A DNA stretch of 64,000 bases. Source: Octopus vulgaris. Lineage: Eukaryota. The stretch covers positions 138,012,001 to 138,076,000 of the forward strand of contig OX597814.1 of assembly GCA_951406725.2 (NCBI GenBank), written 5' to 3'. The notes beneath the pieces were generated by a model, which saw only the letters and a list, made by a program, of their open reading frames with translations, ran no database searches and was not told the DNA's origin. Position numbers and translations under genes: made by a program. The stretch's first letter is position 1. The number at the start of each line of letters is the position of its first letter. Positions 1 to 64,000 of this stretch are shown one piece after another.

Positions 1-97
1 ACTCTGATACTATATTAAGAAAACTATATATATGGATAGTGTGAGTCATACAAACCATTTATAAAATTTCTAACAATAAAGTGAGAGTTAATATTTA

Positions 98-332
98 TAT
101 TTCTTTACTACCCACAAGGGACTAAACACAGAGAGGACAAACAAGGACAGACAAACAGATTAAGTCTATTGTATCGACCTCAGTGCATAACTGGTACTTA
201 TTTAATCAGCCCCAAAAGGATGAAAGGCAAAATCGACCTCGGTGGAATTTGAACTTAGAACGTGGCGGCAGGCGAAATACCGCTAAGCATTTCGCCCGGC
301 GTGCTAACGTTTCTGCCAGCTCACCGCCTTAC
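98..332 (-). mobile_element. tRNA-derived SINE, family A (octopus OK-like), full length with 20-bp TSD
   Basis: Minus-strand head GGCGGTGAGCTGGCAGAAACGTTAGC...GTTCAAATTCC (A/B-box-like). Direct repeat aaagtgagagttaatattta at 78-97 and 333-352. Other copies: 12179-12388, 25313-25485, 30677-30830, 33380-33618, 42197-42375, 46260-46480, 58293-58500. Confidence 0.9.
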
Positions 333-959
333 AAAGTGAGAGTTAATATTTAGCATGCAGACAGTTGCCCATCTGGACTTGTTCTCAGCCTCTTCTTCTT
401 TATTATAGTTCTCCAGTTCATTAGAGTAGTTCAACACTGGCAGTTCATAGGTACTTTTGTATGGCAATGATCTTGTTTTCAAATCTTAATCAGTAGAAGA
501 ATGAATGAAACAAATTCCAAATATGGAAGCAAAAACTAGAATCGGGATATTTTAATCCTTTTGATACTAATCTGCCTGAGACCACCCCTGTTCTATGACA
601 GACTTCCTGCTTTAGATCTTTCCCAAGATTTCATGTTAATTTGTTTCAGATACTAGCTTAACAATGACAAAGCTATCTTAGTAAATTCTTTATCATTTTA
701 AAAACTAATTGGAACAAAGTTAATGTATTTCAACAGAAGTTTAACAAAAGAGTTGCAGAAAATCTTCAAAGACAAAAGTTTTAGTTAAGAAAGAAGTCAC
801 GATTCTACTGCCATTCACAACATTAGCCATGCACAATGTGCAGAAAATGAGTATTTAGGAATGCCATATGGTGTACCAAATGTAAGCTACAAGTGTACAA
901 AAATGCAGTGGGATCAGAAATAGGCTAACAAAGAAAAAAGGACTTTGTACAAGTAAATG

Positions 960-1592
960 TGTCAGAAAAAGTTAGTAAGAAATTACTCATTATCTGGAGA
1001 AGGGAACTCCTTTGAAGTTGTTGGTAGCATCCATTACTAAGGTGACTAAATTAGTAGTGGATAGGAATATGCCGAAGCATAGCAGTCAGAGTAAGAACTG
1101 GTTGGAAAAAGTTTATTGAGCTCTTACCTGTTCTGTGAGAAGAGTAGATTGCGTATGAAGTGCTGTGCTGCACAGTAGCAATAAATTTGTACTAAATGCC
1201 AAAGATATTTTAAGGGTAGAAATAAATGAGACAATCACCTACTAGGTATAATATTATTATGCATGAACAATGGACCGCAAATGAACCAAAAAAAAAAAAA
1301 GATGAGTAATAGAGGTACCAGTTTGTCATGCAAGACTAAGCTGTTATGGACTTGTGAAATGTATGGAAGATGGCATCTGCGTCAAAAAAGTGCCAAGCAA
1401 TTCAGATGTAAGAAACTTACTGGGGTGTAAAAGAAAAGAAACAAGGAGGTTATGGGAAGACGTGATGAAGGGTGATCTTAGAAGGCTGAATCTCGTGAAG
1501 GAGATGACAAAGGGTCACAATAAATAGCTAGATGTTGTAGAAGACCTACCTAATTTATTCAAGTATGGAAAATAGATGTAAAACTGATGGTT
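960..1592 (+). mobile_element. Degenerate RTE-clade LINE 3' fragment
   Basis: Broken frames resemble the RTE ORF2 C-terminus (EVVGS...RVRTGWKKFIELLP...WEDVMKGDLRRLNL). Ends in a decayed caagtatggaaaatagatgtaaaactgatg tail related to the tail of the bipartite repeats. Confidence 0.7.
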
Positions 1593-2382
1593 TTATATAT
1601 ATATATATATATGTATTGATGTGTCTTGGGAGGGTCGTTATATCACGCATACACTGGTTCAATAACACTTCTTTATAGTGAGTTAATTAAATACCTAACC
1701 AACTATTTGATGGTTTGAATAACTCAAGCTGTAGTAATACTTATTCTTGTTGGGTGTCAATCTTGTATCATTATAAAAAGGCGTTACACCTATGTACATG
1801 CTTGTTTTTGTAGATCTGTATATATATTAGATGCAGTGTGACTGTGTGGATATGCACAGATGTGACTGTATGGTTAAGAGATTTGCTTCCTGACTGCTTG
1901 GTCTTAGGTTTAGTCCCACTGCGGGGCACCTTGAGCAAGTGTCTTTTACTATAGCCTCAAGCCAACTAAAGCCTTGTGAGTGGATTTGGTGGAGGGAAAC
2001 TGAAAAAAGCTCACCATATATGTATGCATGCATGTATATATATATATATATCATCATCATCATCATCGTTTAACGTCCGCTCTCCATGCTAGCATGGGTT
2101 GGACGATTTGACTGAGGACTGGCGAACCAGATGGCTGCACCAGGCTCCAAAGAGCAATTAGAAAACTTTTAGACATTATATTATGTTAACTTATTTATTT
2201 ATTTACTTAAACTGACAATTACAAGAATATACATACATGTATAACATTATGCTTTACATATAAGATATAATATATATTAATATATAAAGATACCAGTAAA
2301 TAATTGGATATTCTACCAGCAGTATATTGGATAGATATTATCCCTTATTTGGTTGGATTCACAACCTCTAACTTTCTTGGAG

Positions 2383-2415
<33 letters not shown>

Positions 2416-3401
2416 AAAGCTCACTAAATATAATATATATGTGCATGTATGTGTGTGTCAGTGCTTGTGTTTGTCTCTTATCACTGCTTGACAACCAGTG
2501 TTGGTGTGTTTATGTCCCTATAACTTAGTGGTTCAGCAAAAGAGGCTGATAGAATCACTACTAGGCTTCAAAAAATAAGCACTTCTGTCAATTCATTCTA
2601 CTAAAAATTCTTCAAAATGGTTCTTCAGTAAGGCTGCAGTCTAATGACTGAAAAAGATAAAAGATATGCACTCATAAATATATGGTGTCGTTTACAAGGT
2701 TATATACCTATGTTTATCCACAGGTATATGCAAATACAAGGATGCAGGAGTATGTGTGCCCATACAAACATGCATTTAGGTATGATTAATACCTTTTGCC
2801 TCAGTTTTTATTGTATATACATTTTTGAAACACAAAAACTATCTTCCCAGTTAACCTTCCTTTGATATTGCTGCACCTCTTCTGTATCCATAGTTTACAC
2901 CAGGTACATCTTAGGGCATTTCTACTTACACTTCTTCTACAGATCAAGCAGGGCCATGTACCTGAAGGGATTTATGATTTGTCTACCTTCCTATTTACTA
3001 AGACTTTGTATATATATATAAAATTTAAAATTTATTTCATCATTCGTAAAAAGCACCCACTACACTCACGGAGTGGTTGGCGTTAGGAAGGGCATCCAGC
3101 CGTAGAAACACTGCCAGATCTGACTGGGCCTGATGAAGCCTTCCGGCTTCACAGACCCCAGTTGAACCGTCCAACCCATGCTAGCATGGAAAACGGACGC
3201 TAAATGATGATGATGGTGATGATGATGATGATTGTATTTACTGCGGTGATGTTTTAACCATATCACACGAGGAGTTATAAGGTGGAAAATTTTAACTGGT
3301 CGTGTTGCATATGTGCGTATATATGTATGTTTATGTTCGTATATGTAAGTATTCGTATGTTATATGTATATATATGTGTATTTATGTTACTTTCTGCGTA
3401 C

Positions 3402-3459
3402 ATTCCACTGAAGAGGCAAAGCATTTCTTATGCAAAGGCTGAAATCCTGGATCTGGAAT
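3402..3459 (+). ncRNA. Type I hammerhead ribozyme motif with intact core
   Basis: Stem I attcca(3402-07)/tggaat(3454-59); CTGAAGA 3408-14; stem II ggc.../...gct with internal gcat-ttctt-atgc hairpin; GAAA 3441-44; stem III atcc-t-ggat; AUC triplet, predicted cut after 3453. Confidence 0.75.
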
Positions 3460-3619
3460 TATCCAGTAATTTTTTGCTAGTTTATTTTGTCTTTTTGTTT
3501 TCTCTCCTGGTGCTGTATGAACATTTAATGTGGTTTTAGAGTCAGGTTTTGGCTACTATTTCCAGCGTGGCGGTATCTCTTAGATACCCTAAATTATAAT
3601 TTTAATATATATATATACA

Positions 3620-4019
3620 TGCCAACCCCCTTGCTTGCGAAGACATGTTGGGGCAAGCGAAATCGAAATCGAATTGAACCAGCCAGGATCCCTGGTCTGG
3701 TGGTACGTAAAAAGCACCATCCGACTCGTGGCCGATGCCAGCACCGCCTCATCTGGCTTCCGTGCCGGTGGCACATAAAATACACCAATCCGACCGTGGC
3801 CGTTACCAGCCTCGCCTGGCACCTGTGCAGGTGGCACGTAAAAAGCACCCACTACACTCACGGAGTGGTTGGCGTTAGGAAGGGCATCCAGCTGTAGAAA
3901 CACTGCCAGATAAGACGGGAGCCTGGTGCAGCCTTCTGGCTTCCCAGATCCCCGGTCGAACCGTCCAACCCATGCTAGCATGGAGAACGGACGTTAAACG
4001 ATGATGATGATGATGATGA

Positions 4020-4022
<3 letters not shown>
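3620..4022 (+). mobile_element. RTE-derived bipartite non-autonomous retroelement with internal tandem units
   Basis: Three ggtgg(c/t)acrtaaaa...cacc units, the ggcgttaggaagggcatccagctgtagaaa motif, then ccaacccatgctagcatgga...gttaaac(gat)n tail. Copies at 3045-3230, 4580-4830(-), 7445-7565, 42585-42905, 47795-48080(-), 54890-55170(-), 55250-55630, 57290-57580(-). Confidence 0.75.
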
Positions 4023-4057
<35 letters not shown>

Positions 4058-4075
4058 ATAATTATTATTATTATA

Positions 4076-4124
<49 letters not shown>

Positions 4125-4829
4125 TCATTTAATGTCTGTTTTCATTGCTGGCATGGGCTGGACAGTTTGACAGGGGCCAGCAAGGCCAGTAGTCACACCA
4201 GGTTCATTGTCTGTTTTGGCTTGGTATGTGTGTGTGTGTGTGTGTATGCATGATGCATATTTTAATATTTTGATTAAGTATAATGATATCAATAACCTGG
4301 CATTGGGATTCAATGTACATATGCTTCAGAGACAAGCATTAGTCAAGTACAGAATGCAATAAGAGATTATATAAATGGCAATGGAAAAAGAAAGCATGTA
4401 ATGAACTTCATTAGCTCACAGTTGTTTCTACTATAAGATTCAATGCACTCATAGTCGAGTGTTTGTGTATCATCAGTCAACACGTCCAACCCATGCCAGA
4501 TTAGAAAGTGGACGCTAAACGATGATGATGATATATATATATCTGTCATCATATATATATATATCATCATCATCATTATCATCATCGTTTAACATCTGCT
4601 TTCCATGCTGGCATGGGTTGACTGAGGACTAGTCTGATCTGGCAAGGTTTCTACAGCTGGATGCCCTTCCTAATGCCAACCACTCCTAGAATAGTTGGTG
4701 CTTTTTAAGTGCCACCAGCATGAGGGCCAGTCAAGCAGAACTGGTATTGACCTTGCTTGAATGGTGTTTTTTACATGCCACCCACACAAAAGCCAGTCAG
4801 GCGGCACTGGCATTGGCCATGACTATGAT

Positions 4830-5265
4830 TTCACTTGACTCAACAGGTCTTCCCAAGCACAGCATATTGCCTGAAGAGTGATGGGTACTTTTAAATGGGA
4901 CAGTTATGCGTCACTGGCATCATCCATGGCTCCAATTTCACTTGACTTGCTGGGTCTTCTCAATCGCAGCATATCTCCAAAGGTCTCAGTCGCTTGTCAT
5001 TGCCTTCGTGAGGCCCAACATTCGAAGTTCATGCTTCACCACCTCATCCCATGTGTTCCTGGGCTTACCTCTTCCACAGGTTCCTTCCACTGTTAGGGTG
5101 ACACTTCACATGGCTGTCCTCATCCATACTCAACACGACCATACCAGTGCAGTTGTCTCTCTTGAACACCAAATATGATGCCTTTTATGTCCAACTTTTC
5201 ACTCAGGGCACTTACATGCTGTCGTGTATGTACACTGACATTACACATCCAGTGAAAGGGACTCA
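4830..5265 (-). mobile_element. RTE-clade LINE 3' fragment
   Basis: Minus strand encodes EKLDIKGI...VQERQLHWYGRV and GTCGRGKPRNTWDEVVKH-type RTE C-terminal motifs, joined to the bipartite repeat at 4580-4830. Confidence 0.75.
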
Positions 5266-5888
5266 AGGTGTGAGAATTTCTTGCATTGCCAATACATGAA
5301 ACTCTCGAACCTTGAGTCACTCTTACTTTTGCTAAATTTTAATAAAAATATTCATATTTTGAGTTCTGTTTTTTCCTGTCTGCATCACCATACCTGCATA
5401 TATATATATATATATATCGTTTTGGGATTTGGTTTGCAAGATACTTTATGTGAGTTCACGTGTTGAAGCATATTCTATTGTGTCTGGGGAGAGTCATTCT
5501 CTTTTAGTGTCTGAAAATTTAACATACCCGTAAAATTTCCACTTGTTTCTTTTTTATTTTTCTAAAATTTTCGTTGCCTCTTGCAACCTTTTCAATAGTT
5601 TTGACTCTGTCCATTATTCACACTGCGTTCCTTTATGTTTGTGCGCATGTGTGGGTTAGTATGATTGTGGGCTTACACGTGCCCCAGCATGGTCACAGCT
5701 CGTGAGCTGAAACTAGATAAAATGAAAAAACGAAATATATGTATGTATGTATATTTGTATGTATGTATTCTGCATATTCATGTGTTTGCGTGTCCGAGTT
5801 TGTATGTATGGATGTGCATCTCCATATGTGTGGACGTGTATCTCTATATGTGTCCTTGTGTGAAGTAAAGTGTGTGTGTGTGTATATG

Positions 5889-5916
<28 letters not shown>

Positions 5917-5923
<7 letters not shown>

Positions 5924-6285
5924 CGGAATGGTCATATTGCCAGTTTAGCCAATAAAAACACACGCACTATATATTTGGTGTTATTTTGCTTCAGTGATAT
6001 TTATTTTTTACATTAATCTTAATCTTATTTCGTCACACAAAAACAAAAACACAAACAGAGAGAGAGAAATACAAAATGGCTGACGGTTAGTAAGGAGAGA
6101 CACAAATAAGTGAGAAGAAAACAAAGGACCACTGATGCGGTCACAGGAGTGTGACGAAAGAGCTTTGGCCGAAATAAGATTAAGATTAATGTAAAAAATA
6201 AATATCACTGCAGCAAAATAACACCAAATATATAGTGCGTGTGTTTTTATTGGCTAAACTGGCAATATGACCATTCCGAAATATA
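5917..6285. mobile_element. Foldback element with about 115-bp inverted repeats and an internal degenerate hammerhead (Penelope-like relic)
   Basis: Arms 5917-6032 and 6170-6285 are near-perfect reverse complements. Spacer carries gacca-CTGATGC-g-gtcac...gtgac-GAAA-gagc-tt-tggcc at 6127-6170. Confidence 0.75.
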
Positions 6286-6345
6286 ACAATATCTGTTTCA
6301 ACACACGACTTCACATAAAAAATCTTGCACAACAAATATTTAAAC

Positions 6346-6414
<69 letters not shown>

Positions 6415-6903
6415 CTGTGTTTAAATTTCGAGGTCAATTTTACCTTTCATCCTTTCCCGGTCGATAAAAATCTGAGGACTGGGGTCGACTTACAACCTCC
6501 CCCTAAATTGCTGGCCTTGTGCCAAAATTTGAAACCTAACTAAAACTTTATATTATATATAATATATATTCAAAAGTACAGACGTTACGATATAATGTAT
6601 AATTAAATTGTTGTTCTCCGTCACGCCCTGAGTATCCTGTTTGATGAATATGCATTACATTCGATTCTGATGCAATAATTTTGTTTTTAGCGCGAAGCGG
6701 ACAAAGCACGCATCTGTTGTTTTACGAAACTCAACAGGAGTCATTTATAGACGGATGTCTATAAATCTGGACACAACATTAGTTTTGTTGGAAAAAATCA
6801 AGCGTTTGGAATTTAATGTCAATGAAAGTGGATGGAATTTCGGAGATGGGACATGTGCTTGACGTGACGTGACACTCTTTTGATGCGTGTGTTTGTTTAC
6901 ACT

Positions 6904-6995
<92 letters not shown>

Positions 6996-7025
6996 TATAT
7001 ATATATATATACACATATATATATA

Positions 7026-7071
<46 letters not shown>

Positions 7072-7074
<3 letters not shown>

Positions 7075-7440
7075 GCACAGGAGTGGCTGTGTGGTAAGTA
7101 GCTTGCTAACCAACCACATGGTTCCGGGTTCAGTCCCACTGCGTGGCATCTTGGGCAAGTGTCTTCTACTATAGCCCCGGACCGACCAATGCCTTGTGAG
7201 TGGATTTGGTAGACGGAAACTGAAAGAAGCCTGTCGTATATATGTATGTGTGTGTGTGTTTGTCCCCCTAGCATTGCTTGACAACCGATGCTGGTGTGTT
7301 TACGTCCCCGTCACTTAGCGGTTCGATAGAATAAGTACTTAGCGGACCGATAGAATAAGTACTGGGCTTACAAAGAATAAGTCCCGGGGTTGATTTGCTC
7401 GACTAAAGGCGGTCAAATGACTGAAACAAGTAAGTAAAGA
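7072..7440 (+). mobile_element. tRNA-derived SINE, family B (CORE-like body, octopus OR-type)
   Basis: Head gtggctgtgtggtaag...gggttcagtcccac, then cttgggcaagtgtctt CORE-like block, internal microsatellite and gactgaaacaagtaa tail. Copies at 1860-2020, 8530-8690, 9405-9775(-), 10575-10730, 31367-31520, 32702-32850, 37615-37835(-), 44552-44945, 55770-56530(-). Confidence 0.85.
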
Positions 7441-7769
7441 AATTCGATGACTGGCATCTCGGTTGGAAGGGCATCCAGCTGTAGAAACTCTGCCAGATCA
7501 GATTGGAGCCTCAGTCAAATCGTCCAGCGCATGCCAGCATGGAAAGCGGACGTTAAACGATGAAATATATGCATGTGTGTATATATATATATGTATGTGT
7601 ATATCATCTTCATCGTCGTCGTTTAACGTCAATGATGATATGTATGTATATATATATTACAGCATGTCACCCGTGCTTATGACACGTAAAATGCACCCAC
7701 TAGTCTTGGAGTTTTCACACACACATACACACGCACGCTCTCAAATGCGAATTAATGTGTGTGTGAGTA

Positions 7770-7835
<66 letters not shown>

Positions 7836-7838
<3 letters not shown>

Positions 7839-8084
7839 ATTTTATATAGATGTATATAAGGATGTTGGGACTTAGGAAGGAAATGATAGCAAGCTGATGC
7901 AATACTGTTTTGAACTAATTCCACCGAGGTCGACTTTGCCTTTTCATCCTGTTGCGTACTGGGGTCGGTCTAATCGACTGCCCCCCTCCCTAAACATTTC
8001 GGGCCTTGTGTCTTGAGTAGAAAAGAATACTGAGTTGAACCTATCCCCTGCTGGAAGCATGACTCATAATGGAGAATTTGTGGA

Positions 8085-8167
<83 letters not shown>

Positions 8168-8440
8168 ATTTTATAGAGATGTATATAAGGATGTTGGGAC
8201 TTAGGAAGGAAATGATAGCAAGCTGATGCAATACTGTTTTGAACTAATTCCACCGAGGTCGACTTTGCCTTTTCATCCTTTTGGATTTTATAAATTAAGT
8301 TCCTGTTGCGTACTGGGGTCGGTCTAATCGACTGCCCCCCTCCCTAAACATTTCGGGCCTTGTGTCTTGAGTAGAAAAGAATACTGTTTTGAACCTATCC
8401 CCTGCTGGAAGCATGACTCATAATGGAGAATTTGTGGATG
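7836..8440. repeat. Local tandem duplication (about 250 and 275 bp units)
   Basis: 7836-8088 and 8166-8440 are near-identical and bounded by (TA)n(TG)n. The first copy lacks 25 bp between tcct microhomologies. Confidence 0.95.
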
Positions 8441-8690
8441 AGTGTGTGTGTGTGTATTCTCTTGTCCACTTATATTGATCTTAGCAGTGAAGTTGTGTAT
8501 CCTTGCTAACTGAGGTTTTTGTCTTCTCTAGTACGGCTGTGCAGTAAGGAGCTTGCTTCCCAACCACATGGGTCCAAGTTCAGTCCCACTGTCTGGAACC
8601 TTGGGCAAGTGTCTTCTGCTATCGCCTTGGGCTGACCAAAGCTTTGTGAGGGGGTATGGTAGGCAGAAACTAAAAGTAGCCTGTTGTATG

Positions 8691-8744
<54 letters not shown>

Positions 8745-8745
8745 T

Positions 8746-8890
8746 AAAAATTATAATTTAGGGTTGACTCTAAAACCACATTAAATGGTCATATAGCATG
8801 TATGACCATTTAATGTGGTTTTAGAGTCAAGTTTTGACTGCTATTTCTAGCGTGGTTGTATCTTTTAGATACCCTAAATTATAATTTTAA
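8746..8890. repeat. Foldback/palindromic repeat
   Basis: ttgactctaaaaccacattaaatggtcata is mirrored by tatgaccatttaatgtggttttagagtcaa; outer aaaattataatttaggg/ccctaaattataatttt. Right arm matches 3523-3605. Confidence 0.85.
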
Positions 8891-9056
8891 ATAATCATTA
8901 CCTTTGAAGGTTTTTAATCCCATGCTGGCCACCTGATAAGATCAGTATTTAAATATCGATCTTATCCTTATTTATATATATATATATAAAAGTAGCTATT
9001 TAATTCACTGTGAGCATATGTGCCCCAAACAACACATGTGCATAAAGCTTATAAAG

Positions 9057-9091
<35 letters not shown>

Positions 9092-9355
9092 GATTTTTTA
9101 ATGTCTCTACCCTCATACTTTCGTGAGTTGAATTGAGCAAACACTATATGAGAGAGATTTTCTTTAAGTATTGGAGATAGTTTTAAAAAAGTTTTTTTAG
9201 CTGCTATTTCTAATGAGTTCAGTATGCGGCAAAGTAATTTATTTTACTAAGCCCTTTTATATAATGTAATAATTTGAATTCGCCTTAAATGGTCCCTTTG
9301 TATACTGAATACTTGGTGAAATTGATTAATTAATTAATTTTACCCTCAATTGTTG

Positions 9356-9405
<50 letters not shown>

Positions 9406-10004
9406 CTTTATTTGTTTTCAGTCATTTGACTGCGGCCATGCTGGAGGACCGCCGTTAGTCAAACAGATCGAACCTAGAACTTCTTTGTAAGCCTAGTACT
9501 TATTCTATCTGTCTCTTTTTGTTGAACCGCTAAGTTATGTGGACGTAAACGCACAAACATCAGCGATGGTGGGGGACAAGCACAGACGCACAAACATACA
9601 CACACACGTATATAAACGACAGACTTCTTTCAGTTTCCGTCTACCAAATCCACTCACGAGGCTTTGGTTGCCTAAGTCTATAGTAGAAGACACTTGCCCA
9701 AGGTGCCACGCAGTGGGACTGAAGCCAGGACCATGTGGTTGGTAAGCAAGCTACTCACACAGCCACTCCTGCACCTCGCCATGTTGATTCGCTAGCCTCT
9801 GCACGCATTTTTTTCTTTGTTTCTGTGTTTCTTCTCTGTGTATATTTCTGTTGAAGAGCGTAGGCTCGAAACGTTAAAGACTTGTTTTATTTATATTTCC
9901 TGAGCGCCATACTAATACAATTGTTTGTTTGTATTCCACCTGCCTTCGTCTTTTGTTTATTTCCGTAAACCTGCCTTCGTCTTTTGTCTATTTTCATAAA
10001 GCTT

Positions 10005-10041
<37 letters not shown>

Positions 10042-12390
10042 AGGTACTGTAAATTTAGATTGAATACTGGATAAGTGTAAGCACCTGTATATGCCAGATA
10101 GTGGCAGAAGTGAGAGAGTATATATCAAATATAAATTAAAAACAGAACACAAAGGATATCGCGGTACACGTGTTTCAAGTTTTATAAACAATCCGTTATT
10201 ACATCAGTGATTGATATAAAAGATGGTTTAAAGCTCTCTTCAGCCGCAAACATTGTTGGTCCAAAGATTACTTCCCTATATTAAAAATATAAATAGTACT
10301 TGTAGTATTACCCATTATAATAGGTTTACCATATCTCCTTGAAAAAGTGTATTTGTAAAATTTCCTAATTGTATAAATGTATAAAGATTCATTGGATTTC
10401 GAAAATCTGCACATACTGTATCACCAGTCAGCATAGAGTGAATGTTAAATAGATTGGAATGAGTTTATATTTAATTCTCTTTTATAAGATAGAAAGAAAA
10501 AAAAATTTATATTTATTGCACCTACTATAAATATATATATATAATTTGCAGAAGTTACAAAGTGACTCAAGGGTAGTTGTGAATGTGTAGTTAGGACGTT
10601 TGCTTCCCTCATTGTTTCAGGTTCAGTCCTACTGCATGGCACGTTAGGCAAGTGTCTTCTACTATAGTCCCGGGCAAAATCCCTTGTGAATGGATTTGGT
10701 AGACAGAAACTAAAAGGAGCTCGTATGTATATGTGTGTCCATCCTGGTGTTGACATCACATAATAGCTTTAAATGAATGTCGCTGTCGTACATGCAGTGT
10801 CATTCATTTCCATTATTCTGCAAACTCATGTCTAGTCATGCTGAAATGTTACCTTGTTTGGAAGATGGTGAGTGTTGGCAACAAGAAGGGCATCTGCCCA
10901 TAGAAAAATCAGGTTTGATTAACTTCGCCCAACCCATGCAAGCGTTGAAAAGTGGACATTAAAACGATCATGGCGATTTTTAAAATGTAAAGCAGTGTGT
11001 ACTTTGTTTTTTAAGTGTATATAGTACGTTTTGCACGTATTTAAGTACATTTTGAAGTCACTGTTATATCTCAAAAGGTGTGCGTTCACTGCATATATCG
11101 TATATGCTCAAGCAATAGTGCAAGCGTGTTTACATGTACATAATCCGTGTTATCGTCAACCTAGCCATCGTTCGACTGTAGTAAGAAACGTTCGTAATCT
11201 CCCGCCAACCGTAGCAAATTTTTAGGTTAACTTATAGAAAAACACTCCACTCGATTTCAGTGGAGGGAAAAATATTTTCCTCAGTTTTGTTTTCATCTGA
11301 CCTCCGAACACTCTGCAAAAGACAATATTTCCTTAGAAAACGGAGTGAGGACCTTGGACTTTCCCTCAAATTCCTGGAGTTTGGTTTACAATTTTTCTTT
11401 TGTGTTTTATCAATGAATACGACTGCCAAACCAGTTGGAAATGACTTGCTTTGTAGAAAAAGGAAGAGGTAGAGGGGGTGGTCAGAAAGACCATCGGAGT
11501 TCCGCAAATCTATACTCCTCTTGCGTCTGGTGGTGGGGTCGGATTCTAAGTCAAGTTTAGTTGTTTAGTGGAATAGAGTGAACTAGTAAATATCGCTTTG
11601 TTTTACTTCTAACTGCTCAGAAGCGTAACCAGTTAAACTCCTCTCATTTAAACATCTATCAAACCGGGTTCGGTTGATTACAGCGATTCTTGGGGTCGAC
11701 TGCAAGAATCTAAACAGTTCGGGGTACAAGCATTTTGCTATAAACCACTCTGAACATTTCGTCAATAGAACACATCAAACAGGTTAGACTAGTCTATAGC
11801 ACACGAAAAAGTGAGGAAAAAAGTTTTTTCTCCCAACTGAAAATGAAAGGGGTGTTTTTCTATAAATTTATCGATTTCTAAGTCATCTGTGGTCTCCGCG
11901 AGTGAAATTGGATCTTTTAGGCAGCATTTAAATTCAGAGTGTAAAGTACCACAGCGAAGGCATCTTATCCGACGCTCTAAATATCCTGCTAGGTTTATTC
12001 ATATAATTAGGCCTTGTACCTTATTTATTGAGCCCTCCACCTTCCTTTCACCCAAAAGGGTGACAGGTAAAGTTTACTTCGGTGGGATTTGAAACCAGGG
12101 CTTTGAGAGCTGCAACAAACGTCACAATGTAGTCTATACGATGCCTTAACGATTTAGCCAATTTACCCAAAGCAATAACTGGCAGAAACGTTAGCACGCC
12201 GGGCTGTATTTCGTCTACCGTTACGTTCTGGGTTCAAATTCTGCCGAGGTCGACTTTGCCTTTCATCCTTTCGGGGTCGATAAATTAAGTACCAGTTACG
12301 TACTGGGGTCGATGTAATCGACTTAATCCGTCTGTCTGTCCTTGTTTGTCCACTCTGTGTTTAGCCCCTTGTGGGTAGTAAAGAAATATA

Positions 12391-12669
12391 CTATTTATGA
12401 AGAGCGGTCCTGGTGCGCGCCGTGACTAGTCGATCCTACAACGACTACCTAGCAAAGTAAATAAAACACAAAATAAATAATTTTTTTTTACACAAAGTAA
12501 ATAATTTTTTAAAGAAAGTAAATAAAACACAAAAACACAAAGTAAATAATTTTTTTAAACAAAGTAAATAATACACAAAAACACAAAGTAAGGATCGACT
12601 AGTCACAACTAGCTAGCACGGATGCGCGAGTTCGCGAGTGCGCGCACCGGGACCACTCTTCTTAAATAG
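12391..12669. mobile_element. MITE with about 30-bp TIRs, TA flanks and internal AT-rich tandem repeats
   Basis: ctatttatgaagagcggtcctggtgcgcgc / gcgcgcaccgggaccactcttcttaaatag; inner inverted repeat gtgactagtcgatcct / aggatcgactagtcac; repeated acacaaagtaaataa. Confidence 0.85.
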
Positions 12670-13926
12670 TATCAAACGGATGTACTTAGTTTATATCTTA
12701 CACATTGTTTACGTTCGTCTATTCATTTGATTGACCTGTACGTATTTACGTCATATATGTACACGCGTAATGTATTTGTATTTTGTACTATATTGCTCTC
12801 AAGTTTGTCGGATACATCGATACCAGGGCTTGACTGGTACTTATTTAATTTTATCGACTTCGAAAGGATGAAGAGCAAAATTGACATCGGCAGAATTTTA
12901 TAGTATATCAAATACATTGAAAAAGATATATTAAATACATTAAAAAGTATACATAAAGTGTGAGCGTGTGTATGTCTACGTATATAAAATTTGAATGAAT
13001 GTATTATAATGTTTATATAATCCAAGACTAGACTGAATTATATAAACGTAATTTGTATGAATGGTATCTTTAATGTTTATATAATGCAGCCTGGTGCTGG
13101 ATTTATTCACAAGTATAGGAATGTAGGCACCTGATAACGATCGGCGATCAAATCGATCGATAAACAACTTGGCTCAAAATATTAAAAGTTATTTACTTTT
13201 CTAAATATGAGGTTAATTGTCCGAAAAATTTTATAAATCTATTAAAAATTGACTGTTTCAGTTATTTAGACATTTAAATATAATGATTGCGTGTTCAAAT
13301 GAATTCACTTGAAATAGATACTCTATATGCACATATACAGATATGTACCCCCTCTCTACCTATATGTATGTATGTGTGGGTGTCTGTTTGTGATGATCGT
13401 CTATAATTGTGTGTACACGTGTTAGATTGCATTTTTCTTGTTGATAATTTTGCATTTCAAGCGTCAGCCGGCAAGTAATAATAATAATGGTATCTACCTT
13501 TAAAGTTTTTCTGGTAGACAGTATTTCTCCTCCCCTCTGAAGGTGTAATTAATTTACGTTGAAATCTTTTAAGACTGCACTCCAGACATTAATTAAGACC
13601 TCATTAAACATGTACTAAAGAAGAAAAATAAAGACACGAGTAAATATCATCACAGTACCATTGTTTGTAGGTTTGTTGTACTGATCTTAATAATTATGCT
13701 TCATTTAACGACTATTAAACAAAGAATAGTTTTGTCTTTTGTTTCTCTTAGTCTAATTGGCGAGCTGGAAATCTTTTATAAAGTCGATTGTGATAATAAT
13801 ATCAGCTCGTGTCTTTTGTTCGGATTTTATTTTCTTAATTTTTTTAATTTTTTTATGGAGTTTGGAAATAACTATCATTACATTATGAGGACAGGAAAAG
13901 GGTTAGGAATTGGCTGTTATTTCCTT

Positions 13927-14145
13927 TATTATTATTATTATTATTATTGATGATGTTACTCAATATCCAATATTGTGATGTAGATTGAAGATATTGTGTG
14001 CACCGGGTATTTGTACTGTCTGTCAAGTCACAAGGACCTCAGACTGACAGTACTTTACGCAGTATGCGTGCAGCCGATTTTTGTAGTACCCCAAGATTGT
14101 AGGATATTTCTAAAGTGCCCAGATGTTTATTGGGGATTGAGATTC
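13927..14145 (-). mobile_element. 3' end of an RLE-type non-LTR element (R4/Dong-like)
   Basis: C-terminus HLGTLEISYNLGVLQKSAARILRKVLSV* resembles the LQK..LLGTARILRKVL motif; short 3' UTR ending in (TAA)n. Confidence 0.65.
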
Positions 14146-14209
14146 TGATGAAAGGATGTTTTCTCCCCCCCCCCCCCAAATTCCCCCAGTTTCTCGTTCT
14201 TACACACAC

Positions 14210-14380
14210 ACATGGCTCAGTGGTTAGAGCATCGAGCTTACGACCGTGAGGTTGTGAGTTCGAATCCCGGACCTGGTTGCGTGTTGTGTTCTTGAGCAAG
14301 ACACTTTATTTCACGTTGCTCCAGTTCACTCAGCTGTAGAAATGAGTTGCGACGTCACTGGTGCCAAGCTGTATCGACCT
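14210..14380 (+). mobile_element. tRNA-derived SINE, family C
   Basis: ggctcagtggttagagc (A box), gttcgaatcc (B box), ttcttgagcaagacacttt body. Related copies at 16355-16615, 17505-17730(-), 34960-35095(-), 42930-43230. Confidence 0.85.
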
Positions 14381-14382
14381 TT

Positions 14383-14710
14383 GCAATGTCATCACACTTC
14401 AGGACCAGTTACTGCAACAGCCTGGGTTTCAAGGGCCTACAGCTTTTTAATATTATCCCAAAGAGTCTGAGGAACTTGCACAAAGTAGATGTAGGGGTTT
14501 TTAAATCAAAGCTGGACTTCTTCCTGTCGAGAGTCCCAGATAAACCTACCTCACGGCAAGAGATGCAAATGAGGGTAGCTATATCAAACTCCATTCTTCA
14601 CCAAGTACTACATATTAGAGGAGGCTCTTAGTAATAACAGTGTAATAAAACGGCGGTGCATCAGCATGGCCGCAGCTCTGAGCTGAAACTAAAAAGAAAA
14701 AAAAAAAGAA
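14383..14710 (+). mobile_element. CR1-group LINE 3' fragment with 3' tail
   Basis: SLGFKGLQLFNIIPKSLRNL...FKSKLDFFLSRVPDKP C-terminal motif, then ggcggtgcatcagcatggccgcagctctgagctgaaacta and an A-rich tail. Confidence 0.75.
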
Positions 14711-14867
14711 AGATGTGTGTATTTTTCTCTTGTTAACAATTAACACGGAAAAAATACATAAATAGTTACCAGGGTAGCAAAAAATCACACACAAGTAAAA
14801 AGGTTGTAACACCTTGTTTTTAAAGGTAGAAACTTCGGGTTTACGTGAAATTTTTTGTATAATATAT

Positions 14868-15721
14868 AAATAAATAAATGAAGTTTAACGCTGGTGTAAT
14901 TCAAATTCTTTTACTTCCGACACATATTTCGAAGATATCACTGATATTATTCCAAGGGAATAAAATGGTGTAAAACAATGTAATCTTCTCTTCAAGGAAG
15001 TGAAGAAATGAAACTCGTCAATAAGATATTTTAACAGAAAATGATGGATATGTATAGTGACTTACTTAACGCTATTAATATTGTTTGAAAAAACGTTATA
15101 TGATATAACGTTAGAGGTAGCCTATAGAAAGAGGAGGGATAAATTAAAGAAAAACTAAATAAATGAAGAGTATATGATTATATGTATATTAAATTCTGAA
15201 CTATTTTTCATTATTTTTTCTAAAAATCCCTTTGTAAACACGATTATAGAACGTGCATACCGATGTAAACATTGACAAAAACACACCTTTAGTTCATATA
15301 AGTGATCTCTATCATTATATATAATTTAAACATTAATTTTCTTTTTATATTTCGCATTCACTAAATATATATTTTCCTAGTATATAAGGTCTTATTTAAT
15401 ATACATATAATCATATACTTTTCATTTATTTAGTTTTTCTTTAATTTATCCCTCCTCTTTCTATAGGCTACCTCTAACGTTATATCATATAATGTTTTTT
15501 CAAACAATATTAATAGCATTCAGTTAATCACTATTCATATCCATCATTTTCTGTTACAATGTCTTATTGACGAGTTTCATTTCTTCACTTCCATGAAGAG
15601 AAGAATACATTGTTTTACACCATTCTATTCCTTTGGAATAATATCAGTGATATCTTCGAAACATGTGTCGGAAGTAAAAAGAATTTGAATTACACTTGCG
15701 TTAAACTCCATTTATTTATTT
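14868..15721. mobile_element. Foldback element with about 327-bp inverted arms, each carrying a type I hammerhead-like motif
   Basis: Arms 14868-15194 and 15394-15721. Hammerhead motif at 15587-15675 (+), mirrored at 14913-15001 (-). Confidence 0.8.
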
Positions 15722-15732
15722 ATTTATTTATA

Positions 15733-15830
<98 letters not shown>

Positions 15831-16803
15831 CATATATATAAATTTAAAAAAAAACATGACTTATCTGCCGGCGAATTACTGTGGATTTTAAAATTTATTC
15901 TAAACAATATAGATACGTTTTTTATTAACTTTATACACTAACACGTATTTACATTTATTTACCTTCTCCATAATGAATTAATCATGTTCACAATAATACT
16001 CTATTTGAATATTTTAGTTCGTAAGTTTCAATAATATTAATGTCTTTAACTTAGGGATTAAATTACAGGTTTTGTTTATTTATACATATATTTTTACTCC
16101 TTATTTTTTATTCCTTATCATATTATGAGGTACGTTAAACTTTTAGTTTTTAGTTTTTTTTAGGAATTTAACCCGAGGAGTGATTGTTTTGGGGAGTAAA
16201 ATCATTTTTCCGGTCTAACGAACTTGGTTATGGTTTTCTTATATGATTTTATATAGTCCTAATTAAGCCATGAAACGCGCGTAGTCGATGCACAAGTACT
16301 TACTTTTATATATTATATTATTGTATTAATTTTTATTGTTCACACACACACACATAGCTCAGTGGTTAGAGCGTCGAGCTTATGATCGTGAGGCTGTGAT
16401 TTCGAATCCCGGACCGGGCTTCGTGTTGTGTTCTTCAACAAGACACTTTATTTCACGTTGCTCCAGTTCATTCAGCTGTAGAAATGAGCTACGACGTCAC
16501 TGGTGGCCTGGAGAGGGGAGGCCGGTATGCATGGGCGACTGCTGGTCTTCCATAAAAACCTTGCCCGGACTTTCTAGGTGCAATCCCATGGTCAGTCATG
16601 ACCGAAAAGGGTGTCTCAGCATTATTATATTATATGATTGATTGATTGATTGATTCTAGTTTCAGCTTATGAGCTGTGGCCATGCTGGGGCACCGCCATT
16701 GTGTGTGTGTATATATGTGTGTATATATATACATGTGTGTGTGTGTGTATATGTGTGTATAGGAACCAGAGAAACCAATCGCAGTAAAGGCGTACTAAAA
16801 CGG

Positions 16804-16923
16804 ACTGCAGGTGGACATCCGGGAGTCATGAATCGGATGTGGCCCGACCCCACCAGAGTGTCAGGAGTTAGGGGCCGAAACACTTGCATAAAGGGGGTTT
16901 CTCCTCTGAGGACAACCTGCTGT
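16804..16923 (+). ncRNA. Permuted (pseudoknotted-order) hammerhead-like RNA, copy 1
   Basis: agtgt-C-aggag (16857-67), gggcc-GAAA-cact (16872-84), ctcct-CTGAGGA (16901-12). Partner strands ggccc 16841-45 and gcaggt 16807-12/acctgc 16915-20. Confidence 0.6.
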
Positions 16924-16946
16924 TACACTCTCCCCGAGTTTCTTTC

Positions 16947-17494
<548 letters not shown>

Positions 17495-17737
17495 TCACCA
17501 TTTTAAAGCCTAGCCAGACTCATGAGCCCGGTTTCTCTGTTTCTATGGCGTGTGTGTTCCCCAGCTGGACAGGACGCCAATCCATCGCAGCGTTACTCAT
17601 TTTTGCCAGTTGAGTGGACTGGAGCAACGTGAAATGAAGTGTTTTGCTCAAGAACACAATGCGTCGCTCGGTCCAGGAATCGAAATACAATCTTACGATT
17701 ATGATGCTGACACCCTAACCACTAAGCCTACACACAG

Positions 17738-17933
17738 GAAAGAGAATGGATGGGTTGGGGGAAAAGAAAACAGCAATTAACATAACGAAGGCGTACAAAA
17801 AAATTCGAAGAAAGAAGATACGAATTTAATTAGAAGTAAGCTGTATGGCGCGGTCGGATAAGGTCTAAATAAATGCCAGTTTGTTTTGTAGTATAGTTTC
17901 ACGTAAAGAACTTTGATATAGATGTTTATTTTT

Positions 17934-17938
<5 letters not shown>
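17738..17938. repeat. About 200-bp inverted repeat, left arm (right arm 23592-23793)
   Basis: agaagtaagctgtatggcgcggtcggataaggtctaaataaatgccag... is the reverse complement of ...ctggcatttatttagaccttatccgaccgcgccatacagcttacttct. Confidence 0.9.
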
Positions 17939-17976
<38 letters not shown>

Positions 17977-19025
17977 GTTTTCACTTATTGTTGCTTACGA
18001 AATCTCCACTAGAAATTGCGAGGAATTCTAGTTTGACAGAAGGTATCAGCAAGGAATTGGGGAATTTTGGGGAAGAAAATATTCTTTCAGAATCTAAATT
18101 ATATGAACTCAATTAGCCAACCAGTACAAGCCAACGTGGAAGCCTCTGTGTAGTTGCTTGCTTTGCTAGAAATAGCACCCGCGCTTCTGTAAATCATACC
18201 TCAGTTTTTTTTTAAAAACGACACATTGGATAATGTATTCCTTGGTGTACAAATGTCAGAGCGCGCGGGGGAGGTTGAGAACGAGAGAGAAAGAGAGAAC
18301 CGGTTTGTCATGTCTGGAACGCTTTTACATATAATTCGACTCGATTAAGGCTCAAAAAACCATCAATATTGTTACGATTACCAAATTTGGGTGTTTCCTT
18401 TCAGCAAACTTGTTGATGTTTTTGTTTGCTTCGAGGGCGGACATCCGCAGCCCTAGTTCAATATTGACTGAACGAATCTATGATCAAAAGCCTTCTAAAA
18501 CAAAGACACATTCACAAGTAGACAAACAAATGGTTTGATTAGGGTATAATCAATTTGGCGAGGAAACTAAAGAGAAAATATTACGACGATGACCACCACA
18601 GATCTACAATGGAAGAATTCACCACGTGTAGTTGAGGGTAAAAGAAATCGTTGAACGACAGTAAGTACGTCCAAAATTTATAAAGCAGTGACATACATAC
18701 ATACATAGATACTTGTAGCACACATGTATATACGTGCAGAGTGAAAATAAATCACACTATTTAATGTGACGGACTACACTGCAAAAAAATCAAAAATTTC
18801 ATTTCTGTTTACAAACTTTCTCCGTGTCTATACGCACAAATACTTTTATGTATACACACGCAATATTTAAGAAAAAAAGGAATATACACAAAAAAGAACG
18901 AAACATGTGTATATACACACACAATATTTAAGAACAAGGAATATACACAAAAAAGAACGAATCAAAAACAAATATTTTATATTTTACTTTTATCGTATTG
19001 TTGTTTACATTTTCTGTCTCTACGG

Positions 19026-19419
19026 ATGACCAGAACCAACAGAATCGCCATGGTGAAATCCATAGCGGCGTGCGATAAGACTGGTCGCTGCTCTAAAATA
19101 GAACACTGCCCAGAAAATCACACCTGCCACATCTGTACGGAACCCGAAAATACGTTCCGTAATCGCTGGGTCGAATGTGGGACATGTCTCATCTCTGTCT
19201 GCCTCCAATGTGCCACGGACTTTCAGAAGATCCCAGGCCAAAAAAAGAGCCATCATAATGCTATGATGGATAGACTCTGGAAGATGGTTCAGCTTAAATC
19301 TTGGACTTTTCAGTGTCAGGCCTGCGTGCCTCCACAACCGACGATTGTGTCTCCCCCTTCCACTCCCGTGGAGGAGGCGGAACAGCAACAGCAGCAACAA
19401 CAAAATCAACCACAACCAG

Positions 19420-19452
<33 letters not shown>

Positions 19453-20234
19453 TAGAGCAGCAGCAGCAGCAACAACAAAATCAACCACAACCAGAGCAGC
19501 AGCAACAACAAAATCAACCACAACCAGAGCAGCAGCAACAACAACAACAACAGCAACAGCAAAATCAACCACAACCAGAGCAACAGCAGCAACAACAACA
19601 ACACCAATTGACCAGTGCGGTTCTTGCAGAACTGCAACAATCGATCTGTGCTTTAAAAGGGGAAGTAGCAGGAATAAAAGCAACCATTCAGGTTGGACTC
19701 CACAATGAGGGGTCTTATCGGAATGCTCTGCTAAAGAACCTCCCTGTACCTGTACCTCTTGTCGCATTTAAGACCGCGGATTCTGCCACCCATGAAGTCA
19801 TTGCCATTGGGGTACCAGAAGACATGGCTGATCTTCAGGCTTTTGCTGCCAACTCAGCCAAAGACCTAGGCTGCGTTCCCCCAACGGGTGCTATCCGCCT
19901 TGGACGACCTGGCCCAAAACCTAGGCTCATCAAGTTGTCTTTTACGGACCCCACTGAGGCAACCTCTTACCATCTGGCCTCAGTTAAAGCTGGGCGGGAA
20001 AATCGGACCACCTTCCGAACACGCCCAGGCTTACCGTCCGATGTACGTCCGAAGCTACGTGTAGTGGCTTCCCTGAATAGGAACTCAGCTCTACAGGAAA
20101 GCCTCAGTCTTCGGGAAGATGGACAAATCTGGAGATTTGTCAAGACTGCTGAAACGTGGAAGAGAGATACCAGCTGGTCTGAGTGCTCTCTACCCACAAT
20201 AACTAAAAAGACTACAGCAACTCAGGGAAACTAA
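19026..20234 (+). CDS. LINE ORF1 protein (402 aa): PHD-like zinc finger, polyQ/QPQPE repeats, coiled coil, degenerate RRM-like C-terminal region
   Basis: CHIC...WVECGTC...C.QC...FQCQAC cysteine pattern; RLGRPGPKPRLIKLSF motif typical of CR1/L2-group ORF1; reading frame intact. Confidence 0.9.
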
Positions 20235-23055
20235 GCCAGAACAACCTGCCATCCTCTACACACCATCATAAACTGCGAGCAGGGTACAAATTGTTGTCCT
20301 TAAATGCTCGCAGTTTATGCAACAAAATACATTTGTTCAACGCCTACGTCAGAAGTGTTGACCCTGACTTCATCACTGTCACGGAAACATGGGCGCATTC
20401 CTTACTCTGTGATGGGGTTTTCAACATTACGGGGTACAACCTCTTCCGTAAGGACCGCACTAACCGCCGTGGTGGTGGTGTGATGGTCTATGTTCGTTCA
20501 AATTTTTTGGTAATTCCTTGTGCCGATTTGAACGAATCACAAGAAGAAGTTTTTTTCTGTGACGTGCGTATGACCATGTCAACACTCCTGCTTGGCGTTG
20601 TTTATCGTCCCCCAAGTTACCATCAGGACACACAGCTTTGCAATGTCCTCCGAGTTGCTGCCAGGAAAACAGCCACTTATGTGTTTATTGCAGGCGATTT
20701 CAATCATCCTGAGATCGATTGGGAGACCTTCCATTGGCCACAGAGTGCAAACGATTTTGTTGAGCTTGTGCTGGACTCAAACTGGTCACAAGTAGTCACC
20801 TCTCCAACAAGAGGCGACAACACCTTGGACCTGCTCTTCACCACAACTCCTGAAGCGGTTATCAATTGCACTACGGAGGAACCTCTAGGTGACTCTGATC
20901 ATGCTATGATCATCGCCAATCTGGCTCTTGCAGGCAACAAAAACCTGAACCATCTCCAATCTGCTTCCTTCGATTGGAAGAGAGCAGATTGGAACCTGTA
21001 CCACACTGAACTACAGCACCCAAACTGGCGTGAATTCTACAACTCTGGAGATGTGAATACTATACTCCAGAGTATCCTGGACTCAATATGGGCAGCATGT
21101 GCAGCATCAGTGCCACGTAAACAAAAAAAGAAGAACCGCCCCAAAAGGGCAATTTGGGAAACTTCAGCGGTCCGACTTGCCAGGAGGGAACGTCGGACTG
21201 CTGAACGGGAATACAGGTTGCATAAATCAGACACCAACAGGAAGAAGCGGAATAAATCCTCCAACCATCTCAAGCAAGTGACAAAAAAAGCAGTGCTTGA
21301 ATTTGAACAGTGCATAGCAGCCAATCATGACAGCAAGGTTTTCTGGAAATATGTGCACTCAAAGCAGAGACCTCACTCTCCAGTGGGCCCTCTTCGCAAC
21401 CCTCACACAAACCAGATCACTGACGACCCCAAGGAATGCGCAGAACTCATTGCCGAGTACTATGCAAACATATTCACTGTTGAAAGTCAAAATGTACCAT
21501 CTTCACCATCACTAACAGCAAACTCCATAACAACTATGGAATTTACACCTGCAATGCTGCGACGTCACCTTCAAAATAAGCGCAACTATGCCTCCCCTGG
21601 TCTCGATGGAGTTACATACCTGCTTCTCAAACGTGGCAGGCACTTCCTTTTACACCAGCTTTCTATTTTCTTCCAGTACTGTCTCAACAATGGTGCTACT
21701 CCGGAGTAGTGGAAAACTGCCAGTGTCATTCCTCTGTTCAAAAAGGGCGACCGCACATCACCTGTCAACTATCGCCCAGTCAGTCTCACTAGCTGTATTG
21801 CAAAATTGATGGAATCGTGTGTCAGAGAAACACTCTGGAACTTCTGGAGCTCTCACAGTCTCATCCGACCCTCACAATATGGATTTGTCCCTAACTCCAG
21901 CTGCAGTGACCAGCTTGTCGAGTTCCTTGAGGACATTACTCAGATTACTGACAGTGGCTCATGGGTGGATGTTGTCTACCTTGACTTTGCTAAGACTTTC
22001 AACTCTGTGCCACACAAAAGGCTTATGGTGAAACTCTCTGCAATGGGTGTGGGGGATGACCTTTTTAACTGGTTGAAATCCTTCATCCTCAGCCGAAAGG
22101 AGGTAGTCACAGTTCTAGGACAGCACTCTACACCATATGAGATGTCATCGGGTGTACCACAGGGATCTGTCCTTGGTCCCCTCTTGTTTGTGGCATACAT
22201 TAACGACATAGATGCCAATTTAAAGAATGCCACAGTATTGAAATATGCGGACGACATCAAGCTGTACCTTGAAATCAAGAGGACAGATCCTGATGTCTAC
22301 AACTCTTTCCTGCAATCAGACCTAGACACAATGCAGCAATGGATCACAGACTGGCAACTGAAACTGGCTGTGGACAAGTGTACCACCATGCATTTTGGGA
22401 GAAAAACCCCGCGTTCACTTACTCCCTCCACAACACTGATATCAAGAAATCCTCTTGCGAGCGTGACCTAGGCATCACTGTCAGCAGTGATTTGCGTTGG
22501 TCAAAGCATATCTCTAAGATTGTCAGGAAGGCCGAGGGTGTCTTGGTATCACTCAGCAGGTCTTTTGTTAGCCGCTCTCCAGCCATCTATTTAAAACTGT
22601 ATACAGCTATGGTACGACCACACTTGGAATTCGCATCATCAGTTTGGAACCCCTATCTTGCACAGAACATTGACCTCCTGGAATCTGTCCAGAGACGTGC
22701 AACCAAACGCATACCCTCCATCAGACACGTACCATATTCTGAGCGCCTTGTTTCCCTGGGCATGGATTCACTGAAGCTCCGGCGTTTGGCGACGGACTTG
22801 GTAAACACCCACAAAGTTATCAACCACCTCACCAACAACAACACTGAACACCTTTTTGATCTCCATGTGTCTAACACACGTGGACATGCCTACAAAGTCA
22901 GAAAACAATACAGCTCCCATGACTTTCGGAAACATTTTTTCACGCTCAGAGTTGCTGAAGCATGGAATAAACTGCCTGCGTCAGTTGTTGACTGCCATGA
23001 CACTGCATCTTTTAAGGCCCTCATGCTTTCCGAAATCCGCCGAAACTACACCTGA
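20225..23055 (+). pseudogene. LINE ORF2 (APE endonuclease + reverse transcriptase), disrupted
   Basis: LSLNARSL, ETW, GDFN, LDL and SDH (APE); NYRP, YLDF..FNSVPH, SGVPQGSVLGP and YADD (RT); VRPHLE. TAG at 21707-21709 and a 1-nt frameshift in the A-run at about 22402-22406. Confidence 0.95.
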
Positions 23056-23591
23056 TTATATATACACTTTAGATGAGTTGTAGTGCACCTGAGCACTGTA
23101 CACAATTATTATTATTATTATTATTATTATATAACTGTGACCATCATGTTAGAAATTTGGCTCTTATTTCTAGCGTACCGAACGACTATGTAGAAGCACT
23201 TACGAAGTTTGTTATGAACTGAAAGAAGCGAAAGTACACTTCGGTACATTCTGTCCCAATTTATATTGAACAGGTAAACATAACCTGAATCTATTGTCAA
23301 TATGTTGGTAAATTTGATAACGAAGAAAAACTTTTTGCATAGTTTCGTATGTCGATTTTCTTTATCATTACATTTTGGTGAATTAAAATCATTGTCAGTA
23401 AATAGTTGTTGTCGGTGTTTTTGTTTAGGTCCAGGTTAGTCCTGGTTGAATAGACATATAACGTTTTCGTTTCATTCTTGATCAAGGTGTGATTTTAGAG
23501 AAATTCAACTGGTGTTTCTTGCATTTAGCGACCACGTAGCGGCTCCCTAACCAGCACTTCATCAGTAGCTGTAAGTGTAGACAGACCGACT

Positions 23592-23793
23592 TATACTAAA
23601 AATAAATATCTGTATCAAAGTTCTTTACGTGAAACTATACTACAAAACAAACTGGCATTTATTTAGACCTTATCCGACCGCGCCATACAGCTTACTTCTA
23701 ATTAATTTCGAATCTTCTTTCTTTGAATTTTTTTGGACGCCTTCGTTATGTAAATTGCTGTTTTCTTTTCCCCCACCTCATCCATTCTTTCTT
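23592..23793. repeat. About 200-bp inverted repeat, right arm
   Basis: Reverse complement of 17738-17938 with scattered mismatches. Confidence 0.9.
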
Positions 23794-24640
23794 TATCTCT
23801 TTATTTAACTTTTTTGTTTCTTTTCTTTGCCGAAAAGTCTTCGTCGAGTTTGTGTACCATGCGTAATAATGTTTTCATTATCTTCCTCGTGTATTGTGTG
23901 ACGTACGCATAAAATTTCCGAATTAATTAAAATTTGTCTCGTATTTACAGAAAGAAAACAAAAGCTTCAGTGAAAATTATTAGCGACTAACAGTGAATGA
24001 ATTTCAGCGAAAATTAATTTCTGAGGTTTGGGCGGTGAAGTTGGCAGCTTTAGACACGTTTCAATTTTTGGAGCTCATTAGCTTACTGTTGTCTTTTCCA
24101 AATCCGCTGTATGTATGTATGTATGTGCGTGCGTGCGTGCATGTATGTATGCATGCAGTGGGGTATCTATATACGAATGTAATCTGTTCCTTAACCAAAT
24201 TGTTTTCATTTGTTCATTATATGAGTAAGGCATGAAATAATTGTTTTATTAGCCCATCTATTAATTGCAAATACATATGAGTGTGTGTGTACTCTTTGTC
24301 TTGCATCGTGGCTATCTATAGTTATGTTTTTAGCAAAAAATATGAGAAACATCATCTACATAAAATATGAAAATTTGCAAGCTACATGAAATGCATGCAT
24401 GTATCTAGTTCGTTGCTCAAATTCCAGTTCATTGGCTGAATATTATTTTCTTCAGAAAAACAACTTGCCACACAATATTTTTATTTAGCATACTGTTCAT
24501 ATATGCTTCCTAGCACTTATATGTACGTAGTCTACTTGTAATTGTTTAAACTTCAGCTTGCTAAGAGAATGTGCTCCCAGTAGCTTATTGTACCCATGCA
24601 TAATCTCAATCACATGGCCACACCTGCATCTCATGATATA

Positions 24641-25147
24641 CTGTAATTCCTCGAGTATAATCTGCATTTTTTCCCCAAAGTTTAACGGTCAAAATCCCTA
24701 GTGCATACTATATATGAGGTTAAAAATGAAAAATATTTTCTAAGCAATGTCCATGTCTCTATTTGCTGTCCGGCAATGTTTATTCAGACGCATTTTGTGA
24801 TGCCGGGCACGAAAATACCTTAAGCTAAGCTTGAAAGCAATGAAGTCATAAAAGAATCATCCATAACTTGCAGTAAGTAATATTTATTAAAATAAAAGTA
24901 TTCAGAACACAGAATAACATGTAACAAAAGCAATTTGCAAACGTATTTACATTCCCATATAACAGTTAAGAACATCACCATTATTGTATTATGCATGCGC
25001 TGAAGTGTTTGTTTGACTAGGTGCTGCTAGCTCAAGTTAGAGAAGGGGTGTGTATTATACACAAGGTTTAGGTTTTTCAGAAGTACAGCCCCCTAAAAAT
25101 CCCCTGCATATTATACTCAAGGACGGACTATACTAAAATGAATACTG
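24641..25147. mobile_element. Tc2/pogo-type non-autonomous DNA transposon
   Basis: TA|ctgtaattcctcgagtataa left end; repeated subterminal tgcatattatactc motifs; decayed right TIR. Confidence 0.65.
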
Positions 25148-26241
25148 AATTTCTTTAAAAATACTAGAAATGCTCTGAGTCTTTTTCATATCAACTCATC
25201 TGTGACCACTCCTGGTTCTAAGACACAAACTTTGCTTTAAAGTGATCTAAATTAAAACCTTCCATCAGAATTTCATGTTAATCTATGTTCCCAGCATCAG
25301 TTTAATAATCCTTTCTACTAAAGGCACAAGGCCTGAAATTTGGTGGGAGGAGAGTAGTCGATTACATCACTCCGAAATGGTGAAAGGCAAAGTCGACCTC
25401 AGTGGAATTTGAACCCGGAGCATACCAACAGGCAAAATACTGCTAAGCATTTTGTCCGGTGCGCTGATGATTCTGCCAGCTCATTGTCCCCGGTATCAGG
25501 TTAATAATGGCAGAACTATGTTACTAAATTTTTCATTACTTTCACAATTCATTGAAACAAAGGCAGTGCACTTCAAAAGTATGGTAACAAAATGGTTAAA
25601 TCTATTTGTAATTTCTTTCTATTGTTATGAATACAATGTAAAAATACAATGTAAGCTTTTTTGTTTTTTAACTTAATAGATATTTTATATAACTCTACAA
25701 AAAGCATACACCATATAAAGTGTACAGTTGGCAGGGTCATTAAAGCATCAAATAGATTTTGTGATAACTGTTCAGGACTTTACTATTTTGAGTTCAAATC
25801 CTGCTGAGGTTGACTTTGCCTTTCATTGTTGTAGGTTTGATAAAAAACAGTACTTGTCCTGTACTGAGTCCTATTCCATTCTTGTCATTCCTTTTCTCTG
25901 TCTGTTTGTCTTGTCTTGTTCTTGTTCTGGAAGAAACCAGCTGTGGTCAGACCTGAAGACGGATGTACCCTACTAAGTCTAAAGCTATACCCAAGACATG
26001 CATGTATCTTGTTAGTGTCTCTACAACATTATCAAGCAGTTGAGGGCCTGAGGTAATACTAGCATATAATACATATAATAGGTCGTAACAATTAACAGAT
26101 AATAAAGGCAAAAGCACAGGAGTCATGTATAGAAAACTGAGGTATTTAAAGTGCAATGATCTTACTTTAATCTATCTTCCTATGCATAGTTAAGTGCAGG
26201 CATGGCTGTATGGTTAAGGAGCTCACTTTTGCAGTCACGTA

Positions 26242-27464
26242 TTAGGTTGTTTCATACGAAATGTCGTATTTGAAAGGTAACAATAAAATGTTTCAGAAGT
26301 TTTAGAGAACTGATTTATTTAATCAAAGTATGATCCATGTTTATTTATGACGTTTACCCAATGTTTCTCTATGTCATATATTCCATCTTTAAAAAAAAAA
26401 TTCATCTTTTGCTGTGACAAACTGTCCAAATGCTTAAATTACCTCTTCTCTATTTAAGAATGTTTTATTGCTTATGAAATGCTCAAATTGTTTAAATAAG
26501 TTACGATCAGTTGGAAAGATATCAGTGGAATAGGGAGGATGTTGCAAAATCTCATAATTCAGGCTTTGCAACTTTTTGACCATAGCTTGAGGAGTGTGAA
26601 GATGTGCATTGTTGTGGAGCAAAATTGGGCCATCATTATTCACTAGTCTGGGTTGCTTTTTTTTCAAATTTTCATGCATACAGTCAATTTCCTGGCAATA
26701 TGATGTTGCTGTTACCATTTTTCCTTTTTGCAAAAATGAATAAAGAATAATTCTCTTCGCAGACCACCATACAGTGACCATTAACTTTTTAGGATACAGT
26801 GGTGGGTTTGGGTAGTGTTTAGATAAATCTCCTGCATCTTATCACTGTCCTATTCTCCTGATTTTTTTCAGAGAGTATCCATTTCTCATCACAAGTAATG
26901 ATTTAATGCAAAAATGGTATTTTTGCAGTTGAGAAAGCAATAAGGTGCCTGTTTTTCTGAATCTTGTTCAGTTGATGTGGAACAAACCTATCTGTTTTCT
27001 TGACATTTCCAATTTTTTACAGGTGTCTTAAAACAGTTGTGTGAGATGTTTGGAGTTCTGATGAAAGTTTTTGAACCATTGTTCTCAGATTTTGTTCAAC
27101 CAAAGCATTTAATCCATCATGCCGAATAACTGATTTTGGCCTACCCCTTGGTTTATTTTCAAGGCTATCATCTCCTGAATGAGAGCTTTGGAACCATCTC
27201 TAAACAGTTCTGATGTCAACAAAACCATTACCAAAGGCCCGCTTGATATTCCTTAGAGCTTCTGTGTCAGAATGACCCAGTTTGTACTCGTACGAGAAAA
27301 TCACTCAACATAGTTTGGCTGTAATCATTTTCATAAGGTCTTTGGGTACGAATTTTGTAAACAAATATTGTTGGGAAAGAAAAAGAGTCAAGATTATATG
27401 AGTTTTTTAAATGACTGAAATAACAAGTAATTAAAAATGCAACATTTCATGTGAAGCAACCTAA
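26242..27464 (-). mobile_element. Decayed full-length mariner transposon nested in a family B SINE
   Basis: TIRs ttaggttgtttcatacgaaatgtcgtattt / aaatgcaacatttcatgtgaagcaacctaa. Transposase remnants ILLHNNAHLH (LHDNARPH) and HPPYSTDIFPTD (YSPDLAPSD). SINE head at 26195-26241 continues at 27467. Confidence 0.92.
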
Positions 27465-27687
27465 CAGTTTCATGTTCAATCCCACTGTGTGGTACTTTGA
27501 GCAAGTGCTTTCTACTATAACCTTAGACTGACCAATAACTAGTAAGTGAATTTGGAAAAATGAAAACTGTGTGGAAGTCAATTGTATGTGTGCGTGTATG
27601 CATGCATGCATATATTTACATATACATAACGAACACTGTGAAAGTGATCGTGCTTTACCAGTAAGCTACCAGGTATAAACCATTTTA

Positions 27688-27755
<68 letters not shown>

Positions 27756-28330
27756 TAGCTTAAAAGCCACCCAATCTCTCTCTTTCTGTTGATTGTTTTC
27801 AACAATCACCATCATCCGTACCACTACCATTGCCACAACAACTGCCATATACACACCATTCAGACTTCTGACGCCACTACATCAATACCGTTGACTTTGC
27901 CGCCTTCCCCTCCACCACCATCACCACTATCTTTCACATCATTTACTATTACCATCATCCATGACTGCCTCGGCTACCACCACCATCATCAATGTCGCCT
28001 CTGCCTCTATCACAACTACAGCTCATACTATTACTATCATCCCATTACCGTCACAACCATCAATCTATTACCGCCCTCACCGTCTCTATGCTTACCATTA
28101 CTCTCACCCCATCATGAGGAATAGTAGAACTGTCGTTGAATAGTGAGAGAGGGGGTCAAAGTGTGACACACTGACACAGAGATTTGTTTTGGCATTTATT
28201 ATTATAGATATATATAAGAAGAGTGTTGTGGCTCGTTTGAAGCATTGTAGTACAGAAGTAGAAAACGAAATGCAAAATAATGAACATTTCTAACATTTGC
28301 AGGAGTTGCAGCTGCTGCTAACTCAAACAC

Positions 28331-28422
28331 TGACTTGAGCAGCATTCACCTGGGGTGGGTTGAGATGAATGAAGCCAGCTCAACCCACCCCGGGTGAATG
28401 CTGCTCAAGTCAAGTCAAGTCA
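28331..28422 (+). repeat. 34-bp-arm hairpin insertion with (CAAGT)n tail and 10-bp TSD
   Basis: Arms 28331-28364 and 28379-28412 (one G-U), 14-nt loop; tcaaacactg at 28323-32 and 28420-29. Confidence 0.85.
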
Positions 28423-29477
28423 AACACTGGGCTATCCAAAATGTAAATCTATGTAAATACACATTTCTTTGATTGTATTCTTCTGAAGAATAGTCCTGTT
28501 ATCCCAAAATATAAAGGTTTTTTAAAACTTTCTGCATAATGCTTGTAGCTTTGTATGTGTTTATTCCCTCATCCACTGCTTCTTGGTTTGTTTACATCCC
28601 CATAACCAAGCAGTTCAACAATAGAAATTGGTAGAATAAGTGCCGGGTCTTTAAAAGAACAAAAGTAATTACTAGAGTTGAACAAGAAAACAACATTGGA
28701 TATAAAATAAGTATCTTAAAATAGTATAAATGATTTTATTGCTTGCTGGGTCACCTTAAACCAATCTAAGTGCATTTAATTATTAATTGTTTATGAGCAA
28801 TTGTATTTTAGCCTAGTTACTGTCTGCATTTTAAAAACAGGTTTAATTATGATCTAATGTAATATGCAGGCTGATTATTATTTTGCCACCTTTAAATTAA
28901 CACTGTAATAAATCCTATAACAAATGTATCAGATATAAAATTTTGATTTCCAATTGGATCAACAAAAGACTATAGCCATTCAGTATTTGCAACTTAAGTG
29001 ACTGACTGAATGTGAAAGCATGTCTTGGAGTAATTGAGTGAAATGTTGCAATGTATTTAGAGTACTAGCATCTGTACAGTCACAAATTCTGGGCTATGGC
29101 TGTAGTTGAATAGCCCTAGTATGTGACTGGTATTACATTTTATCAAACTTGGAAGAATAAAATGTAATGTTAACCTAGACAAGATTTTAACTCAGAACAT
29201 AAAGAGCTATAACCATATACTGCTCTACCAATTATTCTGATCCATCACTCTGTAATTATATTATACCAGAACAAAGCCTTGTGAGAGAATTTGGTAAATG
29301 GAAACTGGTTTCTATGGCTGGATGCTCTTCCTAATGCCAATCGCTTTACATAGTGTACTGTATGCTTTTTGTGTTGCAACCACACCAGTGCTTTTCATAT
29401 GGTATTGGCACACACACCAATACTTTTTATATGGTACCTTGGTTTTAGGTACTCAGTTCTGTTGTGGTGTGTAGGTA

Positions 29478-29529
<52 letters not shown>

Positions 29530-32500
29530 TCAAACTCTCTCATGCACCAAATGTCAATTGCTAAAAAGCATCCGTGAAGTAAAATTATGTAGCAACACCA
29601 AATGGCGGTGCCCCAACATGGCCACAGCTCGTGAGCTGAAACTAGATGAAAAAAAAAAATATATATGTGTATGTATATGTAATATGTATATGGATGTATG
29701 TTTATATGTACTCATGTCTAGACATCACATGGTGATTGTAAGATAACATCATTGTCATAGAAGCATGGTTGTTTGTTTCTAGTCTTCAGTGAAAAACATT
29801 TCTGGCTATGGGGAAATATTACCTTGCTTGGAAGCAGGTGAGAGTTGGCAACAGGAAGGGCATCCTGCTGTAGAAAGTCTGCCTCAGCAAATTCTGTCTG
29901 ACCCATATGAGCATGAAAAACTTTATGTTAAATGATGATGATGGTGAAGAGATATAGAAATTGGTCTGTGATTGGGAAGTGGGATGATGGAGAGGCTGCA
30001 AATAGGGGTGTCAGTACATAGTCTTAATGAATTTGGAACTTGCTGTTCTGTTAGCTCAAAACATGCTTTTAAACAAAAATGAGGGAAGAGGAATAACCCA
30101 TGGTTTGAATATGGGCAACATAGATGAATAAAGGTGTATCAAATACTATTCAAAATATAAGTTCTTCCTGTCTCCAGAGAATCAGATGGTCTTTTTCTTA
30201 ACACTATTGATACCAAATTGCCTGAGACCATTCTTGGTTCTATGATTCAAATCCCAGTGTTGAAGTGATCTGAACTGAAACCTTTCATAAAAATTTCTTG
30301 TTAATTTATGTTGCAAACACCAGCTTAATGATGAAAATTTGTCATCATCATCGTCATCCTCACTTAATGCCTGTTTTCTATGCTGGAATTGGATGGATGA
30401 TTTGACAGGAGCTCATAAGGCTGGGAGCTGCTCCAGGCACCATTGTCTGTTTTGGCATGGTTTCTATGGCTAAATGCTCTTCCTTATGCCACCACTTTAC
30501 AAAGTGTACTGGGTGATTTTTACATGGCAACAGCACCAGTGCTTTTTACATTGCACCAGTCATTATTTCAAAAATCAATTGAAATAAAGGCATGTATATC
30601 ATCTGAAATATAGTAACAAGAGGTTGAATGTCATCTCAATTCATGTAAGTTCCAGACAGTACTTGATGCTTGGAAGGCAGCTAGCTGACAGAATCGTTAG
30701 CATGCCCGGCGAAATGCTTAGCTGTATTTCATCTGCTGCTACGTTCTGAGTTCAAATTCTGCCGAGGTTGACTTTGCCTTTTGTCCTTTTGGGGTTGATT
30801 AAATAAGTACCAGTTACGCACTGGAGTCAATGAAATAAATACTTGATGCTTGAGATTATCTCCCTTCCTCATTCAGAATTGATCACTGTTGCTGCATGGT
30901 AATTATTTTCTCAGGAAGAAAAGATAGTTTCAATAAATCAAGAATTAATCTTGTGTGGTAATTATTTATTATGCTTTTATAGATCATTTTGCTGGACTAG
31001 CTGTCATTGCTGCTAATTCCATTTCTCCAGTCATTTATATGGAAGGCATAATGTCTATGGTTTATAAGGAGGCAAGAAGTAGGAAGTTGTAACATTAATC
31101 ACTTCTTTCATAAGGGTGTTATTGATGTAAGAAAAGAGACACCAGTTAGGTCTGGAACTTTTGAGAAATGCACTGTTATTTCATGCCACAAAACTCCTTT
31201 ACCTTGTTCTTTGTTTTATGAGTTTCTGTATTTATATAAGAATCAATAATAATAAAAAGTCTGTTAAGTGAGACAGCTGTCTTACTTCAACAGTCTTTTT
31301 TATAATTATTGCAAATGAAAGGTGGGAAAAGAGAGATTGGGTACTGAACTACGTATAAAAGTAGATATGGCTGATTGGTTAAGAAGTTTGCTTCTCAACC
31401 ACATAGTTTCAAGTTCAGTTCCATTATGTAGAAGCCTTGGGCAAGTGTCTACTATTATAACCCCGGGCTGGCTAAAACCTTTTGAGTAGATTTTGTAGAT
31501 ATAAACTGAAAGAAACCTGGCATATACATATGTGTGTTTAAGTTAAGTGTGTATATAGTTATGTTAGAGTGTGTGTTTTTGTGTCTCCTTGTCTTGAAAT
31601 CACACAGAAGTTGTAAGAGAATGTCACTGTCATACAAGCATTATCATTCTTTTGTCAAATATTCTTTATTAATGTTTAGCTATAGGGAAATATTACTTTG
31701 CTGGGAAACAATTGAGAGTTGACAAAAGGGCATCCATAGAAAATCTACCTCAGTTGGCTCTACCCGACCCTTTCGAGCACGGAAATGTGGATATTAAAAC
31801 TGTGATGACGACGATGATTATAACAATGATGATGATGATGATGGTGATGGTAACTTTCCATTATAGAGATATTTACTGTGTGTGAGAGAATACACTGCAG
31901 CTGCAGCATATAATGTCATCTTACCAATATCTGCTGTTGTTAAGAACATTTGAGTTGTTGCTGGTATTGTTTAGCCCTAAGTCAGCTATTATCAAATAGA
32001 CTTATGACATTTGGTAAGACATTAATAAAATGACTAAGTAACTAACATCGTCATCATCACCATCATCATCAGCCTTAAACCAATGAGAGGATGATGTATA
32101 GACAATCTTCACCATCATCACAACCATCATTTAACATCCATTTGCCATGCTTGCATAAGTTGGGTGGTTTGACAGGAGCTGGGGAGCTGCCCAGACTTCA
32201 AATTGTCTGTTGTGGAATGGTTTCTATGGCTGGATGTCTTTCTTAATGCCAACCACTTTATAGAGTGTGCTGGGTGCTTTTTATGTGTCACATGCATGGG
32301 TGCATTTACGCAGCACTAGTACAAGTGCATTTTATGTGGCACTGGCACCTGTAATGGACAAGCCTGTATGCATGGATGACAACAATTTTACTTAGCTTGA
32401 CACATCTTTTCAAGTACAGTAAATTGCCATTACTCCTGATCCCTTGTCATCTCCTCAGCGAGGCCCAGTGATTGAAGATCCTTTCTCACCATTCTGTCCC

Positions 32501-35500
32501 ATGTCTTCCTGGGTCTTTTCTTTCCATAGGTTCCCTCCACAATTAGAGCTGGGCACTTCTTTATGCAGCTGTCCTCATCCAACATGGGAGAGAAATGATC
32601 AGCTGGATAAAGAGTCAGGTTATTAATTTACAGATTGTAAAGTCAAATTTTTAAGTCCTTTTGTTATGTTCCAGACCCTGTTTTAAAGCACATACACACA
32701 TACATGGCTATGTGGATGAGAAGTTTGTTTTCCAACCACATAGTTTTGGGTTCAGTCCCACAGTGAGGCACTTGGGTGACTGTCTTCCACTAAAGTCCTG
32801 GGTTGACCAAAGCTTTGTGAGTGGATTCGATTAAAAAAGCCCATTGTAGATGTATGTATATGTGTGTATGTCAGTGTGATTGTGTGTATCTTCTTGCTTT
32901 GACATTGCATAATTGTTGAAGTGAGTGTTACTATCATACAAGTAATGTTATACATTGCCAATATTTTGTGAAAACCATGTCCTTGTTAGGAAACATGATG
33001 GTTGGTGACAGGAGGGGCATCCAGCTGTAGAAAATCTGCCTCAATAAATTCCATCTGACACATACAAAAATGGAAATGGGCATCACGGCAAAGTTAAATA
33101 CAATGATGATATAATACCTAGATACATGAATTTTTAGTTGAATGAATTAACCCCAGTACCTAGTGTTTTTTAAGCCTGGTACTTATTCTATCAGTGTCTT
33201 TTGCTTAACTGCTAAGTTATGAGGATGTACATACAGCAATATTGGTTGTCAAGCAATGGTGAGGAAAAATACACTGACAGAGAGAGAAAGAGAAAGAGAG
33301 AGAGAGAGAGAAAGAAAGAAGAGAGAGAGAGAGAAAGAAAGAGAGAGAGAAAGAAAGAAAGAGAGAGAGGCTTGTTTCAATTTCTTATTTATTTATTACC
33401 CATAAAGGGCTAAACATAGAGGGGACAAACAAGGACAGACAAAAGGATTAAGTCAATTACATCGACCCCAGTGTGTAACTGGTACTTAATTTATCGACCC
33501 CCGAAAGGATGAAAGGCAAAGTCGACCTCGGCGGAATTTGAACTCAGAACGTAGTGGCAGACGAAATACTGCTAAGCATTTCGCTCGGCATGCTAACGTT
33601 TCTGCCAGCTCGCCGCCTTGATTGTTTCAATTTCTGTCTACCAAATCCACTCACAAAGCTTTGGCCAGTATGAAGCAACATTAGAAGACACTTTGCCAAA
33701 AGTGCCATACAGTTAGACTGAACTTGGAACCATGTGGTTGGGAAGTAAGCTTCTTGCCACACAACCACGCCTACACCTATATACCTGGAATATGGTTGTT
33801 ACTTAACTTTATTCCTCTGGTTTCCCATGTAAAAAAGTAGTTTTTCAACATGGAAGCCAAATAAATAAATAAATGAATAGAAAACGAAATAAAAACCAAA
33901 AAAATTGTCACCCTAGAGTTTAAAAGAGAAGAATGTGGGAAATGAGAAACACCTGGTTGTTATATGATCATACTACTTCACGCACCTCTGGTACAAATTT
34001 AGCTTGATATAACTGATGGTGAAACTGAACCTGTACATTGTTAGTTGAATGTAGATATGATGTGCCTGTTTGTCAGTAATTTTGGAACCAATGCAAATTG
34101 GTTGTTGTTTTGTTACAGGTTTTTTGTTTTTGCATTCTGAAAAAGAATATCTGTTATAGGTTGTTAAATACAAAGTTATAAATGATGGAATTTATTTAGA
34201 ATTGAACACCAGATGCTTAATAATAAATAATTTCTTGTTGGTATTCAAGGCCATTAGATTTGCAGAGAAATGGAATAGAAGTGATATTGTTTGATGTTGA
34301 TGTTTTTGTCAGGTGAGTTACTTGTGCTATGAGGTGAAATGAAATCCACACTGGCAGGGAAACGATTACAGCTAGGGACCTATAAGTTGGCAGTTGGAGT
34401 TATCAGACTTTGAATGATATGTTTTGTCTTTTACTTGTTTCAGTCATTAGACTGTGGCCATGCTGGGACACTGCCTTGAAGGGTTTTAGTCAAACAAAGT
34501 GACCCCAGAACTTTTCTCATTCTATGCCAGACAGCTAAGTTATGAGGGACATAACAAAACCAACATTGGTTGTCAAGTGGTGGGAGAGGGACAAACACAG
34601 ATATACACTCATAAATCATTATCATCATCAATATTATTTTAACATACATTTTTCTGCGTTTGCATGGGTTTGATGAAGTTTGTTGTAGTAGAATTTCTAT
34701 ATGCAGGTGCCCTTCCTATCACCAATTCTCACCTGTTTCTAAGGTGATATTTCCCTATATTTAGGGTCCACACACACACACTGGCACTCTGTTGGAAATT
34801 ATGATGTGGATTCAAGTTGATCTGATCAATGGAACAACCTGTTTATAAAATTGATGTGCAAGTGTCCGAGCTCTCCACAGACATCAGTACCAATAACATA
34901 CATCTCTGGGAGATTCAACATAACACAGAATATGACAAGGTTGGCACCTTTGAATTACAGATACAACTCATTTTTGCCAGCTGAGGAGACTGAAGCAATG
35001 TGAAATAAAGTGTCTTGCTCAAGAACACAATCACTGCCAGGAATTGAATTCACAACCTTACAATCGTGAGCCGAATATTCTAACCACTAAGTCATGCACC
35101 TTCACCACACACACACACACTCACTCACACACACACAAACACGCATGCATGCACGCACACACGCATGCACACATGCGCGCACACACACACATGCACACTA
35201 GTGGTTTTTACATAGTTTCTGTCTACCAAAGTCACAATTTACTCGCAAGGCATTAGCCTTGGGCTGACAGTTGCCCAAGGTGCTGCCCAAGGGACTGAAC
35301 CTGAAACCACGTGGTTGTAAAACAAGCTTCTGAAAGCACACTGCCATGCCTGTGCCTTTCATTCAATTATCTATCTCCCTCCCCCTCTTGCCATAGAATT
35401 TTTAATTGAATCAAATGAATGCCCTTCACATGATGATTGTAAAGGAAAAAAGAATTCATGAAAGAGGTTTCACCAAGAAGGTATACGGAACTAGACAACT

Positions 35501-35890
35501 CCTATGTAATTATATTTCCAATTGAGTAACAACTCCTTTAGATATTTAATAACCCCTTTGCTTCTTTCGCATTGTCACCTAGTTTTTGTATGTTTCTTTC
35601 TTCATTCATCTCTTTCTTTTTCATTCATTTACTGTTTTATTTGATTTTCTTCTTGGTTTAGTGGAATGTGCATATGTATATACATGAAGGAGTATGTGCA
35701 TGTATGTGTATGTATGAAAGAGTAAAAAGAGTAGCTGATACTGAAAGCAGAGTTACTTATCTACTGGAAGTTGAAAACTTAACTCAGTCTCTTAGAGATG
35801 ACCTTCAGAAGATAATGTAATGATAATTAAAACAAGGAAAAGAACACAGAATCCATATATAATCCGCATACATACCTATGTGTGTGTGTA

Positions 35891-35932
<42 letters not shown>

Positions 35933-36102
35933 CTATATAATTAGGGTTCAGCTACAATTTGCTTCACCACATACCGAAGTTTAGAAATAGCAGTCAAAAA
36001 ATCTTAGCTATTCCTTCTACTTTAAAGGGAGTTCCCAGAAAAACCAAAGTACACTTGGTGAAATTACTGATTACTTCTTAATTAATTAATTTCACCCTTT
36101 GT

Positions 36103-36155
<53 letters not shown>

Positions 36156-36309
36156 GAGAGAGAGGGGGGGAGAGGAAAAATAGAAGTTGGATATGCACTG
36201 AGAATAGTTAAAATATTTTTATTGATATATTTGAAGCTTTAACCAGTTTCACAGTTTACACTGATTTTCAAAAAGTTCAAATAGAAAGATATGGCTTATG
36301 TCACAGCTA

Positions 36310-37615
36310 TATTTCCTTATTAGGCACACAGGCCCTAATACAGAGGGTGTTGGTACAAGGACAGACAACAATGCAGTGGGGGACAAAAAGCATAAAATGA
36401 ATGAATGAAAAATGGATTATAATAATGAAGATGAAATGGCTACTTGAACCTCACTCTCAAGCAGTACCATTTAATTGTTTTAATAAAAGTTTTTATATCT
36501 TTTTTTTCTTTCTTTTTAGTGTCCTATGTGTAGTCTCTTTAACAAAAGTTAAAAGTTTACTCATGCTTTATGAGTTCATGTATGGTTTCAAATCTACATA
36601 ATCTACAGCAGGCAGTAGGTTGTCAAACTCTACCTCTACACCCAATGGGTCTGTGTTGGTTCTACGCCATTCTTTTAATTTTCCATACCTCTCTTGGTCT
36701 ATTACTATGCCTTTTGTATTTTCTGTGTAAAGCTCTGCTGGTAATTTTACTCTAATTACTGATTTAAATTTGGTAATTTTCCTTTCTATCGCCGTACTTT
36801 TTGTATATGTTACCATATACCATTTATTTTTCCTGGGATTTTTCACTGTTTCAGTGGTGAACTTGAGTGTCTGGGTAGGTTTCCTTTTTGTTTCCTTGTA
36901 GAGCTGTATGCTGTATGAGCTGTACAATATCTCTTTCACTCTTCTTTTTCTCTTTTGGGCTTTTCAGGAGAGAGTTTGCTATTTCTCATGTGCTAGGCCT
37001 GTCACTTCAGTACTCTGCTCTTGTTGGTTTTCCTCACTTTTACTGTCTCTCTAGGGGCACTTTATTCTAATGTGTCCCTTTTTTCTGTATTGATAGCAGG
37101 TTGGTGGTCTTTCTTCTACCACTTTCAACCTTATGTCCTCAGGTAGAATAACTTCTTCAGCGATTTCATTCAACTCTTGTTGTCCAACTTGAATGACCAT
37201 TTCTAGACTATACCCCCATCAATTTACCTTCTTTGTCCTAGTCACCTTTAGAATTTTGGTGCCCTCCTCGATTTTATGCATTACGGCTGCCACCAGCCAT
37301 GCTTCCTTGATTTTTGGTGGCATTCTGCCTATTCTCACTTTGGTGACCCTTTTGTTGCAGTAGGTAGGCAGGAGTACCCATTTTTCTTTCTTTAGCATCA
37401 CAGTGGAGTGGTTTATTGTCTCCTGTTCATTGGCAAATCTTACCTCCACTGTGCTGTATTTTCTTCCTCTTGTATAGAATGTTGTCAGGTTCTTAATTTC
37501 CTTCAGACATTTTCCAGTCACTTCTTCTGTAGCTATCTCTATTTTCTTGGTGGTTATAGATAGTGTTCTGTATACCACTGTTCTTTTCTTTGTACTGGTT
37601 ATCACTTCTGGAGGT
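36310..37615 (-). mobile_element. Decayed L1/Tx1-like element encoding ORF1 only (gag-like, CCHC knuckle)
   Basis: ORF pieces 37219-37605 and 36568-36939; VVEERPPTCYQYRKKGHIRIKCP knuckle at about 37055-37122; T-rich 3' UTR and tail at 36310-36390; no EN or RT recognised. Confidence 0.7.
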
Positions 37616-38110
37616 TGTCAAGCGATGGTATGGGGGACAAACAGACACACAAACATATACATATATATATACGACAGGCTTCTTTCAGTTTCCATCTACC
37701 AAATTCACTCACAAGGCTTTGGTTGGCCTGAGGCTATAGTAGAAGACACTTACCCAAGGTGCCATGCAGTGGGACTGAACTCAGAATCGTGTGGTTGGGA
37801 AACAAGCTTCTTACCACACAGCCACTCCTGCACCTAAACATATGAATGTCAGTCATCCCTAGTTTATTTATATAGTTACAGAAAGTCTTCAAATTTTCTA
37901 AGGAAATAAAATAAAATAGAGTGAAGTAGAATATTTAAATAATTACTTTATTTTACTTTATTTAATTTCATTTCATTCCATTTCATTTCCTTGGAAAATC
38001 TGAAGACTTTCTGTACCTGTATAGAAAAAAACTTAATAAATGGTACTTTCATTGTATAATATACTGTTCTGTACACAAAAAACAATTTATTGCTATATAT
38101 ACACACACAC

Positions 38111-38202
<92 letters not shown>

Positions 38203-38649
38203 TTATCATTATTGTTTTTATGTCTGTTTATGAGAGTTAGGTGAGACTTCTTCAATGGCCAGATACTCCACCTTCTTCCTTGGCTCTAATTCTTGCCTGT
38301 TTTCAACTAAGGTGTTACCACTAGTTTTTTTTTACTCATTAAACTACTGAGCTGTTGAACCTAAACACCACTACAGCTCAAATGGTGTCATTGCATGCAA
38401 ACACACTCATCATCATCATTATCGTTGCTGCTACAGTTTTAAGGTCCTCTTTCCCAAGCATGCATGGATCAGACAGAATTCATTGAGGCAGATTTTCTGA
38501 CTCAATGCCCATCCTGTCACCAACTAATATTTATTTTGACAGCCACTTTTCTATGGAGGCAGATTTTTCTGTGGCTGAGTGCTTTTACTGTTACCAAATC
38601 TAGAAAAGAATCACTAGAATATATAGAATTGTGAAAGTCTTCCTTAGAT

Positions 38650-38902
38650 GTTACATTAGGACCATTCTAAAAATTTCTTAGTAAGACCACATCACAAATG
38701 AAGATCTCATGAACAAGTGTTCTATAGGCTACCATAATGTAAGAAGCAAGTCAAATCCATCAAGATCTGGATGAGGACTGTGCAGGGGTTAGCAGACCTG
38801 CATCTATCTTCAGAACAGGCTCATGACAGGGTTTGTGACAGTACTGGATGGAGATCTCTGATTGGTTGATGCTCCATGGGGAATGGGAGGAACTAAGATA
38901 AG
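38650..38902 (+). mobile_element. Degenerate RTE 3' fragment
   Basis: ggatggagatctctg...tgctcc...ggaactaagataag end preceded by RSKSNPSRSG/RTV-like remnants. Confidence 0.5.
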
Positions 38903-39240
38903 TTGTACATTTTCACTTGAATTAAATGTAAAAATTTTCAACCTAAAACCGTATTAGACATTATAATCATCAGCAGCCCTGCTTGTAGGAGTTGAACTAT
39001 GTATCTATTTCTTAGCAGGTAAATGAATTATTGGTTACTCTATAAAATACCTACTACTATTGCCTTCAAATTAAGTTTTGTAAGTCTGTTTACTGGTATT
39101 TCATTTCCATAAAGTAGTTATTCATTATGACTTCACAGAGCATGATAAATTATACAGGCATATACATATGTATCATGTTATATACATTCATGTCCAACAT
39201 AGTAAGGTTGCCCCTAACACTAGGTGTATGATGAGAAATA

Positions 39241-40270
39241 CAGTAATCCCTCAATTATCACGGGTGTTACGTTCCAAAACTCCCTGCGATTGGTGAAAAT
39301 CTGCGAAGTTGAAACAGTACTAGACTATATTTTTTAAAATTATTTTTATAATTTGTATATATTTATTTTATTATTTTTATATATTTAAGCTTTTATAAAC
39401 TCTCCCCACACTCTTAAGAGTACCCGTGTCTTCTTTTTTTCCATGGATAAGGAACATAGTGATGGGCAGTTGCTGGCACTGTCTTTTCTTCTGTGTAAGG
39501 AGGTTTTTATGAATTTCCATGGCTCTGTCAACTGCATTTCTAAACTGCAATGCACAGATCATCTGGGAGTCCCAATCTTCCTCCATTCTCTAAAGTTCTT
39601 TTGGCAGCCTACGTCTGAGGAGATTCAAGCAATGTGAAATAAAGTGTTTTGCTCAAGGAAACCACGTAGTTTCAGGTTCAGTCCCTTGGGCAGCACCTTG
39701 GGCAACTGTCAGCCCAAGGCTAATGCCTTGTGAGTAAATTGTGACTTTGGTAGACAGAAACTATGTGAAAACCAGTTGTGTGTGTGTGTGTGCACGCGCA
39801 CGTGTGTGTATGTGGTGAAGGTGCATGTCGAGGAATTTCACCTTCTCTGCTATAGTAAGCATCTTCCTCTGGTGCTTGGATTCACTGCCAGAAGACTTAG
39901 AAGGTGCAGAATGTTGGGGTAACATTGTAGGGCTTGAAATAAATTCACAATTTTATACACCAATGCAAAACAACACCACACACTCGCTTCCCGAGTTTCG
40001 TTTCCCATACCGTATGCGTGACTCTTTGTTTACTCATCTATGGTACTTTGATATATTTTAATTAATGTGTTATACAGTGCAGTACTGTATTGTATTTTTA
40101 TTAATTCATTTATTAATTTTTAAGCGTGAAAATTCTTATTTTATCATAGAAATAATTAAAATCTAAAAAAAATATAAATACCTATTGGTGCAGAAACCTG
40201 TGATATACTGAGGAATCTGTGATGTACTGAGGGCACGATAGGTGAACTGTGATGTGGCAAGTGATTACTG
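39241..40270 (-). mobile_element. Internally deleted Tigger/pogo transposon
   Basis: TA|cagtaatccctc...gtgattactg|TA ends. N-terminus MLPQHSAPSKSSGSESKHQRKMLTIAEKVKFLDM (about 39925-39825) and C-terminus WDSQM...KKRQCQQLPITMF (39586-39450). Confidence 0.9.
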
Positions 40271-40677
40271 TAACATCATTAGCCAAATTATGAATGAACT
40301 GACTGTTAAGGTTATTAATGTAAAACGATATTTGAGATAGAAAGGAACAGAAGGCCCAGTATTTGGTCACAAAGCATGCCCCAAAACATAACATATACTG
40401 TTTTATTTCCCTCGTATGCATGCGTGTGCACACACACACAATTCTTTTCATATTTGTTTTTCCTTGCTAGCATTAGTTAAACAAATATATTATTGGGGGA
40501 CTGTGTTACAGCTGGATGTCCTACCTGTTACTAACTAATGCATATTTTTCGAGTATGGGGTTTCTTATTCTACATGTCTTCAATGGTGCAAAAACCACTG
40601 GATGATTTGTTAATGGGACAAAGTCATTTCTTGTAGCTCACTGATATTTGGAGAAGTGCAAGCCATTACACATATAT

Positions 40678-40714
<37 letters not shown>

Positions 40715-40739
40715 CACACACACACCTGCATGCACACAC

Positions 40740-41065
40740 ATTATATGTCTTGCAAACAACTTGCACATGCAAGTGCTACCAGTCAAAAGCTCCGTATACT
40801 GGAAGCCAGCAAGTGTATGGGGTCATCAGGAGAGAATGCGTGCCGTTTCGGGGCCTACCTCTCGACGGCATCAATGCGCACCGGCACCCCTCACTGATAT
40901 GAGGCCCCGCTTGCTAGATCAGCTGGTTATGAAGTTAAACTCAATATCCTTCTAGCCATCGCTCATCATCTCTTTTTAACCACATCCAGTGGCTAGCCTT
41001 CTCCACTGTAGATTGGACATCAGTCATGGTGGTATTGACTTTACGATAAGTTAGGCCTAGCTTAA
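40740..41065 (-). mobile_element. 3' end of a HERO-like RLE non-LTR retrotransposon
   Basis: KLGLTYRKVNTTMTDVQSTVEKASHWMWLKRDDERWLEGY* (stop at 40941-43) matches the EKAS.W.WLKR C-terminus of HERO-type ORFs; GC- and CpG-rich 3' UTR. Confidence 0.75.
40806..40917 (-). ncRNA. Permuted (pseudoknotted-order) hammerhead-like RNA, copy 2
   Basis: Minus strand: ctagcaag-c-ggggcct ... tgccgt-C-gagag-gt-aggcccc-GAAA-cggca-cgcatt-ctctc-CTGATGA-ccccataca-cttgctgg. Confidence 0.65.
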
Positions 41066-41150
41066 TCTTCACAATAAATTTGAGTTTAATCTTGGTATAA
41101 ATTCACCCTCATTACGAAATGTTTAATTGTTATCCTTAAACTTGCTTTAA

Positions 41151-41372
41151 CCCTTTAACATTCAAATTTCTTTGCCAAATGTTAATGCTTATTTATTCTC
41201 ATTGTTTTGAATTAATCACGCATTATTTTGTAGCTTCAAGATTTCAGTGGTGTGTTTGTTTCTTTTTAGAACGACATTGTAGGGTGAGTGTGAGAGGCTG
41301 GATCTGGTCAGTTTTAACATAAAACATGTTGACTATTTGGGCCAGATATGGCCATATTAAATGCTAAAGGGT
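41151..41372. mobile_element. piggyBac-type MITE (TTAA|CCCTT...AAGGG|TTAA)
   Basis: ttaaccctttaacatt / aatgctaaagggttaa. Related copies at 49513-49910 and 51337-51573; a second family at 50678-50905, 551-753, 25200-25600 and 30198-30628. Confidence 0.7.
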
Positions 41373-44300
41373 TAAGATAATAACCTTATTTCAACATATA
41401 TCATCCTCATTATTTCACATCTGTTTCCTATGCTGGCAATGGTTGGGTGGACCATGTCTTACTCAGAGGACTCCAGTGTCCTTTCTTTTTTTGTTTATTA
41501 TTTGTTGGAGTGGTGCATGTAATTGCTTTAAGATTTCAATAAACTGATTCTAATTTTGTATCTTGGAAGGCATAGTTTCTATAATTGGATTATGTCAACC
41601 AATTTACAGAGTATACTGGGTACTTTTTTGTGGCACCAGCACTTGTGAGGTTACCATGTAACTTGCAAGACTAAAAAACATTCCCCTCAAATAAGAGAAA
41701 TGGCTGTACATTTGATAAGTCAACTAAGTATGATAGACAATTACAGGAACAGGTTTGTTGTAGAGGAGATATATGGCAACTTTGCATTATATAATAGATG
41801 AGAGTAATTGGGGGTGAAGTTGGAAAGAGAACTGACTAGCTTCTTTTTTCACTCACATATAGATGTGCATAAATATTAATAAAATACAATTAGTCAAGAG
41901 TATCATTCTTTTCTTAATATACAGGCATAAACAGTCGTCAAATTTTCTGGAGGAAATGAAATGAAATATGGCTTAACTTTTTATAATTGTAATTCTTTTG
42001 TCTTGTACTTGAGAGTCTGTTTCTATGTCACAGAGATATAGAGGCTGACTTCCACACATTAAACTTACAGCTTTTAGGACATAAAAATTTAAGCACCGTT
42101 CCATTTAATTTCCTTGGGAGAATTTGAAGTCATTTTATATTTGTATATAATCAAGGAATGATAACTTCTTTACTTCTCACTAATCTTATTATTACTAAGC
42201 TGGCAGAATCGTTAGCACTCCAGACAAAATGCTCAGTAGTGTTTCATCTGTCTTTATGTTCTGAGTTCAAATTCTGCTGAGGTTGACTTTGCTTTTTATC
42301 CTTTCAGACTCAATAAAATGAGTACCAGTTGAGTACTGGGGTTGATGTAATTGACTTACACCCTTCCTCAAAATTGTGTGTTTCAGTCTGCTATCACTAC
42401 TGCTTGACAGCAGGTGTTGGTTTGTTTATATCTCCATAACATAGTGACTCAGTTGAAGGGACTGGTAGAATATGTACCAGTGTGAAAAAATTAAGTACTG
42501 GGATGATTTGCATGACTAAACCCATCAAGTTGGTGCCCCTACACAGCTGTTGCTCAGTGACTGAAACAGATAAAAGATATATACATCCATGCTGGTGGCA
42601 TGTAAAAAGCGCTATCTGAACGTGGCTGATGCCAGTGCCCCTTGACTGGCTCCTGTGCTGGTGGCATGTAAAAAGCATCATCCAAACATGGTTGATGCCA
42701 GGCCTGCCTGACTGGCTCCTGTGCTGGTGGCATGTAAAAAGTACCCACTACACTCTCGGAGTGGTTGGCATTAGGAACGTCATCCAGCTGTAGAAACATT
42801 GCCAGATCAGATTGGAGCCTGGTGCAGCTGCTGGCTTTCCAGACCTCAGTCAAATCGTCCAACCCATGCCAGCATGGAAAATGGGCATTAAATGATGATG
42901 ATGATGTATGTATGTATGTATCTCTGTGGAGGTGCATGGCTCAGTGGTTAGGGTATTGCACTCACGATTGCGAGATTGTGGGTTCAATTTCCAGAATGAG
43001 ATTTGCGTCGTGTTCATGAGCAAAGCACTTCATTTTACGTTACTCTGCAATTGTTTCATCATCTGACATGTGGCACCCATTGCACCTGTACAGGTAATGT
43101 CAATTTGATGGAGCTAGTGAGCTTATGTCTACACAAGCATTTGATTACTTTAAACAAATCATCTGTGTGGTTGTTTGGTAAGAAACTGTTGAACCTTCAT
43201 ATGTCGTCTAACAATGGGAGAGTCCATCATATTATGTATCTGTATATGTTTGTAGGTATGTATATAAGTTTTGGGAAGTATGGAGTAAGAAAGTGCGGGC
43301 AAATATCAAGATTCCTTTGTGATTTTTAAGTTTGTTCCTTTCCACCTGTCAAATCTATTTTGAATTATGTGTGCGTGAAACATTAATTCCTATACAAACC
43401 GTACCATACAAAGAAAATAAAACGACACAAACAAATGCCAAACTAGTGTGTTTGTGTGTGTGTGTATGTCTGTGTGAATGCATGCATGCATGTGAGTGCG
43501 GTTGAACGTGTGAGTGAATGTGTGTATTTCAGCCTGGCACGACGACAGCTGCTGTGATGTCAGTGGGATTTGTGTAATAACTTGTAAGTTAATTGCGAAC
43601 AATTTTTTCTATAGTTGCTCCATTGCCTGAGGCTCTCACATCATCTATTGAAAAATATACAACAACCAACAATGACAGAAAAAAGACTTATTCAGTGTCT
43701 TAGTTGTTTCGTAACAACAGTGGTGAGGGTGGAAAAAAGTTGTTGTTGTTAGTGTTGTTTGTGTTGGCAGTAATAAAGACACTTTTGATTAATCCTTTCT
43801 TTTGTTTGATTTTATTAATATATTTCCTGTTTATTATTTGTTGGAGTGGTGCATGTAATTGCTTTAAGCTTTCAATAAACTGATTCTTATTTTGTATCTT
43901 GGGAGGGTCATTATGCCACTAAACATAGACATTGTTTTTTTTTCACTTCTTTTAGTATTATTAGTCAATTTGTTAACATTTAATCAATTAAGTAATTGAC
44001 TAATTCATCAATCAGCTAGGTTTTTCAGAGACTGTCATCACCATTTGCAGTCTTATCAACGACATGCCCTCTCTATGCCAGGCCTGCAAAACTGTCCTTT
44101 GCTTGCTGTTCACATTTACTACATTAGTTGAATAGCAGATACGGTTGAACACAGGACTTTATTCTCTACATATTATTTGATCTTGTTTCTCTTGTAAAGG
44201 ATGAAATCCAATTGAGATTGACTTTGTCTGCCTACCATTCCCCAAGATTTGATAGAACAAGTGTCAGGCATGTACTACATCTTACCCCAACAAATTTTTG

Positions 44301-46478
44301 TCATTCTGTCACTTTTAAAAATTGATGATGGGAGAAGAATGTGACCGACTTAGAAGAGAGAGAAAAAATATATGATTAATTGTTATGATGTTATTTCTTT
44401 GAAGACTATGGTGGCCATTTGTAGTTAGGAGTTATGGTTTTGACCAGTAATTCTAAACCATTTTTGGTCTATGAACCACTTTGATTCCCATTTTACTTTA
44501 ATGGCCCCCACATAGATGTTTAAAAACAAAAATTATTATATTTTTTTAATCCAGGAGTGGTTGTGTGGTAAGTAGATTGCTTACCAACCACATGGTTCTG
44601 GGTTCAGTCCCACTGCGTGGCACCTTGGGCGAGTGTCTTCTACTATAGCCTTGGGCTGACCAAAGCCTTGTAAATGGATTTGGTAGATGGAAATGAAAGA
44701 AGCCCGTCATATATATGTATATGTATATATATATGTGTGTGTGTTTGTGTGTCTGTGTTTGTCCCTCCAACATCGCTTGACAATGATGGTGTGTTTACGT
44801 CCCCATAACTTAGGAATTCTGCAAAAGAGATCGATAGAATAAGTACTACGCTTACAAAGAATAAGTCCTGGGGTCGATTTGCTCGACTAAAGGCGGTGCT
44901 CCAGCATGGTCACAGTTACATGACTGAAACAAGTAAAAGAGTAAAGATATTAGAAATTGTATGAAAAATTGTTAAAATATTGTGTCTATTGTTGAAGTAT
45001 AACCAACTTATTGTGCATAAACTTTAGCAATAAGATCTTAATTGGACCCCAAGTATTATGTGGACCCCATTTGAGAACCACTGGCCTTGACAAATTACAA
45101 AGAAAAATAATCCCCACCCATATTTGTTTCCAGCTGAAGTCAATGTTGTTATCGAGTGAAAACTGCAATGCCTTATCCCTGAAATATTTCTTTGCTTGTG
45201 AAAGAAATTAGTTTTTGAGTTGTTTTGATTAGACACAAAAGCTATAAATGATGTCGTTGTTGTTGCTTAGCCCCAAGTCAGTCCTGACCAAGAATTCTTA
45301 AGATCAGAGGTTTTCTATCCATGACCTTCTTTGTTTTTTGTGCATCAAATAAACAACTTGTGTGCACCCATTTTATGCTGTCATTCAATAATTTACTTTT
45401 CGTTAGAAAAACAAAATGTCATTTACTTTAGTGCATTGAGCTAACATTACTGAAAGAATTCAACCCTAAACTTGACTGCCTCTATTGTCTCTTTTTGTTT
45501 TTTTTTTTGATTCCAGTAATGTGTCATGTATAATGAATTTTTGTCATCAGACTTGCTTTTGCGTTGTGTTTAAAGACCAAGATCAGGAGCCTTCAAGACA
45601 AGCTTTTGTTAATTTATTCCTAGTTGAAAATAACTCAATACATATAACTTGTGTCTTTTTAAGTCAAGTCTCTTGACTCTGTCAAATGTAATGCTTCACC
45701 ATTATTATTTAACTTCTGTTTTCCATGCTGGCATGAGTTAGATGGTTGAACAGAGCTGGTAAGCTTGAGAGTTGCACCCAGCTTCAGTCATCTGTTTTTG
45801 CTTGGTTTCTACAACTGGATGGCCTTCCTAACACCAAACATTTTACAGAGTGTACTGGGTGTTCTTTATGTGTCACTGGCATAGATGCCTTTTATGTGTC
45901 GCTAGCACAAACACCTTTTATGTATCAGCACACTACCCACAACTGTAATTACACTTAGCTTGACATGTCTTTTCAAGCACAGCAAATCACGACATTTCTG
46001 TCACTTGTCATTGCCTATATAAGACTCAACAGCTGAAGATCACATTCCACCATCTCGTCTCATGTTTTCCTGGGTCTTATTTCTTCATATTGTTTTGAAT
46101 CAATCATGCATTATCTCATAGCATTCAGATTTCAGTGATGTGATTGTTTATTCTTAGAATGTCATTGTAGTTAGGTGTGAGATGTTGGATCTGACTAGTT
46201 TAAGTGTTAAACAGTTAAACAAAATTGTCAAATTAATAATTTTTCTTTTTATTTATAATAATGGTTTAAAATTTTGGCACAAGGCCAGTAATTTCAGAGG
46301 AAGGAGTGGGTAAGATGATTACATCGACCCCAATGCCCAACTAGTACTTATTTTACTGACCCCAAAAGGATGAAAGGTAAAGCTGGTCTTGGAAGAATTT
46401 GAACTCACAATGTAAAGACAGACAAAATGCCGCTGAGCATTTTGCCTAGCATGCTAATGATTCTGCCAGCTCACTGCC

Positions 46479-46524
<46 letters not shown>

Positions 46525-46526
<2 letters not shown>

Positions 46527-46760
46527 TCTTTTATTGGCCACAAGGGCTAATATAAATATATTTTAAAGGGCAAGACACAACATAAAAGACAGAACAAGAT
46601 GAGACAAAGGGTTTTCACATTTGTGTGAACATTAGATAACTAAAAAAGAGGTAACAAGTAAAACTCCCAGTAAGGAGTGGCACTTTAAAGCTTACTTGTG
46701 GAAAACCCCACAAAATCCATGGGTACCTGATCAAGAGGGCAAGAGCCCTTCTCTGTTTAT
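46525..46760 (-). mobile_element. Probable L1/Tx1-like 3' UTR fragment
   Basis: Ends in tagcccttgtggccaataaaagaa, similar to the tails of 36310-36390 and the family A SINE. Confidence 0.45.
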
Positions 46761-47443
46761 TCTTTTTACAGAATGCTGCTAAGCATTTCACCCAGGGTGT
46801 CTGCCAGCTTGCCAATTATAATTTTATATGAATAATGATTTCTTTATTAATATTACTGATATATAACTTTTCTAGACAATATTTAACTCAGTAATCTGGA
46901 AGGTGACAAACTCAGGCCCTTTCTTTGTCTATATATCTCATCTTTTGCAAACTTTATTTGGTTATTTTTACTGATGCCTGTATGGCTGCCTTCTTGTGTG
47001 TCACAAAGTATTTGCAGTGGGTTTGTTTCAGAAGAGGACTAGTGAGCCTGTTCTATAAATATCTACATTAAGCTATTGTGAATATTTGCTTTGACATACA
47101 CACACGCACATGCACGCGTGCGCACACACACACACAGCCCTTTACAAGCTATGATTTATTTGATGTTTACACAGAACATTTCTCATATTTAGATTTTCAA
47201 CTCATAATGATATTACATCTCATTTTTTTGTTGTCAATGATTTTTATCTTTTTTATATACATTCTTTTTTACTTGTTTGTTAATACACATTCCATAATTT
47301 CTTTGCTTTTTATTTTGAAACCCCCTTTCCCTTCTCCACCTCATCTCACCCCTACTTCCACTTCTCAGTTATCTGCCACCCAGAAATATAATGGTCTATC
47401 TACATACATCAATTTCATACAATGTGTGTGAGTGTGTGTGTGC

Positions 47444-47499
<56 letters not shown>

Positions 47500-48930
47500 C
47501 TGTGTGTATATACAGATATTATATTTTACTTCTGTTTCACTAATATTTGATACAAAGCTTCTATCACTATAATTGGTATTATACTCACTTTGAAACGTAT
47601 ACAAACCTAAGACGTTTCACCTCAGCTATCTTTGATAGGTTTCAGCTACTGAATTTATGTGCCACTGACAAAACTCTTGTTATCTCAACAAGTACCGTTT
47701 TAGGGAAGAAGAGTGCATACAATATGAAATCTTGTATGTAATGTTTCAAAATGTTTCATCTTTTCTACTACAACATGTTTTGAACAAAATCATCATCATT
47801 TAATGTCCATTTTCCACGCTGGCATGGATTGGACGTTTTGACAGGAGCTGGACAGCTGGGAACTGCACCAGGCTCCAATTGTCTGTTTTGGCATGGTTTC
47901 TATGGCTCGATACTCTTCCTGATGCCAACAACTTCACAGAGTGTACTGGGTCTTTCTATGTGGCACTGAGATGGGTGCTTGAGATCGGTGCTTTTATGTG
48001 GCACCAGCCTGGTGCTTTTATATTGTACTGGTACAGATGCTCTCCATGAGGCACTGACACAGGTGCTTTTTATGTTACAGCATTAAGCTCTTAGAAGTGG
48101 ACATAAAATGATAATAATGATGATGGTGATGGTGGTGATGATGATGATGATGATGATGATGATATCAAAGGTGTAGAATTAGTTGCAATTTCTGAGTATA
48201 AAAACAGGGCTGATTTTCACCGAGCTATAGCCTTAAATATTACACTAGGATGAAGTGCGGAGATGCAAGCAGCTATCATATGGTGAATTCTATAAATTGA
48301 TCTTTGCTGATTCTGGTGTGTCCACCATTAGAGTCTACATACGTACAGACAAATCAGCTAGGAAACCTTGATGTTGTTACATGACCTGCTAGAAATAGCA
48401 GCTGAATCTTCTGTAATCAGAACTTCATTGTCTTGAAAAAAGAGGATGGATACATTGGATAAAGTTGCTCTAGATGTTTCTTAGATATATAGTGTGTGGA
48501 ATAACAGTAGGGAGACCATATAACTGCTTGATCGGGGATGACCTATGGCTAAAGTAAAAACTACAGCAGGTGTGTGTAAACAAATGCAGGTATATCAAAT
48601 ACTATACAATATAAATTGACTCATTAAAATTATCTTTGCCTCTTGAAGATGTGTCATAACTACTAAATGGCAATTAAACCAGGTCCATATCAGAAAGAGA
48701 GATAATCTTAAGAATCAAGAATTCTCTAAAGTTGACATGCCATTAAGGCCTATTGCCCAGAAAGAAGAAAACAGTTATGAATGCTGTGCTCTGTACAATT
48801 AACCAGCCACTCTTATGTTGCATATGTAGTTCTTAGCTGGGCAGAGTCATGATGTATAAATTTTTGAGTCACATCTGGTTGTTCTGCCAAGTACCTCTGT
48901 TATAGTTTACTTTATCAGAGTTGTGTGTGT

Positions 48931-48982
<52 letters not shown>

Positions 48983-50681
48983 TGAGCTGTGTTTGTCATG
49001 CACCATATCTGCAGGTTTTGATTCTCAGTTGAAGTAAACTAGTTTCTGTTTCATGATTGACGTTATTGAGAACGGCGTAAAACCCATTTTATCATTTATT
49101 CATGAATTGGTAGTCTTGTTTTGAAGTTTAGAAATTTATTCATTTATTCATGAAATCTGGAAATCATATATATATATATGCTTAAATGCACACTGATTAG
49201 TATATCGGAAATAACATGAAATTTTTTCACGTAAAATCCCAACTAAATTGTGCTTGTGCCACCTGACCTTTATAAACTCTCTCAATGGCATATATCATAA
49301 CACTTGACACTATGTCTGTCTCACTAGTCTTTGTGGTCTGTCTGTCCTGACCACAGACTGTTCTATCTGTCTGATTGCAGAACTATGCCAAACAAATCCT
49401 TCAAATTAAAAATTTACAATTATAATTAATGCAAATGTGAAAATATGTATATCAAAGATAATGATATCCAGTGTGTGATTTGAAACAGATTTGGCTTCTA
49501 TATCTAATAGATTTAACCATTTAGCATTCAGATTACTCTTTTAATTTATTTTGAATTAACCTTTTAGCATTTGAATTGGCCTTATCTGGTCCGAATATTC
49601 TACCTGTTTTAAATCAAACCAGCCAGATCTGACCTCTCACACCTACCCTACAATGTCATTCTAAAAGTAAACAATCACATGATTTGAAATCTTGAAGCTC
49701 CAAGGTAATACATGATTAATCCAAAACAATGTGAATAAATAAGCATAACATTTGATAAAGTAATCTGAACATTAGCTTGTAGCTGTGTGATTTTGATGAT
49801 TTTTAGAATGCCATTGTTGGGTAGGTGTGATAGGCCAGATCTGGCAGTTTTGAACATAAAACACTTAAAATACTTGGCCTAATATGGCTAATTTAAACGC
49901 TAAAAAAGTTTAGAGTGTAGTGTGTGATTTGAGTGAGATTGACATTGGTTTTTGAATATAAGAATAAGTTGTTTTCAGGGTGGTAGGATAATTTTGATAG
50001 GTTATTTCTAGCATGAGCAGACTTACAGCAAAAACCATCCATCTTTTCATATATCAGGCACAATACACCCCAATGTATCTTTTCTATTCTAAAGGCAGTA
50101 AGGTGTAATTTGTGAGAAGTGAGGTTGCTATATAAGAGTTCAACCTACTCCATAGAGGCTCCCTTAGTTCTTTAACCTCAAATTTGCTCTGATTAGTCAG
50201 ACCTATGATGAAAGGCATTCAAGCTGTAACCATGTTGTCTTTTTGTATATCAGAGATTGCAATGATCAAAATATTCTTCACATGTGATTTGAGGAAGATT
50301 TGGCTGTAGCATTTCAGCTACATACTTTGCATAGTTTTTAGATATCTGGTGTTACATTGTTCAATGTAACCTGCTTTTAAGATTGGTAGGGTACACTCAT
50401 ATGCACAATAATTAATAAGTAAATGAATATATATATATATATATATATATATGTAATGGATCTGTTTCAAAACATTGATGTCCAGGTCACAGAAGCAATG
50501 TTTGAAGAGAATAGTATTAGAAGTAAATTGGAAATAACTCTTTACTGGTCATCCCTTATTATACGCATGTATTACAATTTTTCCAAATTTTTCAGATTTT
50601 TCTATATGCTAGGCTACTGGTTTTAAATTGATGTTAATTAAATTAATATTCAATTTATCACTTTCATTATTTAAATTTTAA

Positions 50682-50901
50682 CCCTTTTGTTACTGTATTT
50701 ATTTTGAGATGCTCTGTATTTCTTTCAAGTACTTTAAATATAACAAAGAATTTAGTAAAATAACTTAGTTACCATTAAGGTAGTGTTCAGAACATAAACT
50801 GTGACTAAGTTTTGGTGTAAGATTTTAATTCAAAATTTATGAAAACAAGACATTTGTACTCAGAGCCAGAGCCGGTTTCAGCCAGGTTGGTAACAAAAGG
50901 G
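50682..50901. mobile_element. TTAA-flanked MITE
   Basis: ttaacccttttgttac / gtaacaaaagggttaa termini. Confidence 0.75.
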
Positions 50902-52940
50902 TTAAATAATTGTTCTCTAACTGGCAACATTAACTGAAGTGAATTATCTTCTGCAGAACTGCAGAAAACATCAAGCACATTGATGTTTTCTTTCCAAAGA
51001 AGTCCTTCCTAAGTTGCTGCTTTGAAATTTGTATAGAAGTATTTATTGATTCTGTAATTTGTGTAGGGAAGTTTGGTCTGAACAGTAAAACTCTACTCCT
51101 GTTGCTACATTATTCAAGTTGAGTGTTTAATGCAAATTTGTCACTTTACCAAACTCACACATGCACACATACATTTATACAGTATGGCACATACAGGAGT
51201 CTAACACTACATACTTACAAGCATACATGTATTCACTCATTCACCTGTTTTGGAGAGCTTATAGTCAATGGCAAATACAGAAACAGATTTATGAGATACA
51301 ACATTGAGTGGGAAAAGTGAAAGATATTTTATCTGTTCAGCATTTAAACTGCCCATGTCTGGTCCAAATATTCTGCATGCTTTATGTTTGAACCAGTCAG
51401 GTCTGACCTCATACATACCCTGCAATGTCATTCTAAAATTATCTCCTCATTGAAATATCGAAGCTTTGAGGCAATACATAGTTAATTCAAAACAAACGGA
51501 TGTTAAATGATGATGATGATGTGAATATATAAGCATTACATTTGATGGGGTAACCTGAATGCTGAAGGGTTAAAAGCAGTTATATGTTTACTACAGATCT
51601 TGTAAGTCTGTGAATGCATGTATAAAGTGTGTATGTATATATATATATTTATTTCTTATCGTATTTTTTACTGAAGAGGGAAAAATCCATAGGATTAATC
51701 CTGAAATTGATTCAATATAGATTTCTATATATTTTTTTTAAAAATTCTGTTAGCTCGCTTTCTTTGATTTCAGCACGACATGTATCTATAGTGAATGTAT
51801 ACTATAAATGTGGAAATTGACGATTTAAAGTCTGTTCTTAGCATATTGGTATTGAAATAATTTTTCTATTGCCCTTGTTTGTAAGTTGTTTATATATATA
51901 TAAATATTTATAAAGCCCAAATATTTATAAAGGCGGTGCTCCAGCATGGCCACAGTCAAATAACTGAAACAAGTAAAAGAGTATATATATATATATATAT
52001 ATATAAAACACACATATATCATTACACCCATATCTACATTTCCATGCTTGCATGGGTCACATATTCACACACATACATGCACATACACACACAAACACAC
52101 AAATACATATGGCTGTGTGGTTAAGAAGTTTCTTATCTGACCTATTTCTCAATCAAAGTGCCATACATGTCCCAGCCAAAGTGCCATGACAATATTGAGA
52201 AAGAAGACATGAAAGTTGGAAGCAGATCCTAATTTTGGGGGGAAAGTTCTAGTTGTGCTTAATAACAGGACAAACTGGAAAGAGGAGATAGATTTATGAC
52301 AAATGAAAACTGGAAGATTCTATGAGATAACCCACATACATGGTGGTGGAAAATTGCTGTAGATAGATCCATAAAAACTAAGAGACAAACTTGGGAAGAC
52401 TGAAAGAGGAAACAGAGAACGATACTAGATAGCTAGAAGCTAGATATCTGATGGAATACCAAGGGGAAGAATCAGAAAGTAAGAGGTTCATACACAACTG
52501 TGTGTGAATATACATGTGTGTGTATGTTTTTGTAAACACACACACACACACACAATTCATGCCATGTTTTTGTTTTCATTGTTACTTGATATTTCTCCTT
52601 TCATTTTCTTTTACCTTTTGTTACTCATGTTTTTCTTTTCATTATCTATATCTTACCTTGTTCACTCTTTTTTTCCTTCTAGCATCAGCCATTAGAAATG
52701 ATTTATAAATGGTGGTGCTGGTGGTGGGGGATAGGAATATGATACCAGTTGTAGATAAAAATGTATTATACCAACTTCTGATAGAATGCATTTCCTTTTT
52801 TATTGAAATATTAACTGTGAAATGAACCAACATTTTAAGTAATAGGTGTGTTATTACATCACCCAAATGCTACCATGTGAAGACACATGGAAAGAGACAT
52901 TCATACACGTACACACACACACACACGGGTGTGTGTATGC

Positions 52941-53300
52941 ATTCAGTTCAGTTTAGTTCCTTCTATGCTTGTCAGCACATTGTGCAGCAAGTTGACGCCA
53001 CTGGTTTCAGTTGGTTGTAGTTGTGTCTGCTTCTGACCATACTATATAAGCCCCTCTTATGTCAGTCATGAATATTTTGTGCCATGTAGTTTTTTGATCT
53101 TCCTCTCTTTTTAACTCTCTTGTGGTGTCCATTTGAAAGCGGTTTTAGAATGGTGTTGTTGTTGTTGCCAAAGTATGTGACCTGCTAGTTTTAATCTTTG
53201 TTCTTTAGTGATTTTGCTATGTGGTCTAGTGTTTGTTCTCTTGTCTTCGTTATTCATATGATCTTTGCTAGCATGTTCTCAGAAACTTTCTCAGGCCTCT
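52941..53300 (-). mobile_element. Degenerate RTE-type LINE 3' fragment
   Basis: WTPQES.KRGRSKNYMA-like and ADTTTTNRNQWRQL-like remnants with a (CTGAA)n tail. Confidence 0.6.
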
Positions 53301-54152
53301 CTGGTGGAACACATTTAGTTTTCTGTTGATTTATTATGAACCCCCAAATGTGGGTTTATAGGACAATAAAAATATATGCTTTCTATGCAATTGATGTGCA
53401 AAAAATGAGGTAGGGAGAAATTTCCTGACAGATTATTTCACAGTTTGTTGACTGCTCCTCAGTGATAATATACCCAGCTTCCTTACTTATCAACAACACA
53501 GATAAGCAGTTTATAATGTTCAACCCATGCTAGCATGGAAAACGGACATTAAACGATGAAGAAGAAGAAGATCATAAGTTAGGCTAGCACATTAGTACCA
53601 AGCCTTCTTTGTGTATTTGATGGTTTGTTATTAAACAATAACTATTTTGTGAACAACACAACATAAATCAGAAAAACTGAAATATATTTAGATGTTATTT
53701 AATATAAGAAGGTCTCATTGTGAATTAAATAAAAATGTAAACACATTCGTGCTGTGCTGTTAATGTGTGGAGAAAAGCAAGAAGGAATATACTGATATAC
53801 CATTTCACTATTTGTTAATCAGACATAACTGGTTTCCTATCCCATTCAATGCACAGATTAGCAGTTGGCATTGGGAAAGGTATCCGGTTAAAAAAAAACA
53901 ATGTCAAAGCAGACACTGGAGCTCAATGCAGCCTTCCAGCTTGTCGGATTCTGCCAGATCGTCCAACCCATGTCAGTATGGAAGACTGATGTTGAATGAT
54001 AATAAAGACAGTTAAATCTGTCTTGATTCTATGAGTTGTTCAGTTGTATTCTAAGTCGCTGGGAAGCAACTGTAAATACAAATCTCTTCCTTGAATGGGT
54101 TGTTAGTCAATCACAATGTAACCCCCAGTTGTATGGTGTGTGTATGCATGCC

Positions 54153-54209
<57 letters not shown>

Positions 54210-55937
54210 CTCATCAATACAGAGCAAATATTCAGGAGTGACTATATAGATATTATTATTGTTATTATTATCGAGAGCAATATAAATTGTCTAGCAGGCA
54301 GGCACATTCATGTGCCCTTATGATATGAATATATATATCAGTATCATCATCATCATTTAATGTCTGTTTTGCATGCTACATGGGTTGTACAGTTTTACAG
54401 GAGCTACATTTGTATGTGTGTGTGTGTGTGTGCATTTGTGCATATATAAATACATATATGTAAATAAGAGGCAGAGTTCAGACATTGATGATGCAAACAG
54501 TGACGTGCACTTCCTTGCACCCCCTCCACCACCATGCCCTGGCTTACCCATCATTAATGCCACCCTGCCGCTAATATATATATATATGCACATACACAGA
54601 CACACAGAATAATACCTTGCTTTGGTACTATCAATTTTTTTTGTGCTTATCTGTTGTTGCACTCTTTTTTTTTTTGTTGTTGGCGATAATATATTCAGTC
54701 AGACAGAACTACATTATTAAAATAATTGTATGTCAACATGTTAGAAACTATGACACTAACTCGAGCATACTCCCACATACATCCAAATTGTTCCTGCAAT
54801 ATTTTCTTTCTTTTCATTCATCATGTGCAGAACACCCTGTGTAACACCAAATTTTGAATCTCCATTGAAGCTGCCCTGGAAAAGCACCACATCATCATTT
54901 AATGTCTGTTGTCCATGCTGGCATGGGTTGGATGATTTGACCAGATCTGGCAGGCTGGGGAGCTGCACCAGACTCCAGTCTGATTTGACATGATTTCTAT
55001 GGCTTGATGCCCTTCCTAATGCCAACCACTTCACAAAGTGTGCTAGGTGCTTTTGTGTAGTTCCACACATGCACTTTTATATGGTGCTGCACGGGCACTT
55101 TTACATGGCATCACATAGACACTTTTATGTGACAGCACATGGGTGATTTTATGTGGTACTGCATAAGTGCTTTTCTGATTGTAAAACTGCTGTTGCTGAG
55201 GGAGTTGGCAGAGAACAAATGTCGGGCATGTGTGGGAAATTTTTTAAGACCTATTGAGTCAAGTACGTCAACACCCACATCAAAATAAAAATCAAATGGA
55301 AATTGTAGTTATGGTACCCGTGCCAGTGGCACGTAAAAAGCACCATCCGAACATGGCTGATGCCAGCGACACCTGACTGGCATCTGTGTTGATGACACGT
55401 AAAAAGCACCAACCGATCGTGGCTGTTTGCCAGCCTCCTTTGGCCCCTGTGCCAGTGGCACATAAAAAGCACCCACTACACTCACGGAGTGGTTGGTGGT
55501 AGGAAGGGCATCCAGCTGTACTGCCAGATCAGACTGGAGCCTGGTGCAGCCTCCTGGCTTCCCAGACCCCAGTCGAACCATCCAACCCATGCTAGCATGG
55601 AAAACGGATGTTAAACGATGATGATGACGATAGACAAACCAGCAATTAAAATAGAATCATCAGGAAAAATGGAGAAGTAAATATTTGGGACAAACAGAAA
55701 ACATCGTTGCTATATGGGTAGAGGCTGAATGTAAATATAGCTTACCATGTAGCTAACATATCTTTCATTTTTTACTTATTTCAGTCATTAGACTGTGGCC
55801 ATGCTGGAGCACCACCTTGAAGAATTTTTAGTTGAATGAATTGACCCCACTACTTATTGTTTTTAAGCCTGGTACTTATTCTGTTGATCTCTTTTGCTGA
55901 ACTGCTAAGTTACAGGGACATAAATGCACCAATATTA

Positions 55938-56265
55938 CAGTTCTATATTTAAGAGATGAGGAATTATGTACATTATTTACATTTGACAGATATTTGTCCT
56001 CATCTTGGGGTTAGTAGCCCGCGCTCTTAACCACTACGCCAATTATGGAGTGAATTTTAGGGCTTATAAATCTAATATTTTTCTATCCTTCCTTAATACC
56101 GGTTCCCATTTGCTGCTCATATCTGCACTCAGACTGCCTTGTAAAATGTAACATTTACCCAAGACACCTGAAGAGGATTGGAGGGTATATCAGCCGAAAT
56201 GTTGTGTCAACAACAAAAAAGATAAGGACAAATATCTGTCAAATGTAAATAATGGAAATAATGTA
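55938..56265 (+). mobile_element. Short Penelope-like relic with inverted repeats, hammerhead and 11-bp TSD, nested in a SINE
   Basis: caccaatatta at 55927-37 and 56266-76; inverted repeat 55971-56006/56219-56254; gacac-CTGAAGA-gg...cc-GAAA-tgtt-gtgtc at 56163-56208. Confidence 0.75.
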
Positions 56266-56324
56266 CACCAATATTAGTTGTCAATCAGTGGTGGTGAATA
56301 AACATGGACACAAAGACACACTCA

Positions 56325-56377
<53 letters not shown>

Positions 56378-58616
56378 TGAGCTTCTTTTGGTTTCTGTCT
56401 ACTAGATCCACTCACAAGGCTTTGGTTGGCCTGACACTACTGTAGAAGACACTTCCCCAATGTACCATGTAGTGGGACTGAACCATAACCATGTGGTTGA
56501 GAAACAAACTTCTTACTACACAAACATGCCTGATGGGGAAAAAAACTAAACATTTTGGGATGAGAAGGAGATAATTCAGAAGTATCCACATTTAGCAGAG
56601 GTCATGTTGCCTTGAGTGAATGAATACATCAAAAGGAGTGAGGCCTTTTTAATATTACAGTTTACAAGGCAACCTCAATGATGATAGTGCTATGACAAAA
56701 TGCCCTTAGTACATCCTAGAATGTGCTTGGCAAATGAAAAGAGTTAACGTGGGACTGAGAGGACCCTTTATACTTGACAAGGGCATGGCAACTTCTCTAG
56801 TGCTGAGGTCACATTTAAATTAAATGTTGCCAGTACACTCTGTAAAGTGGTTGGTGATAGAAAGGGCATCCAGTTATGGAACAAATGAATAAGATACAGC
56901 CCTCTAACCTGTCCAGGAGAGTAGCTCTGCATAAGAACTGACTCAGATTTTAACAAGCTGATCTATATCAACATAGAAAGTGGCTGTAAAATGATGATGA
57001 CTGATGATGATGATGATGACAGTGACGATGACAACACTGATAAATACATACACATGCATATTTATGAAAATATGTACACATGTATACTTTTGCTGGAGGT
57101 GAAACAACAAACTTACAGCTCATCCATGGTGTGTGTGTGTGCATTTGTTAGGAGAGTGTCTCAAACATGAAGATAGCTATGGTAAATTCTATCTTTTTCT
57201 CTAAAAGAAAAATTTGTAGGGGGTCCCTTTATTGAGAAGAGTTGTGGGCAACATTAAAAAAACAAACAAACCAAACTGGACAAGACATCATCATCATCAT
57301 TGTTTAATGTCTGTTTTCCACGCTCGCATGGGTTGGATGGTTTAACTGGGGACTCGTAAGCCAGCAGGCTGCGCCAGGCTCCAATCTGATCTGGTAAGGT
57401 TTCTACAGTGGGATGCCCTTCCTAACACCAACCACTACGAGAGTGTAGTGGGTGCTTTTTACGTGCTACCAGCATGGGAGCCAGTCAGGTGGCACTCACA
57501 TCGACCACATTCAGATGGTACTTTTTACGTTCCGCTGGCATGTGGAGCCAAGTAGGCAGCACTGACATCAACCCATGTTTGAAAACAACGTTCGTATTTT
57601 GCACTTTTGGTGTGGTTTAAGATATGTTTTACGTAATACGTAACACAATTAGATTATTGACATCAATCAGTGGTTGCATATTTTGGCATTCCAACAAAAA
57701 ACATAAAGGGATTTATCCTGCAAGGTTGAACTGCAATCAAAGGTGTACGTGAAGAGAAATTTAACACATGATATTGCCAAGAATGTAGATAAAGTAAGCG
57801 AATGCAAATATTCATTCTTCAGTGATGTGACAATACTAATAATGATGTATATATATAATATGTACTGCTATTGTTATTTATACTGTTGACATTAAGAGAG
57901 AAGAAACATATAAAGTGTAGATTTTATCCTGAAATATTTCTTGGGGAAGTCAGTTGAGTGGTAGAAACTGGAGTGCCACTCAAAAATGTCCTGCTTCGTT
58001 TAGATATTGCTTTGTATGTTTTAAGTTCAGATCTTTGTCTTTTTTCTTTTTAGGATTGATGAAATAGACACCAGTTGTATATTGAAGGTGTTTTAATAAA
58101 ATATGCACTCTTAGCCACAAAGAAGACTGTTTATAAGAAGCAAACTTACTTTTCATGTATCTTTATGAAGTGAATACATAGCCCCATCCTCATGAGTAAG
58201 TCTTTAAAAAAATATGTGTACCATGCAACCATGTTGTTGTGTACCTGAGCAGCATATACAATAAGCTGAGTATTATTACAAATTTGTATAGAGCAGCGAG
58301 CTGGCAGAATTGTTAGCGCCCTTGGCAAAATGCTTAGTAGCATTTTGACTATATTCTGAGTTCAAATTTCACTGAGGTTGACTTTGCTTTTCTTCCTTTT
58401 GGGTTCGATGAAAGAAGTATCAGTTGAGCACTGGGGTCAATGTAATCAACTTATCCCCTCCTCTGAAATTGCTGGCCTTATGGCAAAATTTGAAATCATT
58501 AGTACAAGTTTATATTTGATGCAAATGCCATATGTAAATTTAACCACATTACTTCTTCAGATTTCTATTTCTTCAAAAGCTCCTCGTAAATATGAAAGAA
58601 CACCGGAATTAACATA

Positions 58617-58825
58617 CCATATTTTAACATGTATAAGGAACCATCATGTATAAAGAACCCTCTTGTATAAGGAACCCCCTAATTTTGGGGGCTTAAAATT
58701 TGGAAAAAAAGGTTTTGTAAGGGATTATAATACTATATATGTATATGAAACCCCCATATTTTTTTAACCCTTTCATTACTTAATTTTTCGACAAAATAGG
58801 GTTCCTTATACATGTCAAAATACAG
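58617..58825. mobile_element. Tc2-type MITE
   Basis: TA|ccatattttaacatgtataaggaacc / ggttccttatacatgtcaaaatacag|TA; internal tgtataaggaacc repeats. Confidence 0.85.
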
Positions 58826-59989
58826 TAATTTGGCTGACACTGGATTAAATTTATAATTTGGAGAAATGTTTTTATTGATATATCTGTAGAAAGTTGTACG
58901 ATAAAATGACTGATAGAGAAGGAAAAAACTATGAGAGAACTCTATCTCTTTGTGAATTAAAACTAATCTTCCATTTTGATAAAAAATATAATAAAATTAG
59001 AATTAAAAAAAATTTTCTAGACTATGTAAACTCAAATTATTGCTTTCTTAGTAAAATATACATACACCTTTTATAGTGCATATCATTAAGTACTGAAATA
59101 CTCCCACTACTGAAGGTAGCTAGGAAAAACACACCATTTGCAGCATATGGCAGACTTCAACTTTTGTTGAGCTCCACTCATTATTGCAAAAAGTTGCTGT
59201 TTATCTGAACTGACTACACATAGACTGTGAGACCAATCTCTCATTCCTTCAAACACAATACTCCTTTTGCTATAAAGCTGCATGTCATGTGATTATTATA
59301 TATTTAGGACATTGATTTTTTTTTTTACATCGTTACAGTGATTTTTTTTTTCCTTGTGCTGTCTTGCTGGCTTTGTGAGTCATCTACAGCAGTATCTGTA
59401 ATTGCAATGACGTTGGCAGAATGCCATTTCTGTGACACGCAATTTGGTGTCCAAGTTCACTTGGTCATTTGATGGGCATGGCCACTTTTAAAGATGGCAT
59501 CGCTCATCAGCAAAACAGTCATGTTTTAGAATATATTTCCCTGTAAAAATATTTAATTGTTGTTTAGAACATATTTAAATTTCAAACCTCCACACTAATA
59601 CACCTGCACTTGTTTTGTCTGTGTGTGTATGAGTGTATATATATGTATGTGACTGAACAAGATATAGCTATCTTCTATGTAGGAAAGGTCACACTATTTC
59701 ACCGTATTTTTCACACTCAAGATAAATGTAGTGTTATTGAACAATAAACTTATATTCTTAAGAGTACACACACACACAAACTGACTGCAAGCAGTTATTG
59801 TCTTAATGTTGCTCTTAATGTTGATGGTGTTTAATGTTGTTTACGCAATATATACATCACTTGTAACAACAAAGTCATAGAGATTTCTTACGCTGGCACA
59901 ACTTCAAACATTTTGGGAAGGCACGTCGCAGAAAATTATTTGGGAGGCCTTTCTATCTTCCACTCTAGTAATAGTAATGATAATAATAA

Positions 59990-60175
59990 TAATCCTTTTT
60001 ACCATAGGCACAGGGCCTGAAATTTTGTAGGAAGTGGATAGTCAATTACATCAGCCCCAGTACTTAACTGGTTCTTATTTTATTGACTCTGAAAGCGTGA
60101 AACGCAAAGTTCACCTCTGACCTCTGTGGAATTTGAACTCAGAATGTAATAGTAACAACAACAACAATAATAATA

Positions 60176-60210
<35 letters not shown>

Positions 60211-60660
60211 CCTTTCTACTATAAGCATACAAACTGAAATTTTGGTGGGGAGAGGTTAAGCTGATTACATCAATTGCAGTACTCAACTGGTATTTAATTT
60301 ATCAATCCTGAAAGAATGGAAGGCGAAGTTGACCTCAGTGGAATTTAAACTCAGAACGCAAAGACAGAAGAAATGAAAGCATTTTGCCCGGCATGCTAAG
60401 AATTCTGCCAGTTTGCTGCCTTCAATATAATAATAATAATAATAATAATCATAATAACGATGATGTTAATAATAATAATAATAATAATGATGAGAATAAC
60501 AACAACAACAATAATAATAATTTCAAATTTTGGTATAAAGTCTGCAATTTTTGAGGGGAAGTTGAATACATTGACCCCTGTACTTGACTGATACTTATTT
60601 TATTTACCCTGAAAGGCAAGTTGGCCTCAGTGGAATTTGAACTCAAAACATAATAGTAAT
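59990..60660 (-). mobile_element. Cluster of three family A SINE copies separated by (TAA)n
   Basis: Repeated gaaatttt...ctggt...aaggc...gacctc...ggaatttgaactca blocks at about 59993-60147, 60210-60422 and 60520-60650. Confidence 0.8.
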
Positions 60661-60684
60661 AATAATAAGAATAATAATAATGAT

Positions 60685-61234
60685 AGACAAGATGAAGAGC
60701 ACGATGTGATAACAATAGATATTTTTTTGGTTGAACAATATTTCAACAGCAAGCCTGTCTTTGGTCGAGTTCAAAATAGAAAGTGATAAAAATTCAAAAT
60801 TATAGAAATTCAAATCTAAAGTATGAATGAGAGCAACCAGTGTCTACACATTGATGGAATGACATCATCAGTCTTTAAGTTTCAATTTTATAACAAGCAT
60901 AAAGAAAAAGACAAAAAAGAGGAAAAGAAAAAGAATATTTAATCAAACAGTTTTGTGTAAATTTGATCAAATATTCTTTTTTTCTTTCCTCTTTTTTTTT
61001 GTCTTTTTTCTATCTTTTTCTTTTCGCCTGTTATAAAATTGAAACTTAAAGACTGATGATGTTATTCCGTCAATGCATGGATGCTGGTTGCGCTTATTCA
61101 TACTTTAAATTCGAATTTCTATAATTTTGAATTTTTATCATTTTCTATTTTGAACTTGACAAAGATAGGCTTGCTGTTGAAATATCATTCAACCAATAAA
61201 ATATTGCTATTGCATCACGCTCTTTGTCTTGTCT
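60685..61234. repeat. Foldback element with about 255-bp inverted arms and short spacer
   Basis: 60685-60940 is the diverged reverse complement of 60969-61234. Confidence 0.9.
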
Positions 61235-61897
61235 GTTTACCTTTGTGAAGAGTTATGTCAATCCTTTTAAAATATAAAATAATAATAATAATGGTTTTTG
61301 ATTTTAGTGTAAGGCCAGTGATTTTTGAGGAGAGGGGTTTAGTCAATACCATCAACTCTAGTACTTGACTGATATTTTATTCTATTGACCGCGAAAAGAT
61401 GAAAGATATAGAGTTGACCTGTGTGGGATTTGAACACAGCACATTTTTACAATTCTGTCACTCCATCACCCTGCAGTGGTACTTTTCTTTTTTAGCAATC
61501 CCAAAAGAATGAAAGGTAAAATTGACTGCAGTGAGATTTGAACTCATGGCACAGAGAGTCAGAACTAATACCATATAGTGAGCTGTCCAACACCCTTTAG
61601 TTCTGCTAATTCATTGCCTTAACAAGATTGTTAGTTCAGTGACCCACTATGCAGGCTGGCATGGAGTTCTCTAGGTGCTGAGCTGCAAGCCTACACACAC
61701 ATGCTCTAGTTAATACATCTTCTTGTTACCATTCTGCATTCCTTTAGTATGTTTACACTTTGTAAATTATCATAAAATGACTATTAGAAATTTTGGTCTC
61801 TGTGTTGGCCACCAAATTCAAATCTAATCCAGAGATTGTTGAGCAAGTCACTTTGCTTCCAGGCCACATGCATTTATAGAATAAACATTTAGTATAT

Positions 61898-62352
61898 CAT
61901 CATCATTGTTCGACTGTCGTCAAGACAATGGAATTTACCATGCTACGCCAGACTTCACGGTCCATCATAGCATTACGGAGGTCCTGTTGCTGGATGCCTG
62001 TATCCCTGGAGATTACATCAGGGTAGGAGAGTGTGCGCCCTCTGATATCGCGAGTAGATGGCTTCCAGAGGAGAAGAGTAGAAATTGCCTCGTTTTCAGC
62101 TCTACAACAATGTCCAGCAAACTGGACTCTTCTACCTTTCACAAGAGATGACACAGGTGGTAGTTTCCCATATATTTGCATTTTGGTTGGACGACGCTTC
62201 CACGAGAGATTTTGAGCTCTCATAACGAGGCGAGTGTAGGTTCCATCCAACTGCCTCTCAAGCTTCTTTGATAACGTCCAGGTTTCTGAGCCATATAGTA
62301 GAATTGGTTCGACTGTGGCGTTGAAGATTTTAAGTTTGAAGTCTCTACTTAG
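61898..62352 (-). mobile_element. 5'-truncated RTE-type LINE with open ORF2 C-terminus and 11-bp TSD
   Basis: KLKIFNATVEPILLYGSETW...FAGHC...MMDREVWR; (TGA)n tail; atttagtatat at 61887-97 and 62353-63. Confidence 0.92.
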
Positions 62353-64000
62353 ATTTAGTATATAGCTTTGTTGGGTGGAGAGAAAGTGAGAGAGGTTATG
62401 TAGTTGGATTTTGAAAAGCAGGTAATCTGGTTTTCTTGACAAGAAGGCTTTCTCAAAATCATCATCATTGTTGTTTTAACAGCAACTTTTCCATGTTTGC
62501 ACTGGTCAGACAGAATTTGTTGAGGCTAGTTTTCTACTTCTGGATACTCTTCCTGTCATCAACCCTCACCAGTTTCCATATAAGGTAGTATTTCCCCATT
62601 GCCAAACATAGATTTCATGGTAGCCTGGAAACAAACAACTTATATGACAGCGATGCTTGTTTACAACTGCTCTATTTCAGAAAATTCTTGTATCAAATAT
62701 GAAACCTTGTCTCAAGGTCACATACATTTCTGATAATACTTCCAGCAAGAATCTATTTGAGTTGTTAGGGTGATTATCATATCAACGCTTACCCTTTTAT
62801 ATGCATTTTTCTGCATGTTTTTTGTCACGTATTCCATCAAACTATTGCTGTTTTTATTTACAACAACGTAATTAACGAGGAGTTATTTGTGTGGGATGCT
62901 GTTGTCTTCCATGTTTCTTTTGATCTTTCTGTGCAGTTGCTGTGTTAGTGTATTTTTCTGTTGTTGATTTAGTTGTTTATACAGTGGGAGTGATAGTGGT
63001 AATTGTTGTTGTTGTTGTTGTTTTCACAGATTTTTTTTTTGTTGGTTGTGTTTCTGCGGTTGTAGGTTTAGTCTTTGTTTATGTTGTAGTCAAGAAGTTA
63101 TAGCGCCAAAATGATACCAGAAAAATTGTGTAGCTTATGTTACCTTTATATATGTATTCAGTTTGGTAGTATCTTTGAATCTTCCTTGCGAGTTATCATA
63201 ACATTCTAGCAAAAATAAATAAATAAATAAATAAACAAAACAAAACAAAATAAAAGACTCCCCTTCCACATCCTTCAAAGCCTCACTATTGATACATCTC
63301 CTATAATTGAACATGTCTAGGAATTTCAGAATCTTTAAAGAATACAACAGTACTTTTAAAGGATACAAACAGTATAATTATAGGAAAACACGATTGGAGA
63401 GTAAATCTACAGATTAAACATAAGTTTATATTTAAAACTTTGGATATATTTAAAACTTTAGCTTCATGCAACATTAGAATTCTGTCTTGTCTCATGTTCT
63501 TTGAAAAATATATTTGTCCAAAACATGAGATGTGAACTGTGTTAGTACAGATGTACCTGAAAAGCAAATTTTCAGAAAATCATGTTTATTGTTGGCAAAT
63601 AGTTTTTTTTTGTGGTAGTAAGGGTTAGACAGGGAGATACTTGAAGCAGGATCTTTACAGCCAGATAAATGCTTTTCCTGTCACCAACCATTATTTGTTT
63701 TTCAAGTAAGGAAATTTTTATTTCAGAAGAAAGAGAAAGTGCAGAGCTAGCGGATGGTTTGTTGATAGGAAATGTCAACATCTGTCACTGGTTCCAGCTC
63801 AGCAACAAATGGTGATACCTGCATCTGTAGCATAGCTCACTGTAAATTGTAAGCATTCACTCATGTACACACACACACACGCTCCTTTCAGTTTCTGCCT
63901 ACCAAAGGCTTAGAAGTAAAGTGAATTCATTTCACTTTACATATTGTGGCTGTGCAGTTAGGAAGCTTGCTTCCCATTCACTTTGTTCAAGGTTCAGTTC

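Follow-up and report, generated by a model that had tools for sequence, protein, structure and literature searches.

A hammerhead ribozyme opened within its catalytic core in HERO-type retrotransposons of Octopus vulgaris and its likely service in a circular-RNA replication cycle

Penelope-like elements with hammerhead ribozymes in their pseudo-LTRs are reportedly autonomous, with the ribozyme in a terminal repeat and with partial-tandem copies, as in the elements described here; unlike these, they are said to encode a GIY-YIG endonuclease and to use conventional type I hammerheads. R2 elements carry an HDV-like ribozyme. As described in the available parts of PMC7650587 and PMC13580325, R2 shares with our elements a single open reading frame (ORF) with a reverse transcriptase (RT) and a restriction-like endonuclease, together with a ribozyme that processes the template RNA, but the R2 ribozyme is located 5' and releases the element RNA from a co-transcript with rRNA. 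Our elements, in contrast, have a hammerhead approximately 90 to 120 nt inside the 3' end of the copy, and their copies lack a fixed 5' end at the unit start. Metazoan non-LTR retrozymes undergo double cleavage by their hammerheads to monomers that are ligated into circles; RtcB ligates far better than self-ligation in vitro, and tandem cDNA synthesis from a primed circle has been proposed (available parts of PMC7229834 and bioRxiv 10.64898/2026.07.22.740005). These sources describe retrozymes as non-coding elements of 170 to 400 nt with type I hammerheads, tied to Penelope-like elements, whereas the 3.7-kb element described here encodes its own RT and restriction-like endonuclease. The HERO clade (HERO-1_BF, HERO-2_DR, and HEROTn; available parts of PMC5678591 and PMC7650587) resembles our elements in its RT motifs, as compared by eye, in a single ORF of ~1120 to 1175 aa, and in dispersed insertion. 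A literature search, whose scope stopped short of the original HERO paper, Repbase reports, patents, most subscription papers, and bioRxiv supplements, found no ribozyme or circular template for HERO and no paper linking a hammerhead with a HERO retrotransposon.

For the topology of the ribozyme, the closest described form is type-SGC (HRIMA-1) of Eckert et al. 2023, which our literature search met only in that paper (PMC10085705). In its available text, block C of the hammerhead is taken as uninterruptible. Type-SGC shares with our fold the S-G-C order of blocks, a short stem I-II linker, an extra helix formed with the remaining strands of stems I and II, and the full core. There, block C is unbroken and the molecule ends elsewhere, whereas our fold breaks block C between A9 and G10.1 and bridges the gap with a helix (P0) and a hairpin. 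This opening lies outside the six permutations set out in the available part of Eckert et al., and our literature search found no tested precedent for an opening at A9/G10.1.

We analyzed a 64,000-nt stretch of the O. vulgaris genome (OX597814.1, positions 138,012,001 to 138,076,000 of the forward strand), which we refer to as the window. The fold at 16804-16923 on the + strand begins with the 5' strand of P0 (16804-16814), followed by the inserted hairpin Pa (16815-16840; arms 16815-21/16834-40), which abuts P0 and stem II with zero unpaired bases. The 5' strand of stem II (16841-16845, with G10.1 at 16841) lies upstream of the cleavage block and pairs with 16872-76. It is followed by the 5' strand of a helix that we call PX (16848-16851, partner 16893-16897), the equivalent of the helix through which stems I and II interact in type-SGC in the available text of PMC10085705. 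Block S (16857-16867) then contains the stem III 3' strand, GUC at 16860-62, and the stem I 3' strand, with the predicted cut after 16862. Beyond a short linker, block G (16872-16884) contains the stem II 3' strand, GAAA at 16877-80, and the stem III 5' strand. The second strand of PX precedes half of block C (16901-16912), made of the stem I 5' strand and the CUGANGA motif (here CUGAGGA, 16906-12), and the 3' strand of P0 (16913-16923) follows directly after A9 to form an 11-pair helix with 16804-14. Stem III pairs 16857-61 with 16880-84, and stem I pairs 16863-67 with 16901-05. Stems I to III, GUC, GAAA, CUGAGGA, and the hairpin all lie where a preliminary description of this DNA had placed them. 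The outer helix of that description is present as pairing and is only part of P0, which starts right after A9, and its four named helices are all present, with PX overlooked as a further one.

We considered canonical type-SGC pairing and rejected it, since the bases after CUGANGA give only 0 to 2 stem II pairs in 20 of 20 parses and the partner strand lies upstream of block S. As predicted from its pairing, the fold is the type-SGC block order opened between A9 and G10.1, with two extra helices joining there. In 18 of 21 parses, the joints between A9, P0, Pa, and stem II contain zero unpaired bases. We infer a perfect four-way junction of P0, Pa, stem II, and the core, in which the core sits on stem II and P0 on Pa; such a junction would leave the hammerhead stack intact despite the backbone break.

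Relatives of the fold came from 66 related loci collected from metagenome contigs via protein alignment, 51 with at least 250 nt downstream and 15 with fewer than 250 nt. The fold was parsed in 25 of these loci, with covariation in every stem, and no parse was obtained in the other 41 (with 15 of the 66 having fewer than 250 nt downstream). Loci L143 to L150, L155, L158, and L159 share a conserved 3' UTR of another kind, and the 270 nt examined there contain no hammerhead core. Removal of 3 near-duplicates from 21 parses left 18, and omission of 2 weak parses from the pair table gave 16 non-redundant families; the pair counts exclude a MAFFT alignment of five UTRs, whose quality was poor toward the 5' side. 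The first four pairs of stems I and II, P0, and Pa were paired in 16 of 16 families by several pair types, and P0 covaries across these families. Own versus cross-family pairing fractions were 0.98 versus 0.51 for stem I, 0.98 versus 0.56 for stem II, 0.98 versus 0.76 for stem III, and 0.96 versus 0.44 for P0, with the own-pair fractions inflated because the parses were optimized for pairing. When stem II was placed blind from P0 and Pa alone, at least 4 pairs formed in 13 of 20 cases, and placement failed in 7 of 20. The cross-family covariation supports the earlier proposal of a selected permuted hammerhead fold rather than a chance one, and we regard a conserved fold at this UTR site as practically certain.

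The sequence of the island at 16761-16950 (+) identifies it as the decayed, 5'-truncated remnant of a HERO-type non-LTR retrotransposon that we call family A, of which it forms the 3'-terminal 190 bp. A genome-wide search (2.8-Gb genome) found family A dispersed, with 102 candidates, and the 40 of these that were scored had 81 to 90% identity to the 190-bp island, marking it as an old copy. Longer family A copies extend 5' through a tRNA-like segment into the endonuclease C-terminus of an ORF, which bears out the 5'-truncated retrocopy proposed earlier. The window copy is a dead fragment. It keeps all core letters and departs from the commonest family letter at 7 positions across 16797-16932, 2 of which break P0 pairs (16806 and 16914); the C-to-A change at 16914 is a mismatch at P0 pair 2, where 25 of 29 other copies have C. 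The (TA)n microsatellite that follows (16951-17493), previously taken for a retrocopy tail, stands at the 3' end in only 10 of 30 family A copies and is likely the insertion target instead. Other repeats in the window include a tRNA-headed SINE-like repeat just upstream of the copy (16353-16620, +) and a two-ORF LINE at 18765-23055 (+), presumably CR1/L2-like, whose endonuclease and RT pieces are interrupted by a stop and a frameshift. We take 26434-26838 (-) to be a mariner-like transposase fragment and 61903-62475 (-) to be an RTE-like RT C-terminus.

The tRNA-like segment is present in family A only. In one copy (L004:1290-1470), it lies in the UTR between the ORF end and the ribozyme and contains A- and B-box-like motifs. 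It has 43 genome matches, and 18 of the 20 fetched run into the ribozyme end. ARAGORN called no tRNA in 12 loci. A tRNA-derived SINE as the parent of the island was rejected, as the segment sits inside the family A UTR, where it is possibly a captured SINE head.

The second site in the window is the 3' fragment of a younger HERO-type family (family B) at 40745-41059 (-), which has the same ribozyme fold, with the predicted cut after 40864, and 95% identity to unit positions 3425-3736 of an intact copy, L091. Family B yielded 2467 candidates, and the 40 scored had ~96% identity. Its intact unit is 3738 nt with a single 1175-aa ORF containing RVT_1. A C-terminus with the motifs PD..ELTVP..GF..EKAS.W.W, which we take to be a restriction-like endonuclease, precedes the tails of both families; Pfam searches with the C-terminal pieces alone returned 0 families. 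A single ORF with an RT and a C-terminal restriction-like endonuclease is the arrangement expected of the HERO clade. The family B RT is close, by eye, to the HERO rows in the supplements of PMC5678591 and PMC7650587, each available in part. A genome search to extend the window copy 5' and name its parent, suggested in the preliminary description, gave a HERO-type non-LTR element, to which we assign both sites from their sequence relationships. The two sites had been counted as independent instances of the ribozyme; they are instead homologous tails of two families in one clade and not separate inventions. The same fold had been drawn at 40806-40917, which holds, with stem II and the outer helix out of register: relatives put stem II directly after the inserted hairpin, where the window copy has a substitution. 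One family B copy (L094) is partly inverted, in a longer-than-unit arrangement.

Evidence at the predicted cut and at the unit junction, neither of which figured in the preliminary description, comes mainly from family B. Among 904 family B copies that hold the 18 bases after the predicted cut, 9 passed a strict start-at-cut filter in which all three bases preceding the cut had to be changed; 8 of these are bordered by unrelated sequence, and the ninth is joined to a further piece of the element. The same filter gave 3 and 0 at two control sites, as counts without totals. We scanned the flanking positions more finely in two sets that share loci, after removing internal deletions and one inverted copy; 30 of 36 and 30 of 45 matches were examined, with the remaining 21 of 81 outside the counts. 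From position -16 to 0, 8 of 13 truncated ends fell on the base after C17 (P = 1.4e-7), and from 0 to +12, 7 of 11 ends fell on this base (P = 4e-6). In all, 13 distinct family B loci begin or join at the cut, versus 9 ends across the other 28 positions (P ~ 1e-7). In two loci, L338 and L354, the base after the cut abuts a different stretch of the element. Approximately 98% of family B copies extend past the cut site, a proportion compatible with religation and also with slow cleavage. In the family A group, one copy (L387) of 40 starts at the cut, and a deletion in L436 joins at the cut within 3 nt of microhomology; the start-at-cut filter gave 0 of 66 core matches in this group, where with ~0.4 expected it was underpowered.

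With the first 160 bases of the family B unit as the query, we examined the 30 best 5'-end matches. None of them starts at unit position 1. Instead, 28 reach unit position 1 to 2 (two of the 28 being one duplicated locus), and all 28 continue into the unit 3' end through one seamless junction of constant length, for 8 to ~1980 nt. Across 20 copies, 23 rare variants and 88 subfamily variants are common to both repeats of a copy. The repeats disagree at 285 of 8963 positions, predominantly in old copies and including 3 discordant subfamily sites, and we read these differences as post-insertion decay. One copy (L183) has four private A-to-G changes within ~100 nt in both repeats, the pattern expected if a single template had undergone A-to-I editing and then been copied twice. 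No indel occurs at 3617-3622 in 112 alignments passing the cut, and 3' ends vary over ~8 nt, merging into AT-rich target. We also observed this run-on in 4 copies of a family A-related subfamily and in 6 metagenome contigs (L115, L123, L127, L132, L136, and L137); among these contigs, L123 joins back onto itself after 3836 nt. For family A itself, the junction gave 0 matches by exact pattern and was not found among 30 and 40 downstream flanks.

Several copies (L207, L209, L212, L213, L219, L221, L222, and L226) have different internal deletions and retain the terminal repeat, keeping ~680 to 850 nt of the 5' part and 340 to 630 nt of the 3' part. These derivatives are retrozyme-like and non-autonomous; the family B unit itself is not non-autonomous, small, and ORF-free as a retrozyme is, and only the deletion derivatives resemble one. 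A family A-related element, L421, has a ~127-bp short tandem repeat of its ribozyme-bearing end. Just past the junction, all six elements examined (L091:4590-4760, L115, L123, L127, L136, and L137) have a conserved ACCA(G/C)TGAC-like motif and then between one and five copies of G(A/G)AAGA, which mostly sit in hairpin loops. Lying right past the predicted priming site, this stretch is a candidate protein-binding array or promoter. Two further contigs came from four runs, three of which are only guessed to be RNA: a contig of run X1 reads from the UTR through the junction and a 2483-nt deletion and returns to the UTR stretch where it began, overlapping it by 25 nt, and a contig of run X4 bridges the junction. 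Because contigs show neither ends nor circularity, we set both aside as evidence.

Considered together, the sequence data suggest that the ribozyme likely self-cleaves and that the element is likely reverse transcribed from a circular unit-length RNA. The most economical account carries the retrozyme cycle of PMC7229834 over to an autonomous element: a transcript of 1.x units would carry two ribozymes and be cut twice to a 3738-nt monomer. In each ribozyme, the four-way junction of P0 and Pa with stem II and the core would keep both stacks intact despite the break. The monomer ends, held by P0, stem II, PX, and stem III, would be ligated (by RtcB or by the ribozyme) or clamped as a nicked circle, and we think there is a good chance that such a covalent or clamped circle serves as the template. 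The permuted wiring would suit a retrozyme-like cycle because four helices hold the two ends together; after the double cut, the leader would likewise remain bound by four helices and need displacement. Target-primed reverse transcription would start at an internal site 121 nt 3' of the cut, where the RNA would pair over a short stretch with AT-rich target DNA. At an open site the enzyme would run off, giving 121-nt inserts, or jump, while at a closed site it would continue and could pass its own start. We lean toward the broader view that HERO elements are autonomous protein-coding LINEs with a circular RNA genome, in which a seventh hammerhead topology, its catalytic core opened where four helices meet in a perfect junction, both cleaves the unit ends and holds them together, and the enzyme encoded by the element is primed internally and copies its way around the circle. 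If this is true, the annotated 5' and 3' ends of HERO elements mark only the priming site, and the conserved motif with its GAAAGA-loop hairpins is the landing site of the enzyme.

Template jumping is known for R2-group enzymes, and jumps usually add or lose bases. An active ribozyme might yield a linear monomer whose ends are clamped by the ribozyme helices, with the RT jumping from the 5' to the 3' end of the same molecule and no covalent circle. Such jumps would account equally well for longer-than-unit copies and for private variants shared by both repeats, and L338 and L354 show jumps that start at the cut. The 112 pass-through alignments, however, have no indel at the cut, and we consider a linear template of this kind improbable. 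We give an equally low rating to a model where the ribozyme cuts only a minority of RNAs and the templates are linear read-through transcripts of tandem DNA masters, with the terminal repeat in the role of a Penelope pseudo-LTR or of an upstream promoter as in HeT-A. Most copies do pass the cut, and 1.x-unit loci exist that could be transcribed whole. With such masters the redundancy could only shrink, yet it occurs in subfamilies whose identities run from ~76% to 99.8%, in deletion derivatives of several kinds, and among unrelated contigs, and locus-private variants sit in both repeats. Copying from a circular unit-length RNA is the reading that we retain.

The catalytic letters of the fold were scored at positions left free in the parse. 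The window copy has a full hammerhead core (C3 U4 G5 A6 N7 G8 A9, G12 A13 A14, A15.1-U16.1, and an H17 other than G), and stems I, II, and III flank the core with covariation in 16 families. U16.1-A15.1 and G10.1 are present in 16 of 16 families, N7 varies among families, and H17 is C in 7, U in 5, A in 4, and G in 0. Positions 3 and 8 are C-G in 20, U-A in 3, and U-G in 2 of 25 parses (near-duplicates included), with 0 mismatches; in the null for this pairing, 3 of 396 windows matched, and 1 of the 3 is the real motif. Covariation from C3-G8 to U3-A8 is a known core feature of natural hammerheads in the available part of PMC3088659. Two otherwise complete folds (L157 and L162) have G12 changed to C or A, by decay or as a core variant.

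We also weighed whether the fold could be a non-catalytic recognition structure for the RT of the element that merely keeps hammerhead letters. The bases after CUGANGA are held in P0 and cannot form stem II (20 of 20 parses), as would be expected of such a structure, and R2-group 3' UTRs carry protein-bound pseudoknots (available part of PMC12222951). Stem II nevertheless forms with the upstream strand and covaries, H17 is never G, positions 3 and 8 covary, and 5' ends pile up on the exact scissile bond, all of which make a purely structural role very unlikely. The ribozyme is thus very likely catalytic, as judged from these signatures, and we have high confidence in the prediction that it cleaves in vivo at the predicted bond.

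A descriptor of the fold, composed after both window sites were known, matched the window exactly twice, at 16804-16923 and at the 40864 (-) site. The shuffle control called for in the preliminary description gave 91 loose and 12 strict matches in 4417 dinucleotide shuffles, or 0.021 and 0.003 per window. In the 66 related loci, the strict descriptor matched 19 loci, with 19 matches in 24.5 kb downstream of related ORFs versus 1 in 436.7 kb elsewhere, this lone match being a terminal repeat of the same UTR; there was no match on the opposite strand. An Rfam scan found no hammerhead among 77 matches with E values up to 1. Nested folding did not recover the fold and was not better than shuffles (z = -0.94), which is uninformative because stems I, II, and III mutually cross. 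A chance match to a loose descriptor is therefore scarcely credible: a descriptor composed with the sites in hand and the nested folding result could favor it, but the low shuffle rates speak against it and the cross-family enrichment already refutes it.

These findings place a new hammerhead topology in HERO-type retrotransposons, where, on the present sequence evidence, it likely serves a circular-RNA replication cycle. The topology would carry non-circularly permuted ribozymes from anonymous metatranscriptome RNAs into animal genomes and would break the stated rule that the CUGAnGA block is uninterruptible. Both claims can be tested together because intact young copies exist (L091, L092, and L180). 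If a LINE enzyme can use stable circular templates, this is also relevant to tools for RNA-based gene insertion. The cycle would be the first case found of a restriction-endonuclease LINE copying from circular RNA with internal priming, and it would connect LINEs with retrozymes and Penelope-like elements.
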